This document shows, piece by piece, positions 1 to 64,000 of a DNA stretch of 64,000 nt. The DNA is from Bdellovibrionales bacterium (GTDB lineage Bacteria > Bdellovibrionota > Bdellovibrionia > Bdellovibrionales > JAUICD01). Position 1 is the stretch's first letter. Every line of letters starts with the position of its first letter. The position numbers and the translations under genes are program-made. The notes under the pieces are model-generated. The model searched no databases. It had not been told where the DNA came from and saw only the letters and a program-made list of their open reading frames with translations. Where the stretch lies: contig OZ241865.1 in NCBI GenBank assembly GCA_965203275.1, positions 512,001 through 576,000 of the forward strand, given 5' to 3'.

Positions 1-360
1 GATACGATCAAGATGAGCATAAAATGTAGACCAACCCTGTCCACTATCTATAATCACCAAACGACCATACCCTCTGTAATCATTGCCAGCATAGACCACA
101 TATCCTTCATGTGCTGATAACACATCTCTATGCATAGAGGCTACCAGATCAATACCATAATGATCATTTCTGTAAGAGAACCCCCTTGAAATACGTGATT
201 TGAGATGATGAGATTTGGAATTTAAAGGCCACGATAACAAAAGACTTCTGCTTTGGACTGAACTACAACTTGATAAAAAAAATAAACCCAAAACAGACAT
301 GAAAATACTTGTTTGAAATAAATAACACTTGATGCTATAAATTAAGGCATGAGAGAGCAT
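1..360 (-). CDS. M23-family metallopeptidase lipoprotein, 3' end outside window
   Basis: Manual translation from ATG at 360, which overlaps the stop of the upstream gene: MLSHALIYS...LFFLSSCSS...LSWPL...NDHYGIDL...GYGRLVII...TFYAHLDRI. HxxxD and YAHL motifs present. Not in the ORF track. Confidence 0.85.
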   Translation of the reverse strand, partial: MLSHALIYSIKCYLFQTSIFMSVLGLFFLSSCSSVQSRSLLLSWPLNSKSHHLKSRISRGFSYRNDHYGIDLVASMHRDVLSAHEGYVVYAGNDYRGYGRLVIIDSGQGWSTFYAHLDRI

Positions 361-1364
361 TATTCCCCTATTTTTACAATAATTCTTCCGTATGTTTCCC
401 TATTCAACATTTTTTGAAACACAAAGTTTAAATCTTCTAATGTGATTTCTTCGGTGAGAATTTCTTTTAAATGATGAAACTTCCATTTTCCGCCTATATT
501 TTGCCAAATGGCCTGCCGATCAGCTAAAGAACAATTATTTGAACTAATACCTAAAAGGCTAACTCCTCTTAAAATAAAAGGCATCACAGTGGTTGCAAAA
601 GAGGGCGAAAGGGCTAGCCCTACAGAGGCTATATTCCCCCAGGGCATAATATGTGGCAATAATCCTTCTAAAACCTTCCCTCCTACATTATCAATAACAC
701 CTCCAAAGAGTCCTTGACCTAGAGGACGTTTTTTTAAAGGCAGATCTTTAAAATCAAAGACTTTTGTAGCCCCTAAAGATTTTAAAAAATTGTGTTTATC
801 TTTTTTGCCTGTCATTGCCCACACTTCATAGCCTAAATGAGAAAATAAATCAATAGCAAGGCACCCTACACCTCCCGTTGCTCCAGTGATCAAAATAGGA
901 CCTTTGTTGACATCTTGAGCATTTTTGAGCATACGAAATAAACAAAGGGCTGCAGTAAACCCTGCTGTGCCAATGATCATAGACTCTTTAAGAGTTAAAT
1001 CCTTTGGCTTGTGAATAACATCATCACAATGGGCATTGACCTGTTGACAATAACCTCCATCATTGAACTCACTTAAATGACAACCATGTAATAAAACCTC
1101 CTGACCTTTTTGAAAGGCATTACTAGAGCTTGACAACACTATGCCTGCACAATCAACCCCTCCATTTAAAGGGTATTTTTTTAAAATAGGAGAGACAGCT
1201 AGACCTGCTAAAGCATCCTTGTAGTTGACGCTTGAATATTTCACTTGGATTTGCATATCGCCTGGTGTGAGTGAAGATACAGGTATACGAGTTAAACGCC
1301 CTTTTTGACTATGGGCATGTATTCTATAGCAAAGGACTTCGGGATCAGAATTGTTGGATTTCAT
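360..1364 (-). CDS. YhdH/YhfP-family (AcuI-like) NADPH quinone oxidoreductase, MDR superfamily
   Basis: YSSVNYKDALA, GTAGFTAAL, ITGATGGVG, TTVMPFILRGVSLLGI motifs. Confidence 0.9.
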   Translation of the reverse strand: MKSNNSDPEVLCYRIHAHSQKGRLTRIPVSSLTPGDMQIQVKYSSVNYKDALAGLAVSPILKKYPLNGGVDCAGIVLSSSSNAFQKGQEVLLHGCHLSEFNDGGYCQQVNAHCDDVIHKPKDLTLKESMIIGTAGFTAALCLFRMLKNAQDVNKGPILITGATGGVGCLAIDLFSHLGYEVWAMTGKKDKHNFLKSLGATKVFDFKDLPLKKRPLGQGLFGGVIDNVGGKVLEGLLPHIMPWGNIASVGLALSPSFATTVMPFILRGVSLLGISSNNCSLADRQAIWQNIGGKWKFHHLKEILTEEITLEDLNFVFQKMLNRETYGRIIVKIGE

Positions 1365-1412
1365 TATTTTGCCTCATATTAATACACTTTTTTTATTCAT
1401 AAGTCCAGCTTT

Positions 1413-1439
1413 TAAGTCTATTCAAAGAATAGCCGATAA
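1413..1439 (+). promoter_or_regulatory. sigma28 (FliA)-like promoter
   Basis: TAAG-N15-GCCGATAA, 7 nt before the ATG at 1447. Confidence 0.6.
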
Positions 1440-1446
1440 GTAAATT

Positions 1447-2820
1447 ATGTCAATAGAGAATTATTTAACCCCTTATTTTAAGATACCAGAACAAAAAGTC
1501 GCAGAATGGAAAATATCTGCTACAAAGGCCGATGAATCTTTAATTTTTTGGATTTTGAAAAATAAAAAAATTAACTCTGACGTATATGGTGAATGGGCTT
1601 TTAAAAAATATAAACTGCCTAGGCTCAAAGTCAGTTTTTTTCATAAACACAAGGTAGATGAAGCTATTTTAAAAAAATATCATGGTTTTTGGCCTGAACA
1701 TGTTCTACCTATTAAAGAATGGAAGGGTGTGCTTTATTTAGCTTGCTTAGAACCCATCCATAGCTTAGATTTACCACAAGAATATCAATGGATATTGGTT
1801 CCTATTGAGGGTATCCTCTTATGGAAACAAAAAACTCACATCAATCAAAAAGATATGACACGCTCAATAAGCCTTTCACAGTTATCTTATCCAGGATTAG
1901 CAAAAACAGAAACATTAAAAAACTTTCCACATTCTCGAGAAATAACCAAAACTGAAGAATTAAAAGATTCTCAGAAAAAACAACCTGCTCAAACAGGTTT
2001 AGAAAATGTTCATTTTGGTCACATTCATTTGCCAGTACAAAAAACCTCTAAAGAAAAAACCACACCCGTTAGAAAATCAGAAAGCACACAAGATGTACAT
2101 CAGATGAAAAAACCAGCTATAGCTTCCTCCCTCTTAAAGACTTCCAACAAAACACCATCTCCCTTACCTAAAGTGTCTCATTCATCTCAAATGAAGACTC
2201 AAACCCAAATAAAAACAACAGAATCTAAAATATCTCCTGTTGTACCGAGTATTTCATCTATTAAGAAAAAAACATCTCCTTTACATATAACACCTCCGTC
2301 TTCTATTCAAAAAAAAACATCACTGATCTCTACCTCACCTCCACAAAAGGGGCCTATTCAAAGCAATGAACTTAAAAATCAAGAGCATGAAAAAATTTAT
2401 AAAGACATTCTCAATCATATAAATACTTTTTTTGATAGAAGCATGCTTCTTCTTTTAAAAAATAATGTGTTAAAGCCTTGGAAATGGGATCAATCATGGC
2501 TCAAACAACCATCAACCCATAATGTGATCTTGTTAAACAAGCCTAGTGTTTTCCGTATTGTCTATAAGACAAAACAAAAATACCATGGCTATGTTGTTCC
2601 CAACCCTGTGAATGATACTTTTTTTCAAATTTGGAATGAAGGAAAATATCCAGAACATCTCACTTTATTACCTCTGCTCAATGAAGACAAAAAAATCAAA
2701 GGGATGCTCTTAGGGATGACCTCTAAAGTAAAAGGTCAGTCTATTTTGTTAGATAAATTAGATATTTTAGCCATAGATATATCTGAAAAAATCAACAATT
2801 CTCGTTTGTTTCCCCTCTAA
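1447..2820 (+). CDS. Hypothetical protein: folded N- and C-terminal domains (C-terminus GAF-like) joined by a Ser/Pro/Lys/Thr-rich linker
   Basis: 457-aa ORF with a low-complexity centre. Confidence 0.6.
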   Translation: MSIENYLTPYFKIPEQKVAEWKISATKADESLIFWILKNKKINSDVYGEWAFKKYKLPRLKVSFFHKHKVDEAILKKYHGFWPEHVLPIKEWKGVLYLACLEPIHSLDLPQEYQWILVPIEGILLWKQKTHINQKDMTRSISLSQLSYPGLAKTETLKNFPHSREITKTEELKDSQKKQPAQTGLENVHFGHIHLPVQKTSKEKTTPVRKSESTQDVHQMKKPAIASSLLKTSNKTPSPLPKVSHSSQMKTQTQIKTTESKISPVVPSISSIKKKTSPLHITPPSSIQKKTSLISTSPPQKGPIQSNELKNQEHEKIYKDILNHINTFFDRSMLLLLKNNVLKPWKWDQSWLKQPSTHNVILLNKPSVFRIVYKTKQKYHGYVVPNPVNDTFFQIWNEGKYPEHLTLLPLLNEDKKIKGMLLGMTSKVKGQSILLDKLDILAIDISEKINNSRLFPL

Positions 2821-2955
2821 TTTTGGCATTTTATTGGCCCCATCCACATATTTGATCAAATAAAATCCTTCTGTAAAACCCAGAATCTCTAAAAAAATAA
2901 TATAAACACTTGACTTAAGGTACAAATAGATGTTGAGTCAAAATGATGGGGATGT

Positions 2956-3525
2956 ATGGGGATGAAATGGAGCAAAGAACAAATTAAAAGAATGGTCGCA
3001 AGTGTCTTTAATGATCTTAAGGCGAATCATATTGTAACCTTCAAGGTGGCTGAAGATAGGGTCTTGACACAGGCTATGGGATATATTATAGCTGATCAAG
3101 AAAAAGACAAAGCCATTGACAAAGAAGCTCGAAGGATACTAGAAGATTTAGAGAGTAAAAGCAATGAGTCCATTGATAGACATAAGCTCTTTGAGATGAT
3201 CAAAAAGAAGCTTATTGCTCAACAAAACAGACCTGATACCTGGAAGGCAAAAGGTGGGGTCGTTGCAGAAGTGCCTATACATTTTGCTCATCTGATCATA
3301 GATGGGGTTTGGGAGGATGATCTGGTGGATTACGATGATGACGGTCGGGCCCTTAAAGTGGCTAAGCAAGCTGTAGATAGATTTTTAAAAGAATTTGAAC
3401 TTCTCAATGATCAGGTCAGGCATAAAATTCAATCTATTAAGCGGACTATTCTTGAAGGTAGTGAGGAATGGAAAGCTCTTTATGATAGATTTTACAAAGA
3501 AGAATTAGTCCGACGAGGTTTATGA
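2956..3525 (+). CDS. DUF507-family protein (two DUF507-type halves in one ORF)
   Basis: First half ends IDRHKLFEMIKKKL. Second half ends GSEEWKALYDRFYKEELVRRG. Confidence 0.75.
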   Translation: MGMKWSKEQIKRMVASVFNDLKANHIVTFKVAEDRVLTQAMGYIIADQEKDKAIDKEARRILEDLESKSNESIDRHKLFEMIKKKLIAQQNRPDTWKAKGGVVAEVPIHFAHLIIDGVWEDDLVDYDDDGRALKVAKQAVDRFLKEFELLNDQVRHKIQSIKRTILEGSEEWKALYDRFYKEELVRRGL

Positions 3526-3585
3526 ATGTATTGGGATTAAATTTTATTTGCATTGTTTAAGAACAATAATAAGATAGAGGTTTTT

Positions 3586-5070
3586 ATGAGAATTTTAAAA
3601 TATATAGCTTTTGTTTTAACTTTAATAATGGGAATAAATCAAGAACTTCAGGCTGCTGCTGTTTTAGAACTCAATGGCCAATATTCCTTAGAAGGTGTTT
3701 GGATGAGAAACTCCCGCTTAGATGGCAGTTCAGGGAAGTTTTATTTTTTAAACCAGCTACGACTTAAGCCAGAGATTAAAGTAAAAGATGGACTTTCTGT
3801 CCATGGTCGTTTTGACATGCTGACAAATCCTTGGAGTCATACGTTCCAATACAAAGCAGGAAGCTTTTGGGGAATGGATAAAATATCACGAGGTTCTTCT
3901 CTGCAATCCTTTATTGACCTTGGAGTAGATGTGACTCACTTGTACTTTAGTTGGAGCAATGAGTTTGTCAAGCTGATGGGCGGTCGATTACCACTGGATT
4001 TTGGAGCAGGTCTTTTATTTGATGCAGGTGACGAACATTTAGATCATTTTGCGGATCACATAGATGGTATAGGTGTTGAGTTTAAGGCAGGCAATCTTTC
4101 TATCCGTCCAATATTTGGTGTACTCTCTAAAGGCCTTTATGGAACATCTAACGTCTATCGGTATTTAATTAATTTACAATATGAGCTAGTAGACTCAAAA
4201 TTATTATTTGATTTTATAGGTGTGATCACAGATGGACGAAGTGGCTCTAAACCTATGGTTTATGGTCCGCTGGTTCCTCTCTCTCTAAGAGATACATTTA
4301 TTCAAGATAAATACTTAGGGACATCTCCTCCTCCTCCTCCTCCTCAAACAGATTTAGCCCTTACAAGTTTAAACGACCACTGGTCGACCTACCATCTAGG
4401 AACATTTGTAAAAAAAGACTTTTCTATTGGCACTGTCAAGTTAGAAGTAGATTTTGTTTTAGGTCGAGATACAGGTATTCCTGTTGACTCACAGGGCAAT
4501 GCCTTAGCTGTGTCTGGTTATGGTGCCATAGCAGAGTTTATGACTCACCCTGGATCATGGCAGTGGGGCTTTAAGGCAGGTTATCTTTCAGGAGACGACC
4601 CAGAGACGACAGACAAATACGAGGGTTTTATTGCTCATCGCAACTATCCTGTAGGTATGTTAATGTTTAACCATGCTATTGGTCATCAAGATACCATTGG
4701 AGGTTCTTATCGTGTCCACCCTCCTACAGCAAATGAGTCTCAAAGTTATCAACAAAGTAATAATAGGAATAATTTGCCTGATATGGAATATTTAACCAAT
4801 GCTTTTTTTATTGCTCCTCATCTCACAAAGTCTCTTTTTAAAAATGGATATTTAACTACAGATGTGATCTGGGCTATGTTACCTGTGCCTTCACAGGGGA
4901 CAGATGCTAGAAACTTAGGATTTGAAATAGATCTAGGATTTATGTATAAAAGTAGCCAATATTTGACCTTAGGTCTTGAAACAGGATGGCTTTTCCCTGG
5001 TTCTGGCTTTATAGGGGATTCTCGGAGAATGGTCTATGGAGTTCAAGCAAATGCTATTATTTCCTTTTAA
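3586..5070 (+). CDS. Outer-membrane beta-barrel (porin-like) protein
   Basis: ATG at 3586 after GAGG; signal peptide; amphipathic strands; GYLSGDD and LGFEIDLG motifs; C-terminal Phe. Confidence 0.7.
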   Translation: MRILKYIAFVLTLIMGINQELQAAAVLELNGQYSLEGVWMRNSRLDGSSGKFYFLNQLRLKPEIKVKDGLSVHGRFDMLTNPWSHTFQYKAGSFWGMDKISRGSSLQSFIDLGVDVTHLYFSWSNEFVKLMGGRLPLDFGAGLLFDAGDEHLDHFADHIDGIGVEFKAGNLSIRPIFGVLSKGLYGTSNVYRYLINLQYELVDSKLLFDFIGVITDGRSGSKPMVYGPLVPLSLRDTFIQDKYLGTSPPPPPPQTDLALTSLNDHWSTYHLGTFVKKDFSIGTVKLEVDFVLGRDTGIPVDSQGNALAVSGYGAIAEFMTHPGSWQWGFKAGYLSGDDPETTDKYEGFIAHRNYPVGMLMFNHAIGHQDTIGGSYRVHPPTANESQSYQQSNNRNNLPDMEYLTNAFFIAPHLTKSLFKNGYLTTDVIWAMLPVPSQGTDARNLGFEIDLGFMYKSSQYLTLGLETGWLFPGSGFIGDSRRMVYGVQANAIISF

Positions 5071-5510
5071 ATTTTAGTTATTTATAACATTGTAGGTAAA
5101 TATATATTTCAGTTAAAAAGGCTTGATCTTAAAAAAATTACTTAATTTTTTTTTATTTAAAATAAAAAGTTTGACTTTTTACGAAAAAAGTATGAAGATA
5201 ATATATAAGCCACTAAAATATAACTCTTACCTTGTAAATGATTTTCCTGTAAACCGATCTCGCAAAAAACAAAGAAAGAATAATATTTTTATTTAAAGTA
5301 TACCATGTAAAAACCTGATAAGAATAAATCAATCCAATTATTCAAGAGTTTCTGTGTCTTAATAAAAGACACAAGAATAATAAAAAATATTTATTCTTTA
5401 ATAGAGTGTTAAGGAATAAGAAGATGTTCTCTATTTCTATTTAATTAAAGCGATCAGAAATGAGAGCATTTTGAATAAAACATACAAATAAACGAAAGGA
5501 GTCAATTATT

Positions 5511-7187
5511 GTGTCAGATTCTTATAAAGTAGAATCATCTACAACAGAAGCAAGAGCTAGTCGGTCATCAGAAAGAACAGAAGATAAGCGATCAGAATAT
5601 TCTTATCGAGATAGAGATCGAGATAATTATCGGGATCGAGATAGAGATCGGGATCGAGATAATTATCGGGATCGGGATCGGGATAATTATCGAGATAGAG
5701 ATCGGGATCGAGATAATTATCGGGGGCGTCGAGCTACAGGAGGGTATCGTAATTATAGACAGACAACCGGTGGACGACGACCATCTAACAACAATGACCA
5801 CACAAATCATAGAAGATCTTATCGCAGATTTGAAAGCTATAATCAAGGAGGGGATGATGTTGATGCTGGTCTCAACACAGAGCTAACAGAAGACCAGATA
5901 GAAAAAATTAAAAACTCTTTAACTGATGAAGAAAAAAAATCTCTTAATTCTAAAGATCTTAAATCTAAAAAAATTGAAGCCCTCACGAACCTTGCCATTA
6001 AGCTACAAATAGAGCATGCAGCAGGCTTCCGTCGTCAAGATTTGGTTTTTGAAGTTCTTAAACGAGCTGCTAAATTTGGTGATATTTTTGGTAATGGTAT
6101 TTTGGAGATATTGCCTGATAGTTATGGATTTTTACGTTCCCCAGATTATAATTATTTGCCTGGGCCAGATGATATCTATGTCAGTCCATCTCAAATCAGA
6201 CGTTTTGGTTTGAGGACAGGTGACACAATTGCAGGGACAGTCCGTCCACCTAAAGATAATGAAAATTACTTTGCACTCTTAAAAGTAGACACTCTTAATA
6301 AAGAACCTTTAGAGCAGTTTAAAGATAAAATTTTGTTTGATAATTTAACACCTCTTTATCCTGATGCAAGGCTTAATCTAGAACATAATCCCACCAACCT
6401 CACCACTCGTGTTGTGGATATGATGTCCCCATTAGGTAAAGGACAGAGAGCTTTGATTGTAGCCCCTCCTAGGACGGGCAAAACTGTTTTATTACAAGAT
6501 ATTGCCAATGCTATTTCTATTAACCAGCCAGAAGCTTTTTTGATTGTTTTGTTAATTGATGAAAGACCAGAAGAAGTTACAGACATGTCGCGCAGTGTAA
6601 AAGGAGAAGTGATCAGCTCTACATTTGATGAACCTCCTGGAAGGCATATCCAAGTGGCAGAGATGGTTTTAGAAAAAGCTAAAAGGCTTGTCGAACATAA
6701 ACATGATGTTGTGATCTTGTTAGATTCCATCACTCGTTTGGCAAGGGCTTACAATACAGTTGTGCCAGCATCAGGTAAGATTTTATCTGGAGGTGTGGAT
6801 TCGAATGCTCTGCATAAACCAAAAAGATTTTTTGGAGCAGCTCGAAATATTGAAGAAGGGGGAAGCTTGACTATTATAGCCACAGCCTTGATTGATACAG
6901 GGTCACGTATGGATGAACTGATCTTTGAGGAATTTAAAGGAACAGGTAATGCAGAAATTCACCTTGATCGTAAGTTAATGGAAAAGCGAATTTTCCCATG
7001 CATAGATATCAATAAATCTGGTACTCGCAAAGAAGATCTTCTTTTAGATAACAATTTATTGCAAAAGCTTTGGATTTTAAGAAAGGTTCTTGCTCCTATG
7101 AATGTGGTAGACAGCATAGAATTTCTATTGAAAAAGCTCAAAGTCACTAAGAGTAATGAAGATTTTATTGCCAGCATGAACAATTAA
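5511..7187 (+). CDS. rho: Transcription termination factor Rho with N-terminal Arg/Asp-rich extension
   Basis: [61 protein letters not shown]. Confidence 0.98.
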
Positions 7188-7397
7188 GATAATGACACTG
7201 TTTCATAAAGCTTTTTAATCCTCATGCCCTTCAATTTAAAATATTCAATAAAAATGCCATAGACTTAAGATTTGTTTTATCTGTATATTTCTTTTACCTT
7301 AACAAAATTTTAGATAAAAAATGGTCTATAAAAAGACTTTAGTCAAAATAGTTTTTTCTTTTTACTTTCCGATAAATATATAAGGAAAGGTTACAAA

Positions 7398-8654
7398 ATG
7401 AATAGAGAAAAATATCTTTTATTAGGCTTTTATATTTTATTGATGGGATGTGCTGAATCATCTCAAGAAGGTGCTGATTATAGCAATTTTACAGGGGAGC
7501 TAAGCCAGTACGAACGAGAAATTCAAAGCACTGCAGATCATCTTTACACAAATGGACGTATAGTTTCTGCCGATAGCAATGTCAGAAACATCTTGTGGAC
7601 CATGACGTGGGATAGCACCCGAAACAAACCCGTGCTTCAGATGCATATAGGTAATGAGACAAAAACCTATAACTTTGCTAATAGAGTGCTTATAGGAGGT
7701 CGTAGTGCTTTTATTGTTCCTTCTCAAGAAGATTTAAGAGGTCTTGGAAATAATCAAAGTAATTATGTCAGAGTACTACAAATCAATAACTCTATGCAAG
7801 AGATTAGAGGTTCTATTCTTTTAGCAGACAATAGTATGTTTGCTGAGATTAGAAATGCTCTCACCACTCAAAGCCCTCTAATAAATAATACAGCTTCCAC
7901 AGAGGCTTTTTTCAGGTTGACCTTTGCTAGAGCTGCACACTCTTATTCATATCTATCTGCTGCTCCACAAGTTCAAGAGCTTCTTGATCCTATTATGCAA
8001 GAAAGACAAGTTTACATTGTCATCTCTAGTTTGCATTGGGCTAGACGTAGTGGCAATATACCTTCTAGCAATACAGGGGCGTTGAATACAAATAATATTT
8101 TTAATCGAGATAGTGGTGTATTATCTTATCTTCCTCAAGGAGATGCAATAAGAGAAGGATTTTCTTATTTTGATACAACAAGTTATGCTACTGGGAACTC
8201 TGATGTGACTTTAGAGGGAAAAATTGATTTTTATGCTGATTTGTATTCTGTGGTAGATACAAGATACCGGGTGATCAATTTACATTTTAAACAATCTGCA
8301 AGGGATTTCCACAACCCTGGTCAATTTCAAAACGTAAATGTCTTATTGGCAATCAATTATAAACATAAGGATGCCAGTGTTGTTAATTTAAGATCCACTT
8401 TAAGAAGAAAAAACTTAGCCCCCTTAAACTTTCTCTTTGAATTTTCTGCTAGTATGGGAACCAATTCTGCTCGTATAAATTTAGAGATTTCTCGTTTAAC
8501 TGCTGTAAATCCTTTTCAAAGAAGCTCTTTTGCAGAAGGATATACACCTATAGCACATCTTTTAGAGAGTGTAGGTGGTAATCTTTTAGAGGGATTAAAA
8601 AAGATTGGAGGCGGTATAGCATGGCCTTTCAAAAGACTTATGGACATGTTTTAA
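7398..8654 (+). CDS. Hypothetical lipoprotein
   Basis: 418 aa; lipobox LMGC; RBS AAGG. Confidence 0.75.
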   Translation: MNREKYLLLGFYILLMGCAESSQEGADYSNFTGELSQYEREIQSTADHLYTNGRIVSADSNVRNILWTMTWDSTRNKPVLQMHIGNETKTYNFANRVLIGGRSAFIVPSQEDLRGLGNNQSNYVRVLQINNSMQEIRGSILLADNSMFAEIRNALTTQSPLINNTASTEAFFRLTFARAAHSYSYLSAAPQVQELLDPIMQERQVYIVISSLHWARRSGNIPSSNTGALNTNNIFNRDSGVLSYLPQGDAIREGFSYFDTTSYATGNSDVTLEGKIDFYADLYSVVDTRYRVINLHFKQSARDFHNPGQFQNVNVLLAINYKHKDASVVNLRSTLRRKNLAPLNFLFEFSASMGTNSARINLEISRLTAVNPFQRSSFAEGYTPIAHLLESVGGNLLEGLKKIGGGIAWPFKRLMDMF

Positions 8655-8876
8655 GATGGAAATGATATGTCTAAGAGTTAGTCAGTTGTTGTTATTTTTT
8701 TTGTCAAAAAGAATATTTTTATCTTAATTTACAATTTCTCAAGCGTTTGAAATGTTTCAAAATGATACAAATGCCTTTTCTCAGAAAAACTTTTAAATCT
8801 TTATATCCTTTAATTTATAAGCCTTTAAGGAATGCTGACCTTTGATATATCTTTTTTAATCTTATAACAAGAGTGA

Positions 8877-8893
8877 TTGGTATATTTTTTGCT
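8877..8893 (+). promoter_or_regulatory. sigma54 -24/-12 promoter
   Basis: TTGGTATATTTTTTGCT (GG-N10-GC). Confidence 0.55.
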
Positions 8894-9013
8894 GTTTTAT
8901 TTAATAATATATTGTGTGTAAATATTTAACTTGGGGGTAGTATTATTTAATTTCAAAGGGCTTATGTCTTTTGGACCCCATCAAACTTAATCATCAATTA
9001 AATGGAGAAAATT

Positions 9014-10069
9014 ATGCGTAAATTAACTTATTTATTAATTGCAGTAGTAGCTCTATCAGGGTTGGTTTTTGCTGTAGGCTGTGCTAATGAAGGATCTATC
9101 AACAGTACAGATCAGAGGCCAAGAAGCATAGAAGCAGATAAAAAAACCTATAAAGAGAGAGTTTTAGAAGAAGCTCAAGCACTTCATGCAGAAGGTAAGC
9201 TAGAATCTCTTGAGAATTTGAGTCATCTCACATTTGAATTAGATGAACAAGGGAATATATCTAAAATTAATGGAGATGGTATAAATTTGCATTCTTATGA
9301 TCTATCTCTTGCCTTTACTTTAGGGAATACAAAAATTGTAGCTCCTGAATGGTCACTCTCGAGTGATTCAGATGTAAGCCAGGGAGCTGTCGTACTTTCA
9401 ATAGATGAAAAAGCTGATGGCATTGAGGGTCAACTTCATAACGTGTCTTCAGATGTTATGACCATTATCAAAGCACCTCATAATGGTGGAGACGTAAGTT
9501 TAACAGATGAGAATTATGAATTTACAAGTGTAAAAGGATTTTTCAAGTTTGTTTCTTTATCTAATGTACAATATGATGCAGATGGTTTTGATGCATTAAA
9601 CGACAAAAATGCTCAAGTTGCACTTTCTGCTGTGTATTGGAATAATAATACAGCTTCTGAAGAACTCAAGCTAGAAAGAAAGGCAAATGCAAAAGTCACA
9701 TTGGCCGATAAGAATAGTGAAGCTTTGTCACTTACTGTTGACAACCATACTTCTTCAGCAGACGTTGCTAGTGTTCTTGTAGAGGGGAGTGGGTCAATTA
9801 TAGATAACGGCACCATCAGTAGGCTTATTAATTTAGCAGAGGCTCTATCAGTTGAACCTTTAAGGCTGAGCTTTCATATTTCAGAAAATCTTTTAACACA
9901 TATTGACGATGAGCCTCAATTTAAAATTTATAACTTGGTCATTGGCCATGAAGTTATTCCTGGTGCTACATTAGAAGAAGATGAAATTCAGGTTAATCCC
10001 CCATTTGATGTTGATTTTAATGAATTGCCTCTAAATACAGAAGGAGCTAATCCTCCAGCAGAGCAGTAG
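9014..10069 (+). CDS. Hypothetical lipoprotein
   Basis: ATG at 9014 after GGAG; lipobox AVGC. Confidence 0.75.
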   Translation: MRKLTYLLIAVVALSGLVFAVGCANEGSINSTDQRPRSIEADKKTYKERVLEEAQALHAEGKLESLENLSHLTFELDEQGNISKINGDGINLHSYDLSLAFTLGNTKIVAPEWSLSSDSDVSQGAVVLSIDEKADGIEGQLHNVSSDVMTIIKAPHNGGDVSLTDENYEFTSVKGFFKFVSLSNVQYDADGFDALNDKNAQVALSAVYWNNNTASEELKLERKANAKVTLADKNSEALSLTVDNHTSSADVASVLVEGSGSIIDNGTISRLINLAEALSVEPLRLSFHISENLLTHIDDEPQFKIYNLVIGHEVIPGATLEEDEIQVNPPFDVDFNELPLNTEGANPPAEQ

Positions 10070-10070
10070 G

Positions 10071-10445
10071 TTGTTAAGAAAAGAGAGGATATTCTCCTCT
10101 AGAGGAATAGGCAGTCAGGTTATTTTAAATCCTGAGTGCCTGTTTGCCGGAAGGCAAGATACCATATCCGGCATCTGGGATCCGGGATCCGGCATCTGGG
10201 ATCCGGCAACTGGCATCCGAGATCCGGGATCTGGGATCCGGGATCTGGGATCCGGGATCCGGCAACCCGGCAGACAGGGATGAAAAAATGCCTTGTTTCC
10301 TTAACATGATGTTAAAAGAGGAAAGGATCCTCCTACTAAAAGTGGTCAAGCTTTCTAGGTTGCCAGCAATTGAGAAGGCGAAAGCCTTCGGCTGGCAACC
10401 AGAAAGTAGCCAGAGGCTAGTTCAATTTTAGGGAAACTTAGTGAA
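10071..10445. repeat. Repeat cluster 1: heptamer array (10165-10270) plus one chimeric structured unit (10294-10437)
   Basis: GGGATC[CT] heptamers; TGTTTCCTTAACA...GGCGAAAGCC...CCAGAGG...GGGAAAC. Confidence 0.9.
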
Positions 10446-10529
10446 AAAGATTGTATTTATTTTGAGATTTATTCATAATTAAGATCATAGTAAGGGATAA
10501 AGGATTTTTTTTTAAAGGGTGGTAATTAT

Positions 10530-11276
10530 ATGAAAAATTTATTTTCAATAACTATTTTATTTTTAGCAGTTATTTTTATAGGTTGCAGTCAAGTCAACAA
10601 TGAGGTATGGAACAATACCCTTGCAGAATTTAAAAATCAAGTGACAACCCTTGTCAATACTATTGAAACAACACCCGATGAATACACTCCTACCAATATT
10701 GAAACTATTCGTTTATGGAGAGCCTCACATAATCAAGATGGTGATCTGCTTGCATTCTATATAGATATAAGGCTTGATGAAGAAGATATCACTCTGACCT
10801 ATAACATAAACAGGCAGGTGGAAATAGAAGGGACAAATATAACCCTCTTAGCCTCTGTAGAAGACCTTGAAACAAGCCCTGCTGATCTTTCACCTAAAAA
10901 TAAAATTCTTTTCATAGATAGAGCAAATGACACTAACAATAATGAAATAATGAGAGGTAATATTCAAGTGGTTGCACCTTCTCTTATTAATAGGCTACGT
11001 ACAGCTTGGATGGAAGGGGAGTCTATATCTGGTATACCAAACATAGGACAAACTGAGGCTATTTTCCTTTTACACTTTGAAAGTTTAGATACTTCTTTAA
11101 ATCAGTTTGATACAAGAGAAGAAATCCCTACTCAAATGAGATATGCGGTGAACCTCATTCGCAGAGACAATAATAATTGGACTATAGAGACTATAGAAGG
11201 TCAATCGGGATTATTTGACTCACCTAGAGAAGATATTTCTATCACTCCAAACCCAAATATTTTTCAAATAAAGTGA
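10530..11276 (+). CDS. Hypothetical lipoprotein
   Basis: 248 aa; lipobox FIGC. Confidence 0.75.
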   Translation: MKNLFSITILFLAVIFIGCSQVNNEVWNNTLAEFKNQVTTLVNTIETTPDEYTPTNIETIRLWRASHNQDGDLLAFYIDIRLDEEDITLTYNINRQVEIEGTNITLLASVEDLETSPADLSPKNKILFIDRANDTNNNEIMRGNIQVVAPSLINRLRTAWMEGESISGIPNIGQTEAIFLLHFESLDTSLNQFDTREEIPTQMRYAVNLIRRDNNNWTIETIEGQSGLFDSPREDISITPNPNIFQIK

Positions 11277-11282
11277 CCGTTT

Positions 11283-11752
11283 TGTTTCACTCAAAGTGAA
11301 CTGACCTCTGGTCACTTTTGGACAATGACCGCAAAGGCTTTCGCCTTTGACAAAATGGTCATTGTCTCAAAAGCCTGTTCACTTTGAGTAGGGAGGATCT
11401 CCTCGTCTCTTGACCACATGTTAGGGAAACAGAGTTTTATTCGCAAACTGTTTGCTCCTGAGATAATAAAAGAAATTTTCCCTAACATGGTGTAAAGAAA
11501 TAAAAGGATCCTCCCTACTCAAAATGCATAGATTTTTGAGGCAATCAGCCTTTGATCGACGGCGGTAGCCGTCGGGCTGATTGTCCAAAAACATGCCAGA
11601 GGCATGATGCATTTTGAGTGAAATGTTAAGGAAAAAGTTCCTTCTTACGGCTTTTGGCTCTCGCCGTTGATCAAAGGCTAACTGCCTAGAAAATCCATTT
11701 ATTTTGAGTAGGGAAGGATCTCCTCATTTTTTAACACAATGTTAAGGAAACA
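11283..11752. repeat. Repeat cluster 2: forward unit 11283-11431, reverse unit 11477-11623, half unit to 11752
   Basis: Nested inverted repeats and shared terminal motifs TGTTTCACTCAAA / TGTTAGGGAAACA. Confidence 0.92.
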
Positions 11753-11797
11753 AGGTTTTCGCTTCACTCCTGCCCGTTTGCCTGATGCCGGGTTGCC

Positions 11798-12018
11798 GGA
11801 TCCCAGATCCCGGATCCCGGATCCCAGATCCCGGATCCCGGATCCCAGATCCCAGATCCCGGATCCCAGATCCCAGATCCCAGATCCCGGATCCCGGATC
11901 CCGGATCCCAGATCCCGGATCCCGGATCCCGGATCCCGGATCCCAGATCCCGGATCCCAGATCCCGGATCCCGGATCCCAGATCCCAGATCCCAGATCCC
12001 GGATCCCAGATCCCAGAT
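11798..12018 (+). repeat. Heptamer tandem array (GATCCC[A/G]) of about 31 units
   Basis: Directly visible. Confidence 0.97.
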
Positions 12019-12149
12019 GAATACACCTTTATTGTGTGAAGAAAAAAGTTTCTACCTATCCATAGTATAATTGTTGATTTTTTTAAAAATTTAAAGAATA
12101 CTCATAACATAAAAGTATCAAAGTCGAGAAGGCCAAAAGAGAGAAATAT

Positions 12150-14129
12150 ATGACAAAATTTTATTTATCCAATCCAGAGGAAGAAGTTAAACAACTGACC
12201 CACAAATATAAATTTTTATATTTAATTCTTGGTCTTGTATTTGGTGTTTTTGTTTGTCGTCTTTGGTATTTACAAGTTTTCCAAGGTCAAAGCTTACGGC
12301 TATGGTCTGAAAGGAATCATATCAAATTGCAAAAGCTACCTGCTCCTAGAGGGATGATTTTAGATCGCATGGGTAAAATTATAGTTGATAATCGCCCTGG
12401 CTTTGATGCAGTGATCACACCTCAATATGTTCAAAATTTAGAACTTACAGCCCAAGAAGTTGCTAAAGTTTTAAACTTGAAGGCCTCTGACATTGTTCAA
12501 AAGTTAAATACTTCTAGCAAAAAAGAAGGTGCTTTCAAAGGTGTTGTCATCAAAGAAGATCTCAATAGAGATGAAGTAGCTCGCATTGAAAGAATGAAAA
12601 AACATTATACAGGTTTGAAAGTTGAGGTACGTATTAAACGTACCTATTTAATGAATGATAATGGAGCTCAGCTTTTTGGTTATGTAGGTGAAGTCACTAA
12701 AGAGCAAATTAAACAAGAAAATCAAAAACAAGATGTTTCACAAATTCAACAGGGTGATACCATTGGTCGCAGTGGAATAGAGTCTGACTTTGATGATTAT
12801 TTGAGAGGTCAAAATGGCATGACCTTTGTACAAGTTGATGTATCTGGTAGAGAGTTCAAGTCGATAGAAATCCCTCAAGTGATTAGTCTCATTGATTCTA
12901 TTGAGAATCCTCAACCAGGACATACATTGATTCTTACACTGGATCAACGTATTCAAGAGGTTGCTTATAAGGCATTTGCTAAGACAGGACGTATAGGTTC
13001 TGTTGTGGTTCTTGAAAATAAAACAGGCAAAGTGTTAGCATGGGTCAATTCTCCAAGCTTTGATCCAGCACTTTTTTGGCCAAAGATAAAATCAAAAGAT
13101 TGGAAATCTCTTATCAACGACCCTTTGGAACCTCTAAGAAATAAGGCCATTCAAGATCATCATCCGCCAGGCTCCACTTTTAAAGCTATTATAGCACTAG
13201 CTGCTTTGCAAGAAGGAATAACTTCAAATCAAAAGTATACTTGCCGTGGAAAATTTCAGTTAGGACTGCGTCCTTTTTATTGTGCCAGTCGGCATGGACA
13301 TGGAACATTAAACTTAGTTGAAGCTATTGAGCGATCTTGTAATGTTTATTTTTATAATTTAGGTAAAGAGTTAGGGATTGAAAAGATGGCTCGTTATGCC
13401 CGCTCTTTAGGTGTAGGAAAGAAAACAGGCATAGAGATTAAAGGGGAAGTGGCAGGATTGATGCCAGATACCATTTGGAAAGAAAGAATCCAAAAACAAC
13501 CATGGCAACTAGGAGAGACCTTAAATGTAGCTATTGGACATGGATCTGTTTTAACTTCTCCACTTCAGATGGTCACTATTTTTGCAGGTATTGCTAATGC
13601 GGGTCCTGTTTATAAACCTTACTTAATAGATAAAATTTTAAACAAAGAAGGCCAAGCAATTAAAGAAATGAAACCTTTACTCCTACGTGATCCATCAAGA
13701 GGTTTTAATACAGAATTGACCATTGCAAAAAAGAATTATCGCACAGTTCAGGAAGGGCTTTTTTCAGTCATACATGGTCAAAATGGAACTGCCAGATGGT
13801 ATAAAGTGCCAGGAGTAAAAGCAGCTGGCAAATCAGGAACTGTACAGATAAAGAAAATGAGTGCCAATGAACTTTTTAGTCGCTGTGAAGACATGCCAGT
13901 TTTACAAAGACATCATGGTTGGTTTGTTGGTTATGCTCCATTTGATCAGCCAGAAATTACAGTAGCTGTTTTTGCACAAAATTCTTGTTCTGGCTCAAAG
14001 GGAGCAGCTCCTGTCTTTCGAGATATTATCAAGGCTTATTTCCAGGAAGAAGAACCATCATCAAAACAAGCATCTGTGCCATCATCATTGCGATATGGTC
14101 TTGATCAGAATGAAGATTTGACTTTGTAA
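12150..14129 (+). CDS. mrdA: Penicillin-binding protein 2
   Basis: N-terminal TM; APRGMILDR; GSTFK (SxxK); SCN; KSG. Confidence 0.93.
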   Translation: MTKFYLSNPEEEVKQLTHKYKFLYLILGLVFGVFVCRLWYLQVFQGQSLRLWSERNHIKLQKLPAPRGMILDRMGKIIVDNRPGFDAVITPQYVQNLELTAQEVAKVLNLKASDIVQKLNTSSKKEGAFKGVVIKEDLNRDEVARIERMKKHYTGLKVEVRIKRTYLMNDNGAQLFGYVGEVTKEQIKQENQKQDVSQIQQGDTIGRSGIESDFDDYLRGQNGMTFVQVDVSGREFKSIEIPQVISLIDSIENPQPGHTLILTLDQRIQEVAYKAFAKTGRIGSVVVLENKTGKVLAWVNSPSFDPALFWPKIKSKDWKSLINDPLEPLRNKAIQDHHPPGSTFKAIIALAALQEGITSNQKYTCRGKFQLGLRPFYCASRHGHGTLNLVEAIERSCNVYFYNLGKELGIEKMARYARSLGVGKKTGIEIKGEVAGLMPDTIWKERIQKQPWQLGETLNVAIGHGSVLTSPLQMVTIFAGIANAGPVYKPYLIDKILNKEGQAIKEMKPLLLRDPSRGFNTELTIAKKNYRTVQEGLFSVIHGQNGTARWYKVPGVKAAGKSGTVQIKKMSANELFSRCEDMPVLQRHHGWFVGYAPFDQPEITVAVFAQNSCSGSKGAAPVFRDIIKAYFQEEEPSSKQASVPSSLRYGLDQNEDLTL

Positions 14130-14173
14130 GGACCTTTTATTCATGTATAAAAAACATATATACCTGGGGAGAT

Positions 14174-14782
14174 ATGGATATTCTTGTTGAAAGATTACAG
14201 AAAGCTTATAATCCTTTTGAGATAATGAAAGCATGGTGTCAGGATATTCATAAGCTCAATTTGATTGAACCTACTGCTATGACCTTGACCACTTGCAATC
14301 AAAAAGGTGTGCCTTCTAGTCGGATTGTGCTTTTAAAAGATATTTCAGAATCAGGGTTTACCTTTTATACCAATTACCAAAGTCTTAAAGCTTGTGATAT
14401 TCAAGAAAATCCTTATGTAGCTATCCTTATTTATTTTGATCAGATTCAAAGACAAATACGCATCCAAGGGCAAGCTAAAAAAGTTTCTGCAAAAAAATCT
14501 GATGAATATTTTGCCTCTCGCCCTTATCAAAGCCAAATAGGAGCATGGGCCTCTCAACAAAGCCAAGAAATAACTCACAGAGATCAGCTTTCAAAGCAAA
14601 TAAAATATTTTCAAAATAAATATCCTCACAGCGTTCCAAGGCCACCTCATTGGGGAGGATTTCTAGTACGTCCTTTTTACTTTGAATTTTGGATTGCAGG
14701 AGAATATCGCTTGCACCATCGCTTTGTCTTTGAACTCAAACAAGATGAAAATATATGGCAAAAAAAAATCCTCTCACCTTAA
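14174..14782 (+). CDS. pdxH: Pyridoxamine 5'-phosphate oxidase
   Basis: PSSRIVLLK, FYTNYQS, SQIGAWAS, PPHWGG, RLHHR. Confidence 0.96.
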   Translation: MDILVERLQKAYNPFEIMKAWCQDIHKLNLIEPTAMTLTTCNQKGVPSSRIVLLKDISESGFTFYTNYQSLKACDIQENPYVAILIYFDQIQRQIRIQGQAKKVSAKKSDEYFASRPYQSQIGAWASQQSQEITHRDQLSKQIKYFQNKYPHSVPRPPHWGGFLVRPFYFEFWIAGEYRLHHRFVFELKQDENIWQKKILSP

Positions 14783-15087
14783 CACACAACAATATTGATC
14801 CATACACTAAAAGCATGAAAAAATGTACACATCAGCACATCTACCTTTGCAATTAAAAACCTCTATAAAAATTTTATTTTAATCTTTCAAAACAGTAGGC
14901 ATTCTAAGTACATCTGCTAAGGAAGCTATCAAGCTTTAATGCGACCAGCCTCCATATAAAAAAGGACTTAAGTCTAAAATAGATTATGCAAAATACTTAT
15001 ACAAGGTCAATTATAACCTTGATTCAAACCTTGAATTAAAGTCATAATATATAAGGTCAATATAAAAATCTCACGCATCTATTAGTT

Positions 15088-15131
15088 AGTATTTACAAAT
15101 GTAGTATCTACAAATGTAGTATTTACAAATG
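15088..15131 (+). repeat. Three tandem 15-mers AGTAT[T/C]TACAAATGT upstream of the PP2C gene
   Basis: Directly visible. Confidence 0.8.
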
Positions 15132-15149
15132 ACATTGTAAGGCAAATTT

Positions 15150-17777
15150 ATGACCTCTCATAAACTTAAGAATAATTTATTAATTATATGTTCTTCCTTA
15201 TTGATTTTGATCATTATTTCATCTGTTATTTTTTTCCAGATTCTTCAAAGTGATCATCAAATCATAGACTTTGAAGATCGTCGATATCGATTTAGCATTC
15301 TTTCAGATGAACTACGTCAAACTATTGACGATCTCACTCGCATGTCTAGATTATATGTAGTGACAAGAGATACCAAATACAGAGAATATTTTCAAACTAT
15401 TTTAGATATCAAAGATGGCATACGTCCTCGTCCTGAAGATTACCACAATATCTATTGGGACTTCTATGTCGCTACAGGAGAGCCTCCACGCAAAAACAGC
15501 CATCCTATAGATTTACAAACACTTATCCAGCAAGAAAGTTTGACCCAAAAAGAAATGTTTTTTTTTCAAGAAGCTGAAGTAGCTACCAAAAACCTTATCC
15601 AATTACAAGAACAAGCTATGAATATTATGATAGGATTTGTGGCCACCGATGATGATGGAAGATACACTTTAAACATTGCTGATCCTGTTAAAGCAAGACA
15701 AATCCTCCATGGGGATGAATACAATCAAATCAAACAAAAAGCTATGCACTTTTTAAATACCTTTTTTGAGTTGGTCAATACTCGCTTCTCAGATACACTC
15801 AACAAACATAAAACAACCAGAAAAAAACTTTATACATCTTTAACGATCACCCTGGGTGTTATATTTTGCCTTGTTATTATATCTTTCTTATTAATTATTT
15901 TTTCTCCACAATTACAGCAAATCCAAAGAGTCACTCAACATAAATTGCCTATTTCTAGATTTTTCAGTACTTATTTTTTTAGACACTGGCCCTTAATTGC
16001 AGGGGCAACCGTGACTATCTTATTAACTGTAAGTATTTCTTGGTGGAGTTTTAATCAAAATAGAATATTGATCTATGATAATTTAAATAGTCATTTAGAT
16101 CAAATCCTTCAAGCAGGACATAACACAGTACTCGACTGGATTAACAGGACAAAAATAGAAGCTTCATTTATCGCGAATGAAATATCTTATCATGTTTCTG
16201 AAGAAGATTTTCAAAATACTCAAGGAGATACATCAAATAAATTTCAGGAAGAATTTTCCGCCTCCCGTATTTTAGAATCAGAAATATCTGAAAAATATAT
16301 CATAACAAATGCAGGAGGTTTTATAGTAGCTAGTGATGATGAATCTCTTATAGGTAAACTTTTTCAAATACCTTCGTTCATGCAAAGGCAAATCAATCAC
16401 GCTCCCTATCAGACTGTTTATTTTGTATCTCAAGATGATACATTGGCATCTCTTTTACCTACCAAAACCATTATTTTTGGCACTCGCATCTCAGAAGAAA
16501 AAGGAGCTGTTTATCTTTTACTTGATGGTGAGGAAATATTAAGTCGATTGCTTAAAAGACACTTTTTTTACAACACAGATGAAATATATATAGCCAATAC
16601 AAAGGGTGAATTTATCAGTCAAAGCCGATGGATGGATGAACTCCTTCAAAGAGGTTTTATCTTAGGAGATAGTATAACAGGCTTAAAAATCAGTAGTGAT
16701 CCTCTTGATGATCAGTCTATTCTTTCTTTATCAGCTCAAGATGTTATCGCAGGTCATAAAGGAGTTAATTTAAGTGGCTATCCTAATTATTTAAATGACA
16801 ATGTTGTAGGGCGATGGATGTGGGATCAAACATATCAATTTGGTGTGATTGCTGAATGGAATTTTCAGGAAGCTCTTGCCACATTTATCAGTTACAAACA
16901 AACAGCTAATCTACAAAATAGTTTTATTGTGCTTTTAATATTTGTATTGGCTTTATTTTTTATATGGAAAAATATAGAAGTAGATAAAACAAACTTAGAA
17001 CTCACTGGTGCTTACAAAACCATCACAAAGCAAAATAAAAAATACTTAAGTGATCTACAAATTGGTCAAAAAGTACAAATGGACATGTTACCTGAGGTGA
17101 TCAAAGGGAATGGATTTGCTATTGATGCTCTTTTACAACCTGCTCAGGTTGTTTCTGGTGATTTTTATGATTTTGACTTTATAGATAAACAAGATAGAAA
17201 TAAAATTTATTTCACTATAGGTGATGTATCAGGTAAGGGTGTACCTGCTGCTTTGTTTATGTCTGTGACAAAAGCCTTTTTGCACAAAACATTAGATATT
17301 GTACATACATCACAGGATATTGTTAGCAATGTCAACAGAGAGCTTTCACATAACAATGAACGCTGTATGTTTGTGACTTTGATTGTAGGTATTATGGATG
17401 TACAAACAGGTATTGTACAAATTACAAATGCAGGCCATACAGCACCCTACATAAAAAAACGTACAGGCGAAGTGGTTTGTTTAAGTGAAAACCAAGGGCC
17501 ACTTGTAGGAACTTTTAAAGATGCTAAGTATGATGTGCAGTCTATTAAAATGTCTAAAGGAGATATTTTGTTGTTTTATACTGATGGAGTGACAGAAGCA
17601 CAAAATGAAAATAAGGAGTTTTATGAGGAATATCGTATGAGAGATTTTTTAGAACACAATACCTTTACATCTCCAAAATATCTTACAAAAGCTCTATCTC
17701 AGCATGTGACTTCATTTATTGGCTCATCTCAGCAATTTGATGATATCACTATTTTATCTCTTAGCTACTTAGGGTAA
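15150..17777 (+). CDS. Membrane-bound SpoIIE/RsbU-type PP2C phosphatase with extracytoplasmic sensor domains
   Basis: VSGDFYD, IGDVSGKGVPAALFM, TNAGH, FYTDGVTEA, QFDDIT; several TM segments. Confidence 0.92.
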   Translation: MTSHKLKNNLLIICSSLLILIIISSVIFFQILQSDHQIIDFEDRRYRFSILSDELRQTIDDLTRMSRLYVVTRDTKYREYFQTILDIKDGIRPRPEDYHNIYWDFYVATGEPPRKNSHPIDLQTLIQQESLTQKEMFFFQEAEVATKNLIQLQEQAMNIMIGFVATDDDGRYTLNIADPVKARQILHGDEYNQIKQKAMHFLNTFFELVNTRFSDTLNKHKTTRKKLYTSLTITLGVIFCLVIISFLLIIFSPQLQQIQRVTQHKLPISRFFSTYFFRHWPLIAGATVTILLTVSISWWSFNQNRILIYDNLNSHLDQILQAGHNTVLDWINRTKIEASFIANEISYHVSEEDFQNTQGDTSNKFQEEFSASRILESEISEKYIITNAGGFIVASDDESLIGKLFQIPSFMQRQINHAPYQTVYFVSQDDTLASLLPTKTIIFGTRISEEKGAVYLLLDGEEILSRLLKRHFFYNTDEIYIANTKGEFISQSRWMDELLQRGFILGDSITGLKISSDPLDDQSILSLSAQDVIAGHKGVNLSGYPNYLNDNVVGRWMWDQTYQFGVIAEWNFQEALATFISYKQTANLQNSFIVLLIFVLALFFIWKNIEVDKTNLELTGAYKTITKQNKKYLSDLQIGQKVQMDMLPEVIKGNGFAIDALLQPAQVVSGDFYDFDFIDKQDRNKIYFTIGDVSGKGVPAALFMSVTKAFLHKTLDIVHTSQDIVSNVNRELSHNNERCMFVTLIVGIMDVQTGIVQITNAGHTAPYIKKRTGEVVCLSENQGPLVGTFKDAKYDVQSIKMSKGDILLFYTDGVTEAQNENKEFYEEYRMRDFLEHNTFTSPKYLTKALSQHVTSFIGSSQQFDDITILSLSYLG

Positions 17778-17814
17778 GATGGGGCAGTGACAAGATGTCC
17801 AGTCAGGTCGTTGC

Positions 17815-18846
17815 ATTTCACTAAAAATAAACCAGCCTCTGGCTACTTTCTGGTTGCCAGCCGAAGGCTTTCGCCTTCTTAAATGCTGGCAACCTAGAAA
17901 GCTTGACCACTTTTAGTGAAACAAACTCCCTAACCCCACCCACCGCCCTTCGATTCTGCTTTTCTATTTGTATGTTTTTTATGAGTGGAATGCGGGTGCA
18001 GGCTTCCGAAGTCCTCAACCTTCGCTTGCTTTTGGGGAGCAAGCGGGCCTGCGGAAGATCTTCAGCCTGCCCCCGCCTCCCACTCATAATATTCTTCATT
18101 TTTTTGAAAGTTATGCAGAATCTAAAAAAATATAAAAAAACAAAAAAACGAAATCTTGTTTCCTTAATATTTCACTCAAAATGCATCATGCCTCTGGCAT
18201 GTTTTTGGGCGTTTGTCTCACTAAAAATAAACCAGCCTCTGGCTGTTTTTGGGCATTGGCTCACTAAAAGTGGTCTAGCCTCTGGCTACTTTCTGGCAAT
18301 GACCGCAATGGCTTTCGCCATTGGCAAAATGGTCATTGCCTAGAAAGCTTGACCACTTTTAGTAGGGAGGATCCCTTCGTCCCTTAACTCCATGTTAAGG
18401 AAAAAGTTCTTTCTTACACCTTTTGGCTCTCGCCGTCGATCAAAGGCTGATTGCCTCAAAAATCCGTTTATTTTTAGTAAGGAGGATCTCCTCTTTTCTT
18501 AACACCATGTTAAGGAAACAAGCTATTTATTTCACTTTTTTCGCCGTTGACAAAATAGTCATTGCCTCAAAAATCTATGCATTTTGAGTAGGGAGGATCC
18601 TTTTATTCCTTTACACCATGTTAGGGAAAATTTCTTTTATTACCTCAAGAGCAAGCGGGCTTACAAATGAAACTCTGTTTCCTTAACATGTAGTAAAAAA
18701 ACGAAGGGTTCCTCCCTACTAAAAGTAAACGGACTTTTGAGGCATTGCTCTTTTTAGACAGCGTAAGCTGTCAGAGCAATGTCCAAAAGTAGCCAGAGGC
18801 TAGTTTACTTTTAGTGAACCAGAGGTGTGGCTCATTTTGAGTGAAA
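17815..18846. repeat. Repeat cluster 3: structured units, linker module B (17922-18165) and module C
   Basis: Same motifs as cluster 2. Confidence 0.9.
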
Positions 18847-18940
18847 AAAATACACAGTCCATGTAAAATTTTCAATCCACATTTCAGTCTATATTACTTA
18901 AAAATAACTTGAAAGTACTATAAAAATAGACTTATTATAT

Positions 18941-18957
18941 TTGGCATTCATATTGCT
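18941..18957 (+). promoter_or_regulatory. sigma54 -24/-12 promoter
   Basis: TTGGCATTCATATTGCT. Confidence 0.7.
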
Positions 18958-19077
18958 AATGATCTTCTATGATAATGTAAATGAATTTTAACTTTTGCAT
19001 GCATCTTTCGCATCAGCATCATTCAATCATTCATTTATTAAATATCATTCATTAAAAATTAAGAAAGGAGAATCATA

Positions 19078-19698
19078 ATGAAAAATACATATCTCAAATT
19101 AATGGCTTTTGTTTTTATTGGATTTTTATCTTCAAACCATGCCTTAGCTTATTGCCCTTTTAATGGCTGTGAAGATTTGCCTGTTGAGGAATTCAATATC
19201 AACATCAATGATCTAACTCAAGAAGAACATGATATGTTAATTGAAACATTAGAAGCTCATACTTCAGATTCATTCGACCTCACAGAACCTTTAATGCTAG
19301 GATCTATTCATTCTATTAATGTTAAACTATTTAGCAAAAGAAGTGTGAGAGATGCTTTAATTCATATAAAATTCTTGAATGGTAATAAAATATCAGTTAT
19401 AAAGTTAAATGCAGATATTCCTAATGATCATTCAATTAAATTTAAATCTAAATTAATGCAAGCTTTAATAAAACATCGAGTCACTTCTCCTCACTCTTCT
19501 TATGCAAAGTTTGTGACAGTTCTTCAAATAGTAGGTGCTAGAAGGGTTAGATTTGTTCATGGTGTCTTTCGTAGCCTCATTCTTCCTTTATTGGCTACAG
19601 GTTCTATTTACAGTGTCGCAGAAGAATTTTCAGAAGAAGAAAATAATAATCCAGCTATCAATGATCAAATAATTCTTGATGAATTAGATATGCAATAA
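19078..19698 (+). CDS. Secreted hypothetical protein
   Basis: RBS AAGGAG; signal peptide ending ALA. Confidence 0.7.
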   Translation: MKNTYLKLMAFVFIGFLSSNHALAYCPFNGCEDLPVEEFNININDLTQEEHDMLIETLEAHTSDSFDLTEPLMLGSIHSINVKLFSKRSVRDALIHIKFLNGNKISVIKLNADIPNDHSIKFKSKLMQALIKHRVTSPHSSYAKFVTVLQIVGARRVRFVHGVFRSLILPLLATGSIYSVAEEFSEEENNNPAINDQIILDELDMQ

Positions 19699-19722
19699 CC
19701 TCTCCGGCGTTTGTCATCAAAA

Positions 19723-22305
19723 TTAAGGAGAGGCTGGCGTTTTAGTTGGTAACTTAGTTGGTGTCTTAGTCGGTGTTTTGGTCGGTGTTTTAGTTGGTGG
19801 TTTATTTGCAGAACAACTTTGGTTTGTGCTACCACCATGCAGTCCTTCACAGTGCCACCTATACGCAGTAGCAGTATCCTCTATTGCTTGATCATCAGGA
19901 GTGCCGTGCAAACACGTATTCCTCTCTGTACCACACTGGCCGTTTATAGGCAACGGGATAGGACTTACATTTGTGATGGGTTCATTATCACCTAAGTTTT
20001 GATTGTCAATAGTCCCATCAGCTCTACGCTTTGTAATTGCCCCTTGCCCTAACTGACCAAACCAATTATCTCCCCAACACTTTACATTCCCATTATCTAA
20101 AACAAAGCACGCATTAGAGCCACCTGCTGAAATAGCCGTCACACTCCGTCCACTATCTAGAGCTACAGCTTGTAAATGAGTTCCCATTTCATTGGCTTGA
20201 TCTCCAATGTATGATTTGGTGTTTTGATTATTGCCTATTCCTAATTGACCCTTGGAATTGTCTCCAAAACACTTCATTTTACTATTATCTAAGAGAACAC
20301 ATGTGTGAGCAATTCCTGCATCAACCGCACTCACAGTGCGGTTAGCACCCAATGCAATAGCAACATTAGAAGCTGCTATTTCATTATACTGATCGCCATA
20401 GTTTTGTTTATCGTTTTGATTATCACCTAAACCTAACTGCCCTGCATGATTCCGACCCCAACATCTTAAACTTTTATCCTCAAAAGTTGCACAGGTATGG
20501 TAGGCCCCTGCTGTGACAGCCACAGCTTTTTTATTTAACATCACAGGTGAAATATTTGCAAATTCTCCTGTGGCATCACCAATATTAACATTACTGCTAT
20601 CTTTACCAGCAGTTAAACCTAGCTGACCATATTCGTTACTACCCCAACATTTCACCTTACCATCATCACTACCACCGGTCAGGACAGCACAAGTATGTTT
20701 GTGTCCAGCAGTGATGGCCTTGACCTTAAAGTTTTGACCGCCTACAGGAGGCTGATTGGCTACCATTTTCTGAGCGTTATGGCCTATATTTACTGTATTA
20801 TCGTAACCTAACTGACCCTTATCATTGTATCCCCAACATTTCATAGCTTTATTCTCTTTGAGAATAGCACACGTGTGATGGCTTCCAAGAGCAATAGCAT
20901 AAGCTGTCAAATTGGTTCCTAAATTCACAGTGGCAAGATTTGTCATTTCATCAACACTTCCATCACCTATATCATTTGTATGACCTAATCCCAACTGACC
21001 ATAAGTATTTTGCCCCCAACATTTTATTTTATTATTATCTAAAATAGCACAAGTATGTTTTCCTTGTTTTTGTGTGTTGTTTTGGCAGGTATCTGAAGCT
21101 TGAGGAGGATACAATCTATCGCAACAATTAACAGAGTTTTCACCATTTGTGCAGGCAGGAGCCTGTGCAAAGACTGGAGATGGAGCAACTGAAGGAGCAG
21201 GTGAAGCAGCAGCTTGTAAAGTATTCAAACAAGTTTGTCGATTTTGTGTATTAGAATCAGGGCAACAATTATTGGTGTTGTCACCTTGACATAAATGAAG
21301 CCGTTCTGCTCCCTCTGCTGCTGCAATGGTAATAGCTTTTCTACCTAAATGAACAGTAAGGAGACGACTCATTTCATTGCTCTGATCACCTATGCGACGT
21401 ATACTGTCTGTCGTATTGCCAGCAGTTAAACCCAACTGCCCTGCTGAATTATCCCCCCAACATTTAACTGAACCCTGAGATAAAAAGCAACTATGCCAAG
21501 TGCCTGTAGCTATTTGATCAACTATAACTAAAGTTTGTGTGATTTCAAACCGGACACTTGTGACCTGAGATTCTTCTCGTGGCATGGCCTTTTTTGCCTG
21601 AATATGCAAATAAAAAGTACCACTTGTTTTTGTATTTGCTGATGGATAAGTTACTGTTTTGGTATCTCCATACGCTTCATTAGTGAATGCATGAGTCGCA
21701 GAAGCACTGACAACATGACGGAAAGTACACGGCGGTTTGTTACAGTTCCAATTCCAAGTCACAGAAGTTTGAGGCGAAGTGGGTGGAACAATTCCTGTCA
21801 CCTCTAATGATGATGATGATGTTTCATCAGATGATGTTCCTCCTATAACAGCTTTTCTTGTGATCACTCCAGATTTGTATCCAGAACTACTATCCATCGC
21901 CTGAACATGTAAGTAATAAGTGCAGGGAGGACTTGAACAATCTTGTAATATTCTTTTAGCATTTTTATTGTTTGCTTTAAAATCATTGCTTGTAAATTTA
22001 GATTGTTGCTTTGCATTTGTAATGCGAGAAGCATACGTGCAGTTTTTCTTTGTATCAGTACATCTCCAAGTCCATTCTACTGCTCCTTTTGGTGTATCAA
22101 AATCTTTTGGAAGAACACTTAATCCAAGAGATTGTGAGGTCCCTGCCCCCTTTCCAGCAGAATTATTTGTCTGGCAATTTTGAAAGCCAATAAATAATAC
22201 AAACAAACAACCCACTAAAACATACAAAACTTTGCGATGTTCCGTGTTGATACGATTATTACGCAATTGGGTTTGAATTTTTTTCTTTATATTTGTTATA
22301 TTCAT
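19723..22305 (-). CDS. RCC1/BLIP-II-like repeat lipoprotein
   Basis: IGFQNC leader; repeated HTCA...KCWGxNxxGQLG; Cys-rich insert; C-terminal KTPT repeats. Confidence 0.88.
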   Translation of the reverse strand: MNITNIKKKIQTQLRNNRINTEHRKVLYVLVGCLFVLFIGFQNCQTNNSAGKGAGTSQSLGLSVLPKDFDTPKGAVEWTWRCTDTKKNCTYASRITNAKQQSKFTSNDFKANNKNAKRILQDCSSPPCTYYLHVQAMDSSSGYKSGVITRKAVIGGTSSDETSSSSLEVTGIVPPTSPQTSVTWNWNCNKPPCTFRHVVSASATHAFTNEAYGDTKTVTYPSANTKTSGTFYLHIQAKKAMPREESQVTSVRFEITQTLVIVDQIATGTWHSCFLSQGSVKCWGDNSAGQLGLTAGNTTDSIRRIGDQSNEMSRLLTVHLGRKAITIAAAEGAERLHLCQGDNTNNCCPDSNTQNRQTCLNTLQAAASPAPSVAPSPVFAQAPACTNGENSVNCCDRLYPPQASDTCQNNTQKQGKHTCAILDNNKIKCWGQNTYGQLGLGHTNDIGDGSVDEMTNLATVNLGTNLTAYAIALGSHHTCAILKENKAMKCWGYNDKGQLGYDNTVNIGHNAQKMVANQPPVGGQNFKVKAITAGHKHTCAVLTGGSDDGKVKCWGSNEYGQLGLTAGKDSSNVNIGDATGEFANISPVMLNKKAVAVTAGAYHTCATFEDKSLRCWGRNHAGQLGLGDNQNDKQNYGDQYNEIAASNVAIALGANRTVSAVDAGIAHTCVLLDNSKMKCFGDNSKGQLGIGNNQNTKSYIGDQANEMGTHLQAVALDSGRSVTAISAGGSNACFVLDNGNVKCWGDNWFGQLGQGAITKRRADGTIDNQNLGDNEPITNVSPIPLPINGQCGTERNTCLHGTPDDQAIEDTATAYRWHCEGLHGGSTNQSCSANKPPTKTPTKTPTKTPTKLPTKTPASP

Positions 22306-22512
22306 AAGATATATCCTCCACCCCTATTTCATAATGTTTTATTTGTTATTACGATTTTGTGTATCATTACTTTTCATTACTTAAGTTAAAATAATGTATC
22401 TTTTTGGTACACATTAAATAAATCGGTAGAAGTCTTAAAATACTTAAATAAAAAAATATATTTTTTTTAACTTTTATATATAGACAGAATAAATGTAAGT
22501 AAATTCAATAGT

Positions 22513-23598
22513 TTAAGATATGGCTATTATATTGTCTTGAGGGTTGGCCTGCCGAATAGCCTGTAAGGCTTCTTTATAAGTTAAAGGTTTAAAGGGGATT
22601 AAAGTTTTATTTTTAAGTTCAATAATCTTTTGATGGTTATCTATAATTCTCTGTTGAATATCAGGGTCGTTTAAAGTGGCCTTCTCAAGGGCTTCACCTG
22701 CTAAATAAAGAGACTTAAAGCCATCTCCATAAAGCAATAACTGGCATCCAGCCCTAACAGACTGAACTGCAATTTCTTCCACAGACCAATGATTTCTTAA
22801 AGCCTTCATATCTAAGTCATCAGACATTATAAGGCCTCTAAAACCTAATTGGCGGTAGAGTATTTCCCTTAATATTTTTTCAGATAATGTAGCAGGCCAG
22901 TGAGGATCGATTTGAGAATATTTAATATGGGCTGTCATGAGCAAAGGCAGTTTAGCCCGAAAAGCTCGTTTAAAAGGAGGCCAATGAATTGCTTCAAATG
23001 TGTCTAAAGTACTTTCGTCTATAGGCATTTGTTGATGGCTATCTTCAGCAACAGCCCCATGTCCAGGAAAATGCTTTCCGCAAGATATAATTTCTGATTT
23101 AATAAACCCTCTTACAATAGCAGAACCTAATTTTTCCACTACTTCACTTTTTGTACTTAAAGCTCGATCTCCAATGACTTTGTTCTTAGGGTGAGTGAGT
23201 ACATCCAAACAAGGTGCTAAATTGGTGTTGATACCAATAGCTTTGATCTGTTTGCCAAGGGACAGAGCAAAGTCAAATGCCAAAGAAGGAGAATCTGCTA
23301 AGCCTATTTTTTGCATGGATGGCCACTTGGTAAAAGGAGTTTGTTGCAATCTTTGCACTCGCCCTCCTTCCATATCCATAGCCACTAATAAAGGTTTCTG
23401 ATCAGGAGATTTAGCTGCTAATAATTGTAATTGAATAATTAACTCATGTAACTGCTGTGGTGATTCAATGTTACGGTTAAAGAGGATCACACCACCAATG
23501 TTTTCCTCTGAAAAAAGTTTGCATTCTTCTGGAGTCAGACGAGTGCCTTGAATACCTATAATAAAATTTTGATGAATCAAATGCCTTAAAGTTTTCAT
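22513..23598 (-). CDS. nagZ: Beta-N-acetylhexosaminidase (GH3)
   Basis: GGVILFNRN, DMEGGRVQR, KHFPGHG...DSH, SDDLDM. Confidence 0.93.
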   Translation of the reverse strand: MKTLRHLIHQNFIIGIQGTRLTPEECKLFSEENIGGVILFNRNIESPQQLHELIIQLQLLAAKSPDQKPLLVAMDMEGGRVQRLQQTPFTKWPSMQKIGLADSPSLAFDFALSLGKQIKAIGINTNLAPCLDVLTHPKNKVIGDRALSTKSEVVEKLGSAIVRGFIKSEIISCGKHFPGHGAVAEDSHQQMPIDESTLDTFEAIHWPPFKRAFRAKLPLLMTAHIKYSQIDPHWPATLSEKILREILYRQLGFRGLIMSDDLDMKALRNHWSVEEIAVQSVRAGCQLLLYGDGFKSLYLAGEALEKATLNDPDIQQRIIDNHQKIIELKNKTLIPFKPLTYKEALQAIRQANPQDNIIAIS

Positions 23599-23638
23599 GC
23601 AATGTACACTTCAATTATAAATTTTAAGTTGTACTTCA

Positions 23639-25933
23639 TTATAAACTTAATTTTTTATCCTTAAATGTCTGTACTTGCAATGCCGTAAAAGCAACTGTAT
23701 TGACAATATCGTTGACAGTACAAGATCTGTGCAACACATTGGCCGGATGATTGACCCCCATTAAAAAAGGCCCTAAAACCTCAGCCTTACCTAAATGTTG
23801 CACCATCTTATAAGCAATATTACTAGCATCTAAATGAGGAAAAATCAAAATATTAGCAGCTTGCTTTAAATGACAAAAAGGGAAAAGCTCTTGCATAATC
23901 TCTGTATTTAAAGCTGTGCTAGCTTGCATTTCACCATCAACCAATAAATGAGGATGTGTTTTCCGTACAATATCTGCTGCTTGTTTCATTTTAAGAGGCG
24001 TAGGATATCCCGACACAAAATTAGAAAAACTCACCATAGCAATACGAGGCTTTATCCGAAAAAAATTAGCTACATCAGCTACGTGAATAGCAATATTTGC
24101 TAACTGCTCAGCCGAAGGTTCTACATTGATTGTGGTATCAGCAAAAAAATATGCTTTTTTATGAATGATGATAATAGTCAAACCTGCAACAATGCTCCCA
24201 GAGCTTTTACCAATCACCTGTAAAACAGGACGTACAGAATCAGCATAGTTTTGAGTAGCCCCTGTGATCATAGCATCTGCATCCCCCAATCGCACACTCA
24301 TAGCAGCAAAATAATTGACATCTCGTATAAGACGCTCTGCCTCTCGCAAGTGAACCCCCCTGCGATGCCTCAATCGATGAAGCTCTTTGACATATTTATC
24401 ATACTTTACATGAGACCAAGGAGTACAAATAGGTAAATCTTTCAGTTCATCTAAATGCAAATCTTTGATTTTTTCTGTAATGCCTTTTTTGTCTCCAAGT
24501 AAAATAGGCTGTGCAAAGCCTTCCTCTAAAACCTCAGCTATAGCCTTGAGGACCTTGGGATTATTCGCTTCAGCAAATATAATTTTAGGTAAGTTATGTT
24601 TTTTGTTTCTTACATTTTTCTTCACATTATTGATAATATCCCTTACAAATTCTTTAGAAGCTCCCTGGAGAGATTCAAGTCTTTCTCTGTATTTATTGTA
24701 ATTTGTGATAGGAGAACGAGCCACACCAGAAAGCTTTGCTGCTTTAGCTACCGCTGGAGCAACTCTCAATAAAACACGAGGGTCAAAAGGTTTGGGTAAA
24801 ATATAATCAGGTCCAAATTCAAAATGCTTTCCATCATAAGCAACCGAAACAGATTCTGGTACTTCCTCATGAGCTAGCTGGGCAAGAGCATGGACAGCAG
24901 CTAGTTTCATCTCTTTTGTCAAAGCTGTAGCTTTTACATCTAAAGCTCCTCTAAACATAAAAGGGAAACACAAGAGATTGTTGACTTGATTAGGAAAGTC
25001 ACTTCGCCCTGTAGCCATAATGACATCAGAGCGTACAGATCGAGCTACATCAGGCATAATCTCAGGAGTAGGATTAGCTAATGCAAAAACAATAGGATTT
25101 TTTGCCATGCCTTTGAGCATCTCTGAAGTCATAGCTCCACCCACACTCAAACCTAAAAACACATCAGCACCCACAAGAGCCTCTTTAAGATTTTGTATTT
25201 TTTGATTGTACTCAATTGCAAATTCTTGTTTATTTTTGTTCATACCCTCTTTGCGATCTTTGTAAATCACACCTTTGGAATCACACATAATAATATTTTC
25301 TTTGCGTATGCCCAAATCTAAAAAGAGTCTCCCGCAAGCAATAGAAGCTGCTCCCGCTCCATTGAACACCAAACGTAACTGATCTAGTGGTTTATTGATG
25401 ATCTCTGCTGCATTAATGAGAGCTGCAGCAGAAATAATAGCTGTCCCATGTTGATCATCATGAAAGATGGGAATTTGCATCTCTTGAGTCAGTCTTTCTT
25501 CTATATCAAAACATTCAGGAGCTTTAATATCTTCTAAATTAATGCCTCCAAAAGTTGGTTCAAGGGCTTTGACAACTTGAACAAATGCATCCACTGTCTT
25601 AGCATTAAGCTCTATGTCGAATACATCAATATCAGCAAATTTTTTAAAGAGAATGCCCTTACCCTCCATAACAGGTTTGCTAGCAAGAGGGCCGATATTT
25701 CCTAAACCTAAAACAGCTGTGCCATTTGAAATGACAGCCACAAGATTGCCACGTGCTGTATAGTCAAACACCTTAAGAGGATCCTTAGCAATCTCTGTGC
25801 AGGGAATAGCTACACCCGGAGAATAAGCTAAGGCTAAGTCTTGCTCTGTATCACAAGGCTTTGTAGGGATCACTTCTATTTTCCCCCGACGACCTGATGA
25901 ATGAAATTCTAATGGATTTTTTTTCTGCTTCAT
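23639..25933 (-). CDS. maeB: NADP-dependent malic enzyme with PTA domain
   Basis: [41 protein letters not shown]. Confidence 0.96.
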
Positions 25934-26111
25934 TATTTGGACCTTTTATTGTCTAATTTCGGTGATCTTCGTCTACCCGTACGCACCTCTTTTAGAAACA
26001 AGTGAACTGTTTCCCTCAAAATTTCCCTTCCTTGAATCTATTATTATCTTATTTCGTAAATCCACCAGATCAAGCCCCTTTCAGAGAACTGGAAGGTCAA
26101 TTTTGAGGCAT

Positions 26112-27155
26112 TGTTTCACTAAAAGTAAACTAGCCTCTGGCTACTTTTGGACATTGCTCTGACAGCTTACGCTGTCTAAAAAGAGCAATGTCTCAAAAGT
26201 CCGTTTACTTTTAGTAAGGAGGATCTCTTCGTCTCTTTACACCATGTTAAGGAAAAAGTTCCTTTTAACAACGAGTTGCCGGATCCCGGATCCCAGATCC
26301 CGGGAAAAAGGATCCTCTCATATCCTTATATGCTTGAAACAAAGCATTCGTTTTTTTTATTTTTTTTAGATTCTGTGTAATTTTCAAAAAAGCGTGAATG
26401 TTATGAATGAGAGGCGGAGGTAAACTGAAAGGTTTACTTCACTAAAAGTGGTCTGACCTCTGGTCACTTTCTGGTTGCCAGCCGAAGGCTACCGCCTTCT
26501 CAATTGCTGGCAACCTCCACTTTTAGTAGAAAGGATCTCTCCTCTCTTAACATGATATTAAAGAAACAGTTCCTTTATTGCAACTCATTTGCCTCCCAAA
26601 AAATTTTAGAATCATATCTTGTTTCCCTAACATGGTGTCAGAAGCAAAGATATCCACCCTACTCAAAATGAGCAGATTTTTGAGGCATTGCTCTTTTTAG
26701 ACAGCGTAAGCTGTCATCAGAAGGAAATCTTTTTCCTTAACATGATGTTAAGAAATGAGGACATCCTTCTTCCTAAAATTGAACAAGCTTTTGAGGCAGT
26801 TAGCCTTTGATCGACGACGACAGTCGTCGGGATGCCCAAAAGTAGCCAGAGGCTAGTTCAATTTTAGGGAAACAGAGGTGTCTCATTTTATATCATGTTA
26901 AGGAAATAAGGCATTCGTTTTTTTATATTTTTTTTAGATTCTGTGTAAATCTCAAATAAAAAGTAATTAAGGGGAGGATGGGGCAGTGGAAGCCTTCCGA
27001 AGTCCTCAATTGAGCTTGCTTTTAAAGAGCAAGCTCAATTTGCGGAAGATCTCCAGGCTCCCGTTGCCACATCCTCAAGTAAAAACAAAAATGGAAAAGC
27101 AGAATCAAGGGCAGGGGGTGGGGTTAGGGAGTTAATTGGTTCACTAAAAATAAAT
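26112..27155. repeat. Repeat cluster 4, including module B with inverted core (26974-27076)
   Basis: Same motifs as the other clusters. Confidence 0.9.
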
Positions 27156-27432
27156 TAAAAAGCTTACAGTAAAAAAAAGCTTACATCCTAGTGGCACAAA
27201 ATCTCTTTCGACTCATAACCTACTGAAATCTCATAACTTTATTTTTGCAGGCTGTCAAACTCAGGAACTCAGAAGCTATTAAATAAATAATAGAAAAACT
27301 CCAAGTCTAAAGATTCATTTCAACCCTTCTTTAGCTAACTTCAGTGTGTATATTCATAAAGTCTAAATATTTAAACAAATCTATTCAAAATATTCTATTA
27401 TTTGTATAATAAAAACTTAAGCAGGGGGAGGA

Positions 27433-29916
27433 GTGCAACTTAAAGTGTTGGCATCAGTAACGTTCCGAAATCTATTGATATGCAGTCTTTTGTCCTCTAT
27501 TGTGGTTGCTTGTGGAGATCCATCAAAATCAAACTTTGATGACATGCCTGACCCCTCTACACAATACTTACTAGACCATCCAGAAGAAAATCGCAAAAGA
27601 CTGCAAAGGCTTCTCGAAGAAGAAAGACAAAAGCGACTGAAATTAGAACATTATTTAGACTCAGATCACTTTCAACACCTTGATCAGGATCACAATGACT
27701 TAAGCTCTTTCCTTGATCATATCAGACAAAAGACTATTGAAATACAACAAAACTTAAACCTCAATAAAGCAAATCTATTGATGGCTTCCGCTAATCAAAT
27801 ACCTCAAATACCTCAAGAACCTCAAATGCCTCAAGAACCTTCTGATGATTCATCAAATACTTCATCAAATACTCCATCAAAACAAGAGACTAGCTCTGTT
27901 GAAAAATATCCAGAGGCCTTTTCAAAGGCTTTAGATACATTAGAGGGTTTTTCATATCAAATGCAAAAGGCCTGGGAGTGGACAAAAGACAAATGGAACT
28001 CAGAAGAAGTGCAATCTAACTTAGATTATTTAAAACGCCAGGGAAAGACGGCAATAGAAAGCTTAGGAGCTTTCTCTGAAAATGCTATAGAAAATGTACA
28101 ACAACTCAGCAAACACCTTCAAATGCGGGCAGGAGAAAGACAAGAAATAAAAGAAGAAATAGCTAGAAGACAAGTAGCTGAAATGAGGGCCATGAGACAT
28201 CAAGAAATTGTATCCCTTGAAATGCAAGAATCTCAAGCATATAAAGCAAGACTAGAAGCTCAGGCAACAGCTGTGGCTCAAAGAGCAGAGGCCATTGCAT
28301 GGGCGATTCAAGCTCGCAAGGACACTCCTATAAGGGAAAATATAAGAAAAGAAATGACAGCAGAAAAAGGGCAGTGGGCTGCTAGAGAGACTATTGAGAG
28401 ATGGAGTCGCCTATCATACGAAGACAGAAGAACAAGAAGTAACTATAGAGTTTTGAAAGCAGATATTCAAAACCATCAAATGCATAACCTACCTAATAGA
28501 TATTCTCTTTTAGAAATAAACTCTGAATCTGAGGCCTCTATTTGCTTTACAGATCGTTGCATCATTTACCCTTTAGCTGATCTAGAATCTGATTTAAAAA
28601 ATCTTATCAAACAAGTCACAGAAAATGATCAAGAGGAGTTTAAATGGAGAATAGCTGCCAGACGAGAACGTGAAGCCAAAGCACGATCTGAAGCAGCAGC
28701 TAGGGCAGCTGAACGTAAACGTAATGATGAGATAACAGATCAATGGGCTAGCAGTTGGTTGAGAGAGAGACGGTACGAATCGGCTTTAGAAGAGAATATG
28801 CTTCCTATAACAGCAGGTATTAAGCTTTTTCCTATCTATTGGGGAGATACTGTTTATGCTAGAACTTCAGAAGAAGATATGAAATGGCTTTCTTTAAGAG
28901 ATCATTCTTCTACATCGAATGCTCCAGATAATTTATTTAAAATAGAAGCTTTCAATCCTGAACAACCTGAAATGAGCCGAACACTCATAGCAGATAGAGT
29001 CAATGAAATAGAATTAATTATTGGATGTCATAGAAGACTTAGCTGTAATGATAATAAGATAAAGTATAAAAGCAGAAGAAATGATTCATGGCAAGAATAT
29101 CCTTTAAAAAGACTTATTAATTATCAAAATACTCGCACTGTTTATCAAATACAAATCACGCCTCTTTCTCAAGAGAAAGATGCGACAACACAAGTGAGAT
29201 GGAAAGTTAATAGAAGGAACAGGGAGATCAATCAACGCTATAGAGGATATTTTCGTATTGCTATCACAAAAAGAGGGAAAAAAGACAACAATAAAAGAGA
29301 AGAAGATGAAATAGAAGAATGGAGTCTTATTAATGATATCCCTTTAGAACATTATGTTCAGTCTGTTGTAGCAAGTGAAATTTATTCTCGCTATGCAATG
29401 GATACCCATAAAGCACAAGCTATTGCAGCTCGTACTTATGCTTTATGGTGGATTCGTACAAATAGAAGAGTACACCCACGTGGATGGGATATGGGACCTA
29501 ATACAGCTTTTCAAGCATATAGAGGATTTCGTGTAGAAACTTGGAAAGGATACAGATCTGTTTTAGAAACACTGGGCGAAGTACTCACCTATAATGGCAG
29601 AGTGGCTTTCACAGAATACCATGCCTGTTCTCGATCTTATACTAAAACTGATGAAAGGGTAGCTATCTTTAGACGTAGAAATACTCCAGACTATGTGAAC
29701 TGCGGTAATGGAGAATCTCGATTTGGACATGGACGTGGGCTTCCTCAACAAACAGCGAATGCACTGATCACAAATGGATGGGATACAAGTAAAACCCAAA
29801 GCCGGCCGACAAGAAATGCTAAATATCCTGCAAATTATGAAGAACCATGGAGCTATAAAGATGTTTTACTTTATTTTTACGATGGGGTTGAAATACAAGA
29901 CTATAAAGATTTGTGA
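27433..29916 (+). CDS. SpoIID/LytB-domain lipoprotein with long coiled-coil N-terminal region
   Basis: Lipobox VVAC; INDIPLEHYVQSVVASE, KAQAIAARTYA, FQAYRG, FGHGRGLPQ. Confidence 0.85.
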   Translation: MQLKVLASVTFRNLLICSLLSSIVVACGDPSKSNFDDMPDPSTQYLLDHPEENRKRLQRLLEEERQKRLKLEHYLDSDHFQHLDQDHNDLSSFLDHIRQKTIEIQQNLNLNKANLLMASANQIPQIPQEPQMPQEPSDDSSNTSSNTPSKQETSSVEKYPEAFSKALDTLEGFSYQMQKAWEWTKDKWNSEEVQSNLDYLKRQGKTAIESLGAFSENAIENVQQLSKHLQMRAGERQEIKEEIARRQVAEMRAMRHQEIVSLEMQESQAYKARLEAQATAVAQRAEAIAWAIQARKDTPIRENIRKEMTAEKGQWAARETIERWSRLSYEDRRTRSNYRVLKADIQNHQMHNLPNRYSLLEINSESEASICFTDRCIIYPLADLESDLKNLIKQVTENDQEEFKWRIAARREREAKARSEAAARAAERKRNDEITDQWASSWLRERRYESALEENMLPITAGIKLFPIYWGDTVYARTSEEDMKWLSLRDHSSTSNAPDNLFKIEAFNPEQPEMSRTLIADRVNEIELIIGCHRRLSCNDNKIKYKSRRNDSWQEYPLKRLINYQNTRTVYQIQITPLSQEKDATTQVRWKVNRRNREINQRYRGYFRIAITKRGKKDNNKREEDEIEEWSLINDIPLEHYVQSVVASEIYSRYAMDTHKAQAIAARTYALWWIRTNRRVHPRGWDMGPNTAFQAYRGFRVETWKGYRSVLETLGEVLTYNGRVAFTEYHACSRSYTKTDERVAIFRRRNTPDYVNCGNGESRFGHGRGLPQQTANALITNGWDTSKTQSRPTRNAKYPANYEEPWSYKDVLLYFYDGVEIQDYKDL

Positions 29917-29972
29917 TTTTGTTGCATGCAAAAAAATCTTGTATTGAGAATATCAAAGTTCATTTATTTCAA

Positions 29973-31517
29973 TCAAATGCGAGGAAACAAAGGACATGAT
30001 TTTTTAATAGCTGTCCCCTCTTGAAGTAGCCCCCACTTTTGTGCATCTTGAAAGCATGGAGCTACTTGCCAGTTAATCCTTTCAAGTAATACCTTCATTT
30101 TCACTGGCATGATAGGATACAGTAAAATAGCTGATATACGTAAGGCTTCTAAACAACTATAAAGAGCTTCTGCTGCTAAAATTTGTTGATCCTTCAGGTG
30201 TGGATTGGCTTTAAGCTCTTTTAAAGCAATCCATGGTTTCATTTCTTCCAAATAACTATTGGTGGCATTTAAAAAATGCATGATCAAATGAGGTGCTTTT
30301 TGAGGGGCTAGAGAATCAATAGCCTCTTTAACCCGAGGAGCAAGGCTTTCGGCTTGTGCTATTAATTTTTTTGTGGGTGGTTGGTTTGCAACACAGATGG
30401 GTATTAAACCTTGAAAGCCTTTTTCCACAAGAGTACTGCTACGACTCAAAAGATTGCCTAAATTATTCGATAAGTCCGTGTTGATACAATCAATAGCTAA
30501 GTTTGTTTTGAAGTGAGCATCGTTGCCAAAGTTAATGCTTTTTGTAAGAAAATAACGTAAGCCATGGACACCAATAATATTTTTGACCTCAAGAGGTTTG
30601 AGGACTTTATTTTTAGATTTGCTCATTTTTTCGTTATTTTCTGTCAGCCACCACCCGTGAGCAAATATTTGCTTTGGCAGAGGAGCTTGAAGTGCCATCA
30701 ACATAGTAGGCCAGTAGACGGCATGAGTGATCAGAATATCTTTGCCAATGATATGGATGGCTTGAGGCCAAAATTGATGGAATTGATCTTGCTTTTCTTT
30801 TTGGCGGTAACCTATAGCAGAAGCATAATTTAAAAGAGCATCAAACCACACATAAGTGACATGCTGTGTATCAAAAGGGATTTCAATACCCCACTTTAGA
30901 CGTGACTTAGGCCGGCTAATACTCAGATCTTCTAAAGGCTGTTTTAAAAATCCTAAAACTTCGTTTCTTTTAGAATCTGGTTGTATAAAATGAGGATTTT
31001 GCTCTATATGATCTTTAAGCCCTTCTTGATATTTAGACATTCTAAAAAAGTAATTTTCTTCTTTGATTTTGTGAACAGGGTTTCCAAGCGGACTCTTACC
31101 ATCTTTGAGTTCTTTGGTTGTATAAAAAATTTCTTCACTTTCACAATAAAGACCCTCATAATTTTTTTTGTAAATTTCACCCTTATCCCAAAGTTCTTGA
31201 AGGCAAGATTGTACAACTTTTTTATGAAAGTCCATTGTGGTTCGCATAAAAAAGCTTTCTTTGATTTCTAACTCCGCCCATAAGTCCTGAAAATGTTTTG
31301 CATATTCGTCTATGTGTTGCTCAATGGGTAACCCTCTTTTAGTGGCAGCATTTTCAACCTTCTGCCCATGTTCATCTGTACCTGTGAGCAGAAAAGAATC
31401 TTCACCAAAAAGAAGATGATAACGATGAAGTACATCACAGATCACAGTAGAGTAGGCATGGCCAATATGAGGTGAGTCATTAACATAGTAGAGAGGTGTT
31501 GTGATGTAAAAACTCAT
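29973..31517 (-). CDS. metG: Methionine--tRNA ligase (short form)
   Basis: YITTPLYYVN, HIGH, GTDEHGQK, YVWFDAL, KMSKS. Confidence 0.97.
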   Translation of the reverse strand: MSFYITTPLYYVNDSPHIGHAYSTVICDVLHRYHLLFGEDSFLLTGTDEHGQKVENAATKRGLPIEQHIDEYAKHFQDLWAELEIKESFFMRTTMDFHKKVVQSCLQELWDKGEIYKKNYEGLYCESEEIFYTTKELKDGKSPLGNPVHKIKEENYFFRMSKYQEGLKDHIEQNPHFIQPDSKRNEVLGFLKQPLEDLSISRPKSRLKWGIEIPFDTQHVTYVWFDALLNYASAIGYRQKEKQDQFHQFWPQAIHIIGKDILITHAVYWPTMLMALQAPLPKQIFAHGWWLTENNEKMSKSKNKVLKPLEVKNIIGVHGLRYFLTKSINFGNDAHFKTNLAIDCINTDLSNNLGNLLSRSSTLVEKGFQGLIPICVANQPPTKKLIAQAESLAPRVKEAIDSLAPQKAPHLIMHFLNATNSYLEEMKPWIALKELKANPHLKDQQILAAEALYSCLEALRISAILLYPIMPVKMKVLLERINWQVAPCFQDAQKWGLLQEGTAIKKSCPLFPRI

Positions 31518-31566
31518 TTATTGATGGCCCTTTTAGTTGATTTATTTATTATAACACAACAAAAAA

Positions 31567-32475
31567 TTACCTGAAAAGTTTATATTTTTTTGCAGCAAAC
31601 CAGTTCTTTTTATGTGGGTCATACTGCACTCTTGCACATTCTATATAAGGATCATGCTCAAAGAATAAAAGCCAATTATTTTTTGTAGCTTCAGTTAAGA
31701 TTTTATGCTTTTCTTCAATCAATAGGAGTGGATGCAGATCATAGCCCATCACCCAAGCTAGCCTTATATGTGAGGCTGTAGGAATCACATCTCCACAATA
31801 AAATAAAGCCTCTGTATCACTAGAGACTAAAACATTTTGTTGACCTTTGGTATGCCCATAGCTCAAGGTCACAGAGATATTAGGCAGAAGTTCATCCACA
31901 GGACCATCTAAAATTTTCAACACATTTGCTTCCAAAAGAGGCTTAAAATTAGCAGGGAAATAACTCGCTCTTTCTCTTAAGTTAGGATTTTCAGCTGTTT
32001 CTAAATTATCTTTTTGTACGTAGTAAGTGGCTTTTGGAAAAGTAGGAACAAGCTTTTGATGAAGAGTCGTCGTGGCTCCACCAGCATGATCAAAATGAAG
32101 GTGTGTTAAAATCACATCTGTAATGTCTTCTGAATGGAGTCCTTTTTGTTTAAGAGCCTCCACAACAGGTGGCTGATCAGTAGCAGAAATGCTATACATA
32201 TCTGCAAATTTTTGACCTAAGCGGGTCCCATATTTTGCCACAAAATCAGCTCCATTGCCAGTGTCCACAATGATCTTCCTCTGATCAGATATCAAGAGTA
32301 AGGGTCTTGCTTCTAATGCAATGCGATTTTTTTGATCTGCAGGATGAGCTTTTTCCCAAAGAACCTTAGGGACTGTACCAAACATTGCCCCTCCATCTAA
32401 TCCAAACAAGCCTGTAGGCAAGCTATGGACTTGATAAGGTTCAATTTGTAGATTAAGAGATATTATTTCTTGCAT
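31567..32475 (-). CDS. MBL-fold metallo-hydrolase (YtnP-like)
   Basis: LDGGAMFG, THLHFDHAGG, GHT, HDP. Confidence 0.9.
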   Translation of the reverse strand: MQEIISLNLQIEPYQVHSLPTGLFGLDGGAMFGTVPKVLWEKAHPADQKNRIALEARPLLLISDQRKIIVDTGNGADFVAKYGTRLGQKFADMYSISATDQPPVVEALKQKGLHSEDITDVILTHLHFDHAGGATTTLHQKLVPTFPKATYYVQKDNLETAENPNLRERASYFPANFKPLLEANVLKILDGPVDELLPNISVTLSYGHTKGQQNVLVSSDTEALFYCGDVIPTASHIRLAWVMGYDLHPLLLIEEKHKILTEATKNNWLLFFEHDPYIECARVQYDPHKKNWFAAKKYKLFR

Positions 32476-32526
32476 ATTATGCCCTTTTTATTTAAGTTAA
32501 GTTGATAACAAAATAAATAGGTATTT

Positions 32527-33225
32527 ATGAGTTCATCAAAAAATCAACCATTTGCAAATAATGATAGTGCAGTTTGTGATTCAAGGCAACTGTCTACAGA
32601 GGATATTCTAGCCCACGTACGACTTTCTGGCTTAAAATCTAACACTCTATCAGATAGTCAGAGAGAAGCTCAAATTGCCCAACATTTTGAAGGCATTATG
32701 AAGACTCTTGGCCTGGACCTTCAAGATCAGGACTTAGCAAAATCTCCACAAAGGGTGGCTAAAATGTATGTGCATGAGATTTTTCAAGGACTCCGTACAG
32801 ATTGTTTCCCTCAAATCACAGTGACTCCTAACAAGACACACTATGATCAGATGATTGTCGTCAAAAATGTCAATATTATGACTTTTTGTCAGCATCATTT
32901 TATTACAATTCACGGCAAAGCTCACATTGCATATATTCCACAAAAATATATTATAGGTCTTTCTAAGATAAATCGCATTGCTAATTTTTTTGCCAGAAGA
33001 CCACAAATTCAAGAACAACTCACTCAACAAATTGCAGATGCTCTTTGTTTTATTTTAGACACTCAGCATATTGCTGTGTCTATCACTGCTCAGCATTACT
33101 GTGTGATGGCAAGAGGAATAAAAGACATGGATAGTGTCACAAAGACTTGTGATCTGCGAGGTGATTTTAAAGACAATCCTAAGACGCGTATGGAGTACAT
33201 GCAACACTGCCATTTTAAAATATAA
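32527..33225 (+). CDS. folE: GTP cyclohydrolase I
   Basis: PQRVAKMY, CQHH, GLSKINR, RRPQIQE, HYCVMARG. Confidence 0.95.
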   Translation: MSSSKNQPFANNDSAVCDSRQLSTEDILAHVRLSGLKSNTLSDSQREAQIAQHFEGIMKTLGLDLQDQDLAKSPQRVAKMYVHEIFQGLRTDCFPQITVTPNKTHYDQMIVVKNVNIMTFCQHHFITIHGKAHIAYIPQKYIIGLSKINRIANFFARRPQIQEQLTQQIADALCFILDTQHIAVSITAQHYCVMARGIKDMDSVTKTCDLRGDFKDNPKTRMEYMQHCHFKI

Positions 33226-33265
33226 TTCTTAACTTAAATGCCTTTCAAATAAGCTGACATGTCAT

Positions 33266-33730
33266 CTAACGTTTAAGTGCCAATGCTGCTTTACGATCCA
33301 TATCACGCTTTTTAAGGGTTTCACGTTGATCATAAAGCTTTTTACCTTTGACAGTCGCTATCTCTACTTTAACTTTAGCCCCTTTAAAATAAATTTTAAG
33401 TGGCACAATGGTCAATCCTTTTTGTCTGATGAAACCATCTAAGCGATGAATTTGTCTCTTATGCATAAGAAGCTTACGCGGTCTTTCTGGTTCATGGTTA
33501 TTGTAACTGCTTTTAAGATATAGACTGATGTATGTCCCTCTCAAAAATAATTCTTGTTTATGGACATCCACATACGAATCTTTGAGTTGACATTGTCCTT
33601 TTCTAAGCGACTTGACCTCACTGCCTGTCAATACAATGCCAGCTTCATAAACATCTAAAATATGATAATCATGTCGAGCTTTTTTGTTTTGAGCAATGAT
33701 TTTGATGGAAGATAAATTGGTTTTTTTCAT
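33266..33730 (-). CDS. smpB: SsrA-binding protein
   Basis: NKKARHDY, EAGIVLTGSEVKSLR, RKLLMHK, GKKLYDQRE. Confidence 0.97.
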   Translation of the reverse strand: MKKTNLSSIKIIAQNKKARHDYHILDVYEAGIVLTGSEVKSLRKGQCQLKDSYVDVHKQELFLRGTYISLYLKSSYNNHEPERPRKLLMHKRQIHRLDGFIRQKGLTIVPLKIYFKGAKVKVEIATVKGKKLYDQRETLKKRDMDRKAALALKR

Positions 33731-33875
33731 AATATTTAAGAGATGTGAGATGACCTTTTACATAAAAAACAAAGCTTTTTTCTATCCATACAGACCTCAA
33801 CAAGAACTTTGTGCATTTATTGATTATGATCCACAGATCACAATAGAGTTCTGATAGTTCATAATCACTTGATCA

Positions 33876-34095
33876 TTTCACTCAAAATGCATCATGCCTC
33901 TGGCATGTTTTTGGACAATGACCGCAAAGGCTTAAGCCTTTGACAAAATGGTCATTGCCTCAAAAATCTATGCATTTTGAGTAGAGGAGGATCTCCTCAT
34001 TTCTTAACATCATGTTAAGGAAAAATTTCCTTCTGATGCCCGATGCCCGATTCCCGGATCCCGGATCCTGGGATAAACACGATGTTAAGGAAAAT
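33876..34095. repeat. Repeat cluster 5: one full unit plus heptamer remnant
   Basis: TTTCACTCAAAATGCAT...ATGCATTTTGAGT...TGTTAAGGAAA. Confidence 0.9.
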
Positions 34096-34103
34096 GTCCC
34101 TTT

Positions 34104-34667
34104 CTAAGATTTTTCTATTTGTCCAAAGTCAAGTTCCACAGGTGTAGGTCTTCCAAAAATATTGACCAAGACTTTCACTGTGCCTTTTTCTTGATGGACT
34201 TCTTCCACAGTACCATTGAAATTGCTAAAAGGGCCTCCTGTCACATGCACAGACTCTCCCACTCTAAAGGACACCTTATGCCTTGGTTTTTCTACACCAA
34301 CTGTCATCTGTCTGGTGATTTTTTGCACTTCATGTTCAGGGACTGGAACTGGCTTGATGGAATCACCTTTGATAGAAGGCCCTACAAAATTTGAAACTTT
34401 CATAGAACCTTTAACCAAATGCCAAGTTTCTTCAGTTAAATGCATTTGTACAAAGATATAACCAGGGAAGAACTTTTGAGCTGTGGTTTGTTTTTGGCCT
34501 TTGACATGCTCTACGACATTTTCTGTAGGAACAAGGACCTGACCAAATTGCTTTTCAAAGCCTTTTTCTTTAATACGGCTCTCAATGGAAGCTTTTGCTT
34601 GTACTTCTGATCCTGTCTTGGTATGCACAACATACCACTTTAAATCAGGAGGGTTTGTTTGATCCAT
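34104..34667 (-). CDS. nusG: Transcription termination/antitermination factor NusG
   Basis: KWYVVHT, FFPGYIFV, GPFSNFNG, IFGRPTPVEL. Confidence 0.97.
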   Translation of the reverse strand: MDQTNPPDLKWYVVHTKTGSEVQAKASIESRIKEKGFEKQFGQVLVPTENVVEHVKGQKQTTAQKFFPGYIFVQMHLTEETWHLVKGSMKVSNFVGPSIKGDSIKPVPVPEHEVQKITRQMTVGVEKPRHKVSFRVGESVHVTGGPFSNFNGTVEEVHQEKGTVKVLVNIFGRPTPVELDFGQIEKS

Positions 34668-34810
34668 TTTATGATTCCTTTATTATTTTTTTTACAATAA
34701 AGCATGTTGTTTTTTGCTTAAAATAGTCTACTTCTAATCACTTTTTAGTTTTAGTGGCAAAAGTTTACACGTCATTTGCATTTGATAAACAGAAAAACAG
34801 CAATTTATAA

Positions 34811-35191
34811 TTATAAATCAATTATATAGTTGACCACATAGCCAGAGATCAAGTCAAAAACACCAAGTAATAAACCTGAAATAAGCAACATAACAGTCAC
34901 CACAAAGGTCATGCCCATAGTGTCTTTTTGAGAAGGCCAGACCACTTTTTGAGTCTCTATAATTACTTCGTCAGCCCTTGTCACAATACGAGGGTTGAAC
35001 TGTAGCAACAAAAAGGTCACAAGCCCTGTGGCTACAGGTAAGCCATGAATCATCAAATCACCTTGGAAGTATCTAGCAAATAAAACCCAAGTCATAGAAA
35101 GGGTTTCAATAATAATGCTCATAACATAAGCAGCTATGATGGCTATGGCAACAAAACAAACAGTGATATATTTTTGATTACTACTTTCCAT
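34811..35191 (-). CDS. secE: Preprotein translocase SecE (3-TM form)
   Basis: ETQKVVWPS motif; three TM segments; upstream of nusG. Confidence 0.92.
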   Translation of the reverse strand: MESSNQKYITVCFVAIAIIAAYVMSIIIETLSMTWVLFARYFQGDLMIHGLPVATGLVTFLLLQFNPRIVTRADEVIIETQKVVWPSQKDTMGMTFVVTVMLLISGLLLGVFDLISGYVVNYIIDL

Positions 35192-35209
35192 AAAGTTCCT
35201 TCATTCGTT

Positions 35210-35860
35210 ATCACTCAAAATAAATCATGCCTCTGTTTCCCTAAAATTGAACTAGCCTCTGGCTACTTTTGGACAGTTAGCCCGACGGCTCTCGCCGTCG
35301 ATCAAAGGCTAACTGTCTCAAAAGCTTGTTCAATTTTAGGAAGGAGGATCTCTTCGTCTCTTAACACCATGTTAAGGAAAAAGTTCCTTCTTACACCTTG
35401 GGCGATGACCACGATGGCTTTCGCCTTTGACAAAATGGTCATTGCCTCAAAAGCCTGACCACTTTTAGTAGAAAGGATCCTTTCCTCTTTTAACACCATG
35501 TTAAGGGTTTGTTTCACTAAAAGTGGTCTATTTCACTCAAAGTGAACTGACCTCTGTTTCCCTAAAATTGAACTAGCCTCTGGCTACTTTTGGACAGTTA
35601 GCCCGACGGCTCTCGCCGTCGATCAAAGGCTAACTGTCTCAAAAGCTTGTTCAATTTTAGGAAGGAGGATCTCTTCGTCTCTTAACACCATGTTAAGGGT
35701 TTGTTTCACTAAAAGTAAACTAGCCTCTGGCTACTTTTGGACAATGACCGCAATGGCTTTCGCCATTGGCAAAATGGTCATTGTCTCAAAAGTCCGTTTA
35801 CTTTTAGTAGGGAGGATCTCTTTCTCTCTTAACACCATGTTAAGGAAAAAGTTCCTTTAG
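35210..35860. repeat. Repeat cluster 6: head-to-tail nested units
   Basis: Full units at 35234, 35555 and 35702 plus truncated ones. Confidence 0.9.
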
Positions 35861-36024
35861 TTCCTATATTTTATATATATAAAGTTTTAAAAAGTCCGTC
35901 AAGAGATAATATTTCACCGTTGTCTTATCACTCAAAAGAGGTTTAAAGTTAGTTAATGAAAACATACAAAATGAAAAAATCATTAATAGAAAAACCTTCC
36001 AAAAGAAAAGCAAAACCTTCTATT

Positions 36025-37827
36025 TTATAAATAGGCATCTACGGGTAACCCAACAGACTTCATCACTTTAAGAGCATTTGTGGTTGTAGCTGCTCCTTTT
36101 TTGATCTGATAATCAAACATTAAAATATCATTTTGGGTATGATCTGTAAAATGCCAGTTTTCTAATCCTTTGATGGCTGAAGTCAATTCAATATCATGTG
36201 TTGTCACAAATCCTAAGCTTTTAGAGTTACAAAGGGCTTTGATTAAGGCCTGAGAACCTAGTAATCTTTCTCTACTGTTGGTACCTTTAAATATTTCATC
36301 GATTAAAAATAAAGAAGGCTGTTTTTTAGCTTCAGATAGCAAATTATGAATACGTACAACTTCTGAATAAAAGTAAGAGGAACCTTGCTGGAGAGAATCA
36401 GAAACCCGAATACATGTAAAGGTTTTGCCAATGAAGGTTTCAAAAGAATCAGCAAATACACTAGCTCCCATCAAAGCTAAAAGCTGATTGATACCTATAG
36501 TTCTTAGAAAAGTAGACTTGCCTGACATATTAGAACCTGTGATCAAAATGACGGGACTCTTATTAGAAATAAAAATAGAATTTTTTACTGCTTTGGATCG
36601 TTCAATCAAAGGGTGATAAGCATTTTTTGTTTTAATAGCCACATCTTTGGTAAATGTAGGAAGGGTTTTGGTTTGGAAATCATACAAAAAAACCAAAGAA
36701 ATTTGCACTTCTATTTGAGTCATAGCCTTTTTAATATCCTCATAAATACTGTTCAACTGAGATTTGGTTTTGATAAGCTTTTTGGCAAAAAAAGCATTCC
36801 AAGGTAAAAGAGAATTAATAATCACAAGCAACAGAGGGTTAGACTGTACACCCAGAAAACTAACCACACTTGAAATATTTGCAAAATACTTTTGTGGGTT
36901 ATGTTTGATGAGAGGCTGAGAGAGGTCAGACATGTCTTCTTTGTTTGCCTGAGCTATTTGATACATGCCATTAAAATAAGTCGATTGAAGTGGTAGATGT
37001 ATTTCTAGTGCTTGAGCATGAGAAAAAGCCCCTCCGTTATATTTAAGAGAAAACATAGAAAATAAAAAGAAAATTGTCCACGTGATAGCCAGGACACTTA
37101 AAGCAAAGGGGGTGCTTATAAAGCAGTACACCACCAAAGTGATGATAAAAGCTAAAAAGGCCATCCATAATCCTATTTCAAAAAGAAAAGGCCCGGAAAA
37201 GTCTTTTTTTGCTTTTAAAAGGTCTTCAAAGTCGGTTGTGTTTTCAAAAGTATTTTGTTCAGGAATTTGAGCTAATGTACGGACAAGCCACTTGATAAAT
37301 TGAGGTGTTAGCCTTTGCCATTTTTTTGTTCTAGCTTGTCTTTCAAGAATGGATTTTTGGGATAAATCTCCATTTAATAAAAGGTCTAAAAACTTTTGTT
37401 TGGAGTAATGCATGATCGTTTCATCTATCATGGTAAAGACAGACTGGGGACCTAAGAGATCAAGATCATCTGCTATGGTATTGACTTTTGCTTTTTTACG
37501 AGCATCGTTTTGATAAGTTCCTTTTTGGCGTAGGTGTTGCCGGCGATAAAATACTTGTGCATGTTCTAACTCTCGAATATGTTTTTTGAGACGTTGTGTT
37601 TTGACAACAGCATAAATAAAAGGAAAACCAAAGAGAATTAAGCTTGGCAGGCCCAAATGCCAGTCAGGGAAAAATGCTGACAACAACAAACCCAACATCA
37701 ACAAGCCAACCCATATCAATCTTATATTGAATGTTTTCTCTAGTTTATTGAGCTTTTTTTTGTAAATTTGATTTAATTTTTTATATTTTTTCCCGCAATC
37801 CATTGTCCATCCTTTTATGTATTTCAA
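36025..37827 (-). CDS. Membrane-anchored MutS-related ATPase (domain V only)
   Basis: TGSNMSGKSTFLR, SYFYSEV, LIDEIFKGTN, TTHD; N-terminal TM pairs; no mismatch-binding domain. Confidence 0.88.
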   Translation of the reverse strand: MKYIKGWTMDCGKKYKKLNQIYKKKLNKLEKTFNIRLIWVGLLMLGLLLSAFFPDWHLGLPSLILFGFPFIYAVVKTQRLKKHIRELEHAQVFYRRQHLRQKGTYQNDARKKAKVNTIADDLDLLGPQSVFTMIDETIMHYSKQKFLDLLLNGDLSQKSILERQARTKKWQRLTPQFIKWLVRTLAQIPEQNTFENTTDFEDLLKAKKDFSGPFLFEIGLWMAFLAFIITLVVYCFISTPFALSVLAITWTIFFLFSMFSLKYNGGAFSHAQALEIHLPLQSTYFNGMYQIAQANKEDMSDLSQPLIKHNPQKYFANISSVVSFLGVQSNPLLLVIINSLLPWNAFFAKKLIKTKSQLNSIYEDIKKAMTQIEVQISLVFLYDFQTKTLPTFTKDVAIKTKNAYHPLIERSKAVKNSIFISNKSPVILITGSNMSGKSTFLRTIGINQLLALMGASVFADSFETFIGKTFTCIRVSDSLQQGSSYFYSEVVRIHNLLSEAKKQPSLFLIDEIFKGTNSRERLLGSQALIKALCNSKSLGFVTTHDIELTSAIKGLENWHFTDHTQNDILMFDYQIKKGAATTTNALKVMKSVGLPVDAYL

Positions 37828-37945
37828 GTATTTTGTATCCTATTATAGTGATTGTCAAAGAATTTAAAACTTTTAATGATCATCTTAAGAATTTCAAAAT
37901 CAAAACGAGGACAGTCCACTATTTCAACACAAAAGCCTGTTAAAA

Positions 37946-39058
37946 TCAAATCAAGTCAAGTAGCATACGTCTGTGAAGCTCATTTTGTATTTTTAATTGC
38001 TCTAATTGCTCTGTCGAAAGCAAGATACTGCTATTTCCATTACTGTCAAAGTGATCAGAATCAAAATCAGAAAAAAAATAAGCACCTATCCCTATAGCTA
38101 CCATAAGTGGCAGTGTCTTTTTTAAAACTTGTGTCAGACGCGTGTTAAAGGGTGGATGCGTGTGGGATGAATCCAATGTTCCTTGCAGATAAACATTTCT
38201 GAGAGTATCTCCACGTAATATACCTCTTTTATAACTGATCTCTAAATCACTTTGATATGTATGAGGTTCACGGCCAGAGTGAGAACGATTGTATGTTATC
38301 TGTACTTCTCCTAATTCTTTCACCACATTGTCACTGTGATCATATAAGCCTGGAAATTCTAAAAACTCTCTGCTTTTGCTCACTTTGATACTTTTAACAT
38401 GAGAAACATTAAAAGTCTGATCTTGCATTTGAACAGTGAAACGATCATCCTTAGGATAATAAATAATTGTGCTATGGTGAGTTGGTAATCCTATGTCTTC
38501 TATATTCCTCCAATGGGGCCTTTTATTATTTTTAGTGATGGTGATCTCTGTGCCAGCAAGGGCTTCTTTTAATTCCTCAAATGGCTTTATAATATGCGGT
38601 TGATTTATAACTGCTGGTATCTCTCCAAGGCGTCGCAATCGACCTCTATGTACAATTTGAGTATCTAAGATATTATTTGATTGTTGTAGGTGATATAGAT
38701 AATAGGCTAGGTATGCTAAACTGTAATGAACAATATTAGCTGTTTGAACTCGGTGCATATTATTGTCAAGTTGTTCAGCTTGACTTAGGGCTTTGTCTAT
38801 AGCTTCTGTTTGTTCTAAGATGAGAGCAATTTCTTCTAAGCTCATAGCTTGATATAAAGGTTTGTCTCTTTCAAAAGATGTGACTGTTTCTGTTTGTTCT
38901 TCTGTCTTATTTTCATTTGCATTTGCATTTGTATTTGCATTGCAGAACCAATTGAAAAACCAACAGTGCAACTCTGATTGATTGTCAGAACTTGCTAATA
39001 TTTTATTAGAATTCAAAATAATTAAACAAATTGTCAAAATATTTATAAAAGTCTTCAT
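37946..39058 (-). CDS. Secreted hypothetical protein
   Basis: 370 aa; signal peptide; hydrophobic segment near the C-terminus. Confidence 0.7.
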   Translation of the reverse strand: MKTFINILTICLIILNSNKILASSDNQSELHCWFFNWFCNANTNANANENKTEEQTETVTSFERDKPLYQAMSLEEIALILEQTEAIDKALSQAEQLDNNMHRVQTANIVHYSLAYLAYYLYHLQQSNNILDTQIVHRGRLRRLGEIPAVINQPHIIKPFEELKEALAGTEITITKNNKRPHWRNIEDIGLPTHHSTIIYYPKDDRFTVQMQDQTFNVSHVKSIKVSKSREFLEFPGLYDHSDNVVKELGEVQITYNRSHSGREPHTYQSDLEISYKRGILRGDTLRNVYLQGTLDSSHTHPPFNTRLTQVLKKTLPLMVAIGIGAYFFSDFDSDHFDSNGNSSILLSTEQLEQLKIQNELHRRMLLDLI

Positions 39059-39178
39059 TATTATATTCTTTTAAGCTTACTTTTTATTGTTGTTTATTTT
39101 ACTTTTATTTATTTTACTTTAAAGTCCTTTATTTCCCTTTAAAATCAATAACTCCCCCCCCCCCCCTCAAAAAAATAA

Positions 39179-39207
39179 ATTATAATCAGAGAAAGGCATA
39201 ATGTCAA
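39179..39207 (-). promoter_or_regulatory. Perfect sigma70 consensus promoter
   Basis: TTGACA-N17-TATAAT on the minus strand, followed by a G13 tract (39154-39166). Confidence 0.8.
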
Positions 39208-39444
39208 GCCTATTTTGTATTTAAAGCATATTTTGTATTTTGAGATTCTCCTTATTTAAAATATAACACCCAAATTTGTCACTCTAAGGGACCTTTTTTG
39301 TTTGTTTTTTTCATCAAACAAAAACAATGCCAAAATAAATATCCTCAATATATCTTCATAGTGCGTTTAATTTTATTAGTGTTTTTAATGGTTTATTGGT
39401 TATATTTGAGGTTTTGCATCAGGGTTTATGCATAGGTATTAGAG

Positions 39445-39461
39445 ATGGTATAGCTTTTGCT
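39445..39461 (+). promoter_or_regulatory. sigma54 -24/-12 promoter
   Basis: ATGGTATAGCTTTTGCT. Confidence 0.55.
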
Positions 39462-39544
39462 ACTTTTAGTGGCAGGATGATTTTTATTTTTTTAACTGAT
39501 TGATGTTTGTTTTCAAGCATTGATTTTAATTTATGGAGGTAATT

Positions 39545-40096
39545 ATGCATAACAATTTAGGTTTATTAACTCTATTGGCTACTTTTGCTGTAGGATGTGC
39601 TCCTGCTTCGCCAATACATTCTATGGGAGGAGCAGATCCTGTTCTTCAGCAAAGTCAAAGTATTGATCTTTGTGGAGACATAGGAACTTTTCAGTACAAT
39701 GCTGACAGAAATACTATTATTTTTGGCAAGGCGGGTTCTGGTTTTGTTCCTTATGATCTTGCTAAAGCAAGAAAAGACAATGGTGCTGACATTGTAGTTT
39801 CTAATAACGAATTATTGACTGATTATGAACGACTACCTGAAACAGGCAACATTCTTCATATTCAAACGACAGAATATGGTGTATCTATCGGTGAAGTTCG
39901 TGTTGTTTCTAAAACTGCTTTACAACAGATGAAGAACACTCCAGAAGGTCATGAGCTTGATTATGATTATGAAGCAGAAGAAATGGAAAAGTTATGTGCT
40001 TTTAGCTTTGCTGTTGCTGGTCTTGAGATTGACCCTGATTCGGGAACTTCTTTGGCTACACAAGAAGAAATCGATGCTTTATCTTCTGTGGAATAG
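39545..40096 (+). CDS. Hypothetical lipoprotein
   Basis: ATG at 39545 after GGAGG; lipobox AVGC. Confidence 0.75.
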   Translation: MHNNLGLLTLLATFAVGCAPASPIHSMGGADPVLQQSQSIDLCGDIGTFQYNADRNTIIFGKAGSGFVPYDLAKARKDNGADIVVSNNELLTDYERLPETGNILHIQTTEYGVSIGEVRVVSKTALQQMKNTPEGHELDYDYEAEEMEKLCAFSFAVAGLEIDPDSGTSLATQEEIDALSSVE

Positions 40097-40109
40097 TCTT
40101 TAGAAGTCT

Positions 40110-40480
40110 TTTTCACTCAAAATGCATCATGCCTCTGGCATGTTTTTGGGCAATCAGCCCGACGGCTCACGCCGTCGATCAAAGGCTGATTGCCTCAAAA
40201 ATCTATGCATTTTGAGTAGAGGAGGATCCCTTCGTTTTTTAACAAGATGTTAAGGAAAAAGAGTTTTATTTTTTGAATAAAAAAAGATAAGCCCTTGAAG
40301 GCTTATCTTTTTTTTTCGTTCAAATGGGTTCACTGTTTCACTGTTTCACTAAAAGTGGTCTAGCCTCTGGCCACTTTCTGGCGATGACCACGATGGCTTT
40401 CGCCATCGATAAAATGGTCATCGCCCAAAAGCAACCAGAGGTTGGTTTACTTTTAGTGAAACAACTCATTTTGAGTGAAA
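40110..40480. repeat. Repeat cluster 7a
   Basis: Full unit 40110-40260; chimeric unit from 40343. Confidence 0.88.
40279..40316 (+). terminator. Intrinsic (bidirectional) terminator
   Basis: AAAAAAAGATAAGCC-CTTGAA-GGCTTATC-T9. Confidence 0.8.
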
Positions 40481-40660
40481 TGGATCATAAGGCAAAAGTC
40501 TAGGTTTTAAATAAAATTCAAGATTGATAAAAGTATTCAATATTTCTTGCCGATAAGAACTAATGAAAAGGTATTTAAAGTACTTTTTCCAGGATCCGGC
40601 AGTCCGGTATTAGGAGGTATTTATGACAACTATGACAACAACAAATTTCATTGAAAGGTT

Positions 40661-40710
<50 letters not shown>

Positions 40711-40859
40711 GCAATAAAGGGTTTTCTAGATATTTAACCTTTTCTCACAATTTGTCTAAAAAACTATCCCTTATTTCATATTATATTTCTTACTTAATTA
40801 AACACAGGTCATTCTTAATGAGTATGTCTCAAAATGAAACATATTTAATGGAGGAATTT

Positions 40860-41472
40860 TTCCCTTAATATTTCACTCAAAATGCATCATGCCTCTGGCA
40901 TGTTTTTGGGCAATGACCGCAACGGCTTTCGCCATTGACAAAATAGTCATTGCCTCAAAAATCTATGCATTTTGAGTAGGGCGAATCTCCTTGCTTCTTG
41001 ACACCATGTTAGGGAAACAAGACATGCTTCTAAAATTTTTTGGAGAGCAAGCGGGTTGCAATAAAGGAACTTTTTCCTTAACATGATGTAAAGAGACGAG
41101 AAGATTCTTCCTACTCAAAGTGAACAGGCTTTCTAGGCGATGACCATTTTATCGATGGCGAAAGCCATCGTGGTCATCGCCAGAAAGTGACCAGAGGTCA
41201 GTTCACTTTGAGTGAAATGACGGCATTGCTCTTTTTAGACAGCGTAAGCTGTCAGAGCAAACGTCAGAAGGAAATCTTTTTCCTTAACATTGTGTTAAGA
41301 AATGAGGACATCCTCCTTCCTAAAATTGAACAGGCTTTTGAGACAGTTAGCCTTTGATCGACGGCGAGAGCCGTCGGGCTAACTGTCCAAAAGTAGCCAG
41401 AGGCTAGTTCAATTTTAGGGAAACAGAGGCATGATTTATTTTGAGTGAAACAAACCACTTTTAGTGAAACAA
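40860..41472. repeat. Repeat cluster 7b
   Basis: Forward unit at 40871, reverse units 41072-41217 and 41278-41425. Confidence 0.9.
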
Positions 41473-41490
41473 ACGAAGGAGGATTTAAAA

Positions 41491-42432
41491 ATGAAAAAGT
41501 TAAAATATTTATTTTGGAAAATAATGCAATCAAAACCTTTATTATCAGCTATTCTGTCATTTTGCAGTGTAGTGGGTTTGAGTTCTGTTGTACAGGCAAG
41601 AGTAACCTCTGTAGCCTGTAATGTAAGTCATTCAGGAGTCTTTCATATTATACCATCACGAAATAGATCGATAAAAATGAATTGTAATAATAGAGATTGT
41701 TATATATATTCCAACACAAGGCTTGAGCATTTAAGAGTGGTCATCACTCGTCTTGGGGGAGAGAAACTCCCTGTGAGGTTGGGAAGGCCTCCAGGGGGCA
41801 TCAGAGACTATCCTCTAAATTCTGATCTAACGCACAATGAATGGGTTGTAGATCAACTTAGGGAGAAATATGAATTAGGATTCGGAGATACAATTGCAGT
41901 TGCAGAAGAAAATGGATATGAGATACTTAGTAATGCGGAATGTTACGGCGATGAGGGACTCAGAGAGAAAAGAGGAACAATAGGCTTTCCTATAGAACCT
42001 CGCAGAGAGGAAGTTCCTGATGTTTCTCATTGTCAATATGGAGAATATCGCAACGAACAATTCGTTTACGTTGAACCCTCTGTTATTGATTATCCTCCTT
42101 CTGCCGCTCGTACGCGAAGATCACATGGCTTTATTTATCAACCTTCTTCTCCTTCTACCAACAATTGTACAGAGCGTAAAAAGACCTGTATAGCATCTGG
42201 TAGATGCTTTTTTCGTGAGTCGAATAGATATGAGATTGTGAAGCTTGTGTGTCTTGCTATAACTGATCGTCATGGATTAACAGATTGTCCAAATGCAGAT
42301 GATTGTGCAGCTGACCCCGCAGTCACCATGTCTACGCTTAGTCAACAACAAGCAAAAGAAACGAGAGCACGATCCAGATATCCTATATACAACGCAAATC
42401 CACGACTAAGAGGAAGAGGACAAGGTAATTAA
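41491..42432 (+). CDS. Secreted Cys-rich hypothetical protein
   Basis: ATG at 41491 after GGAGG; signal peptide ending VQA; C-terminal CPxAxxC. Confidence 0.7.
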   Translation: MKKLKYLFWKIMQSKPLLSAILSFCSVVGLSSVVQARVTSVACNVSHSGVFHIIPSRNRSIKMNCNNRDCYIYSNTRLEHLRVVITRLGGEKLPVRLGRPPGGIRDYPLNSDLTHNEWVVDQLREKYELGFGDTIAVAEENGYEILSNAECYGDEGLREKRGTIGFPIEPRREEVPDVSHCQYGEYRNEQFVYVEPSVIDYPPSAARTRRSHGFIYQPSSPSTNNCTERKKTCIASGRCFFRESNRYEIVKLVCLAITDRHGLTDCPNADDCAADPAVTMSTLSQQQAKETRARSRYPIYNANPRLRGRGQGN

Positions 42433-42465
42433 AGACTATAAATAAAAAAAAAGGAGGGTTAAAAA

Positions 42466-42774
42466 ATGAAGATTTTAATAACTTTAACCATTGGAGGAGT
42501 TATTTTGTGTATGACTCCTGCTTTTGCAGGACTCTCTCAAGATGCGACAGTTACAGGAACGATTATAAAATTTGATAAAAAGACAGTGACTCTTTCTCAA
42601 AGAGGAGGTCTTCGCACAGTTGTCTCAAGAAAATCAATTCCTAAGCATTTCAAAATCAAAACAGGTAACAGAGTATCTGCAGTGCTATCTAGTGATAGAA
42701 TAATAGCAGCTATCAAAGAAGCAAAAAACAAAAAAAATCAGAAAAGCAAGAACAAAACAAATCACTCAAAGTGA
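42466..42774 (+). CDS. Small secreted hypothetical protein (OB-fold-like)
   Basis: RBS AGGAGG; signal peptide ending AFA. Confidence 0.7.
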   Translation: MKILITLTIGGVILCMTPAFAGLSQDATVTGTIIKFDKKTVTLSQRGGLRTVVSRKSIPKHFKIKTGNRVSAVLSSDRIIAAIKEAKNKKNQKSKNKTNHSK

Positions 42775-42777
42775 GTT

Positions 42778-43125
42778 GTTTCACTCAAAATGAGCCACAT
42801 CGCTGGTGTGTTTTTGGGCATTGCTCTGACAGCTTATGCTGTCTAAAAAGAGCAATGCCGTTGGCTCACTAAAAGTGGTCTGGCCTCTGGCCACTTTCTG
42901 GCGATGACCACGACGGCTCACGCCGTCGATAAAATGGTCATCACCTAGAAAGCCTGACCACTTTTAGTAGAGAGGATCTCCTCGTTTTTTAACACGATGT
43001 TAAGGAAACAAAATGCCTTTTCTGCCTGATGCCCTCAAAAGCCTGTTCAATTTTAGGAAGGAGGATCTCTTCGTTTCTTAACACCATGTTAAGGAAACAA
43101 GAAGTTCACTCCCGGGATCCCGGAT
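42778..43125. repeat. Repeat cluster 8
   Basis: Same motifs as the other clusters. Confidence 0.9.
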
Positions 43126-43136
43126 AAACTTAATGA

Positions 43137-44814
43137 TTACTTTGAAGGAACTAACGGAACCAAATTAGGGAAAAGCAATTTTATTGTTCGGGAGACTTTT
43201 TGGAAGTTGGTTAAGCCATTTGCAGGTGTGACCTCGCTTTTAGCTTTACCTTGCTGGATACTTGCAGGTCCTCGCTTTTGAGGCTTCCGCAATAGATAAT
43301 CACTATAACTTAAACCTGATATTTTTTTGTGGAGATTCCTTGCTCGCCTGCCACTACCTAAATTTGTATATCGACCATTCACAAGAGCATGGACATTCCC
43401 ATCCTTATCCACCTTTATCACAGATGATCCTGCCAGTGGCTTTAATCCTTCTGCACCATCTCCGCTTGCAAAATCAGAGCCTAAGCCACCACTGCCAGAG
43501 CCTCCTCCACTGCCAGAACCTCCACCAGCAGAACCACCAGCACTTCCGCCACCAGCAAAGCTTACACCTTTTAATCCTAAACTTGTATGACCACTTAAAG
43601 GGTCGACCTTATTCTTAGCTAAATCGGCCGCTCTTTTTTTACATTGAGGCAATTGAGAGAGATGTTTACAAATAACTTCTATACCTTCTGAATGGCATAA
43701 ACCACGAGTCGTTGAAGTTGGTAGAGAATTACACTCATCTCTCTTACACTCCGGGCTATCTGGATCTTGTTGACATATTTCAGACGTGGCTAAGTCTTGT
43801 TGCGATTGATCTCCTGGACGTTTGTCCCCCCCCCCCCCCCCTGGGAAGCCTTTGTTTTAAGGGGTTTGAAGTGATGGCATTGGCATTCGTATGACCGGGA
43901 CCGGGGGCATCTTTTTTGCCGGCAAAGAGGCTATCTACACTATGGCAAAAATCTATCTTTGGATGTTGTTTGCAAAAGGCCACCTCACCTAGTTGTTGAC
44001 AGAGGTTTTTTTTAGCTAGCGGAAGTTGATCGCAATTAGAAGAATCGCTCAACTCACCGGATCCACCCAAACCATCTACGCAGTCTTTAGCTTGCTTAAT
44101 GGCATCTGTATTACGAGCTATCTGAAGATCGCTGGTTTTCTTAACACTGGCCCATTTGCTAGCACAGCTTGCCATACTCTTGCTAATAGCGGTCATCTCT
44201 GCCCAGAACATAGCTTTGGCCGTAGGTTCAATAGCAGCAGCGTGGGCTACCTTAGCATTTTTAAGGGCCATACCACAAGTGGTTTTACATGAGAGGATGG
44301 CCGTATGGCATTTGCCTGTGATGGATTGATTGATTTTTTTAGTTGCTTCATTCATCTGTTGTACCAACTGGCACTGGTCCTTCTGACTTCCATTGCTATT
44401 ATTGGCCATCATCTGTTCGAAGCGATCTGTGACAGGTTTGGTCGCCGATGCATAAGCCTTCTGATTGCATGCTAAATCTAGGACTGTGCTTTGAATAGTA
44501 GTGCAAGCCATTGAATATATACCAAATCTATTGCCACTTTTAGCACCTTCAGTCGCTGGAGTTGTACCTGCAGGTTTATTTCTTAAACCTTCTATTGTTT
44601 CAGTATGCCGAGGGCTTGTAGTGGGAGTTGTTACAAGGCCTTGTTGCTCATAAGGGATTATAGGTCTACCTGCAAAGCCTCCACCTGGAGCATCTCCAGG
44701 TGAACGTGATTGTGCTAAGCTTAATGTAGGAACAAAGACAAATACCAAGCTAATATAAATAATCAAACTGGAATAACAAAATGAATATCTTAAAAAACAG
44801 CTTTTGTTGATCAC
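43137..44814 (-). pseudogene. Secreted Cys/Gly-rich protein (~558 aa) frameshifted at a G16 tract; phase variation or homopolymer error
   Basis: ORFs 43780-44814 and 43137-43652 join through an open frame starting at 43826 if the tract is G15 or G18. Confidence 0.8.
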
Positions 44815-44873
44815 AAATCAATCCCCCTTTGATTTGAAAGTACATGAAATAAAACCTCACCTACTTTAAAACC

Positions 44874-44890
44874 TGCAAGGGGGATGCCAA
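44874..44890 (-). promoter_or_regulatory. sigma54 -24/-12 promoter
   Basis: TTGGCATCCCCCTTGCA on the minus strand. Confidence 0.7.
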
Positions 44891-44981
44891 GTTTTAAGGC
44901 ATTTATTTGCTTCTTAGTGTCTATTTTTTATCAAACTGTCAATATTTTAGATAAATTAATATGCTCAACTATAAAATCATT

Positions 44982-45992
44982 TTACCTATATTTTAAACAA
45001 AGCTGTTCTCTGTTTTTTGTACCAGTGTGAGTGCTACCAAAAATTTCTTGATTAAAATTAACATTAGCTTCTTGATACGCTTGATCACTCCCATATCCTT
45101 TTATATATATATATACACTTGCTTCATTGATATAAATTTGATAATATTGTTGATTATATTCTTGCCCTGTTATCTGATTGTTACAAAATTTCTTTAAAAG
45201 ATTAATATAATTGCCTCTTGTTTGATGGTCATGTCTAACTTCTGCCAGGTCCATAATGGATCTACCAGATCCATTCCTTACAAAACGGTCTACATTTTTA
45301 CCTACATTTTCACCTTCATACATAAATGTCATTATAGCCCAAGAAGCTCCTTTTGTCAATGGAGTTAAGGAATCCTGTAGGGCAATATGTAAAGGGCGGT
45401 CACCCCTGCCACAATCATAATTAACATCTAAACCTGGCGTAAGCATCACAGCCTCCATACGGCTTTTAGCTTGAGCTTGACTCTGTCGATAGAATGACTG
45501 CCACCAACGCGGGTCACACAGGTTATTATGAGCTTCGGCTCTTGCCTCAAAGCCACGTCTGACTTCATTACACACACTGCGATCGATCCGGCCTCTATCA
45601 CATTGGTCAGTGATCACTTGATTGGGTGTTTGACGAGTGTAAGGGTCTTGATGATCCAAATTAGCACCTGCCCGTATCAATGCCAGGACCACATCAGCTC
45701 TGCCATAATCTAAGGCAAGTAGCAGTGGCGATGACCCACTTGAGCAAGATTGATTGACGTTAGAGCCACTTCTGATAGCATTTGATACATCGTTACTACT
45801 GGCAGAACTATACCAATCAATATTACAAAGGTTAGTAGTTTGAGCTAAAACAGCCACCGAGCTTAAAAGCAGAGCCATTAAAAACACCCCTACCATCTTC
45901 AAACTAAAACTTGTTACCTTTGTACCTAAACCTGCCACTTCTCTTAAACTTGCTACTTTCTTACTAATTTTTTTAATGCTTAATTTTTTCAT
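44982..45992 (-). CDS. Secreted ankyrin-repeat protein
   Basis: Signal peptide; GSSPLLLAL...VVLALIRAGANLD; GDRPLHIAL; duplicated NLCxxxW motif. Confidence 0.8.
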   Translation of the reverse strand: MKKLSIKKISKKVASLREVAGLGTKVTSFSLKMVGVFLMALLLSSVAVLAQTTNLCNIDWYSSASSNDVSNAIRSGSNVNQSCSSGSSPLLLALDYGRADVVLALIRAGANLDHQDPYTRQTPNQVITDQCDRGRIDRSVCNEVRRGFEARAEAHNNLCDPRWWQSFYRQSQAQAKSRMEAVMLTPGLDVNYDCGRGDRPLHIALQDSLTPLTKGASWAIMTFMYEGENVGKNVDRFVRNGSGRSIMDLAEVRHDHQTRGNYINLLKKFCNNQITGQEYNQQYYQIYINEASVYIYIKGYGSDQAYQEANVNFNQEIFGSTHTGTKNREQLCLKYR

Positions 45993-46023
45993 AATATCTC
46001 TCCTTCTTTAAGTCTTTTAAGTT

Positions 46024-47100
46024 TGTTTCACTAAAAGTAAACTGACCTCTGTTTCCCTAAAATTGAACTAGCCTCTGGCTACTTTCTGGCAATGACCGCG
46101 TTTGTCTCACTAAAAATAAACCAGCCTCTGGCTGTTTTTGGGCAATCAGCCCGACGGCTCTCGCCGTCGATCAAAGGCTGATTGCCTCAAAAATCCGTTT
46201 ATTTTTAGTAGGAAGAATCCTCTTGTCTCTTTACACGATGTTAAGGAAACAAGATGTTTATTTCCCATTGACAAAATGGTCATTGCCTAGAAAGCTTGTT
46301 CAATTTTAGGAAGGAGGATCTCTTCCTTTTTTAACATGATGTTAAGGAAAAAGATTTCCTTCTGATGCCGGCTTGCCCGATTGCCGGATCCCAGATCCCG
46401 GAATGAACACTATGTTAAGGAAAAAGTTCCTTCCATGACCTATTATGCACAGATTACAAACGATTGCAAACGAAAACAACCCACATTGTAAAGGTTATAG
46501 AGTACTTTGTAAATTTTACATGGTTTTTTTCACTCAAAGTGAACTGGCCTCTGGCCACTTTTGGACAATGACCGCAAAGGCTTTCGCCTTTGACAAAATG
46601 GTCATTGTCTCAAAAGCCTGTTCACTTTGAGTAGGGAGGATCTCTTCGTTTCTTAACACAATGTTAAGGAAAAAGTTCATTCTTACACCTTTTGGCTGTC
46701 GCCGTCGATCAAAGGCTAACTGCCTCAAAAGCCTGTTCAATTTTAGGAAGGAGGATCTCCTCGTCTCTTTACAGCATGTTAAGGAAACAAAGCATTCCTT
46801 TTTTTTATTTTTTTTATTCTTTTTTAGATTCTGCGTAAATCTCAAACAAAAAATAATTAGGTGGAGGATGGGGCAGTGGGAGACTGAAGATCTTCCGCAA
46901 ATTGAGCTTGCTCTTAAAGAGCAAGCTCAATTGAGGACTTCGGAAGGCTCACACTGCCCCATCCTCAAATAAAAATAAAATATAAAAGCAGAATCGAAGG
47001 GTGGCGGGTGGGGTTAGGGAGTTTGGTTCACTAAAAGTGGTCTAGCCGTCATTTTCACTCAAAATGCATAGATTTTTAAGTGAAATGTTAAAGGAAAAAA
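46024..47100. repeat. Repeat cluster 9: nested units, heptamer remnant, module B (46790-47027)
   Basis: Same motifs as the other clusters. Confidence 0.9.
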
Positions 47101-47215
47101 AAGAAAATCTTAAAGTTGTTGCAAACATCAAAGTCAATTCTCAATTACAAGATTGGTTTTTTAGATTAAAAGATTAAGCAATGAAGACATACCTTCTATG
47201 AATGAAGTGAAATGA

Positions 47216-48115
47216 TTAAATCTGAATGCCCCCTCGGATCATCAAACCCCAAAGTCGACCTGTTTCAAGTCTCTCTGCTTGGTTATGTGAGATTGTAATG
47301 CCTTCTAGAGTCATATTTTGTGTTTTAAAAAGCACTTCCATAAAGAAACTGCGAAAATTACCTCCTATCCCAGCTTGCCCTCCTATCCCCCCTGTAATTT
47401 TAGGAGGGAGGGGGTTACGTCCTACAAATCCTCCTATTCCAGAAGGCTGGGTTCGAAAACCAATAGGTATAAAAAAATTAGGTCCAGCAAAAATATAAAC
47501 CATTGGCATCACTTGATATTGAGCAGAAACTTCTGCACTTAAAATAGAATACCAAAACTGATCAGATAGAGGACAAAGAAGATAATCCCTATCTCGACTA
47601 CTTTGTCCACATCCATGTCCTCTTTGTATTGGCTGACTACCACCATAATTATTATCATATTGTTTGTATTTATACTGCTCCACTTTGCTTTGAAGCTCAA
47701 AACTCAGAGTGGCTATAGCACCTATCTGATTTGTGAGAAACATAAAAACACTGCCACCAAAAGAAAAAGACCCTAACACCTCTTTATGAGGAAAGATATA
47801 TTCCATAGACGAATTTGCAAAACGGTTTCTGAATCCTCCATAAAGTGAATTTGAGGCAACATGGCTTTTAATGTTAGAAGCAAAATTAAAAGCTCCAAAA
47901 AATCTAAGTCCAAAACGACGAGGAGATGATCTCAATGAAGAACCTACAGCATAACTACCAAGCTGTTGCTCTTCTTCAAAGCTTCTTCCTGAACCGGGGT
48001 TGTTTTGAGATTGTGCTAACAAAAGTGCATTCAAATCATTTGAGCTACTTGCTTGAGGCTTGAGAAATAAAAAAATAAAAAAACAAATGACATAAAGTAT
48101 TGTATTAAAATTCAT
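47216..48115 (-). CDS. Outer-membrane beta-barrel hypothetical protein
   Basis: Signal peptide; alternating aromatic/Gly strands; terminal strand GLMIRGGIQI. Confidence 0.65.
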   Translation of the reverse strand: MNFNTILYVICFFIFLFLKPQASSSNDLNALLLAQSQNNPGSGRSFEEEQQLGSYAVGSSLRSSPRRFGLRFFGAFNFASNIKSHVASNSLYGGFRNRFANSSMEYIFPHKEVLGSFSFGGSVFMFLTNQIGAIATLSFELQSKVEQYKYKQYDNNYGGSQPIQRGHGCGQSSRDRDYLLCPLSDQFWYSILSAEVSAQYQVMPMVYIFAGPNFFIPIGFRTQPSGIGGFVGRNPLPPKITGGIGGQAGIGGNFRSFFMEVLFKTQNMTLEGITISHNQAERLETGRLWGLMIRGGIQI

Positions 48116-48376
48116 AATACTTTTATTATACTATTTTAATACCTGTATTTTGTTAAAAAGTTGAAAAACTTATTTCATAACTATACTTTTAGCTAATAGA
48201 TAGCTAATAAAAATCTATAAAAAGCACTCAAGCATTCAAATAAAATAATCCCTTTATAAAAAATAAATGCTTTCATACTCCATAAAACTTCATAAAATTT
48301 TCAAAAAAGAAAATAAATAGCAAATCCTGTATGACTATAAAGGACTATAAATCCTTTAGAATGTAACAATATCTAT

Positions 48377-48700
48377 CTATAGATGTTTTAAAATCAAGTC
48401 TTTGATATTCTCCTCAGATTGATTGCCAATGATTTGGTCTATTTGCTGACCATCTTTAAATAAAGCAAGGGTAGGGATACTACGGACACCATAAGTAGCT
48501 GGTATGTCAGGATTTTGGTCAATATTCATCTTTACAACAGTGAGTTGATCATTTAAATCATTGGAAATATTATCTATTTTTGGAGCTAATGCCTTACAGG
48601 GGCCACACCAAGGGGCCCAAAAATCCACTAAAACAAGCCTTTGAGCATCTAAAACATCCGTATAAAAACTCTTATCAGTAACTTCTTTTGTCATAATCAT
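48377..48700 (-). CDS. trxA: Thioredoxin
   Basis: VDFWAPWCGPCK, SIPTL. Confidence 0.97.
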   Translation of the reverse strand: MIMTKEVTDKSFYTDVLDAQRLVLVDFWAPWCGPCKALAPKIDNISNDLNDQLTVVKMNIDQNPDIPATYGVRSIPTLALFKDGQQIDQIIGNQSEENIKDLILKHL

Positions 48701-48902
48701 CCTCCTTAGAAAGAAATTAAAAAACCTAAAATATTTACATTATTGCTTCATTTGAAATTTATTTTGACACTATTTTTATACCTAGACTTAACCGATGACA
48801 ATAAAAATATTGTCAAAAAGACAGCTAAGCAAAAAAAATATTCATTTTTTAATTCAAAAGTCTTAAAAAAAGCCGATAAGGTTATAGAGAGGTTAAAAAA
48901 TT

Positions 48903-50885
48903 ATGGAAAAAAAGGACATTGAAATACTTATTGTTGAAGATAATCTGCAATTTGGCAATACTCTTAAAGAAGCCATTAAAAACGCAGGTTATCGGGCCAC
49001 CCTTGCAACCACTCCCAAAGAGGCCCTCTATTATCACAAAATTCACTTTATTAGTGGGTTTGTCATTGATTGCCTATTGCCAGAGATGACAGCCCTTGAT
49101 TTGGCTTTAAAATTTAGAGAAATAGACAATTCTTCTGAAAAGCCTTTGTTTTTTATCAGTGGAGTTTTAAAAACAGAAGAAGTATTTGATGAATTAAAAG
49201 CAAAAACCAATGCTAGCGACTTTTTATCAAAACCCTTTCCTTTAGATGATTTGATCAAAAAGATCAACAAAAAATTTACAAAACATATCAAGCCCAAAGA
49301 GAGTTCTATTACAACTGCCTTTATTAAACAATATCTCTCTTTTAAAGAAAGGCTTTCTATTGTGAGTGAAGTCAAAAAGTTACATGGATTTATGTTGCCT
49401 CAAATGATCAAATTGCTTTTATATGATAAAATTTCTGGTGTTTTAAGACTCACAGCAGATAATAAAAGTGAACAAAGTATTCATTTTTCAAATGGGGCTA
49501 TTACATCTATAGAAACCAATCAAAAAGATAGAAAGTCTTTTTTTGGAGATATCCTTATTAAAAAAAATATCTTGTCCTTTGAAGATTTACAACCCTTCTT
49601 AGATGAGCAAACCAATAAAAAAAATATAGAGAAAATTGGCTCAAGACTTGTTAAAGCTAACTTAATGAGTCCTCACATGATAGCTCTTGTTGTACAAGAA
49701 CAAGTCAGTATGCGTTTAATAAATCTTGTACAAGACATGTACTATAATGTTTCATTTGAAGAGAGTCTGATCCAAGCAAATAAACAACAAACAAACATTA
49801 GACAAAAAGAACTTCATAATATTTATATTGAATACCTCATATCAAAATTACCTATTCAGCAAATAAAGAATACTTACTTGAATAAACTTAACTATCAAAT
49901 TCATACAACAACAGAATTTTCTATTTCAAGGTTTACTTTTCCTACATGTAAAGAGACAATAAATATTTTAAAGTCAATACAAACAGAAAAGCACTCTATT
50001 TTATCTTTATTAAATAAATATTCTAAATGGAATAACGATGTTTATTTCATTTTGCATTTACTTTTGATGAATCAAATGGTTTATCTACAATATGTCAATA
50101 TTGAAGAGACACTACAGACAAAAATCCTCCGATTAAAAAAGATCACAAATGATCTTAATAACCAAAATTACTTTGAAATATTAAATGTTTCGAAAAAATC
50201 TCAGGTATCTGATGTGACAAAAGCTTTTAAAAACCTATCTACTGTCTTTTATCCTAATGCAACAAATATTCAAGGGTCTAAAGAATGTGAGGTTTTACTC
50301 AGTGGCATCTTTAATAGAATTAAAACAGCTTATACAATATTATCTGATAAAAAGAAGAGAAGTGACTATGAGCTTTCCTTAGAGCATGGCAATTTTAAAG
50401 TGTTGGAACAATCAAGACAGCTTTTTGAAGAAGGCAAAAAGGCTCTCCATACGAACAACAGAAAAACAGCTTTAGAACTACTACAAAAAGCTGTTGATAT
50501 GCATACAAACTCCACTGCTGAAATGCGTCTTTATTTGATTTGGTCTCAATTGGTCAATGTCTCTAGTCAAGACAAGTTATCTAATCAAGACAAGTTATCT
50601 AATAAAGCCAATAGTATTAAAATGGCCTTTAATACTATTCCTCCAGAATCTCGAAATACAGCTTTGTTTTATTTTGTAAGAGGTTTGTTCTACAAAGAGT
50701 TAGGTGATAAAGAAGCTGCTTTACAACATTTGAAATATGCTGTTCATCTTGATCACAATCTCAAAGAAGCAAAACAAGAATTACAAGCCATCACTTACAC
50801 TATGAAAAAGCCTATTAATATTTTAAAAGGCGACCTCAAAGATGTTCTTAGAGCTATTCCTTTTTTCAAAAGAAAATCAGGATAA
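48903..50885 (+). CDS. Response regulator with receiver, central (DUF4388-like) region, degenerate J domain and TPR
   Basis: ILIVEDN...FVIDCLLP...SKPF; NYFEILNV...FYPN...AYTILSDKKKRSDYE; C-terminal TPR. Upstream GCCGATAA at 48872. Confidence 0.8.
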   Translation: MEKKDIEILIVEDNLQFGNTLKEAIKNAGYRATLATTPKEALYYHKIHFISGFVIDCLLPEMTALDLALKFREIDNSSEKPLFFISGVLKTEEVFDELKAKTNASDFLSKPFPLDDLIKKINKKFTKHIKPKESSITTAFIKQYLSFKERLSIVSEVKKLHGFMLPQMIKLLLYDKISGVLRLTADNKSEQSIHFSNGAITSIETNQKDRKSFFGDILIKKNILSFEDLQPFLDEQTNKKNIEKIGSRLVKANLMSPHMIALVVQEQVSMRLINLVQDMYYNVSFEESLIQANKQQTNIRQKELHNIYIEYLISKLPIQQIKNTYLNKLNYQIHTTTEFSISRFTFPTCKETINILKSIQTEKHSILSLLNKYSKWNNDVYFILHLLLMNQMVYLQYVNIEETLQTKILRLKKITNDLNNQNYFEILNVSKKSQVSDVTKAFKNLSTVFYPNATNIQGSKECEVLLSGIFNRIKTAYTILSDKKKRSDYELSLEHGNFKVLEQSRQLFEEGKKALHTNNRKTALELLQKAVDMHTNSTAEMRLYLIWSQLVNVSSQDKLSNQDKLSNKANSIKMAFNTIPPESRNTALFYFVRGLFYKELGDKEAALQHLKYAVHLDHNLKEAKQELQAITYTMKKPINILKGDLKDVLRAIPFFKRKSG

Positions 50886-51120
50886 AGTCAAAATAACAGA
50901 AAAAATATTTTTGACTTTATTCGGGTGATCAATTAAAGTTTCAGTTTCAAGGCATTGTTCACGGATGTTTCTGTACATTCATTGAATAAGCTAATCATCT
51001 TAAAACTTACGATATGAACATATCGTTTAAACGCTTAGACGTTTAGACGTTTAGACGTTTAGACAGCAAATAAATGACAAAACACAAAACTTGCTATGAG
51101 GGTTATAAGGAGGTTTCAAA

Positions 51121-51672
51121 GTGGCATTAACTTACACACCGTCAGTAGCTATGAATACACCTTGCCCAGAATTTAAGCTTCAGAGTATGGATGAACAATG
51201 GTATAGTCGAGCAGACTTCAAAGACAAAGGTTTGATAGTGGCATTTATCTGCAATCATTGTCCTTATGTGCAGGCTGTAGAAGACAGAATAATTACCTTA
51301 AATAAAAAAGCCCTTCAATTTAACTTTCAGACTATAGGAATATGCTCTAATGATGCAGAAGGATATCCTGAAGATTCTTACAAAAATCTTCAAAAACGTT
51401 GGAAGCAAAAAAACTATGACTTTATTTATTTGCATGACCCATCTCAAAAAGTAGCTCAAGCTTTTACAGCAGTTTGTACGCCTGATTTTTTTGTCTATAA
51501 TAGAAAGCATCTTTTAAAATACAGAGGGCGATTAGATGATTCTTGGCAAGATGCTAGCAAAGTGACTCGGCAAGAGCTTTTAGATGCTGTTAAACTCATT
51601 GCAAATGATCAAGTGGTAGATTTTAAACAATATCCTTCTATGGGTTGTTCTATCAAATGGCTTAATGAGTGA
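51121..51672 (+). CDS. Thioredoxin-fold AhpC/TSA (PRX-like) protein
   Basis: FICNHCPYV, AVCTPDFF, YRGRLDD, SMGCSIKW. Confidence 0.92.
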   Translation: MALTYTPSVAMNTPCPEFKLQSMDEQWYSRADFKDKGLIVAFICNHCPYVQAVEDRIITLNKKALQFNFQTIGICSNDAEGYPEDSYKNLQKRWKQKNYDFIYLHDPSQKVAQAFTAVCTPDFFVYNRKHLLKYRGRLDDSWQDASKVTRQELLDAVKLIANDQVVDFKQYPSMGCSIKWLNE

Positions 51673-51912
51673 CCGTTCTATGATTCTATGACAAATAAGT
51701 CAAACTTTGTCGATGAATTAAAATGCCACACGTTCTGTTAAATTCATTTTTTATGTCAGTCAACTATCAATGCTATCGTCTTGTTTTTACCCATTATTTT
51801 CTTAAAATAGAAATATAATCAAATGAAGTTATGTTAAAATATGTAAATATAGCTGGTGATACTATCAGCAAATAATGAAATAACTCATTTATGCAGATTC
51901 AGAGGAATTGCA

Positions 51913-52719
51913 ATGTTATTAAGGTTTTTATTCTTTCTTATGCCATTTCTACTGTGTACCAGTTGGATACAAATATCCACTGCACAACCACTAGACGAAG
52001 ATGTGTCTCAAGAAGAAAGAAAATCTCCTCCACCTATTTATGTAGCACCTCAACATCTTTCAGCAGAGGAAGTGAGAGATTTGGTTCTTTCTAAGGATAT
52101 TGTTGTCATTCATAGAAAGTTTTTACCTAAGACATCTCGGTTTGAGTTCTTTCCTAATGTGGGATGGTTAATCAATAATCCTTTTTATTATAACTTTGTA
52201 GGTTCTGGAAGGTTAGGATTTCATTTCAGTGAATATTTGGGTATGGAGCTTTTTGGTGGTTATGTCTTTGGACTGAGGCGTAAAGTCACAAGAGATTTAG
52301 AAAGTAGACAGATTGAAGTCAATGGTGTGGTTTCTCCAAGATATCTTTATGGTATAAGTATTAAATACACACCTTTTTATGGCAAGTTTGCTAGAATAGG
52401 AGGTGGTATTTTACCTTTTGATATGTATCTGAGTGGAGGAGGAGGCATGTCTCAACTAGAAACTAGATATAAAGGAAATCTGACACACCGACAGGAATGT
52501 AATGCAAAAGCGATCACAGTTAATTTAGAAGCAGGTCAGCTTATTCCTCTATCTAAAGGAAGTGCTTTAAGATGGAGTGTAGGATGGTTTTTGCATCCTA
52601 AAATTTTTGATTGGAGTTGTGACGGGGGAGCAACACCTAATTTGGATTTGGGATTTCAAACCGATGTTTATATGTCATTAGGTTGGAGTTTATTTTTCCC
52701 TGGAGCTAAATATAGATAG
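51913..52719 (+). CDS. Outer-membrane beta-barrel protein of the myxobacterial/Bdellovibrio gliding (Glt) type
   Basis: VVIHRKFLPKTSRFE, NNPF, YTPFYGKF motifs; adjacent to a GltC-like gene. Confidence 0.75.
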   Translation: MLLRFLFFLMPFLLCTSWIQISTAQPLDEDVSQEERKSPPPIYVAPQHLSAEEVRDLVLSKDIVVIHRKFLPKTSRFEFFPNVGWLINNPFYYNFVGSGRLGFHFSEYLGMELFGGYVFGLRRKVTRDLESRQIEVNGVVSPRYLYGISIKYTPFYGKFARIGGGILPFDMYLSGGGGMSQLETRYKGNLTHRQECNAKAITVNLEAGQLIPLSKGSALRWSVGWFLHPKIFDWSCDGGATPNLDLGFQTDVYMSLGWSLFFPGAKYR

Positions 52720-52759
52720 AAAAAATGCCGATAAAGTCAATAAAATACTTTTTGAGAGA

Positions 52760-54406
52760 ATGTTGATTATGTGTAAATATATTCATGTTGATCTACTGAC
52801 AAAAGTTTTAAAGTGGCACACATTGGTGTTTCTTATCACTTATTTTGCCTTAGATACCCCTACAGAAATATCTTCTATAAAACATATAATGCGTTTTTCA
52901 TCAGCAGAAGCGCAAACTAAAAGGCCACAGCAAAAGAGAAAATCAAGAGCTTTAAGGCAGTTAGGTGAGGCTGTCGGTTTGTTGAAAGAAGACAGATTTG
53001 AAGAAGCCTCTCAAATACTTTTTGACTTACGCTCTCACTCATCGTTTAGGAGGCGAGGACGTATTTATTATATTTTAGGGCTAACACTTTTTAAAATGAA
53101 TTTATTCCAAATCTCTGCCTTTCAATTTTCTGAGGTCATTCGCAGAAAAGATCCTAAGTATCTTCAACCCAGTGTAGAAAAGCTTATTCTTTTGACAAAT
53201 GAAATTTTAAGCTCAAGTGCTGTGTTAAATTATGCACTGGGTAATATTGATTTAGCGTCATTTCCAAAAGCTCATAGAGATCGCCTTCATCTGCGTATTG
53301 GTGAAGTACAAGTTAATAATAAACAATTTTCAGAAGCTATAAGAACTTTAAGAAACATTAATTCCAATAGTAAAGTCTATCCTCATGCAAAATATTTAGA
53401 AGGATTATCTTATGCAGAATTAAATCGGCCACGACGAGCATTGAGGTCTTTTTCTCGTATAGTAGATAGCAGAGCAAACCATCCTGTGAACGATCGTATA
53501 AAGGCTATGGGACTTATGGGCATGGCCCGATCTGCTTATCAGCTTAAAGATTGGAATCGAGCTATTGATCTCTACAGACGTATTCCTAGAGATACACAAG
53601 AATGGTTTGATTCTCTTTTTGAGTTGACATGGGCCCAGATGCGAGCTGCTCAATTTCGATTTGTTTTAGGTAATTTTCATTCTTTGCACTCTCCTTATTA
53701 TGAAACAAATTATCAACCAGAATCTTTTATTTTAAGGTCCATTGTTTACCTTTATATCTGTCAATACAAAGAAATGGAAAGAACGCTTAATTTCTTTCAA
53801 AAAGTATATTTTCCTGTGAGAGATAAAATTAGAACTTATATGAGAGCAAATAATAACTCCAGAGATATCTACAGTGATTTTGAGAAGATGTATCAAAATG
53901 GTGATTATTTATATCAAGAACCAGAAAATACAAAGGTCCCTTATATTGCCGTTAAGCATATTTTTACAGAGGAAGATGTCAGCAGTGGTATGTCTTATAT
54001 CACACAAGTTCAAAAAGAACTACAAGCTGTCAACAGTATGTCAGATGCATGGCAAAATTCTAAAATGGGACGTTATGCTAAAAGATTGCTGACTAGAAGA
54101 TTGCAAAATACTAAAAAAGTTGTAGGTGAACAAATTGCTATTCATTTAAGGCGTATAAGAGCTGATTTAGCAAAGTTTATTCGGCAACATGGGCTGGCTC
54201 GCTATGAAATGTTGAATGCTCAAAAGGATGTATTAAAACGTAGAATTGTGGAGCGAGATACCAAAATGCAAAGTCTATCACAAGCAGAACGAAATCGAAA
54301 CTTCTATGTACAAGGAGGTTTTGAATATTGGCCTTTTCAAGGTGAGTATTGGCTAGATGAAGTAGGTAATTATTATTATCTAGGAACCAATACCTGTGCT
54401 AATTAA
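52760..54406 (+). CDS. TPR protein, GltC-like gliding-motility component
   Basis: TPRs; LGNFHSLHSPYY...PES; C-terminal EYWPFQGEYWLDEVGNY. Confidence 0.8.
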   Translation: MLIMCKYIHVDLLTKVLKWHTLVFLITYFALDTPTEISSIKHIMRFSSAEAQTKRPQQKRKSRALRQLGEAVGLLKEDRFEEASQILFDLRSHSSFRRRGRIYYILGLTLFKMNLFQISAFQFSEVIRRKDPKYLQPSVEKLILLTNEILSSSAVLNYALGNIDLASFPKAHRDRLHLRIGEVQVNNKQFSEAIRTLRNINSNSKVYPHAKYLEGLSYAELNRPRRALRSFSRIVDSRANHPVNDRIKAMGLMGMARSAYQLKDWNRAIDLYRRIPRDTQEWFDSLFELTWAQMRAAQFRFVLGNFHSLHSPYYETNYQPESFILRSIVYLYICQYKEMERTLNFFQKVYFPVRDKIRTYMRANNNSRDIYSDFEKMYQNGDYLYQEPENTKVPYIAVKHIFTEEDVSSGMSYITQVQKELQAVNSMSDAWQNSKMGRYAKRLLTRRLQNTKKVVGEQIAIHLRRIRADLAKFIRQHGLARYEMLNAQKDVLKRRIVERDTKMQSLSQAERNRNFYVQGGFEYWPFQGEYWLDEVGNYYYLGTNTCAN

Positions 54407-54411
54407 AATCT

Positions 54412-56180
54412 CTGGGATCCCGGGATCTGGGATCCGGGATCCTGGGATCCGGCAATCAGGCAACCCGGCATCAGATCCCGGGGTGAAATAAACAGCTTGT
54501 TTCCTTAACATGTAGTTAAGAAAGGAGGATATCCTCCCCTACTCAAAATGAGCAGTTTTTTGCGGCATTGCTCTTTTTAGACAGCGTAAGCTGTCAGAGC
54601 AATGCCCAAAAACACACCAGAGGTGTGGCTCATTTTGAGTGAAACAACTAACTCCCTACTAAAAGTAAACGGACTTTTGAGACATTGCTCTTTTTGGACA
54701 GCGTAAGCTGTCAGAGCAATGTCCAAAAGTAGCCAGAGGCTAGTTTACTTTTAGTGAAAAACAGTTCAGGCAATACTAGATTTGGAATTTGTTGGCTGTA
54801 TGAAATTAGCAAAACAAGCTGATAGATTAGGTGCTGTTTTGTACAAGTTATGTAAAAATACTTAAATTCAAATTTGATTTTTCCTGGGATCTGGGATCCG
54901 GGATCTGGCAACCCGGCATCAGATCCCGGGGTGAAATAAACAGCTTGTTTCCTTAACATGTAGTTAAGAAAGGAGGATATCCTCCCCTACTCAAAATGAG
55001 CAGTTTTTTGCGGCATTGCTCTTTTTAGACAGCGTAAGCTGTCAGAGCAATGCCCAAAAACACACCAGAGGTGTGGCTCATTTTGAGTGAAACAACTAAC
55101 TCCCTACTAAAAGTAAACGGACTTTTGAGACATTGCTCTTTTTGGACAGCGTAAGCTGTCAGAGCAATGTCCAAAAGTAGCCAGAGGCTAGTTTACTTTT
55201 AGTGAAAAACAGTTCAGGCAATACTAGATTTGGAATTTGTTGGCTGTATGAAATTAGCAAAACAAGCTGATAGATTAGGTGCTGTTTTGTACAAGTTATG
55301 TAAAAATACTTAAATTCAAATTTGATTTTTCCTGGGATCTGGGATCCGGGATCTGGCAACCCGGCATCAGATCACAGAAATGAACTTTTTCCTTAACATG
55401 AAGTAAAAAAATGAAGGGATCCTCCTTACTCAAAGTGAACAGGCTTTCTAGGTTGCCAGCATTTGAGAAGGCGATAGCCTTCGGCTGGCAACCAGAAAGT
55501 GGCCAGAGGCCAGTTCACTTTGAGTGAACCAACTAACTCCCTACTAAAAGTAAACGGACTTTTGAGGTAGCCAGCCTTTGATCGACGGCGGTAGCCGTCG
55601 GGCTGGCTACCCAAAAGTGACCAGAGGTCAGTTTACTTTTAGTGCAGATCAAATGAGGCAATGACCATTTTGCCAATGGCGAAAGCCATTGCGGTCATCG
55701 CCCAGGGTGTAAGAAGGAACTTTTTCCTTAACATGGGGTTTATCCGGGATCCGGGATCCGGCCACTGGCAACCCGGCAGGAGTGAAGCGAAAATCTTGTT
55801 TCCTTAACATTTCACTCAAAATGAGCCACACCGCTGGTGTGTTTTTTGGTGTTGCCTGCAAAGGCTTTCGCCTTTGACAAAATAGGCAACACCTAAAAAA
55901 TCCGCTCATTTTGAGTAGAGGAGGATCCTTTTATTCCTTTACAACATGTTAAGGAAAAAGTGTTTTTATTGTCTTAGGAGCAAGCGGGCTACGATAAAGA
56001 AACTTTTTCCTTAACATGGTGTTAAGAAATGAGGACATCCTTCTTCCTAAAATTGAACAAGCTTTCTAGGCAATGACCATTTTGCCAATGGCGAAAGCCA
56101 TTGCGGTCATTGCCAGAAAGTAGCCAGAGGCTAGTTCAATTTTAGGGAAACAGAGGCTAGACCACTTTTAGTGAACCAGA
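54412..56180. repeat. Repeat cluster 10, including a 448-bp tandem duplication
   Basis: 54459-54906 repeated at 54907-55354. Confidence 0.92.
54764..54865 (+). pseudogene. 3' fragment of a four-helix-bundle gene (duplicated at 55212-55313)
   Basis: VQAILDLEFVGCMKLAKQADRLGAVLYKLCKNT*, homologous to 61280-61333(-). Confidence 0.75.
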
Positions 56181-56184
56181 AGTG

Positions 56185-56685
56185 TTAATTTATCCCTATA
56201 GCATTTATTAATTCTAAAAGATGTGTTGTAAAGTAATGACGGGTTCCAATTTTAATAATACCTTTTTTACTTATCTGCACTTGTATATGAGAACTATCTG
56301 AAAACACAAATTCAATATCTTCAGACCATTCAAGAGGAGCTTTTAACATTTCAAGATCAACCTCATCTCTTATCTTAATATTGCAAAAGTCGTTAATACT
56401 CTTCTGCACTAACTCTAAAGGAGCATCACCTCTACCTATCCAATTTCCATCAACAAGTTTAAGGGAGGTAGCGTTTGTATTTGATTTGAACCTTATTTGC
56501 ATCTCCACAATATCATACTTACAAATTCGCTTGTTATATTTCGAGATATATTGATTGCGATCCTTTAATGAAGATATGTCAATATCTCCTTCTTGTTCTT
56601 GTGGTTTTAAATAGTAAATAAAACCAATCACACAAACAAATAAAAAACTTAAAACACTTATTCTAACAAATAATTGAATATTCAT
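56185..56685 (-). CDS. Hypothetical protein with N-terminal TM
   Basis: 166-aa ORF. Confidence 0.65.
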   Translation of the reverse strand: MNIQLFVRISVLSFLFVCVIGFIYYLKPQEQEGDIDISSLKDRNQYISKYNKRICKYDIVEMQIRFKSNTNATSLKLVDGNWIGRGDAPLELVQKSINDFCNIKIRDEVDLEMLKAPLEWSEDIEFVFSDSSHIQVQISKKGIIKIGTRHYFTTHLLELINAIGIN

Positions 56686-56954
56686 AATCTATTCCTTTAT
56701 TTTTAATACTTGTATTTTTAATACTTGCATTTATTAAACTTCTTAAACTTAATCCGAACCTTACAACATTTTGTAAAATATTTCAACCTAAATTTAAGTA
56801 TGTAATTTTTACATAAAAGTCCTTATAAATATTGTAAATATTCTCAGTTTAAATAGACCTTCGGCTCTAAGTAGGTTATAAATATTGATTTTTAAGCTAT
56901 TTAAAGATAATATTTTATAATAGAATTTAGTCAAGGATGAGGGGGAGATGATTA

Positions 56955-57730
56955 TCCGGGATCTGGGATCCGGGGGCTGGGATCCGGGACCTGGGATCCG
57001 GGGGCTGGGATCCGGGAACCGGGATCTGGGGGCTTGGGATCTGGGATCTGGCAACCCGGCAGACAGGCAAGGAAAAATCGTGTTAAGAGACAAAAGGATT
57101 ATCCCTAACCCCACCCACCACCCTTCAATTCTGCTTTTCCATTTGTATATTTTTTATGAGTGGAATGCGGGGTCAGGCTTCCGAAGTCCTCAATTTTTTT
57201 CACTCAAAATGAACTGGCCTCTGGCCACTTTCTGGTTGCCAGCCGAAGGCTATCGCCTTCTCAAATGCTGACAACCTAGAAAGCTTGTTCATTTTGAGTA
57301 GAGAAGGATCTCCTTGCTTCTGACACCATGTTAGGGAAAAAGTGCTTTTATTACATTAAAAGCAAGCGGGTTTACGAATGAAGTTACGAATGAAGTTCTT
57401 TTTCCTTAACATTGTGTTAAGAAATGAGGAGATCCTCCTTCCTAAAATTGAACAAGCTTTTGAGACAGTTAGCCTTTGATCGACGGCGAGAGCCGTCGGG
57501 CTAACTGTCCAAAAGTAGCCAGCAGTGATAAAGGAGCTTTTTCCTTAACATGGTGTTAAAAGAGGAAAGGATCCTTCCTACTCAAAGTGAACAGGCTTTC
57601 TAGGCGATGACCATTTTACCGATGGCGAAAGCCATCGTGGTCATCGCCAGAAAGTGGCCAGAGGCCAGTTCACTTTGAGTGAAACAGAGGCTAGTTCAAT
57701 TTTAGGGAACCAGACCACTTTTAGTGAAAG
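56955..57730. repeat. Repeat cluster 11: degenerate heptamers, partial module B, structured units
   Basis: Same motifs as the other clusters. Confidence 0.9.
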
Positions 57731-57738
57731 GATGATTT

Positions 57739-58992
57739 ATGCAAATATTTTATTTTTATTTACCTTTTAGCTATAAACTCAGAGGTTTTTTTTATAAAAC
57801 AAAAGTCTTAAAATTTTTAATGTTAAGTTTGATGGGCCTAATGCTCTCTTGTGATCGATTAGAATTCCAAGCAGGATCTTTTGAATTCAATGAAGATATT
57901 TTACAAGGAACAGAGGACAATCCCTCATCTCTACAAGCACCTCAAAGATCTCATTTTGTACATGTCACTCCTACTCAACGCATAGACCCATCAAAGATTC
58001 CTTTATGGTTTATAGATGATTTAAATTTTAATGGTATGGACAAGGCCATTAGCTATCAACTTAAAAGATTTCAACAGCTTTATTTATCTGGAACAATTCA
58101 ATTTGGAGAGGATGTGTATCCTAGGGCTATACTGCCTTTTGCACTGAGAAAATTTCAAGTCTTATATCATGCTTACAAAGACTGTTTAAGAAATCAAAAT
58201 ATGAATCAATGTCGGTATGCTTTCCATCAAGTTTTGATCAATCAATTTCATGTTTATGAGCCAAAAAGTTCTATCAATCGAAGTCATCCTGCTCATTTTA
58301 CTGCTTATTATCATCCTACACTTTTAGCTTCAAAGATTAGAACAAATAGGTTTAGATATGCAGTTTATGCAAAGCCTCAGGTAGCTCATTTAAGGACTCT
58401 TTCAAGATGTCAAATTGATATTCAAGGAAGACTTTTAGGTCATGGCTATGAATTATTCTATACTGACAATTTGTATAACATTTATAATTTGCACATTCAA
58501 GGAGGAGGGCAAACAGCTTTTGTTGATGGTAGCCGTAATTTTTATTTGCATTTTGATGGTAGCAACCAAAAACGTACAAGATTTTTTTCTAAACAAAGGT
58601 TTTTAGCAGCCAGTCCAAAGAGACAAGCTGAAATGATTTGTAGCTCACCTAATTATGTATATTTTAAACCATCCTTAAGGGCAGCCATTGGAAGTGACGA
58701 CGTGTCTTTAACAGATCACCGCTCTATAGCAACAGATAGCAGATATTATAGACAAAAAGGTATTTTAGCTTTTGTACAAGCTAAAAGGCCAAGTTACAAT
58801 ATATGGAGAGAAACAGGACGCATTCGCATACAAAACTTTTCTCGATTTGTTTTAGATCAAGACACTGGTAGTGCTATCCGAGGAAAAGCTCGTGTAGATT
58901 TATTTTTTGGCTATAGTCAATATGCCAGTGTAGCAGCTTATCATGTTAATAATTACGGAAGGTTATTTTTCTTGATGCCCAAAGGTCCCTAG
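57739..58992 (+). CDS. mltA: Membrane-bound lytic murein transglycosylase A (true start may be downstream)
   Basis: Lipobox MLSC; FTAYYHP, HIQGGG, NYVYF, RSIATD, DQDTGSAIRG..RVDLFFG. Confidence 0.88.
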   Translation: MQIFYFYLPFSYKLRGFFYKTKVLKFLMLSLMGLMLSCDRLEFQAGSFEFNEDILQGTEDNPSSLQAPQRSHFVHVTPTQRIDPSKIPLWFIDDLNFNGMDKAISYQLKRFQQLYLSGTIQFGEDVYPRAILPFALRKFQVLYHAYKDCLRNQNMNQCRYAFHQVLINQFHVYEPKSSINRSHPAHFTAYYHPTLLASKIRTNRFRYAVYAKPQVAHLRTLSRCQIDIQGRLLGHGYELFYTDNLYNIYNLHIQGGGQTAFVDGSRNFYLHFDGSNQKRTRFFSKQRFLAASPKRQAEMICSSPNYVYFKPSLRAAIGSDDVSLTDHRSIATDSRYYRQKGILAFVQAKRPSYNIWRETGRIRIQNFSRFVLDQDTGSAIRGKARVDLFFGYSQYASVAAYHVNNYGRLFFLMPKGP

Positions 58993-59270
58993 ACTTTCAG
59001 ATAGCAGGTCACATACTTGCTTAGCTTTATGCATAAACTAAAATTACATATTACTTTCATTAAGTAAAACAAGCTGTCAAGCCTGTCTTTTAAAGGTTCT
59101 GTGTAAAGATATGTCATCATTATAAACTGCCTTGCTATCATATTTGAACTATGGTTTTTAAACCCACTTATAAATATTCTTTCTTATAAAGCTTATTATT
59201 TTTTATAATTCTATTTTATTTTTAAAATAAGTTTGCTGGAATAAAATAAATTTTCATACAATAAAAAGTT

Positions 59271-60506
59271 ATGCATCAAAAAATATTTTCCACATTGAAC
59301 TTTGTATCTAAAATATGCCTTTGTTTATATATAGAAACAATACTTTTGATTTTAACTCAAGGCTATGTTTATGCTCAGTCTATCTCTCTCCCCATCCGAA
59401 TGGATGATATAGAAGAAGTTTGGTCATTTATTGATATTGACCTTAATGAAATAGACAAGCTAGGTAATACTATTTTACATAGACATGCTGCTACAGGGCA
59501 TATTGATATTATAGATAGTTTGATAGGGCTTCGCATCACTGAAACCATGAATATTCACCAGACGAATCATCTAGGTAATACACCTTTGTATTCTGCTACT
59601 AGCAGTGGAAGAGAGGTGATCACTAAGATGTTCATTGATTTAGGTATGGACGTGAATGCCACAAATGATTCAGGTGAAACACCACTCCATATTGCCGCTC
59701 ATATAGGTGATATAGACATTATAAAAATTTTGATAGAAGCTGGTTCTGATCTTAATAAGAAAGACCTCATAGGTAAACAACCCCTCTATTACGCTGCAAG
59801 AGCTAGTAAAAATCAGGCTGTAGGCTTATTATTGGGTCATGGTGCTGATTTTGATAGAAACTATGAAATTTCTGATTATGATGAAGAATTGATACCCTAT
59901 ATTGAAAACATAGATAGTGAACTTTTACCTTATATTGATAAATATGAAAACCTTAAAGGTTCACCTATAAAGGATAATATTCGCTTTGCTTTTAAACGAC
60001 TAAGAATACTTTCAGCTAATTGTACAGTGAGATTAGAAACAATAGGTTTACGTTGGATTTTTATTGATCCTTATATTTGGAATGCTCTCAGCCCTTCAAT
60101 CAGAGAGTTATTGCTCTTTCATGAATTAGGGCATTGTGATTTAAACAGAGGACATGAAAATAATAGTTTTGTTGTATCTGTTATGAACTCAGGAGTTCCT
60201 TTCCAACCAATAGATGATTTATTATATGAAGAGCTTTTTTCAAAAAGGAACACATCGGAGCTTATTAATCAATGGAGTGAAGACGAAGAAGTTCTTAAAA
60301 AATTTACTCAAATAAGAAGAGGTATGTCCACATTTGAAATTCTTGATCTCATTGGCCATCCTATTTTTGCAGAGCAAAAGAGACAAGCAGAGTATTGGAG
60401 ATACAGTTTTTATCAACATAGACTATGGAAAGAAATTAAGTTTGATCAAGAGGGGCAAGTCACTGGCATTGAAGATTATAAAATTGCCATTTATCCAGAT
60501 ATCTAA
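59271..60506 (+). CDS. Secreted ankyrin-repeat protein with HExxH zinc-protease motif and SmpA/OmlA-like C-terminus
   Basis: GNTILH, GNTPLY, GETPLH, GKQPLY; LLFHELGHCDLNRGH; FTQIRRGMSTFEILDLIGHP...YWRY. Confidence 0.8.
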   Translation: MHQKIFSTLNFVSKICLCLYIETILLILTQGYVYAQSISLPIRMDDIEEVWSFIDIDLNEIDKLGNTILHRHAATGHIDIIDSLIGLRITETMNIHQTNHLGNTPLYSATSSGREVITKMFIDLGMDVNATNDSGETPLHIAAHIGDIDIIKILIEAGSDLNKKDLIGKQPLYYAARASKNQAVGLLLGHGADFDRNYEISDYDEELIPYIENIDSELLPYIDKYENLKGSPIKDNIRFAFKRLRILSANCTVRLETIGLRWIFIDPYIWNALSPSIRELLLFHELGHCDLNRGHENNSFVVSVMNSGVPFQPIDDLLYEELFSKRNTSELINQWSEDEEVLKKFTQIRRGMSTFEILDLIGHPIFAEQKRQAEYWRYSFYQHRLWKEIKFDQEGQVTGIEDYKIAIYPDI

Positions 60507-60512
60507 TCAACA

Positions 60513-62265
60513 TCTCACTAAAAATAAACCAGCCTCTGGCTACTTTTGGGCATTGGCTCACTAAAAGTGGTCTAGCCTCTGGCTACTTTCTGGCAATGAC
60601 CGCAATGGCTTTCGCCATTGGCAAAATGGTCATTGCCTAGAAAGCTTGACCACTTTTAGTAGGGAGGATCCCTTCGTCCCTTAACTCCATGTTAAGGAGT
60701 TGTTTCACTAAAAGTGGTCTAGCCTCTGGCTACTTTCTGGCGATGACCACGATGGCTTTCGCCATCGATAAAATGTTCATCGCCTAGAAAGCCTGACCAC
60801 TTTTAGTAGGAGGATCCTTTCCTCTTTTAACATCATGTTAAGGAAACAAAATGCTTTCAAAATTATATTAAAAGAGCAATGCCTCAAAAATCCGTTTATT
60901 TTTAGTAGGAAGAATCCTTTTGTCTCTTTACACGATGTTAAGGAAACAGTTCCTTCTGATCCCGGGTTGCCGGTTGCCGGATCCCGGATCCCGGATTGAC
61001 ACGATGTTAAGGAAACAGTTCTTTCTTACACCTTTTGGCTGTCGCCGTCGATCAAAGGCTGAGTTGTTTCACTCAAAGTGAACTGACCTCTGGTCACTTT
61101 TGGACAATGACCGCAAAGGCTTTCGCCTTTGACAAAATGGTCATTGTCTCAAAAGCCTGTTCACTTTGAGTAGAGAGGATCCTTTTTTCTCTTAACACCA
61201 TGTTAAGGAAAAAGAGTTCTTTCTGATCCCGGGTTGCCGGATGCCAGATCCCGGATCCCGGAAAAGATCAAATTTGACTTTAAGTATTTTTACACAGTTT
61301 GTATAAATAAGCTCCTAATTGATCAGCTTGTTTTGTTTCACTAAAAGTGGTCTAGCCTCTGGCTACTTTCTGGCGATGACCACGATGGCTTTTGCCATCG
61401 ATAAAATGGTCATCGCCTAGAAAGCCTGACCACTTTTAGTAGAAAGGATCTCTTCGTTTTTTAACACCATGTTAAGGAAAAAGAGTTTCATTGAGATTTC
61501 TTAGAGAGCCAAGACTAATATAATAAAATTTCCTACGATCTTTTGCTGTAGGTTTAGCAGATCCTTCAGCTAAGTTAAGTACAATACTTGAAACAGCCCT
61601 TCGAAATTGACTTCTATGAGGCTCTTTCAGATGTAATTTTTTAGAGTTACGATAAAACTGAGTAGCTAATTGATAAGTTTTGAATTTTTGCATCGTCATA
61701 AAAATTTCCTCCTTTCTGAAAACCCGCCAGGGCTTGGGAGGAAATTTTTTAGATGCAAAAATTTATTACGATCAATGCTTTAGGACCTGATGCCAGATTG
61801 TTTCACTAAAAGTGGTCTAGCCTCTGGCATGTTTTCTGGCAGTTAGCCCGACGGCTCTTGCCGTCGATCAAAGGCTGAGTTGTTTCACTCAAAGTGAACT
61901 GACCTCTGGTCACTTTTGGACAATGACCGCAAAGGCTTTCGCCTTTGACAAAATGGTCATTGTCTCAAAAGCCTGTTCACTTTGAGTAGAGAGGATCCTT
62001 TTTTCTCTTAACACCATGTTAAGGAAAAAGAGTTCTTTCTGATCCCTGACTGCCGGATCCCGGGTTGTTTCACTAAAAGTGGTCTAGCCTCTGGCTACTT
62101 TCTGGCGATGACCACGATGGCTTTCGCCATCGATAAAATGGTCATCGCCTAGAAAGCCTGACCACTTTTAGTAATGAGGATCTCTTCGTCTCTTGACCAC
62201 ATGTTAAGGAAACAAAATGCCTTTTCTGCCTGATGCCGGGTTGCCGGATCCCAGATCCCGGAGGG
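60513..62265. repeat. Repeat cluster 12: head-to-tail units enclosing a broken four-helix-bundle gene
   Basis: Units at 60555, 60701, 61064, 61334, 61881 and 62066. Confidence 0.92.
61280..61699 (-). pseudogene. Four-helix-bundle protein (23S rRNA IVP / Avd-like family) interrupted by a repeat unit
   Basis: N-part MQKFKTYQLA...SQFRRAVSSIVLNLAEGSAK...DRRKFYYISLGSLR (61699 to ~61493); C-part KQADQLGAYLYKLCKNT* (61333-61280). Confidence 0.85.
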
Positions 62266-62413
62266 AAAATCAAATCAAAAATCAACTCACAAACCATGTA
62301 AATTATTCATATAAACCCTTGCAAAGAACATATTTTTTACAAACGTGTTTTTCTACTTGACATCGTGTTCTTCTTGCTTGCTATAAAGAAGCAAATATAG
62401 TATAGCCTTCCTT

Positions 62414-64000
62414 ATGATGAACAAATATCATCCTTTTTTATGTTTATTTTTTGTAGTCAATGTAATCAATGTTTGTAAGGCATTTGCCTTCCCACAAGAA
62501 GACTGCCCTGGCGTTTTACTTACCACTTTGGATAAAGATCATCAAAGGTTCAGAGAGCTTTCACCAGAAGCTCAAAACATGCTCCAGATAGCTTCAATCA
62601 TTGCTCAGGTGACACATAACAATGACTCTATACCAGCAAAAATGAATATTTATCATGTCCTACTTGCAGCTTTGACAAAAATCCAATCAGCCAATGAGGC
62701 CATCTATCGTTTAAATTTAGAGGATTTAGCTGGTGATGGTGAAAATAAAAGTGCATTATTTGTTGTGTTAGAGAATTTAGGGATTTTAAGAGATTTTCAA
62801 AGATTTCTTTTAAAAGAAATAGGTTTAAATAGTAGCAACCCAGAGCCTTTTGAATTCCAATCAGATAGATTACTTCTTCTCAATTTGAATGAAGCTGTAT
62901 TGACATCGATAAAAATTGACTATGATGAAGAATTTGATCGCTTATGGAACTTAGCTATTCGTGAGAAAGAAGAAGAGATCAGAACCATACATCGTCAAAA
63001 TGGTCGGATTTTACAACTTAGTAATACAGAAAATGTAGTCAGGTACATAAAAATTAGGGATAAGACAAAACGATATGATAAGACTTTTCGGATTCCCACA
63101 TTTCCAGAACATTTCTTTTTAGCATCCTTGCATGTTGATTTGCCTATTTTTCATTTTCTATCAGAGTATTTTGATGGTAAGACACCGGCTCAGATTAAAG
63201 GTACACTCTATCCATTGATAGATCAAGCTAAGCAATCTTTTTGGAATTTTTCAAAAAAGAAAAAACGCAATTCACATTCTAAAGAAGAAAAAGCAATAAT
63301 TACTCTTAAACTAGAAGCTCTCTTTGCAGATCATCCGGGAGGTTTAACTTTAAAGCAGATCAAGGCTGGAATAACAGAGTTTGCTAACAGTTCAGATAGG
63401 ACAATTCGCAACAGACTAAAGGAAAATGGGTATGGAGTTCAAGGAACTTTTCCGGGGGCTTTATGGAATCATCAAATAAGAATAGATAAAGAAAAGCCAA
63501 GACTTCGTCGCAAGCTAGAAACTCTCTTTGCAAATCATCCGGGAGGTTTAACTTTCAAGCAGATAAAGGCTGGAATATCAGAGTTTGCTAATATGCCAGA
63601 TAAGACAATTCACAACAGACTAAAGGAAAATGGGTATGGAGTTCAAGGAATTTTTCCGGGGGCTTTATGGAATCATCAAATAAGAATAGATGAAGAAAAG
63701 GCAAAACTTCGTCACGATCTAGAAGATCTCTTTGCAGATCATCCGGGAGGTTTAACTTTAAAGCAGATCAAGGCTGGAATAACAGAGTTTGCTAACATTT
63801 CAGATAGGACAATTCGCGAAAGACTAAAGGAAAATGGATATGAAGTTCAAGGACTCGGTCCGTATGCTTTATGGTATCAGCAAGGCCATCAAACAAGACA
63901 TGATGAAGAAAAAGCAATAATTACTCTTAAACTAGAAACTCTCTTTGCAGATCATCCGGGAGGTTTAACTTTCCAGCAGATAAAGGACGCTGGAATAACA
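62414..64000 (+). CDS. Secreted protein with Clp-N-like region and tandem 68-aa winged-helix-like repeats, 3' end outside window
   Basis: Manual translation is stop-free from ATG 62414 to the window end; signal peptide ending AFA; repeats at 204/204/213-nt spacing. Not in the ORF track. Confidence 0.85.
   Translation, partial: MMNKYHPFLCLFFVVNVINVCKAFAFPQEDCPGVLLTTLDKDHQRFRELSPEAQNMLQIASIIAQVTHNNDSIPAKMNIYHVLLAALTKIQSANEAIYRLNLEDLAGDGENKSALFVVLENLGILRDFQRFLLKEIGLNSSNPEPFEFQSDRLLLLNLNEAVLTSIKIDYDEEFDRLWNLAIREKEEEIRTIHRQNGRILQLSNTENVVRYIKIRDKTKRYDKTFRIPTFPEHFFLASLHVDLPIFHFLSEYFDGKTPAQIKGTLYPLIDQAKQSFWNFSKKKKRNSHSKEEKAIITLKLEALFADHPGGLTLKQIKAGITEFANSSDRTIRNRLKENGYGVQGTFPGALWNHQIRIDKEKPRLRRKLETLFANHPGGLTFKQIKAGISEFANMPDKTIHNRLKENGYGVQGIFPGALWNHQIRIDEEKAKLRHDLEDLFADHPGGLTLKQIKAGITEFANISDRTIRERLKENGYEVQGLGPYALWYQQGHQTRHDEEKAIITLKLETLFADHPGGLTFQQIKDAGIT

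Follow-up and report, generated by a model that had tools for sequence, protein, structure and literature searches.

A polar, non-autonomous repeat in a Bdellovibrionales genome that multiplies only when its three-way junction is paired

The Repeat and Its Setting in the Window

The window considered here is the whole 64,000-nucleotide stretch of DNA that was analysed, and its source is a genome (hereafter G000) made up of a single 2.57-Mb contig with a G+C content of 35% and 90% completeness by markers. At 11283–11431, on the plus strand, lies the focal full copy of a dispersed, structured repeat, as delimited by sequence, fold, and nhmmer. An inverted full copy (11476–11624, minus strand) has its left end abutting the reversed right-end motif, one of 93 such joints genome-wide. 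Further on are the right-half remnant of an older copy (11655–11752, plus strand) and an array of GATCCC(A/G) heptamers that comes after a right end (11799–12015, plus strand). A second small hairpin repeat family, with GAGC-AAGC arms, occurs at 11432–11475 of the window and throughout the genome, for example near 124,822 and 705,885 of the contig (G000:C1); these hairpins, together with others having a GGGTGG-rich arm, are frequent targets of the element and linkers between its inverted copies.

Elsewhere in the window, single copies are found at 10294–10438 (minus strand, full), at 17816–17917 (plus strand, a partial piece covering model positions 4–108), and at 33874–34025 (plus strand, full, between smpB and nusG). 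Most others occur in groups. A nested stack of mixed strand at 18169–18821 consists of old left fragments (18169–18258), a new copy (18257–18405) and its tail, the old right remnant (18424–18520), a further remnant (18539–18630), and an inverted copy (18676–18821). Clusters of mixed strand occupy 26112–26908 (copies and remnants), 40109–41425, and 57196–57686, while plus-strand groups include a stack of four same-sense copies (35234–35851), a nested stack (42777–43099), and two more nested stacks (46050–46789). A composite of mixed strand at 54498–56152 combines copies, heptamers, and carried gene fragments and is partly tandem-duplicated, with a 448-bp duplication of the composite unit at 54498–55208. 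Finally, a long same-sense stack (60513–62214, plus strand) surrounds a four-helix-bundle (PF05635) gene (61280–61699, minus strand) that is interrupted by the copy at 61334–61482 plus its 18-nt tail.

In all, nhmmer found 57 repeat pieces in the window (E<0.01), covering 6,706 bp. Of these, 34 span the model, including two weak opposite-strand shadows, and 29 score E<1e-30. The P1 alleles that the original prediction, made by eye on this DNA, gave for the focal copy and six others are all present; its total of ~10 kb is too high unless tails and heptamer arrays are counted. It had also taken all copies to be intergenic except those in the broken four-helix-bundle gene, to which two further 3′ fragments of this gene must be added, one between copies at 54758–54862 and one at 55206–55310 (both plus strand). 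Two ORFs without a Pfam match overlap copies (17903–18343 and 56948–57271) and are probably spurious.

Across G000 the repeat amounts to 1,459 pieces and 158 kb, or 6.2% of the genome, with 1,280 left ends and 1,128 right ends. The genome-wide profile was built from the 601 full copies that could be parsed (of 625), and these ~600 full copies carry discrete stem alleles. None of the 1,459 pieces lies wholly within an ORF of at least 300 aa, as called by a program that splits interrupted genes. The family is confirmed to be real. Its right-end pattern occurs 36 times in the window and in none of 100 shuffles, and sequencing runs from four studies show bins with copies to be far deeper than unique bins (for example, 4,000–7,500 versus ~40 in run X1, and 245–534 versus 2–5 in run X8), so the repeat is no artefact of assembly. 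One of the deep-coverage runs is a sponge metagenome with a relative that is ~95% alike, and one run may be the very sample from which the genome came.

Anatomy of the Unit

The left 101 nt of the element form a three-way junction composed of P1, P3, and P2, the last being a long arm that has two bulges and ends in a hairpin. In the focal copy (all plus strand), a T-rich leader and the first fixed C (11283–11288) make up the sharp end, which is the 3′ end of the bottom strand. The junction itself (11289–11389) contains P1 (11289–11301 paired with 11377–11389), the P3 hairpin (11302–11314), a basal P2 helix (11315–11320 with 11368–11373), P2a (11321–11330 with 11357–11366), the P2b hairpin (11331–11349), and bulges at 11350–11356 and 11367. 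A 29-nt purine/pyrimidine spacer (11390–11418) leads to the motif TGTTA(A/G)GGAAA (11419–11429), which is followed by a variable T-rich tail. This copy folds with z = -8.5 as DNA and -8.2 as RNA, and none of 200 shuffles folds equally well.

The stems have been maintained by compensatory change. Stem statistics were taken from 597 copies, four of the 601 having been left out for uneven arms, and 19,957 of 20,432 stem cells (97.7%) proved to be Watson-Crick; the invariance of the outer P1 columns is partly due to the parser requiring them. Among 42 copies from two species, 21 of them from the related genome G001, both sides had changed in 30 of 41 pairs by counts that ignore kinship, a figure reached by none of 500 shuffles and compared with at most 9 in slid controls. 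The covariation originally described for P1, P3, P2a, and P2b is thereby borne out, and the basal P2 helix (CTTTTG/CAAAAG), absent from that description, covaries too. Common paired alleles number 10 for P1, 8 for P3, 5 for the P2 base, and 16 for P2a, and allele networks connect them through no fewer than 47 double-sided changes. The 597 copies have almost no fixed G-U pairs, and no common allele contains one.

The right 40 nt are of a different kind, being a fixed sequence motif and not a hairpin. TGTTA(A/G)GGAAA is near-invariant and kept across species, while its apparent partner arm varies freely; the right-hand hairpins first proposed (TTAACA-N3-TGTTAA and AGGGAGG) show no covariation. 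Nor are the predicted terminal inverted repeats maintained, as they match at 6/6 positions in 118 of 597 copies and do not covary (p = 0.19). The spacer between junction and motif keeps a length of 28–31 nt with a variable sequence and no covariation. A folded left domain with an invariant motif 28–31 nt to its right makes the element a shape plus a motif at fixed distance. Recognition is two-part and the element is polar, both of which the first description had missed.

Longer variants also exist, in which an extra hairpin in P3 or beside P1′ creates a four-way junction (L103:4601–5002; L006 ~1750–1850).

Pairing and Amplification

A copy was scored as amplified when its whole stem haplotype was common to another copy. 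By this measure, haplotypes are shared by 379 of the 490 copies with a perfect P1, by 13 of 48 with one mismatch, and by 14 of 23 with two, while the 36 copies with three or more P1 mismatches all have unique haplotypes (0/36 amplified). P1 arms are mismatched, i.e., swapped, in 64 of 551 copies, versus 85% expected if the arms were independent. Linkage between alleles tracks structure and not linear distance, being 0.76 for P1-P1′, 0.62 for P1 and the P2 base, 0.49 for P1-P2a, 0.32 for P1-P2b, and 0.23 for P1 and the loop. Alleles recombine heavily between copies, and 79 combinations of P1, P3, P2a, and P2b alleles were seen among 359 cleanly typed copies. Only copies with a paired three-way junction give rise to more copies, and it is pairing, not sequence, that decides. 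Unpaired recombinants arise, yet multiplication is reserved for those that pair, which argues against template switching alone.

Two asymmetries concern the strand. Single-mismatch classes on the top strand are more often A·C than G·T (43 versus 17, p = 0.001), and private stem changes are more often G>A than C>T (51 versus 24, p = 0.002). A top-strand A·C mismatch is a G·T wobble on the bottom strand, and tolerance of wobble, like deamination of an exposed strand, would speak for the bottom strand. Copies are randomly oriented relative to genes and show no replichore bias (210/437 overall, 62/135 for young copies; dnaA is at 1.583 Mb), in a genome whose gene orientation is scrambled as well (670/1295).

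Fifteen groups of identical copies occupy unlinked sites in G000, which suggests recent activity without an RT, although gene conversion could also yield them. DGR-like adenine mutagenesis, suspected from the T-rich variable loops, was rejected: private changes show no excess of T origin, and sense variation in the four-helix-bundle genes amounts to C/T 31 versus A/G 26.

Insertion, Replacement, and Nesting

The two ends of the element differ. The left is sharp, with conservation beginning 7 nt ahead of the first fixed base, and the right is loose, fading over the T-rich tail. In about 700 of the 1,280 left ends, the preceding DNA belongs to another copy, and the joints gather at a few hot sites, namely the P3 loop (132+20), a reversed right end (93), and positions immediately within the motif (50+31). 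Many of these left ends may descend from single events. Incomplete left ends, in turn, are followed by a new left end in 366 cases, by another piece in 135, by heptamers in 7, and by unrelated DNA in 99.

Both halves of the older copy are present in 128 nested events, with leaders of 2–13 nt and, in 114 of them, tails of 13–23 nt. Target bases were lost at 62 of 78 distinct site pairs and none were lost at 16, and the outer arms match in 34 of 81 nested cases versus 13% by chance. Comparison with empty paralogs (n = 42) gave lost bases in 39 and overlap in 3, under an 18-nt exact-match rule that inflates tails and losses and with many paralogs that are themselves repeats. Insertions into four-helix-bundle genes give the clearest picture, with losses of 49, 4, and 29 bp; the first of these is the insertion at 61334–61482 of the window, where 49 bp of the gene are missing and the target is not duplicated. 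Hairpin-repeat targets lost 7 and 13 bp. The nested site pairs and the empty paralogs show loss of target bases and not their duplication, and the targets are diverse, with no fixed tetranucleotide. In individual examples, short overlaps are seen at the junctions. Five four-helix-bundle insertions have a common tail and differing inner alleles, so their interiors must have been exchanged after insertion. Runs of the four studies, in which contigs break at the repeats, yielded no empty site, and all empty alleles therefore derive from paralogs. In sum, insertion is observed to be polar, to substitute for target DNA, to occur within older copies, and to take neighbouring DNA along.

An IS256-like element with an 8-bp duplication sits within one repeat copy (G000:C1:432,252–433,487), so that IS insertion is younger than the copy.

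Four-Helix-Bundle Genes and Other Neighbours

G000 has 14 matches to PF05635, a family that has a solved relative (2GSC) and is kin to the DGR partner Avd. In the nine intact copies, 43 synonymous versus 14 non-synonymous codon variants indicate a gene under purifying selection. A reversed right end lies at most 109 nt away on the 3′ side of 30 of the 32 four-helix-bundle gene pieces in G000, so that the bottom strand of the element is the sense strand of the gene and the fold lies at its 3′ side. Heptamer tracts come after a same-sense right end in 148 of 256 cases and after an opposite one in 23, and 18 four-helix-bundle 3′ fragments have been carried to other G000 sites, two of them within the window. 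Among the G001 loci, which comprise 340 kb picked around four-helix-bundle, Rpn, and RT genes and are not a random sample, copies flank 3 of 8 four-helix-bundle genes on both sides versus 1 of 216 other ORFs (p = 1e-4), with mixed orientation. The co-oriented four-helix-bundle gene is the best-linked gene. Expansions of 11–19 copies of this gene occur in G004 (main contigs), G021, and G025, which have no element in their own DNA, and the link may therefore be one of hitch-hiking. A search for longer fused four-helix-bundle forms returned one match only, of 186 aa.

Other repeats accompany this gene family elsewhere. On the main contigs of G004 (L011–L026), two unrelated repeats nest in each other and interrupt five four-helix-bundle genes. 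One is a hairpin whose outer stem appears, by eye, to covary (an attempted count caught only nine copies); the other is a 60-bp unit that nests in this hairpin and is in frame in five four-helix-bundle genes. In G021 (L118–L131), a sharp end in the same sense follows 14 of 18 four-helix-bundle gene pieces, and the flanks of 13 such ends are all different. The G021 unit is dispersed in a genome without an RT match; its 3′ end is sharp, and truncation at the 5′ side seems to vary. In its last bases (GAAC-/GACC-like) it is similar to the G000 element and both G004 repeats at their bottom-strand ends, perhaps by chance. Head-to-head pairs of four-helix-bundle genes were noted in G025 (L132–L135) as well as G031, G035, and G067, and the palindromic spacer of the G025 pair holds both ribosome-binding sites.

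Rpn/YhgA nucleases were considered as movers and rejected. Their flanking in G000 looked supportive (16/18 versus 543/1,803 other ORFs), but it was not reproduced in the G001 loci (3/19 versus 34/216 other ORFs), G003 has 16 Rpn genes and no element, and another multicopy family in G000 is flanked equally often. A multicopy repeat-protein family (window 62433–64000, plus 11 pieces or paralogs), flanked about as often as the Rpn genes, may have been spread by the element.

Searches for a Mobilizing Enzyme and the Loss of recJ

Named-profile searches of G000 did not find a known transposase or RT that would fit the element. RTs were sought with PF00078 (0 matches) and, in all six frames, with a profile made from 20 RTs of the order (best E 0.19), and none was found in G004 or G021 either. 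G001 has three RTs, none with an element copy within 300 bp; a retron St85-family effector fused to its RT forms a single 590-aa ORF there (L086:10523–12295). Y1/RAYT proteins are absent from G000 (PF01797, 0 matches; the control was positive in 6 of 14 genomes), an IS110 enzyme was not found, and a Y2 search (PF04986) that had no positive control match gave 0 matches. An HUH-like motif occurs in 27 ORFs, and by eye none of these resembled a transposase. RecT and an AEP primase-polymerase were likewise not found in G000, and Rpn families are present. The genome also has IS256-like, IS1634-like, and serine resolvase families, named from their motifs, and the ends of the first two (the DDE families compared) are by inspection unlike those of the element. 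Its two tyrosine recombinases score 54–55 bits against an integron-integrase cut-off of 265; the smaller, a 187-aa protein with the catalytic domain only (G000:C1:2,047,789–2,048,349; L002), occurs in 23 of 31 genomes of the order.

Several further candidates were set aside. The sole GIY-YIG match was a UvrC-sized protein. SbcD, the loss of which might have offered an explanation, was not found in 17 of 21 genomes, yet is present in G001. A reading of the right hairpin as Xer/dif or attI was unfit in spacing and junctions, judged against the dif and attI consensus.

Among repair genes, a model search found recJ missing in G000, G001, G003, and G004 and present in G002. Gene order is secD-secF-recJ-x-queC in G002 versus secD-secF-queC in G000, with a gap of ~30 bp (G000:C1:2,253,289–2,256,612), and recJ has been cleanly deleted there together with the following gene; the neighbours were named secD, secF, and queC from their sequences, and recJ was assigned by model. 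With recJ missing from 12 of 41 relatives, 10 of which do not carry the element in DNA of their own, the loss of recJ can be no more than permissive. G000 retains RecA, DprA, ExoVII, MutL, and three DEDDh exonucleases.

Range of the Element

By blastn, the element occurs in G000 and G001 only, among 41 genomes. The covariance-model search of genomes proposed at the outset was positive in 3 of 81 genomes of the order, the third being G004. Its matches lie on three small contigs, which have housekeeping genes 60–89% identical to those of G000 and one of which is syntenic with G001, and they probably represent bin contamination by a third member of G000's genus and not a wider range. The contigs concerned (C1, C4, and C11; L103, L104, and L105–L107) hold longer four-way variants among their matches, and contigs C9 and C10 of G004 look foreign too, having a transposon-like and a phage-like piece. 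JGI metagenome and viral contigs gave no match to one exact pattern each, and the element was not found in the plasmid and phage collections searched. Rfam yielded 0 matches in the window at the gathering score, with only sub-threshold hairpin matches at 11250–11800, in agreement with the initial view that this is not a described family. A full-text literature search, with coverage that leaves out most subscription journals, returned no description of such a family, and passages of one recent report (10.64898/2026.09.22.753630) mention neither Bdellovibrio nor four-helix proteins. The element is apparently undescribed and restricted, among the genomes searched, to one Bdellovibrionales genus.

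Relationship to Known Mobile Sequences

In size and fold the element resembles bcr1 of the Bacillus cereus group, a dispersed sequence of ~155 bp whose branched fold is kept by compensatory changes and which has been called a special class of mobile sequence (PMC3184786). bcr1 has 5-bp direct repeats at every copy, whereas the G000 element lacks them; it takes the place of target DNA, inserts into its own copies, and exchanges stem modules. With REPINs and the GTAG- and CGTC-tagged REPs it shares hundreds of intergenic copies, a compensated hairpin, and clustering by insertion into older copies (PMC3116915, PMC3733652); the CGTC REPs, too, are described as lacking a known transposase (PMC3733652). 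A high-copy intergenic palindrome with compensatory changes is indeed a REP/REPIN trait, but the present unit is one asymmetric three-way junction plus a motif and not a doublet of inverted 20–40-bp REPs, its right end is loose, it shows no location bias downstream of genes, and the genome has no RAYT/Y1 gene. The label "REPIN-like" is not supported as membership, and neither is "MITE-like", since target duplications are lacking and terminal inverted repeats are not maintained.

Like attC, the element appears as one folded strand read by shape, with bulged bases and little sequence conservation (PMC2727003), yet it is branched and not linear, it has no tie to cassettes, its junctions are imprecise, copies do not occur one per ORF, and there is no integron integrase. 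Like the element, the IS91 family has polar ends, no target duplication, and run-on capture of flanks (PMC13181058); the G000 element differs in having no Y2 transposase found (in the search without a positive control), no fixed target tetranucleotide, and target DNA that is lost. In SPDIR, known from Acinetobacter baylyi, single strands replace the target via short imperfect matches (10.1101/2023.11.22.568220), much as would be the case here. SPDIR mutations are rare, arise from random donors no longer than ~100 bp, and are drawn as lagging-strand events, whereas here one specific folded donor has spread to about 1,400 pieces without replichore bias. The same protein family occurs in selfish multi-copy units, again without a known mobilizer, in four-helix-bundle (PF05635/TIGR02436) cassettes and 23S rRNA intervening sequences (PMC4990558). 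In G000 the genes are flanked by heptamer arrays, lie between protein genes, and have the three-armed element on their 3′ side, and most copies of the element stand apart from the gene. The element falls short of the defining features of MITEs, REPINs, attC, IS91, bcr1, and retroposons; it works like a non-autonomous structured repeat.

Possible Mechanisms of Mobility

That the repeat is a non-autonomous mobile element recognized by shape, as originally proposed, agrees with its pairing-dependent amplification, with insertions that interrupt known sequences, and with the lack of an Rfam match. A conventional structured RNA gene, the other option then raised, is disfavoured by the near absence of fixed G-U pairs and by random orientation to genes. 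We give about even chances to a polar element whose bottom strand, folded and as DNA, serves as a donor that host repair joins to the target. This strand would be freed in single-stranded, folded form and would more probably be DNA than RNA, given 97.7% Watson-Crick pairs and no common G-U allele. The donor would have its 3′ end at the base of P1 and its 5′ end a variable distance past TGTTA(A/G)GGAAA; new copies are seen to enter with a sharp left end (a 2–13-nt T-rich leader) and a loose right end (usually a 13–23-nt tail). Host recombination or repair would join both donor ends via short imperfect matches, in a SPDIR-like manner and helped by loss of the 5′-ssDNA exonuclease RecJ; RecJ/ExoX loss is reported to raise SPDIR (10.1101/2023.11.22.568220). 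As observed, older copies and other repeats are the preferred targets, target DNA is replaced and not duplicated, and heptamer arrays and four-helix-bundle gene pieces can be carried along. Replacement of this kind between copies, with only paired products able to multiply, would account for the mosaic stems, and fold and motif would be read by a factor, for which the four-helix-bundle gene is the best-linked candidate. The lack of replichore bias counts against a strictly lagging-strand route. Speaking against host repair, SPDIR patches of ~3–100 bp are extremely rare and the inserts here are at least 150 bp, while a motif invariant across species implies a sequence-specific protein, which a passive repair model does not supply. 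The retention of RecA, DprA, ExoVII, MutL, and the DEDDh exonucleases and the existence of recJ-less relatives without the element count against it as well.

The mover could instead be a dedicated, unrecognized single-strand nuclease or recombinase with RAYT-, IS91-, or integrase-like logic, whether diverged, lost, or acting in trans, and we regard this as a lesser but genuine possibility. It would bind fold and motif and carry out one-ended transfer from the left end, with loose ends and deletions left to later repair. The invariant motif and spacer length fit this, many left ends fall at a few hot joining sites, recognition of a fold that has bulged bases, with the bottom strand preferred, recalls attC (PMC2727003), and absent target duplication with co-mobilized flanks recalls IS91 one-ended transposition (PMC13181058). 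Weighing on the other side are the lack of a Y1 match, the 27 HUH-motif ORFs that are not transposase-like by eye, leaders that vary over 2–13 nt, the absence of a fixed target tetranucleotide, and two tyrosine recombinases under the integron-integrase cut-off, the small one being present in 23 of 31 relatives. It is rather unlikely, though conceivable, that four-helix-bundle proteins are themselves the missing movers of a class of transposase-free, RT-free mobile elements. Each would bind a folded strand 3′ of its own gene, host repair would paste from the sharp 3′ end, and the three-armed repeat would be a parasite, with independent examples in G004 (the unrelated self-nesting repeats) and G021 (the cassette with a sharp end).

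Still less probable is a SINE-like retroposon, in which the bottom strand would be the 3′ end of a four-helix-bundle transcript, reverse transcribed into breaks by an RT since lost or borrowed. The sharp 3′ and variable 5′ ends, read in the sense of the gene, a matching polarity in the G021 unit (14/18 pieces, 13 distinct flanks), the wobble-type mismatches on the bottom strand, and random orientation are all consistent with it, as are the three RTs of G001 and the kinship of the family with Avd. A role of Avd in DGRs is described in PMC6182149. This reading must contend with the absence of an RT match in G000, G004, and G021, with G001 RTs that have no copy within 300 bp, with the lack of adenine-specific mutagenesis and the near absence of fixed G-U pairs, and with the 15 identical-copy groups at unlinked sites, which suggest recent RT-free activity. 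A host-beneficial structured signal (a terminator, RNA stabilizer, or nucleoid site) spread by gene conversion and hairpin template switching is very improbable. Those processes would give paired changes without selection on mobility, and copies are intergenic with heavily recombining alleles; however, copies interrupt one another as well as a gene that is under purifying selection, their orientation to genes is random, the element is not found outside one genus, and unpaired recombinants persist uncorrected and never multiply.

Biological Significance

Many bacterial repeats, including CGTC REPs, bcr1, heptamer arrays, and rRNA intervening sequences, lack a known mover. What is new here is the selection on pairing, the junction anatomy, the strand, and the loss of recJ, and the manner of moving is possibly new as well. 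G000 amounts to a natural selection experiment, in which ~600 full copies show directly that pairing decides multiplication and in which the anatomy of the junctions has been recorded. If it is true that host repair and a small orphan protein suffice, selfish DNA can arise without a transposase, and the four-helix-bundle family would gain a testable function. If a hidden enzyme is responsible instead, it would represent a new shape-reading, DNA-joining activity.

Follow-up and report, generated by a model that had tools for sequence, protein, structure and literature searches.

A repeat-armed four-helix-bundle gene cassette interrupted by a Y-shaped non-coding repeat in a Bdellovibrionales genome

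PF05635 is a large protein family whose role is known only in DGRs. In Coxiella, the intervening sequence (IVS) of the 23S rRNA carries an ORF of this S23p/IVP family, with tandem heptamers before the ORF and a disabled ribosome site, and the ORF is described as a case of reductive evolution (PMC4990558), while family ORFs also occupy scattered rRNA insertion sites in CPR bacteria (bioRxiv 2024.02.27.582315). Avd, the DGR protein, is a basic pentamer that binds DNA, RNA and reverse transcriptase (RT) and is similar to PF05635/S23 (PMC5758913, PMC6182149, PMC10053308, bioRxiv 2023.10.23.563531). As for intergenic heptamers, the available text on those of Xanthomonas and Nostoc gives no general link to mobile elements (PMC4692102). 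To judge from the accessible portions of these sources, published work already covers the family, the relation of its fold to Avd (PMC10053308) and the presence of heptamers in front of one IVS ORF (PMC4990558). In the mainly open-access literature, we found no paper that describes four-helix-bundle cassettes with repeat arms, in many copies, outside rRNA.

The window analysed here is a stretch of 64,000 nucleotides, positions 512001-576000 of the forward strand of contig OZ241865.1 (GCA_965203275.1), from an uncultured Bdellovibrionales bacterium. The source genome (G000) is a single closed contig of 2.57 Mb with 35% GC and is 90% complete; G001 is its same-genus sister, and G002-G004 are the remaining three genomes of the taxonomic family. 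By arm we mean a short tandem array of 7/8-nt words bracketing the four-helix-bundle gene, by cassette the succession of arm, leader hairpin over the ribosome site, basic 99/101-aa ORF and arm, and by unit a Y-shaped non-coding DNA repeat of 146 nt, distinct from the cassette. An earlier note on this DNA had proposed that gene, heptamers and units are parts of one mobile system or, alternatively, that the gene's own element is simply a preferred target. On balance, we think it probable that two selfish elements are entangled here, namely a mobile gene cassette and a likely independent Y-shaped unit that cuts it, fused in this lineage.

The source genome has large paralogue families, as in host-associated bacteria, namely some 40 ankyrin proteins, 11 pilin-like genes, two Rpn groups of 25 and many short coiled-coil proteins with an NHIP motif; a sponge metagenome run contains pieces of the window. 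Window positions 62414-64000 hold a member of a 13-copy family of proteins in which helix-turn-helix-like repeats of 68 aa (204-nt period) stand in tandem, and long heptamer arrays in opposite orientations (10138-10284 and 11746-12046) lie around a 248-aa gene (10530-11276) of a five-copy family.

The interrupted gene and its product

The earlier note had described a gene at 61699-61280(-), split by a unit (Table 1). The gene itself stands: its protein exceeds the curated cut-offs of PF05635 and TIGR02436 in a profile search, the translation of the 5' part is 100% identical in amino acids to three intact copies, and the second ATG, at 61693, is likely its true start. What does not stand is a simple split. 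Namely, the 163 nt of the insert take the place of the 49 nt at gene positions 202-250, and this without target duplication; the insert has a predicted fold with a z of about -11, and the junction of the 3' part is found at 7 places. The 187-bp direct repeats around the gene are, as had been claimed, identical over exactly 187 nt, with no extension. As ends of an element they were ruled out, being an ordinary local duplication of a unit: among 623 parsed full units there are 28 identical pairs less than 5 kb apart, all on the same strand and at about 46 times the distant rate, and the 187-nt pair is one of them. Nor do the copies have MITE or composite-transposon ends, a flanking exact repeat longer than 30 nt occurring in just 1 of the 9 intact ones. 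The second, paralogous 3' fragment in cluster 10 was likewise confirmed, with the same AAATTTGAT and heptamer tail; both of its pieces comprise codons 69-101 and lie inside the period-448 duplication. Taken together, the pieces do rebuild a protein of about 100 aa: they cover codons 1-67 and 69-101, and the full 101-aa form is intact elsewhere in the genome. Rfam gave no match at the gathering score over 54300-62400, the sub-threshold matches being plant miRNA hairpins only.

Table 1. Features of the interrupted gene locus and of cluster 10, in window coordinates
Feature	Position	Strand	Basis
5' part of the four-helix-bundle gene, codons 1-67	61499-61699	-	PF05635 47.8 bits, TIGR02436 48.8 bits
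163-nt insert: 16-nt head and one full Y-shaped unit	61336-61498	-	comparison with intact paralogue
3' part of the gene, positions 251-306, including stop codon	61280-61335	-	
Leader hairpin (predicted), spanning Shine-Dalgarno site (61712-61708) and first six codons	61682-61764	-	
Left repeat arm, remnant, cut by an older unit	61787-61796	-	sequence
AAATTTGAT tail common to gene 3' ends	61267-61275	-	
Right repeat arm: GGGATCY 7-mers and GGCA-type 7/8-mers, oriented as left arm	61223-61261	-	
Copy 1 of the 187-bp direct repeat: a single unit flanked by about 19 nt (5') and about 25 nt (3')	61044-61230	-	
Copy 2 of the 187-bp direct repeat, lying within an older unit (3' half at 61797-61859)	61860-62046	-	
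Gene-less arm, then full unit; commonest composite in the source genome	62064-62262	-	
3' piece of paralogous gene, positions 204-306, joined to unit 3' end (junction class n=12)	54763-54865	+	
Identical second 3' piece	55211-55313	+	
Exact tandem duplication, period 448, with repeat arms at its bounds	54459-55373	+	

The structure model is a confident four-helix bundle (pLDDT 93), and its top Foldseek matches are XCC0516 (2GSC) and BT_0352 (2RLD), the two Z values being 15.2 and 14.5. The protein is basic, with a net charge of +11 to +12, and by analogy with XCC0516, BT_0352 and Avd (PMC4990558, PMC5758913) it may form a homopentameric, nucleic-acid-binding ring. Intact copies in the source genome are laid out as arm, leader, ORF, AAATTTGAT-type tail and arm, with both arms in the same orientation and, in 6 of the 9, with a predicted left-right arm pairing that is better than that of shuffles by more than 2 sd. 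The arm period in the source genome is mostly 7 (70 spacings, against 36 of 8), while in G001 and G004 it is mostly 8; arm arrays number 134 per Mb in the source genome, 35 in G001 and 0-3 in the other members of the taxonomic family, and arrays are the break points of contigs in four sequencing runs. In a test using simple letter shuffles, a leader fold that covers the ribosome site and the first codons is predicted for 9 of 9, 8 of 14 and 15 of 18 family copies and for 7 of 15 copies from other families, but for just 3 of 120 host genes; the leader's 5' arm agrees with the base at codon 4 in 11 of 12 copies. Four other genomes (G031, G035, G025 and G026) contain head-to-head pairs of diverged four-helix-bundle genes (L014, L015, L018, L028 and L029, each at about 1400-1500) with a common, near-perfect palindromic leader of 60-85 nt that includes both ribosome sites; this shared leader suggests a fold-back duplication through the leader.

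Gene copies and units across the source genome

That the gene copies are relics, as they had been called, is not borne out, since nine intact copies under purifying selection exist beside 35 pieces. A blastn map of 45 rows, less one armless leader-like match, gives 44 whole or partial copies, namely 9 intact, 10 leader-only, 5 N-terminal and 20 C-terminal, while tblastn finds 14 N-terminal matches at 95-100% identity and the family profile 14 matches over the cut-off. The nine intact coding regions are mutually 91-98% identical, with pS 0.232, pN 0.019 and pN/pS 0.08, and their codon alleles comprise 49 synonymous and 16 replacement changes, against 3 and 7 among those private to broken pieces (Fisher p 0.007). 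What is more, 235 of 325 informative site pairs fail the four-gamete test, and hence the copies recombine. The breaks cluster at a few gene positions (-20/+11, 199-201/204-207 and 251), so that the broken pieces derive from few events. Neither the window copy nor any of the 9 intact copies is in rRNA, all being situated between protein genes, and none of the 44 pieces is within 20 kb of tRNA-Ile, the likely marker of the rRNA operon. The gene is the only recognisable coding cargo, as previously claimed, for the two named clusters, but not genome-wide: Rpn-family and DnaJ pieces also lie between units, as do pieces of insertion sequences that we take to be IS256-like and IS1634-like. Rpn and IS genes are broken in the same manner as the four-helix-bundle gene, and Rpn coding DNA is found within 25 nt of 45 unit 3' ends, some at gene ends and one internal junction 8 times.

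The unit has 1,459 non-overlapping matches in the source genome, 753 of them full length, which together occupy 6.7% of it; the reversed genome, as a control, gave zero. In its three-way junction, 29 of 41 pairs change on both sides and 97% of cells are paired, compared with 33-49% in slid controls, the structure having been derived from the same alignment as these counts. An empty paralogous site was found for 78 of 632 blocks, and among the matches listed most had lost target DNA; likewise among the matches listed, no gene junction has a target duplication, and the targets comprise Rpn genes, IS256-like and IS1634-like elements, other repeats and pilin-associated segments. The 110 distant identical pairs, which are not mutually independent, continue in identity on the 5' side only in 26, on the 3' side only in 5, on both in 24 and on neither in 55. 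One insertion of a unit into an Rpn gene, present in several copies, brought along an arm together with the opening bases of the cassette's leader. The unit, then, ends at a fixed 3' position and usually deletes target DNA; it makes no short target duplication and brings upstream passengers that vary and can include arms. Its pattern occurs in 0 viral contigs and 0 JGI contigs, and a genome scan gave only G001 among the matches listed.

Two side observations concern this repeat landscape. At G000:C1:893165-893320, 908239, 1707805 and 2025603, unit and arm sit in Rpn genes just before an internal ribosome site and ATG, leaving the C-terminal part as a separate ORF; Rpn genes have an internal small product. 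A second family of repeats has elements of about 250 nt that form long hairpins; it numbers well over 100 pieces and is often cut by the unit (e.g., window 57080-57180 and G000:C1:754510-754777).

Gene pieces and units are closely linked in this genome. Every one of the 44 pieces has a unit no more than 150 bp away, as against 27-28% of other ORFs, but a gene piece is present in just 42 of 415 unit clusters. Of 308 arm arrays, 260 lie within 100 bp of a unit, with strong polarity; a same-sense unit follows 274 of 373 arrays, and at least 92 arrays lie in the first hairpin of a unit. Similarly, a same-sense unit follows 26 of 29 gene 3' ends, while at host ORFs 111 are sense and 159 antisense. 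Behind 25 gene ends there are 13 unit head classes.

Cassette and unit in related genomes

Four of the nine intact sites were compared with relatives. In 4 of 4 relatives, rpoC is next to rpsL and mreD next to mrdA, and both sites are empty; the source genome has cassette and units between rpoC and rpsL and also behind mreD, a PBP2-type gene lying elsewhere (window 12150). There is no family gene within 1.5 kb of dnaB in 4 relatives or of the threonine dehydratase-like gene in 3, gene order being kept at neither; in all, the family gene is absent from 15 of 15 orthologous loci. The intact copies occupy lineage-specific sites, the cassette having come to new positions in the source genome. In a gene-copy tree built on 97 columns only, the source-genome copies and the G004 copies each fall on one side of a supported branch (97/94 and 99/98), while those of G001 do not. 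Single cassettes whose arm starts directly after a tRNA 3' end are seen in relatives (L017, L021 and L067); as a general target, tRNA 3' ends were set aside, the source genome following no such rule.

In G001, which has 34 gene matches in total, units occur at 15 of 22 gene loci fetched, and genes are broken at the codon 66-68 site, as in the source genome. However, a same-strand arm stands upstream of 240 of 1,171 unit starts in the source genome versus 0 of 47 in G001 (400 kb), from which we conclude that the arm-unit coupling is lineage-specific, a secondary fusion. In the survey of 151 genomes of the order, in which the unit search scored 20 candidates per genome under strict filters, the gene family is present in 58 (47 over the cut-off) and the unit in 3. 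The proximity of gene and unit, suggested earlier as a genome-wide check, holds in the source genome (44 of 44), while 55 of the 58 family-positive genomes lack the unit. Family matches are uneven within genera (0 in G003, 24 in G004). In G004 the cassette has multiplied, with units at 0 of 18 gene loci and none in 340 kb of main contigs; its units are only on three small contigs. Contig C11 of G004 is 92% like G001 but 83% like G004's congener, unlike a main contig, and on this likeness it is probably mis-binned. G004 was accordingly dropped as a third genome with cassette and unit, its unit contigs being probably mis-binned. The probable mis-binned contigs are C1, C4 and C11 (L076-L079) and C2, C3 and C5 (L097-L099), the tiny ones being mutually repetitive. 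The unit is then limited to one genus, whose genomes each have 33-34 gene matches; the survey found the unit in no genome that lacks the gene, and both true unit genomes have expanded cassettes.

In G004 another, unrelated hairpin repeat, which is found in 1 of 41 genomes, invades these genes; it is present at 9 of 18 gene loci, compared with 19% of random windows, in five of these loci through one common 63-nt module inside the gene. A relative that shares the ends of this repeat is present in G003, where the family gene is absent. This modular hairpin repeat of G003 and G004 (genus g3; L080-L096 in G004, e.g., L094:10100-10344, and L103 and L105 in G003) has fixed outer ends and interchangeable inner stems. 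Unrelated dispersed hairpin repeats were noted in G007 (L142, 13615-19999) and G011 (L145-L149), small closed genomes of the order without the gene family. That every cassette expansion brings a hairpin-repeat bloom was ruled out by 100-kb samples, in which repeats amount to 1.5-1.8% in G007, G011 and one of the two samples of G003, all gene-less, and to none in G031, G002 and G024, by a measure that missed the modular repeat of G004.

As to a mover, Y1 (RAYT) transposases gave 0 PF01797 matches at E 0.1 in the source genome and none in G003 and G004, with one in G001; IS110 was not found as a candidate mover, and the GxxExxY nuclease is present in 0 of the 5 taxonomic-family genomes. Rpn nucleases were rejected: they are abundant (57, 43, 0, 20 and 3 matches in G000-G004) but do not track the gene.

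Alternative explanations and known systems

These results fit best the alternative offered in the earlier note, with the gene's element as a preferred target of the unit (55 of 58 family genomes without unit, G004 0 of 18, G001 0 of 47). Of its one-system proposal, the part that joins gene and arms into a cassette survives, while the three-part system fails as a general rule. The gene is likely a selfish cassette cut and dragged along by the commoner unit, rather than the unit's helper gene. We envisage that a protein ring, nucleic-acid-binding by analogy, would bind its own arms, that the leader hairpin would keep the protein level low, and that the protein may aid cassette copying via a single-stranded intermediate, with a further enzyme. 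The unit, in turn, would be copied from its 3' end backwards, running past its own 5' end; where it landed behind an arm, arm-unit composites could spread and rejoin at arms by homology. A few hits in the gene (-20/+11, 199-201/204 and 251) would have been multiplied by passenger copying, local duplication and gene conversion, giving rise to what had been taken for relics.

How do other readings fare against these data? It is doubtful, in our opinion, that all parts form one system, in which the protein reads a word shared by the arms and the unit's single-stranded linker, the unit being a non-autonomous parasite of the cassette, like REPIN/RAYT. In its favor, the linker word tracks the arm word: GATC is in the linker of 451 of 620 distinct copies in the source genome versus 0 of 72 in G001, where AGTCT/AATCT/GTATC are in 56 of 72, and in the arm words GATC shifts likewise, from 55% to 6%. 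Confinement of the unit to a genus rich in gene matches, purifying selection on intact copies, the nearness of all 44 pieces to units and the basic charge of the protein point the same way. That said, the word shift is a single phylogenetic contrast between two genomes, and the match of linker and arm could come from sequence exchange at fusion junctions. Moreover, cassettes have expanded without the unit in G004, G021, G025 and others, hairpin repeats occur without the gene in G003, G007 and G011, the arm-unit coupling is absent from the G001 sample, and the unit destroys the gene and has no fixed flanking design. With similar reserve, and as a minority view, we entertain a transposase- and RT-free system in which a pentameric protein reads a 7/8-nt word and copies the cassette, being exploited by some 1,400 units with one linker word copy; if it were true, PF05635 would gain a function and bacterial heptamer arrays an explanation.

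Distinctly unlikely is a host-function gene that is not itself mobile and that, in this genome, spread solely by travelling with the unit, its copies being homogenised by gene conversion. A same-sense unit does stand behind the right arm in 8 of 9 intact copies, the four-gamete failures agree with conversion, and host benefit is equally compatible with purifying selection; however, the genome-specific multicopy expansion in G004 without the unit, the patchiness within genera, the 13 different unit heads behind arms and a hairpin predicted to silence translation speak against it. Highly improbable is a DGR-like retro-system, with the protein as Avd partner of an RT that copies unit RNA. The earlier note had stressed the structural relation to Avd, and there is a fold match (Z 12.7 with rmsd 1.8 and 95 aligned, the other Z being 12.1), and the fixed 3' and variable 5' unit end fits reverse transcription; G001 has three RVT_1 matches. 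A specific link gains no support, as identity is 8-9%, Avd is absent among the Foldseek matches listed, and unrelated bundles (a plant inhibitor and a designed bundle, Z 13.6 and 13.0) outscore it; the likeness of the modelled structure is one of fold only. Nor is the RT connection supported: there are 0 RVT_1 matches at E 0.1 in the source genome, a closed contig at 90% completeness, and none in G003 and G004, and young identical unit copies exist without RT.

Under our preferred reading of two entangled elements, one selfish repeat can amplify the ends of another, which calls for caution in equating physical linkage with one system. The nine intact genes under selection, the dated empty sites and the exact junctions make a test set, and since the arm and linker words of G001 differ from those of the source genome, binding specificity is testable by reciprocal swap.

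In IS91-type one-ended rolling-circle transposition and in 5'-variable retro-insertion, a fixed end is combined with variable read-through into the flank; the unit has a like fixed end and variable flank, but no transposase or RT was identified. With Avd of DGRs, the protein shares the four-helix fold and basic charge but just 8-9% identity, and the source genome has no RT found and no template/variable repeat pair seen. As far as the accessible description goes, REPIN/REP sequences with RAYT are alike in comprising hundreds of intergenic non-coding hairpin elements with arms changing together (PMC3337134), but the unit is a 146-nt three-way junction whose fixed end is polar, it deletes target DNA and carries passengers upstream, and no Y1 transposase was found in the source genome. 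The heptamers of Xanthomonas and Nostoc, in the available text, are likewise G-rich 7-nt tandem arrays, a few hundred per genome (PMC4692102), whereas the arrays here bracket a gene and are carried by a repeat, with a period of mostly 8 in G001 and G004. The S23p/IVP proteins XCC0516 (2GSC) and BT_0352 (2RLD) have the same family and fold as the source-genome protein. Finally, compared with the Coxiella IVS, the gene here is located away from rRNA and is present as 44 copies or pieces; it has an arm on each side and a hairpin at the ribosome site, and it is under purifying selection.
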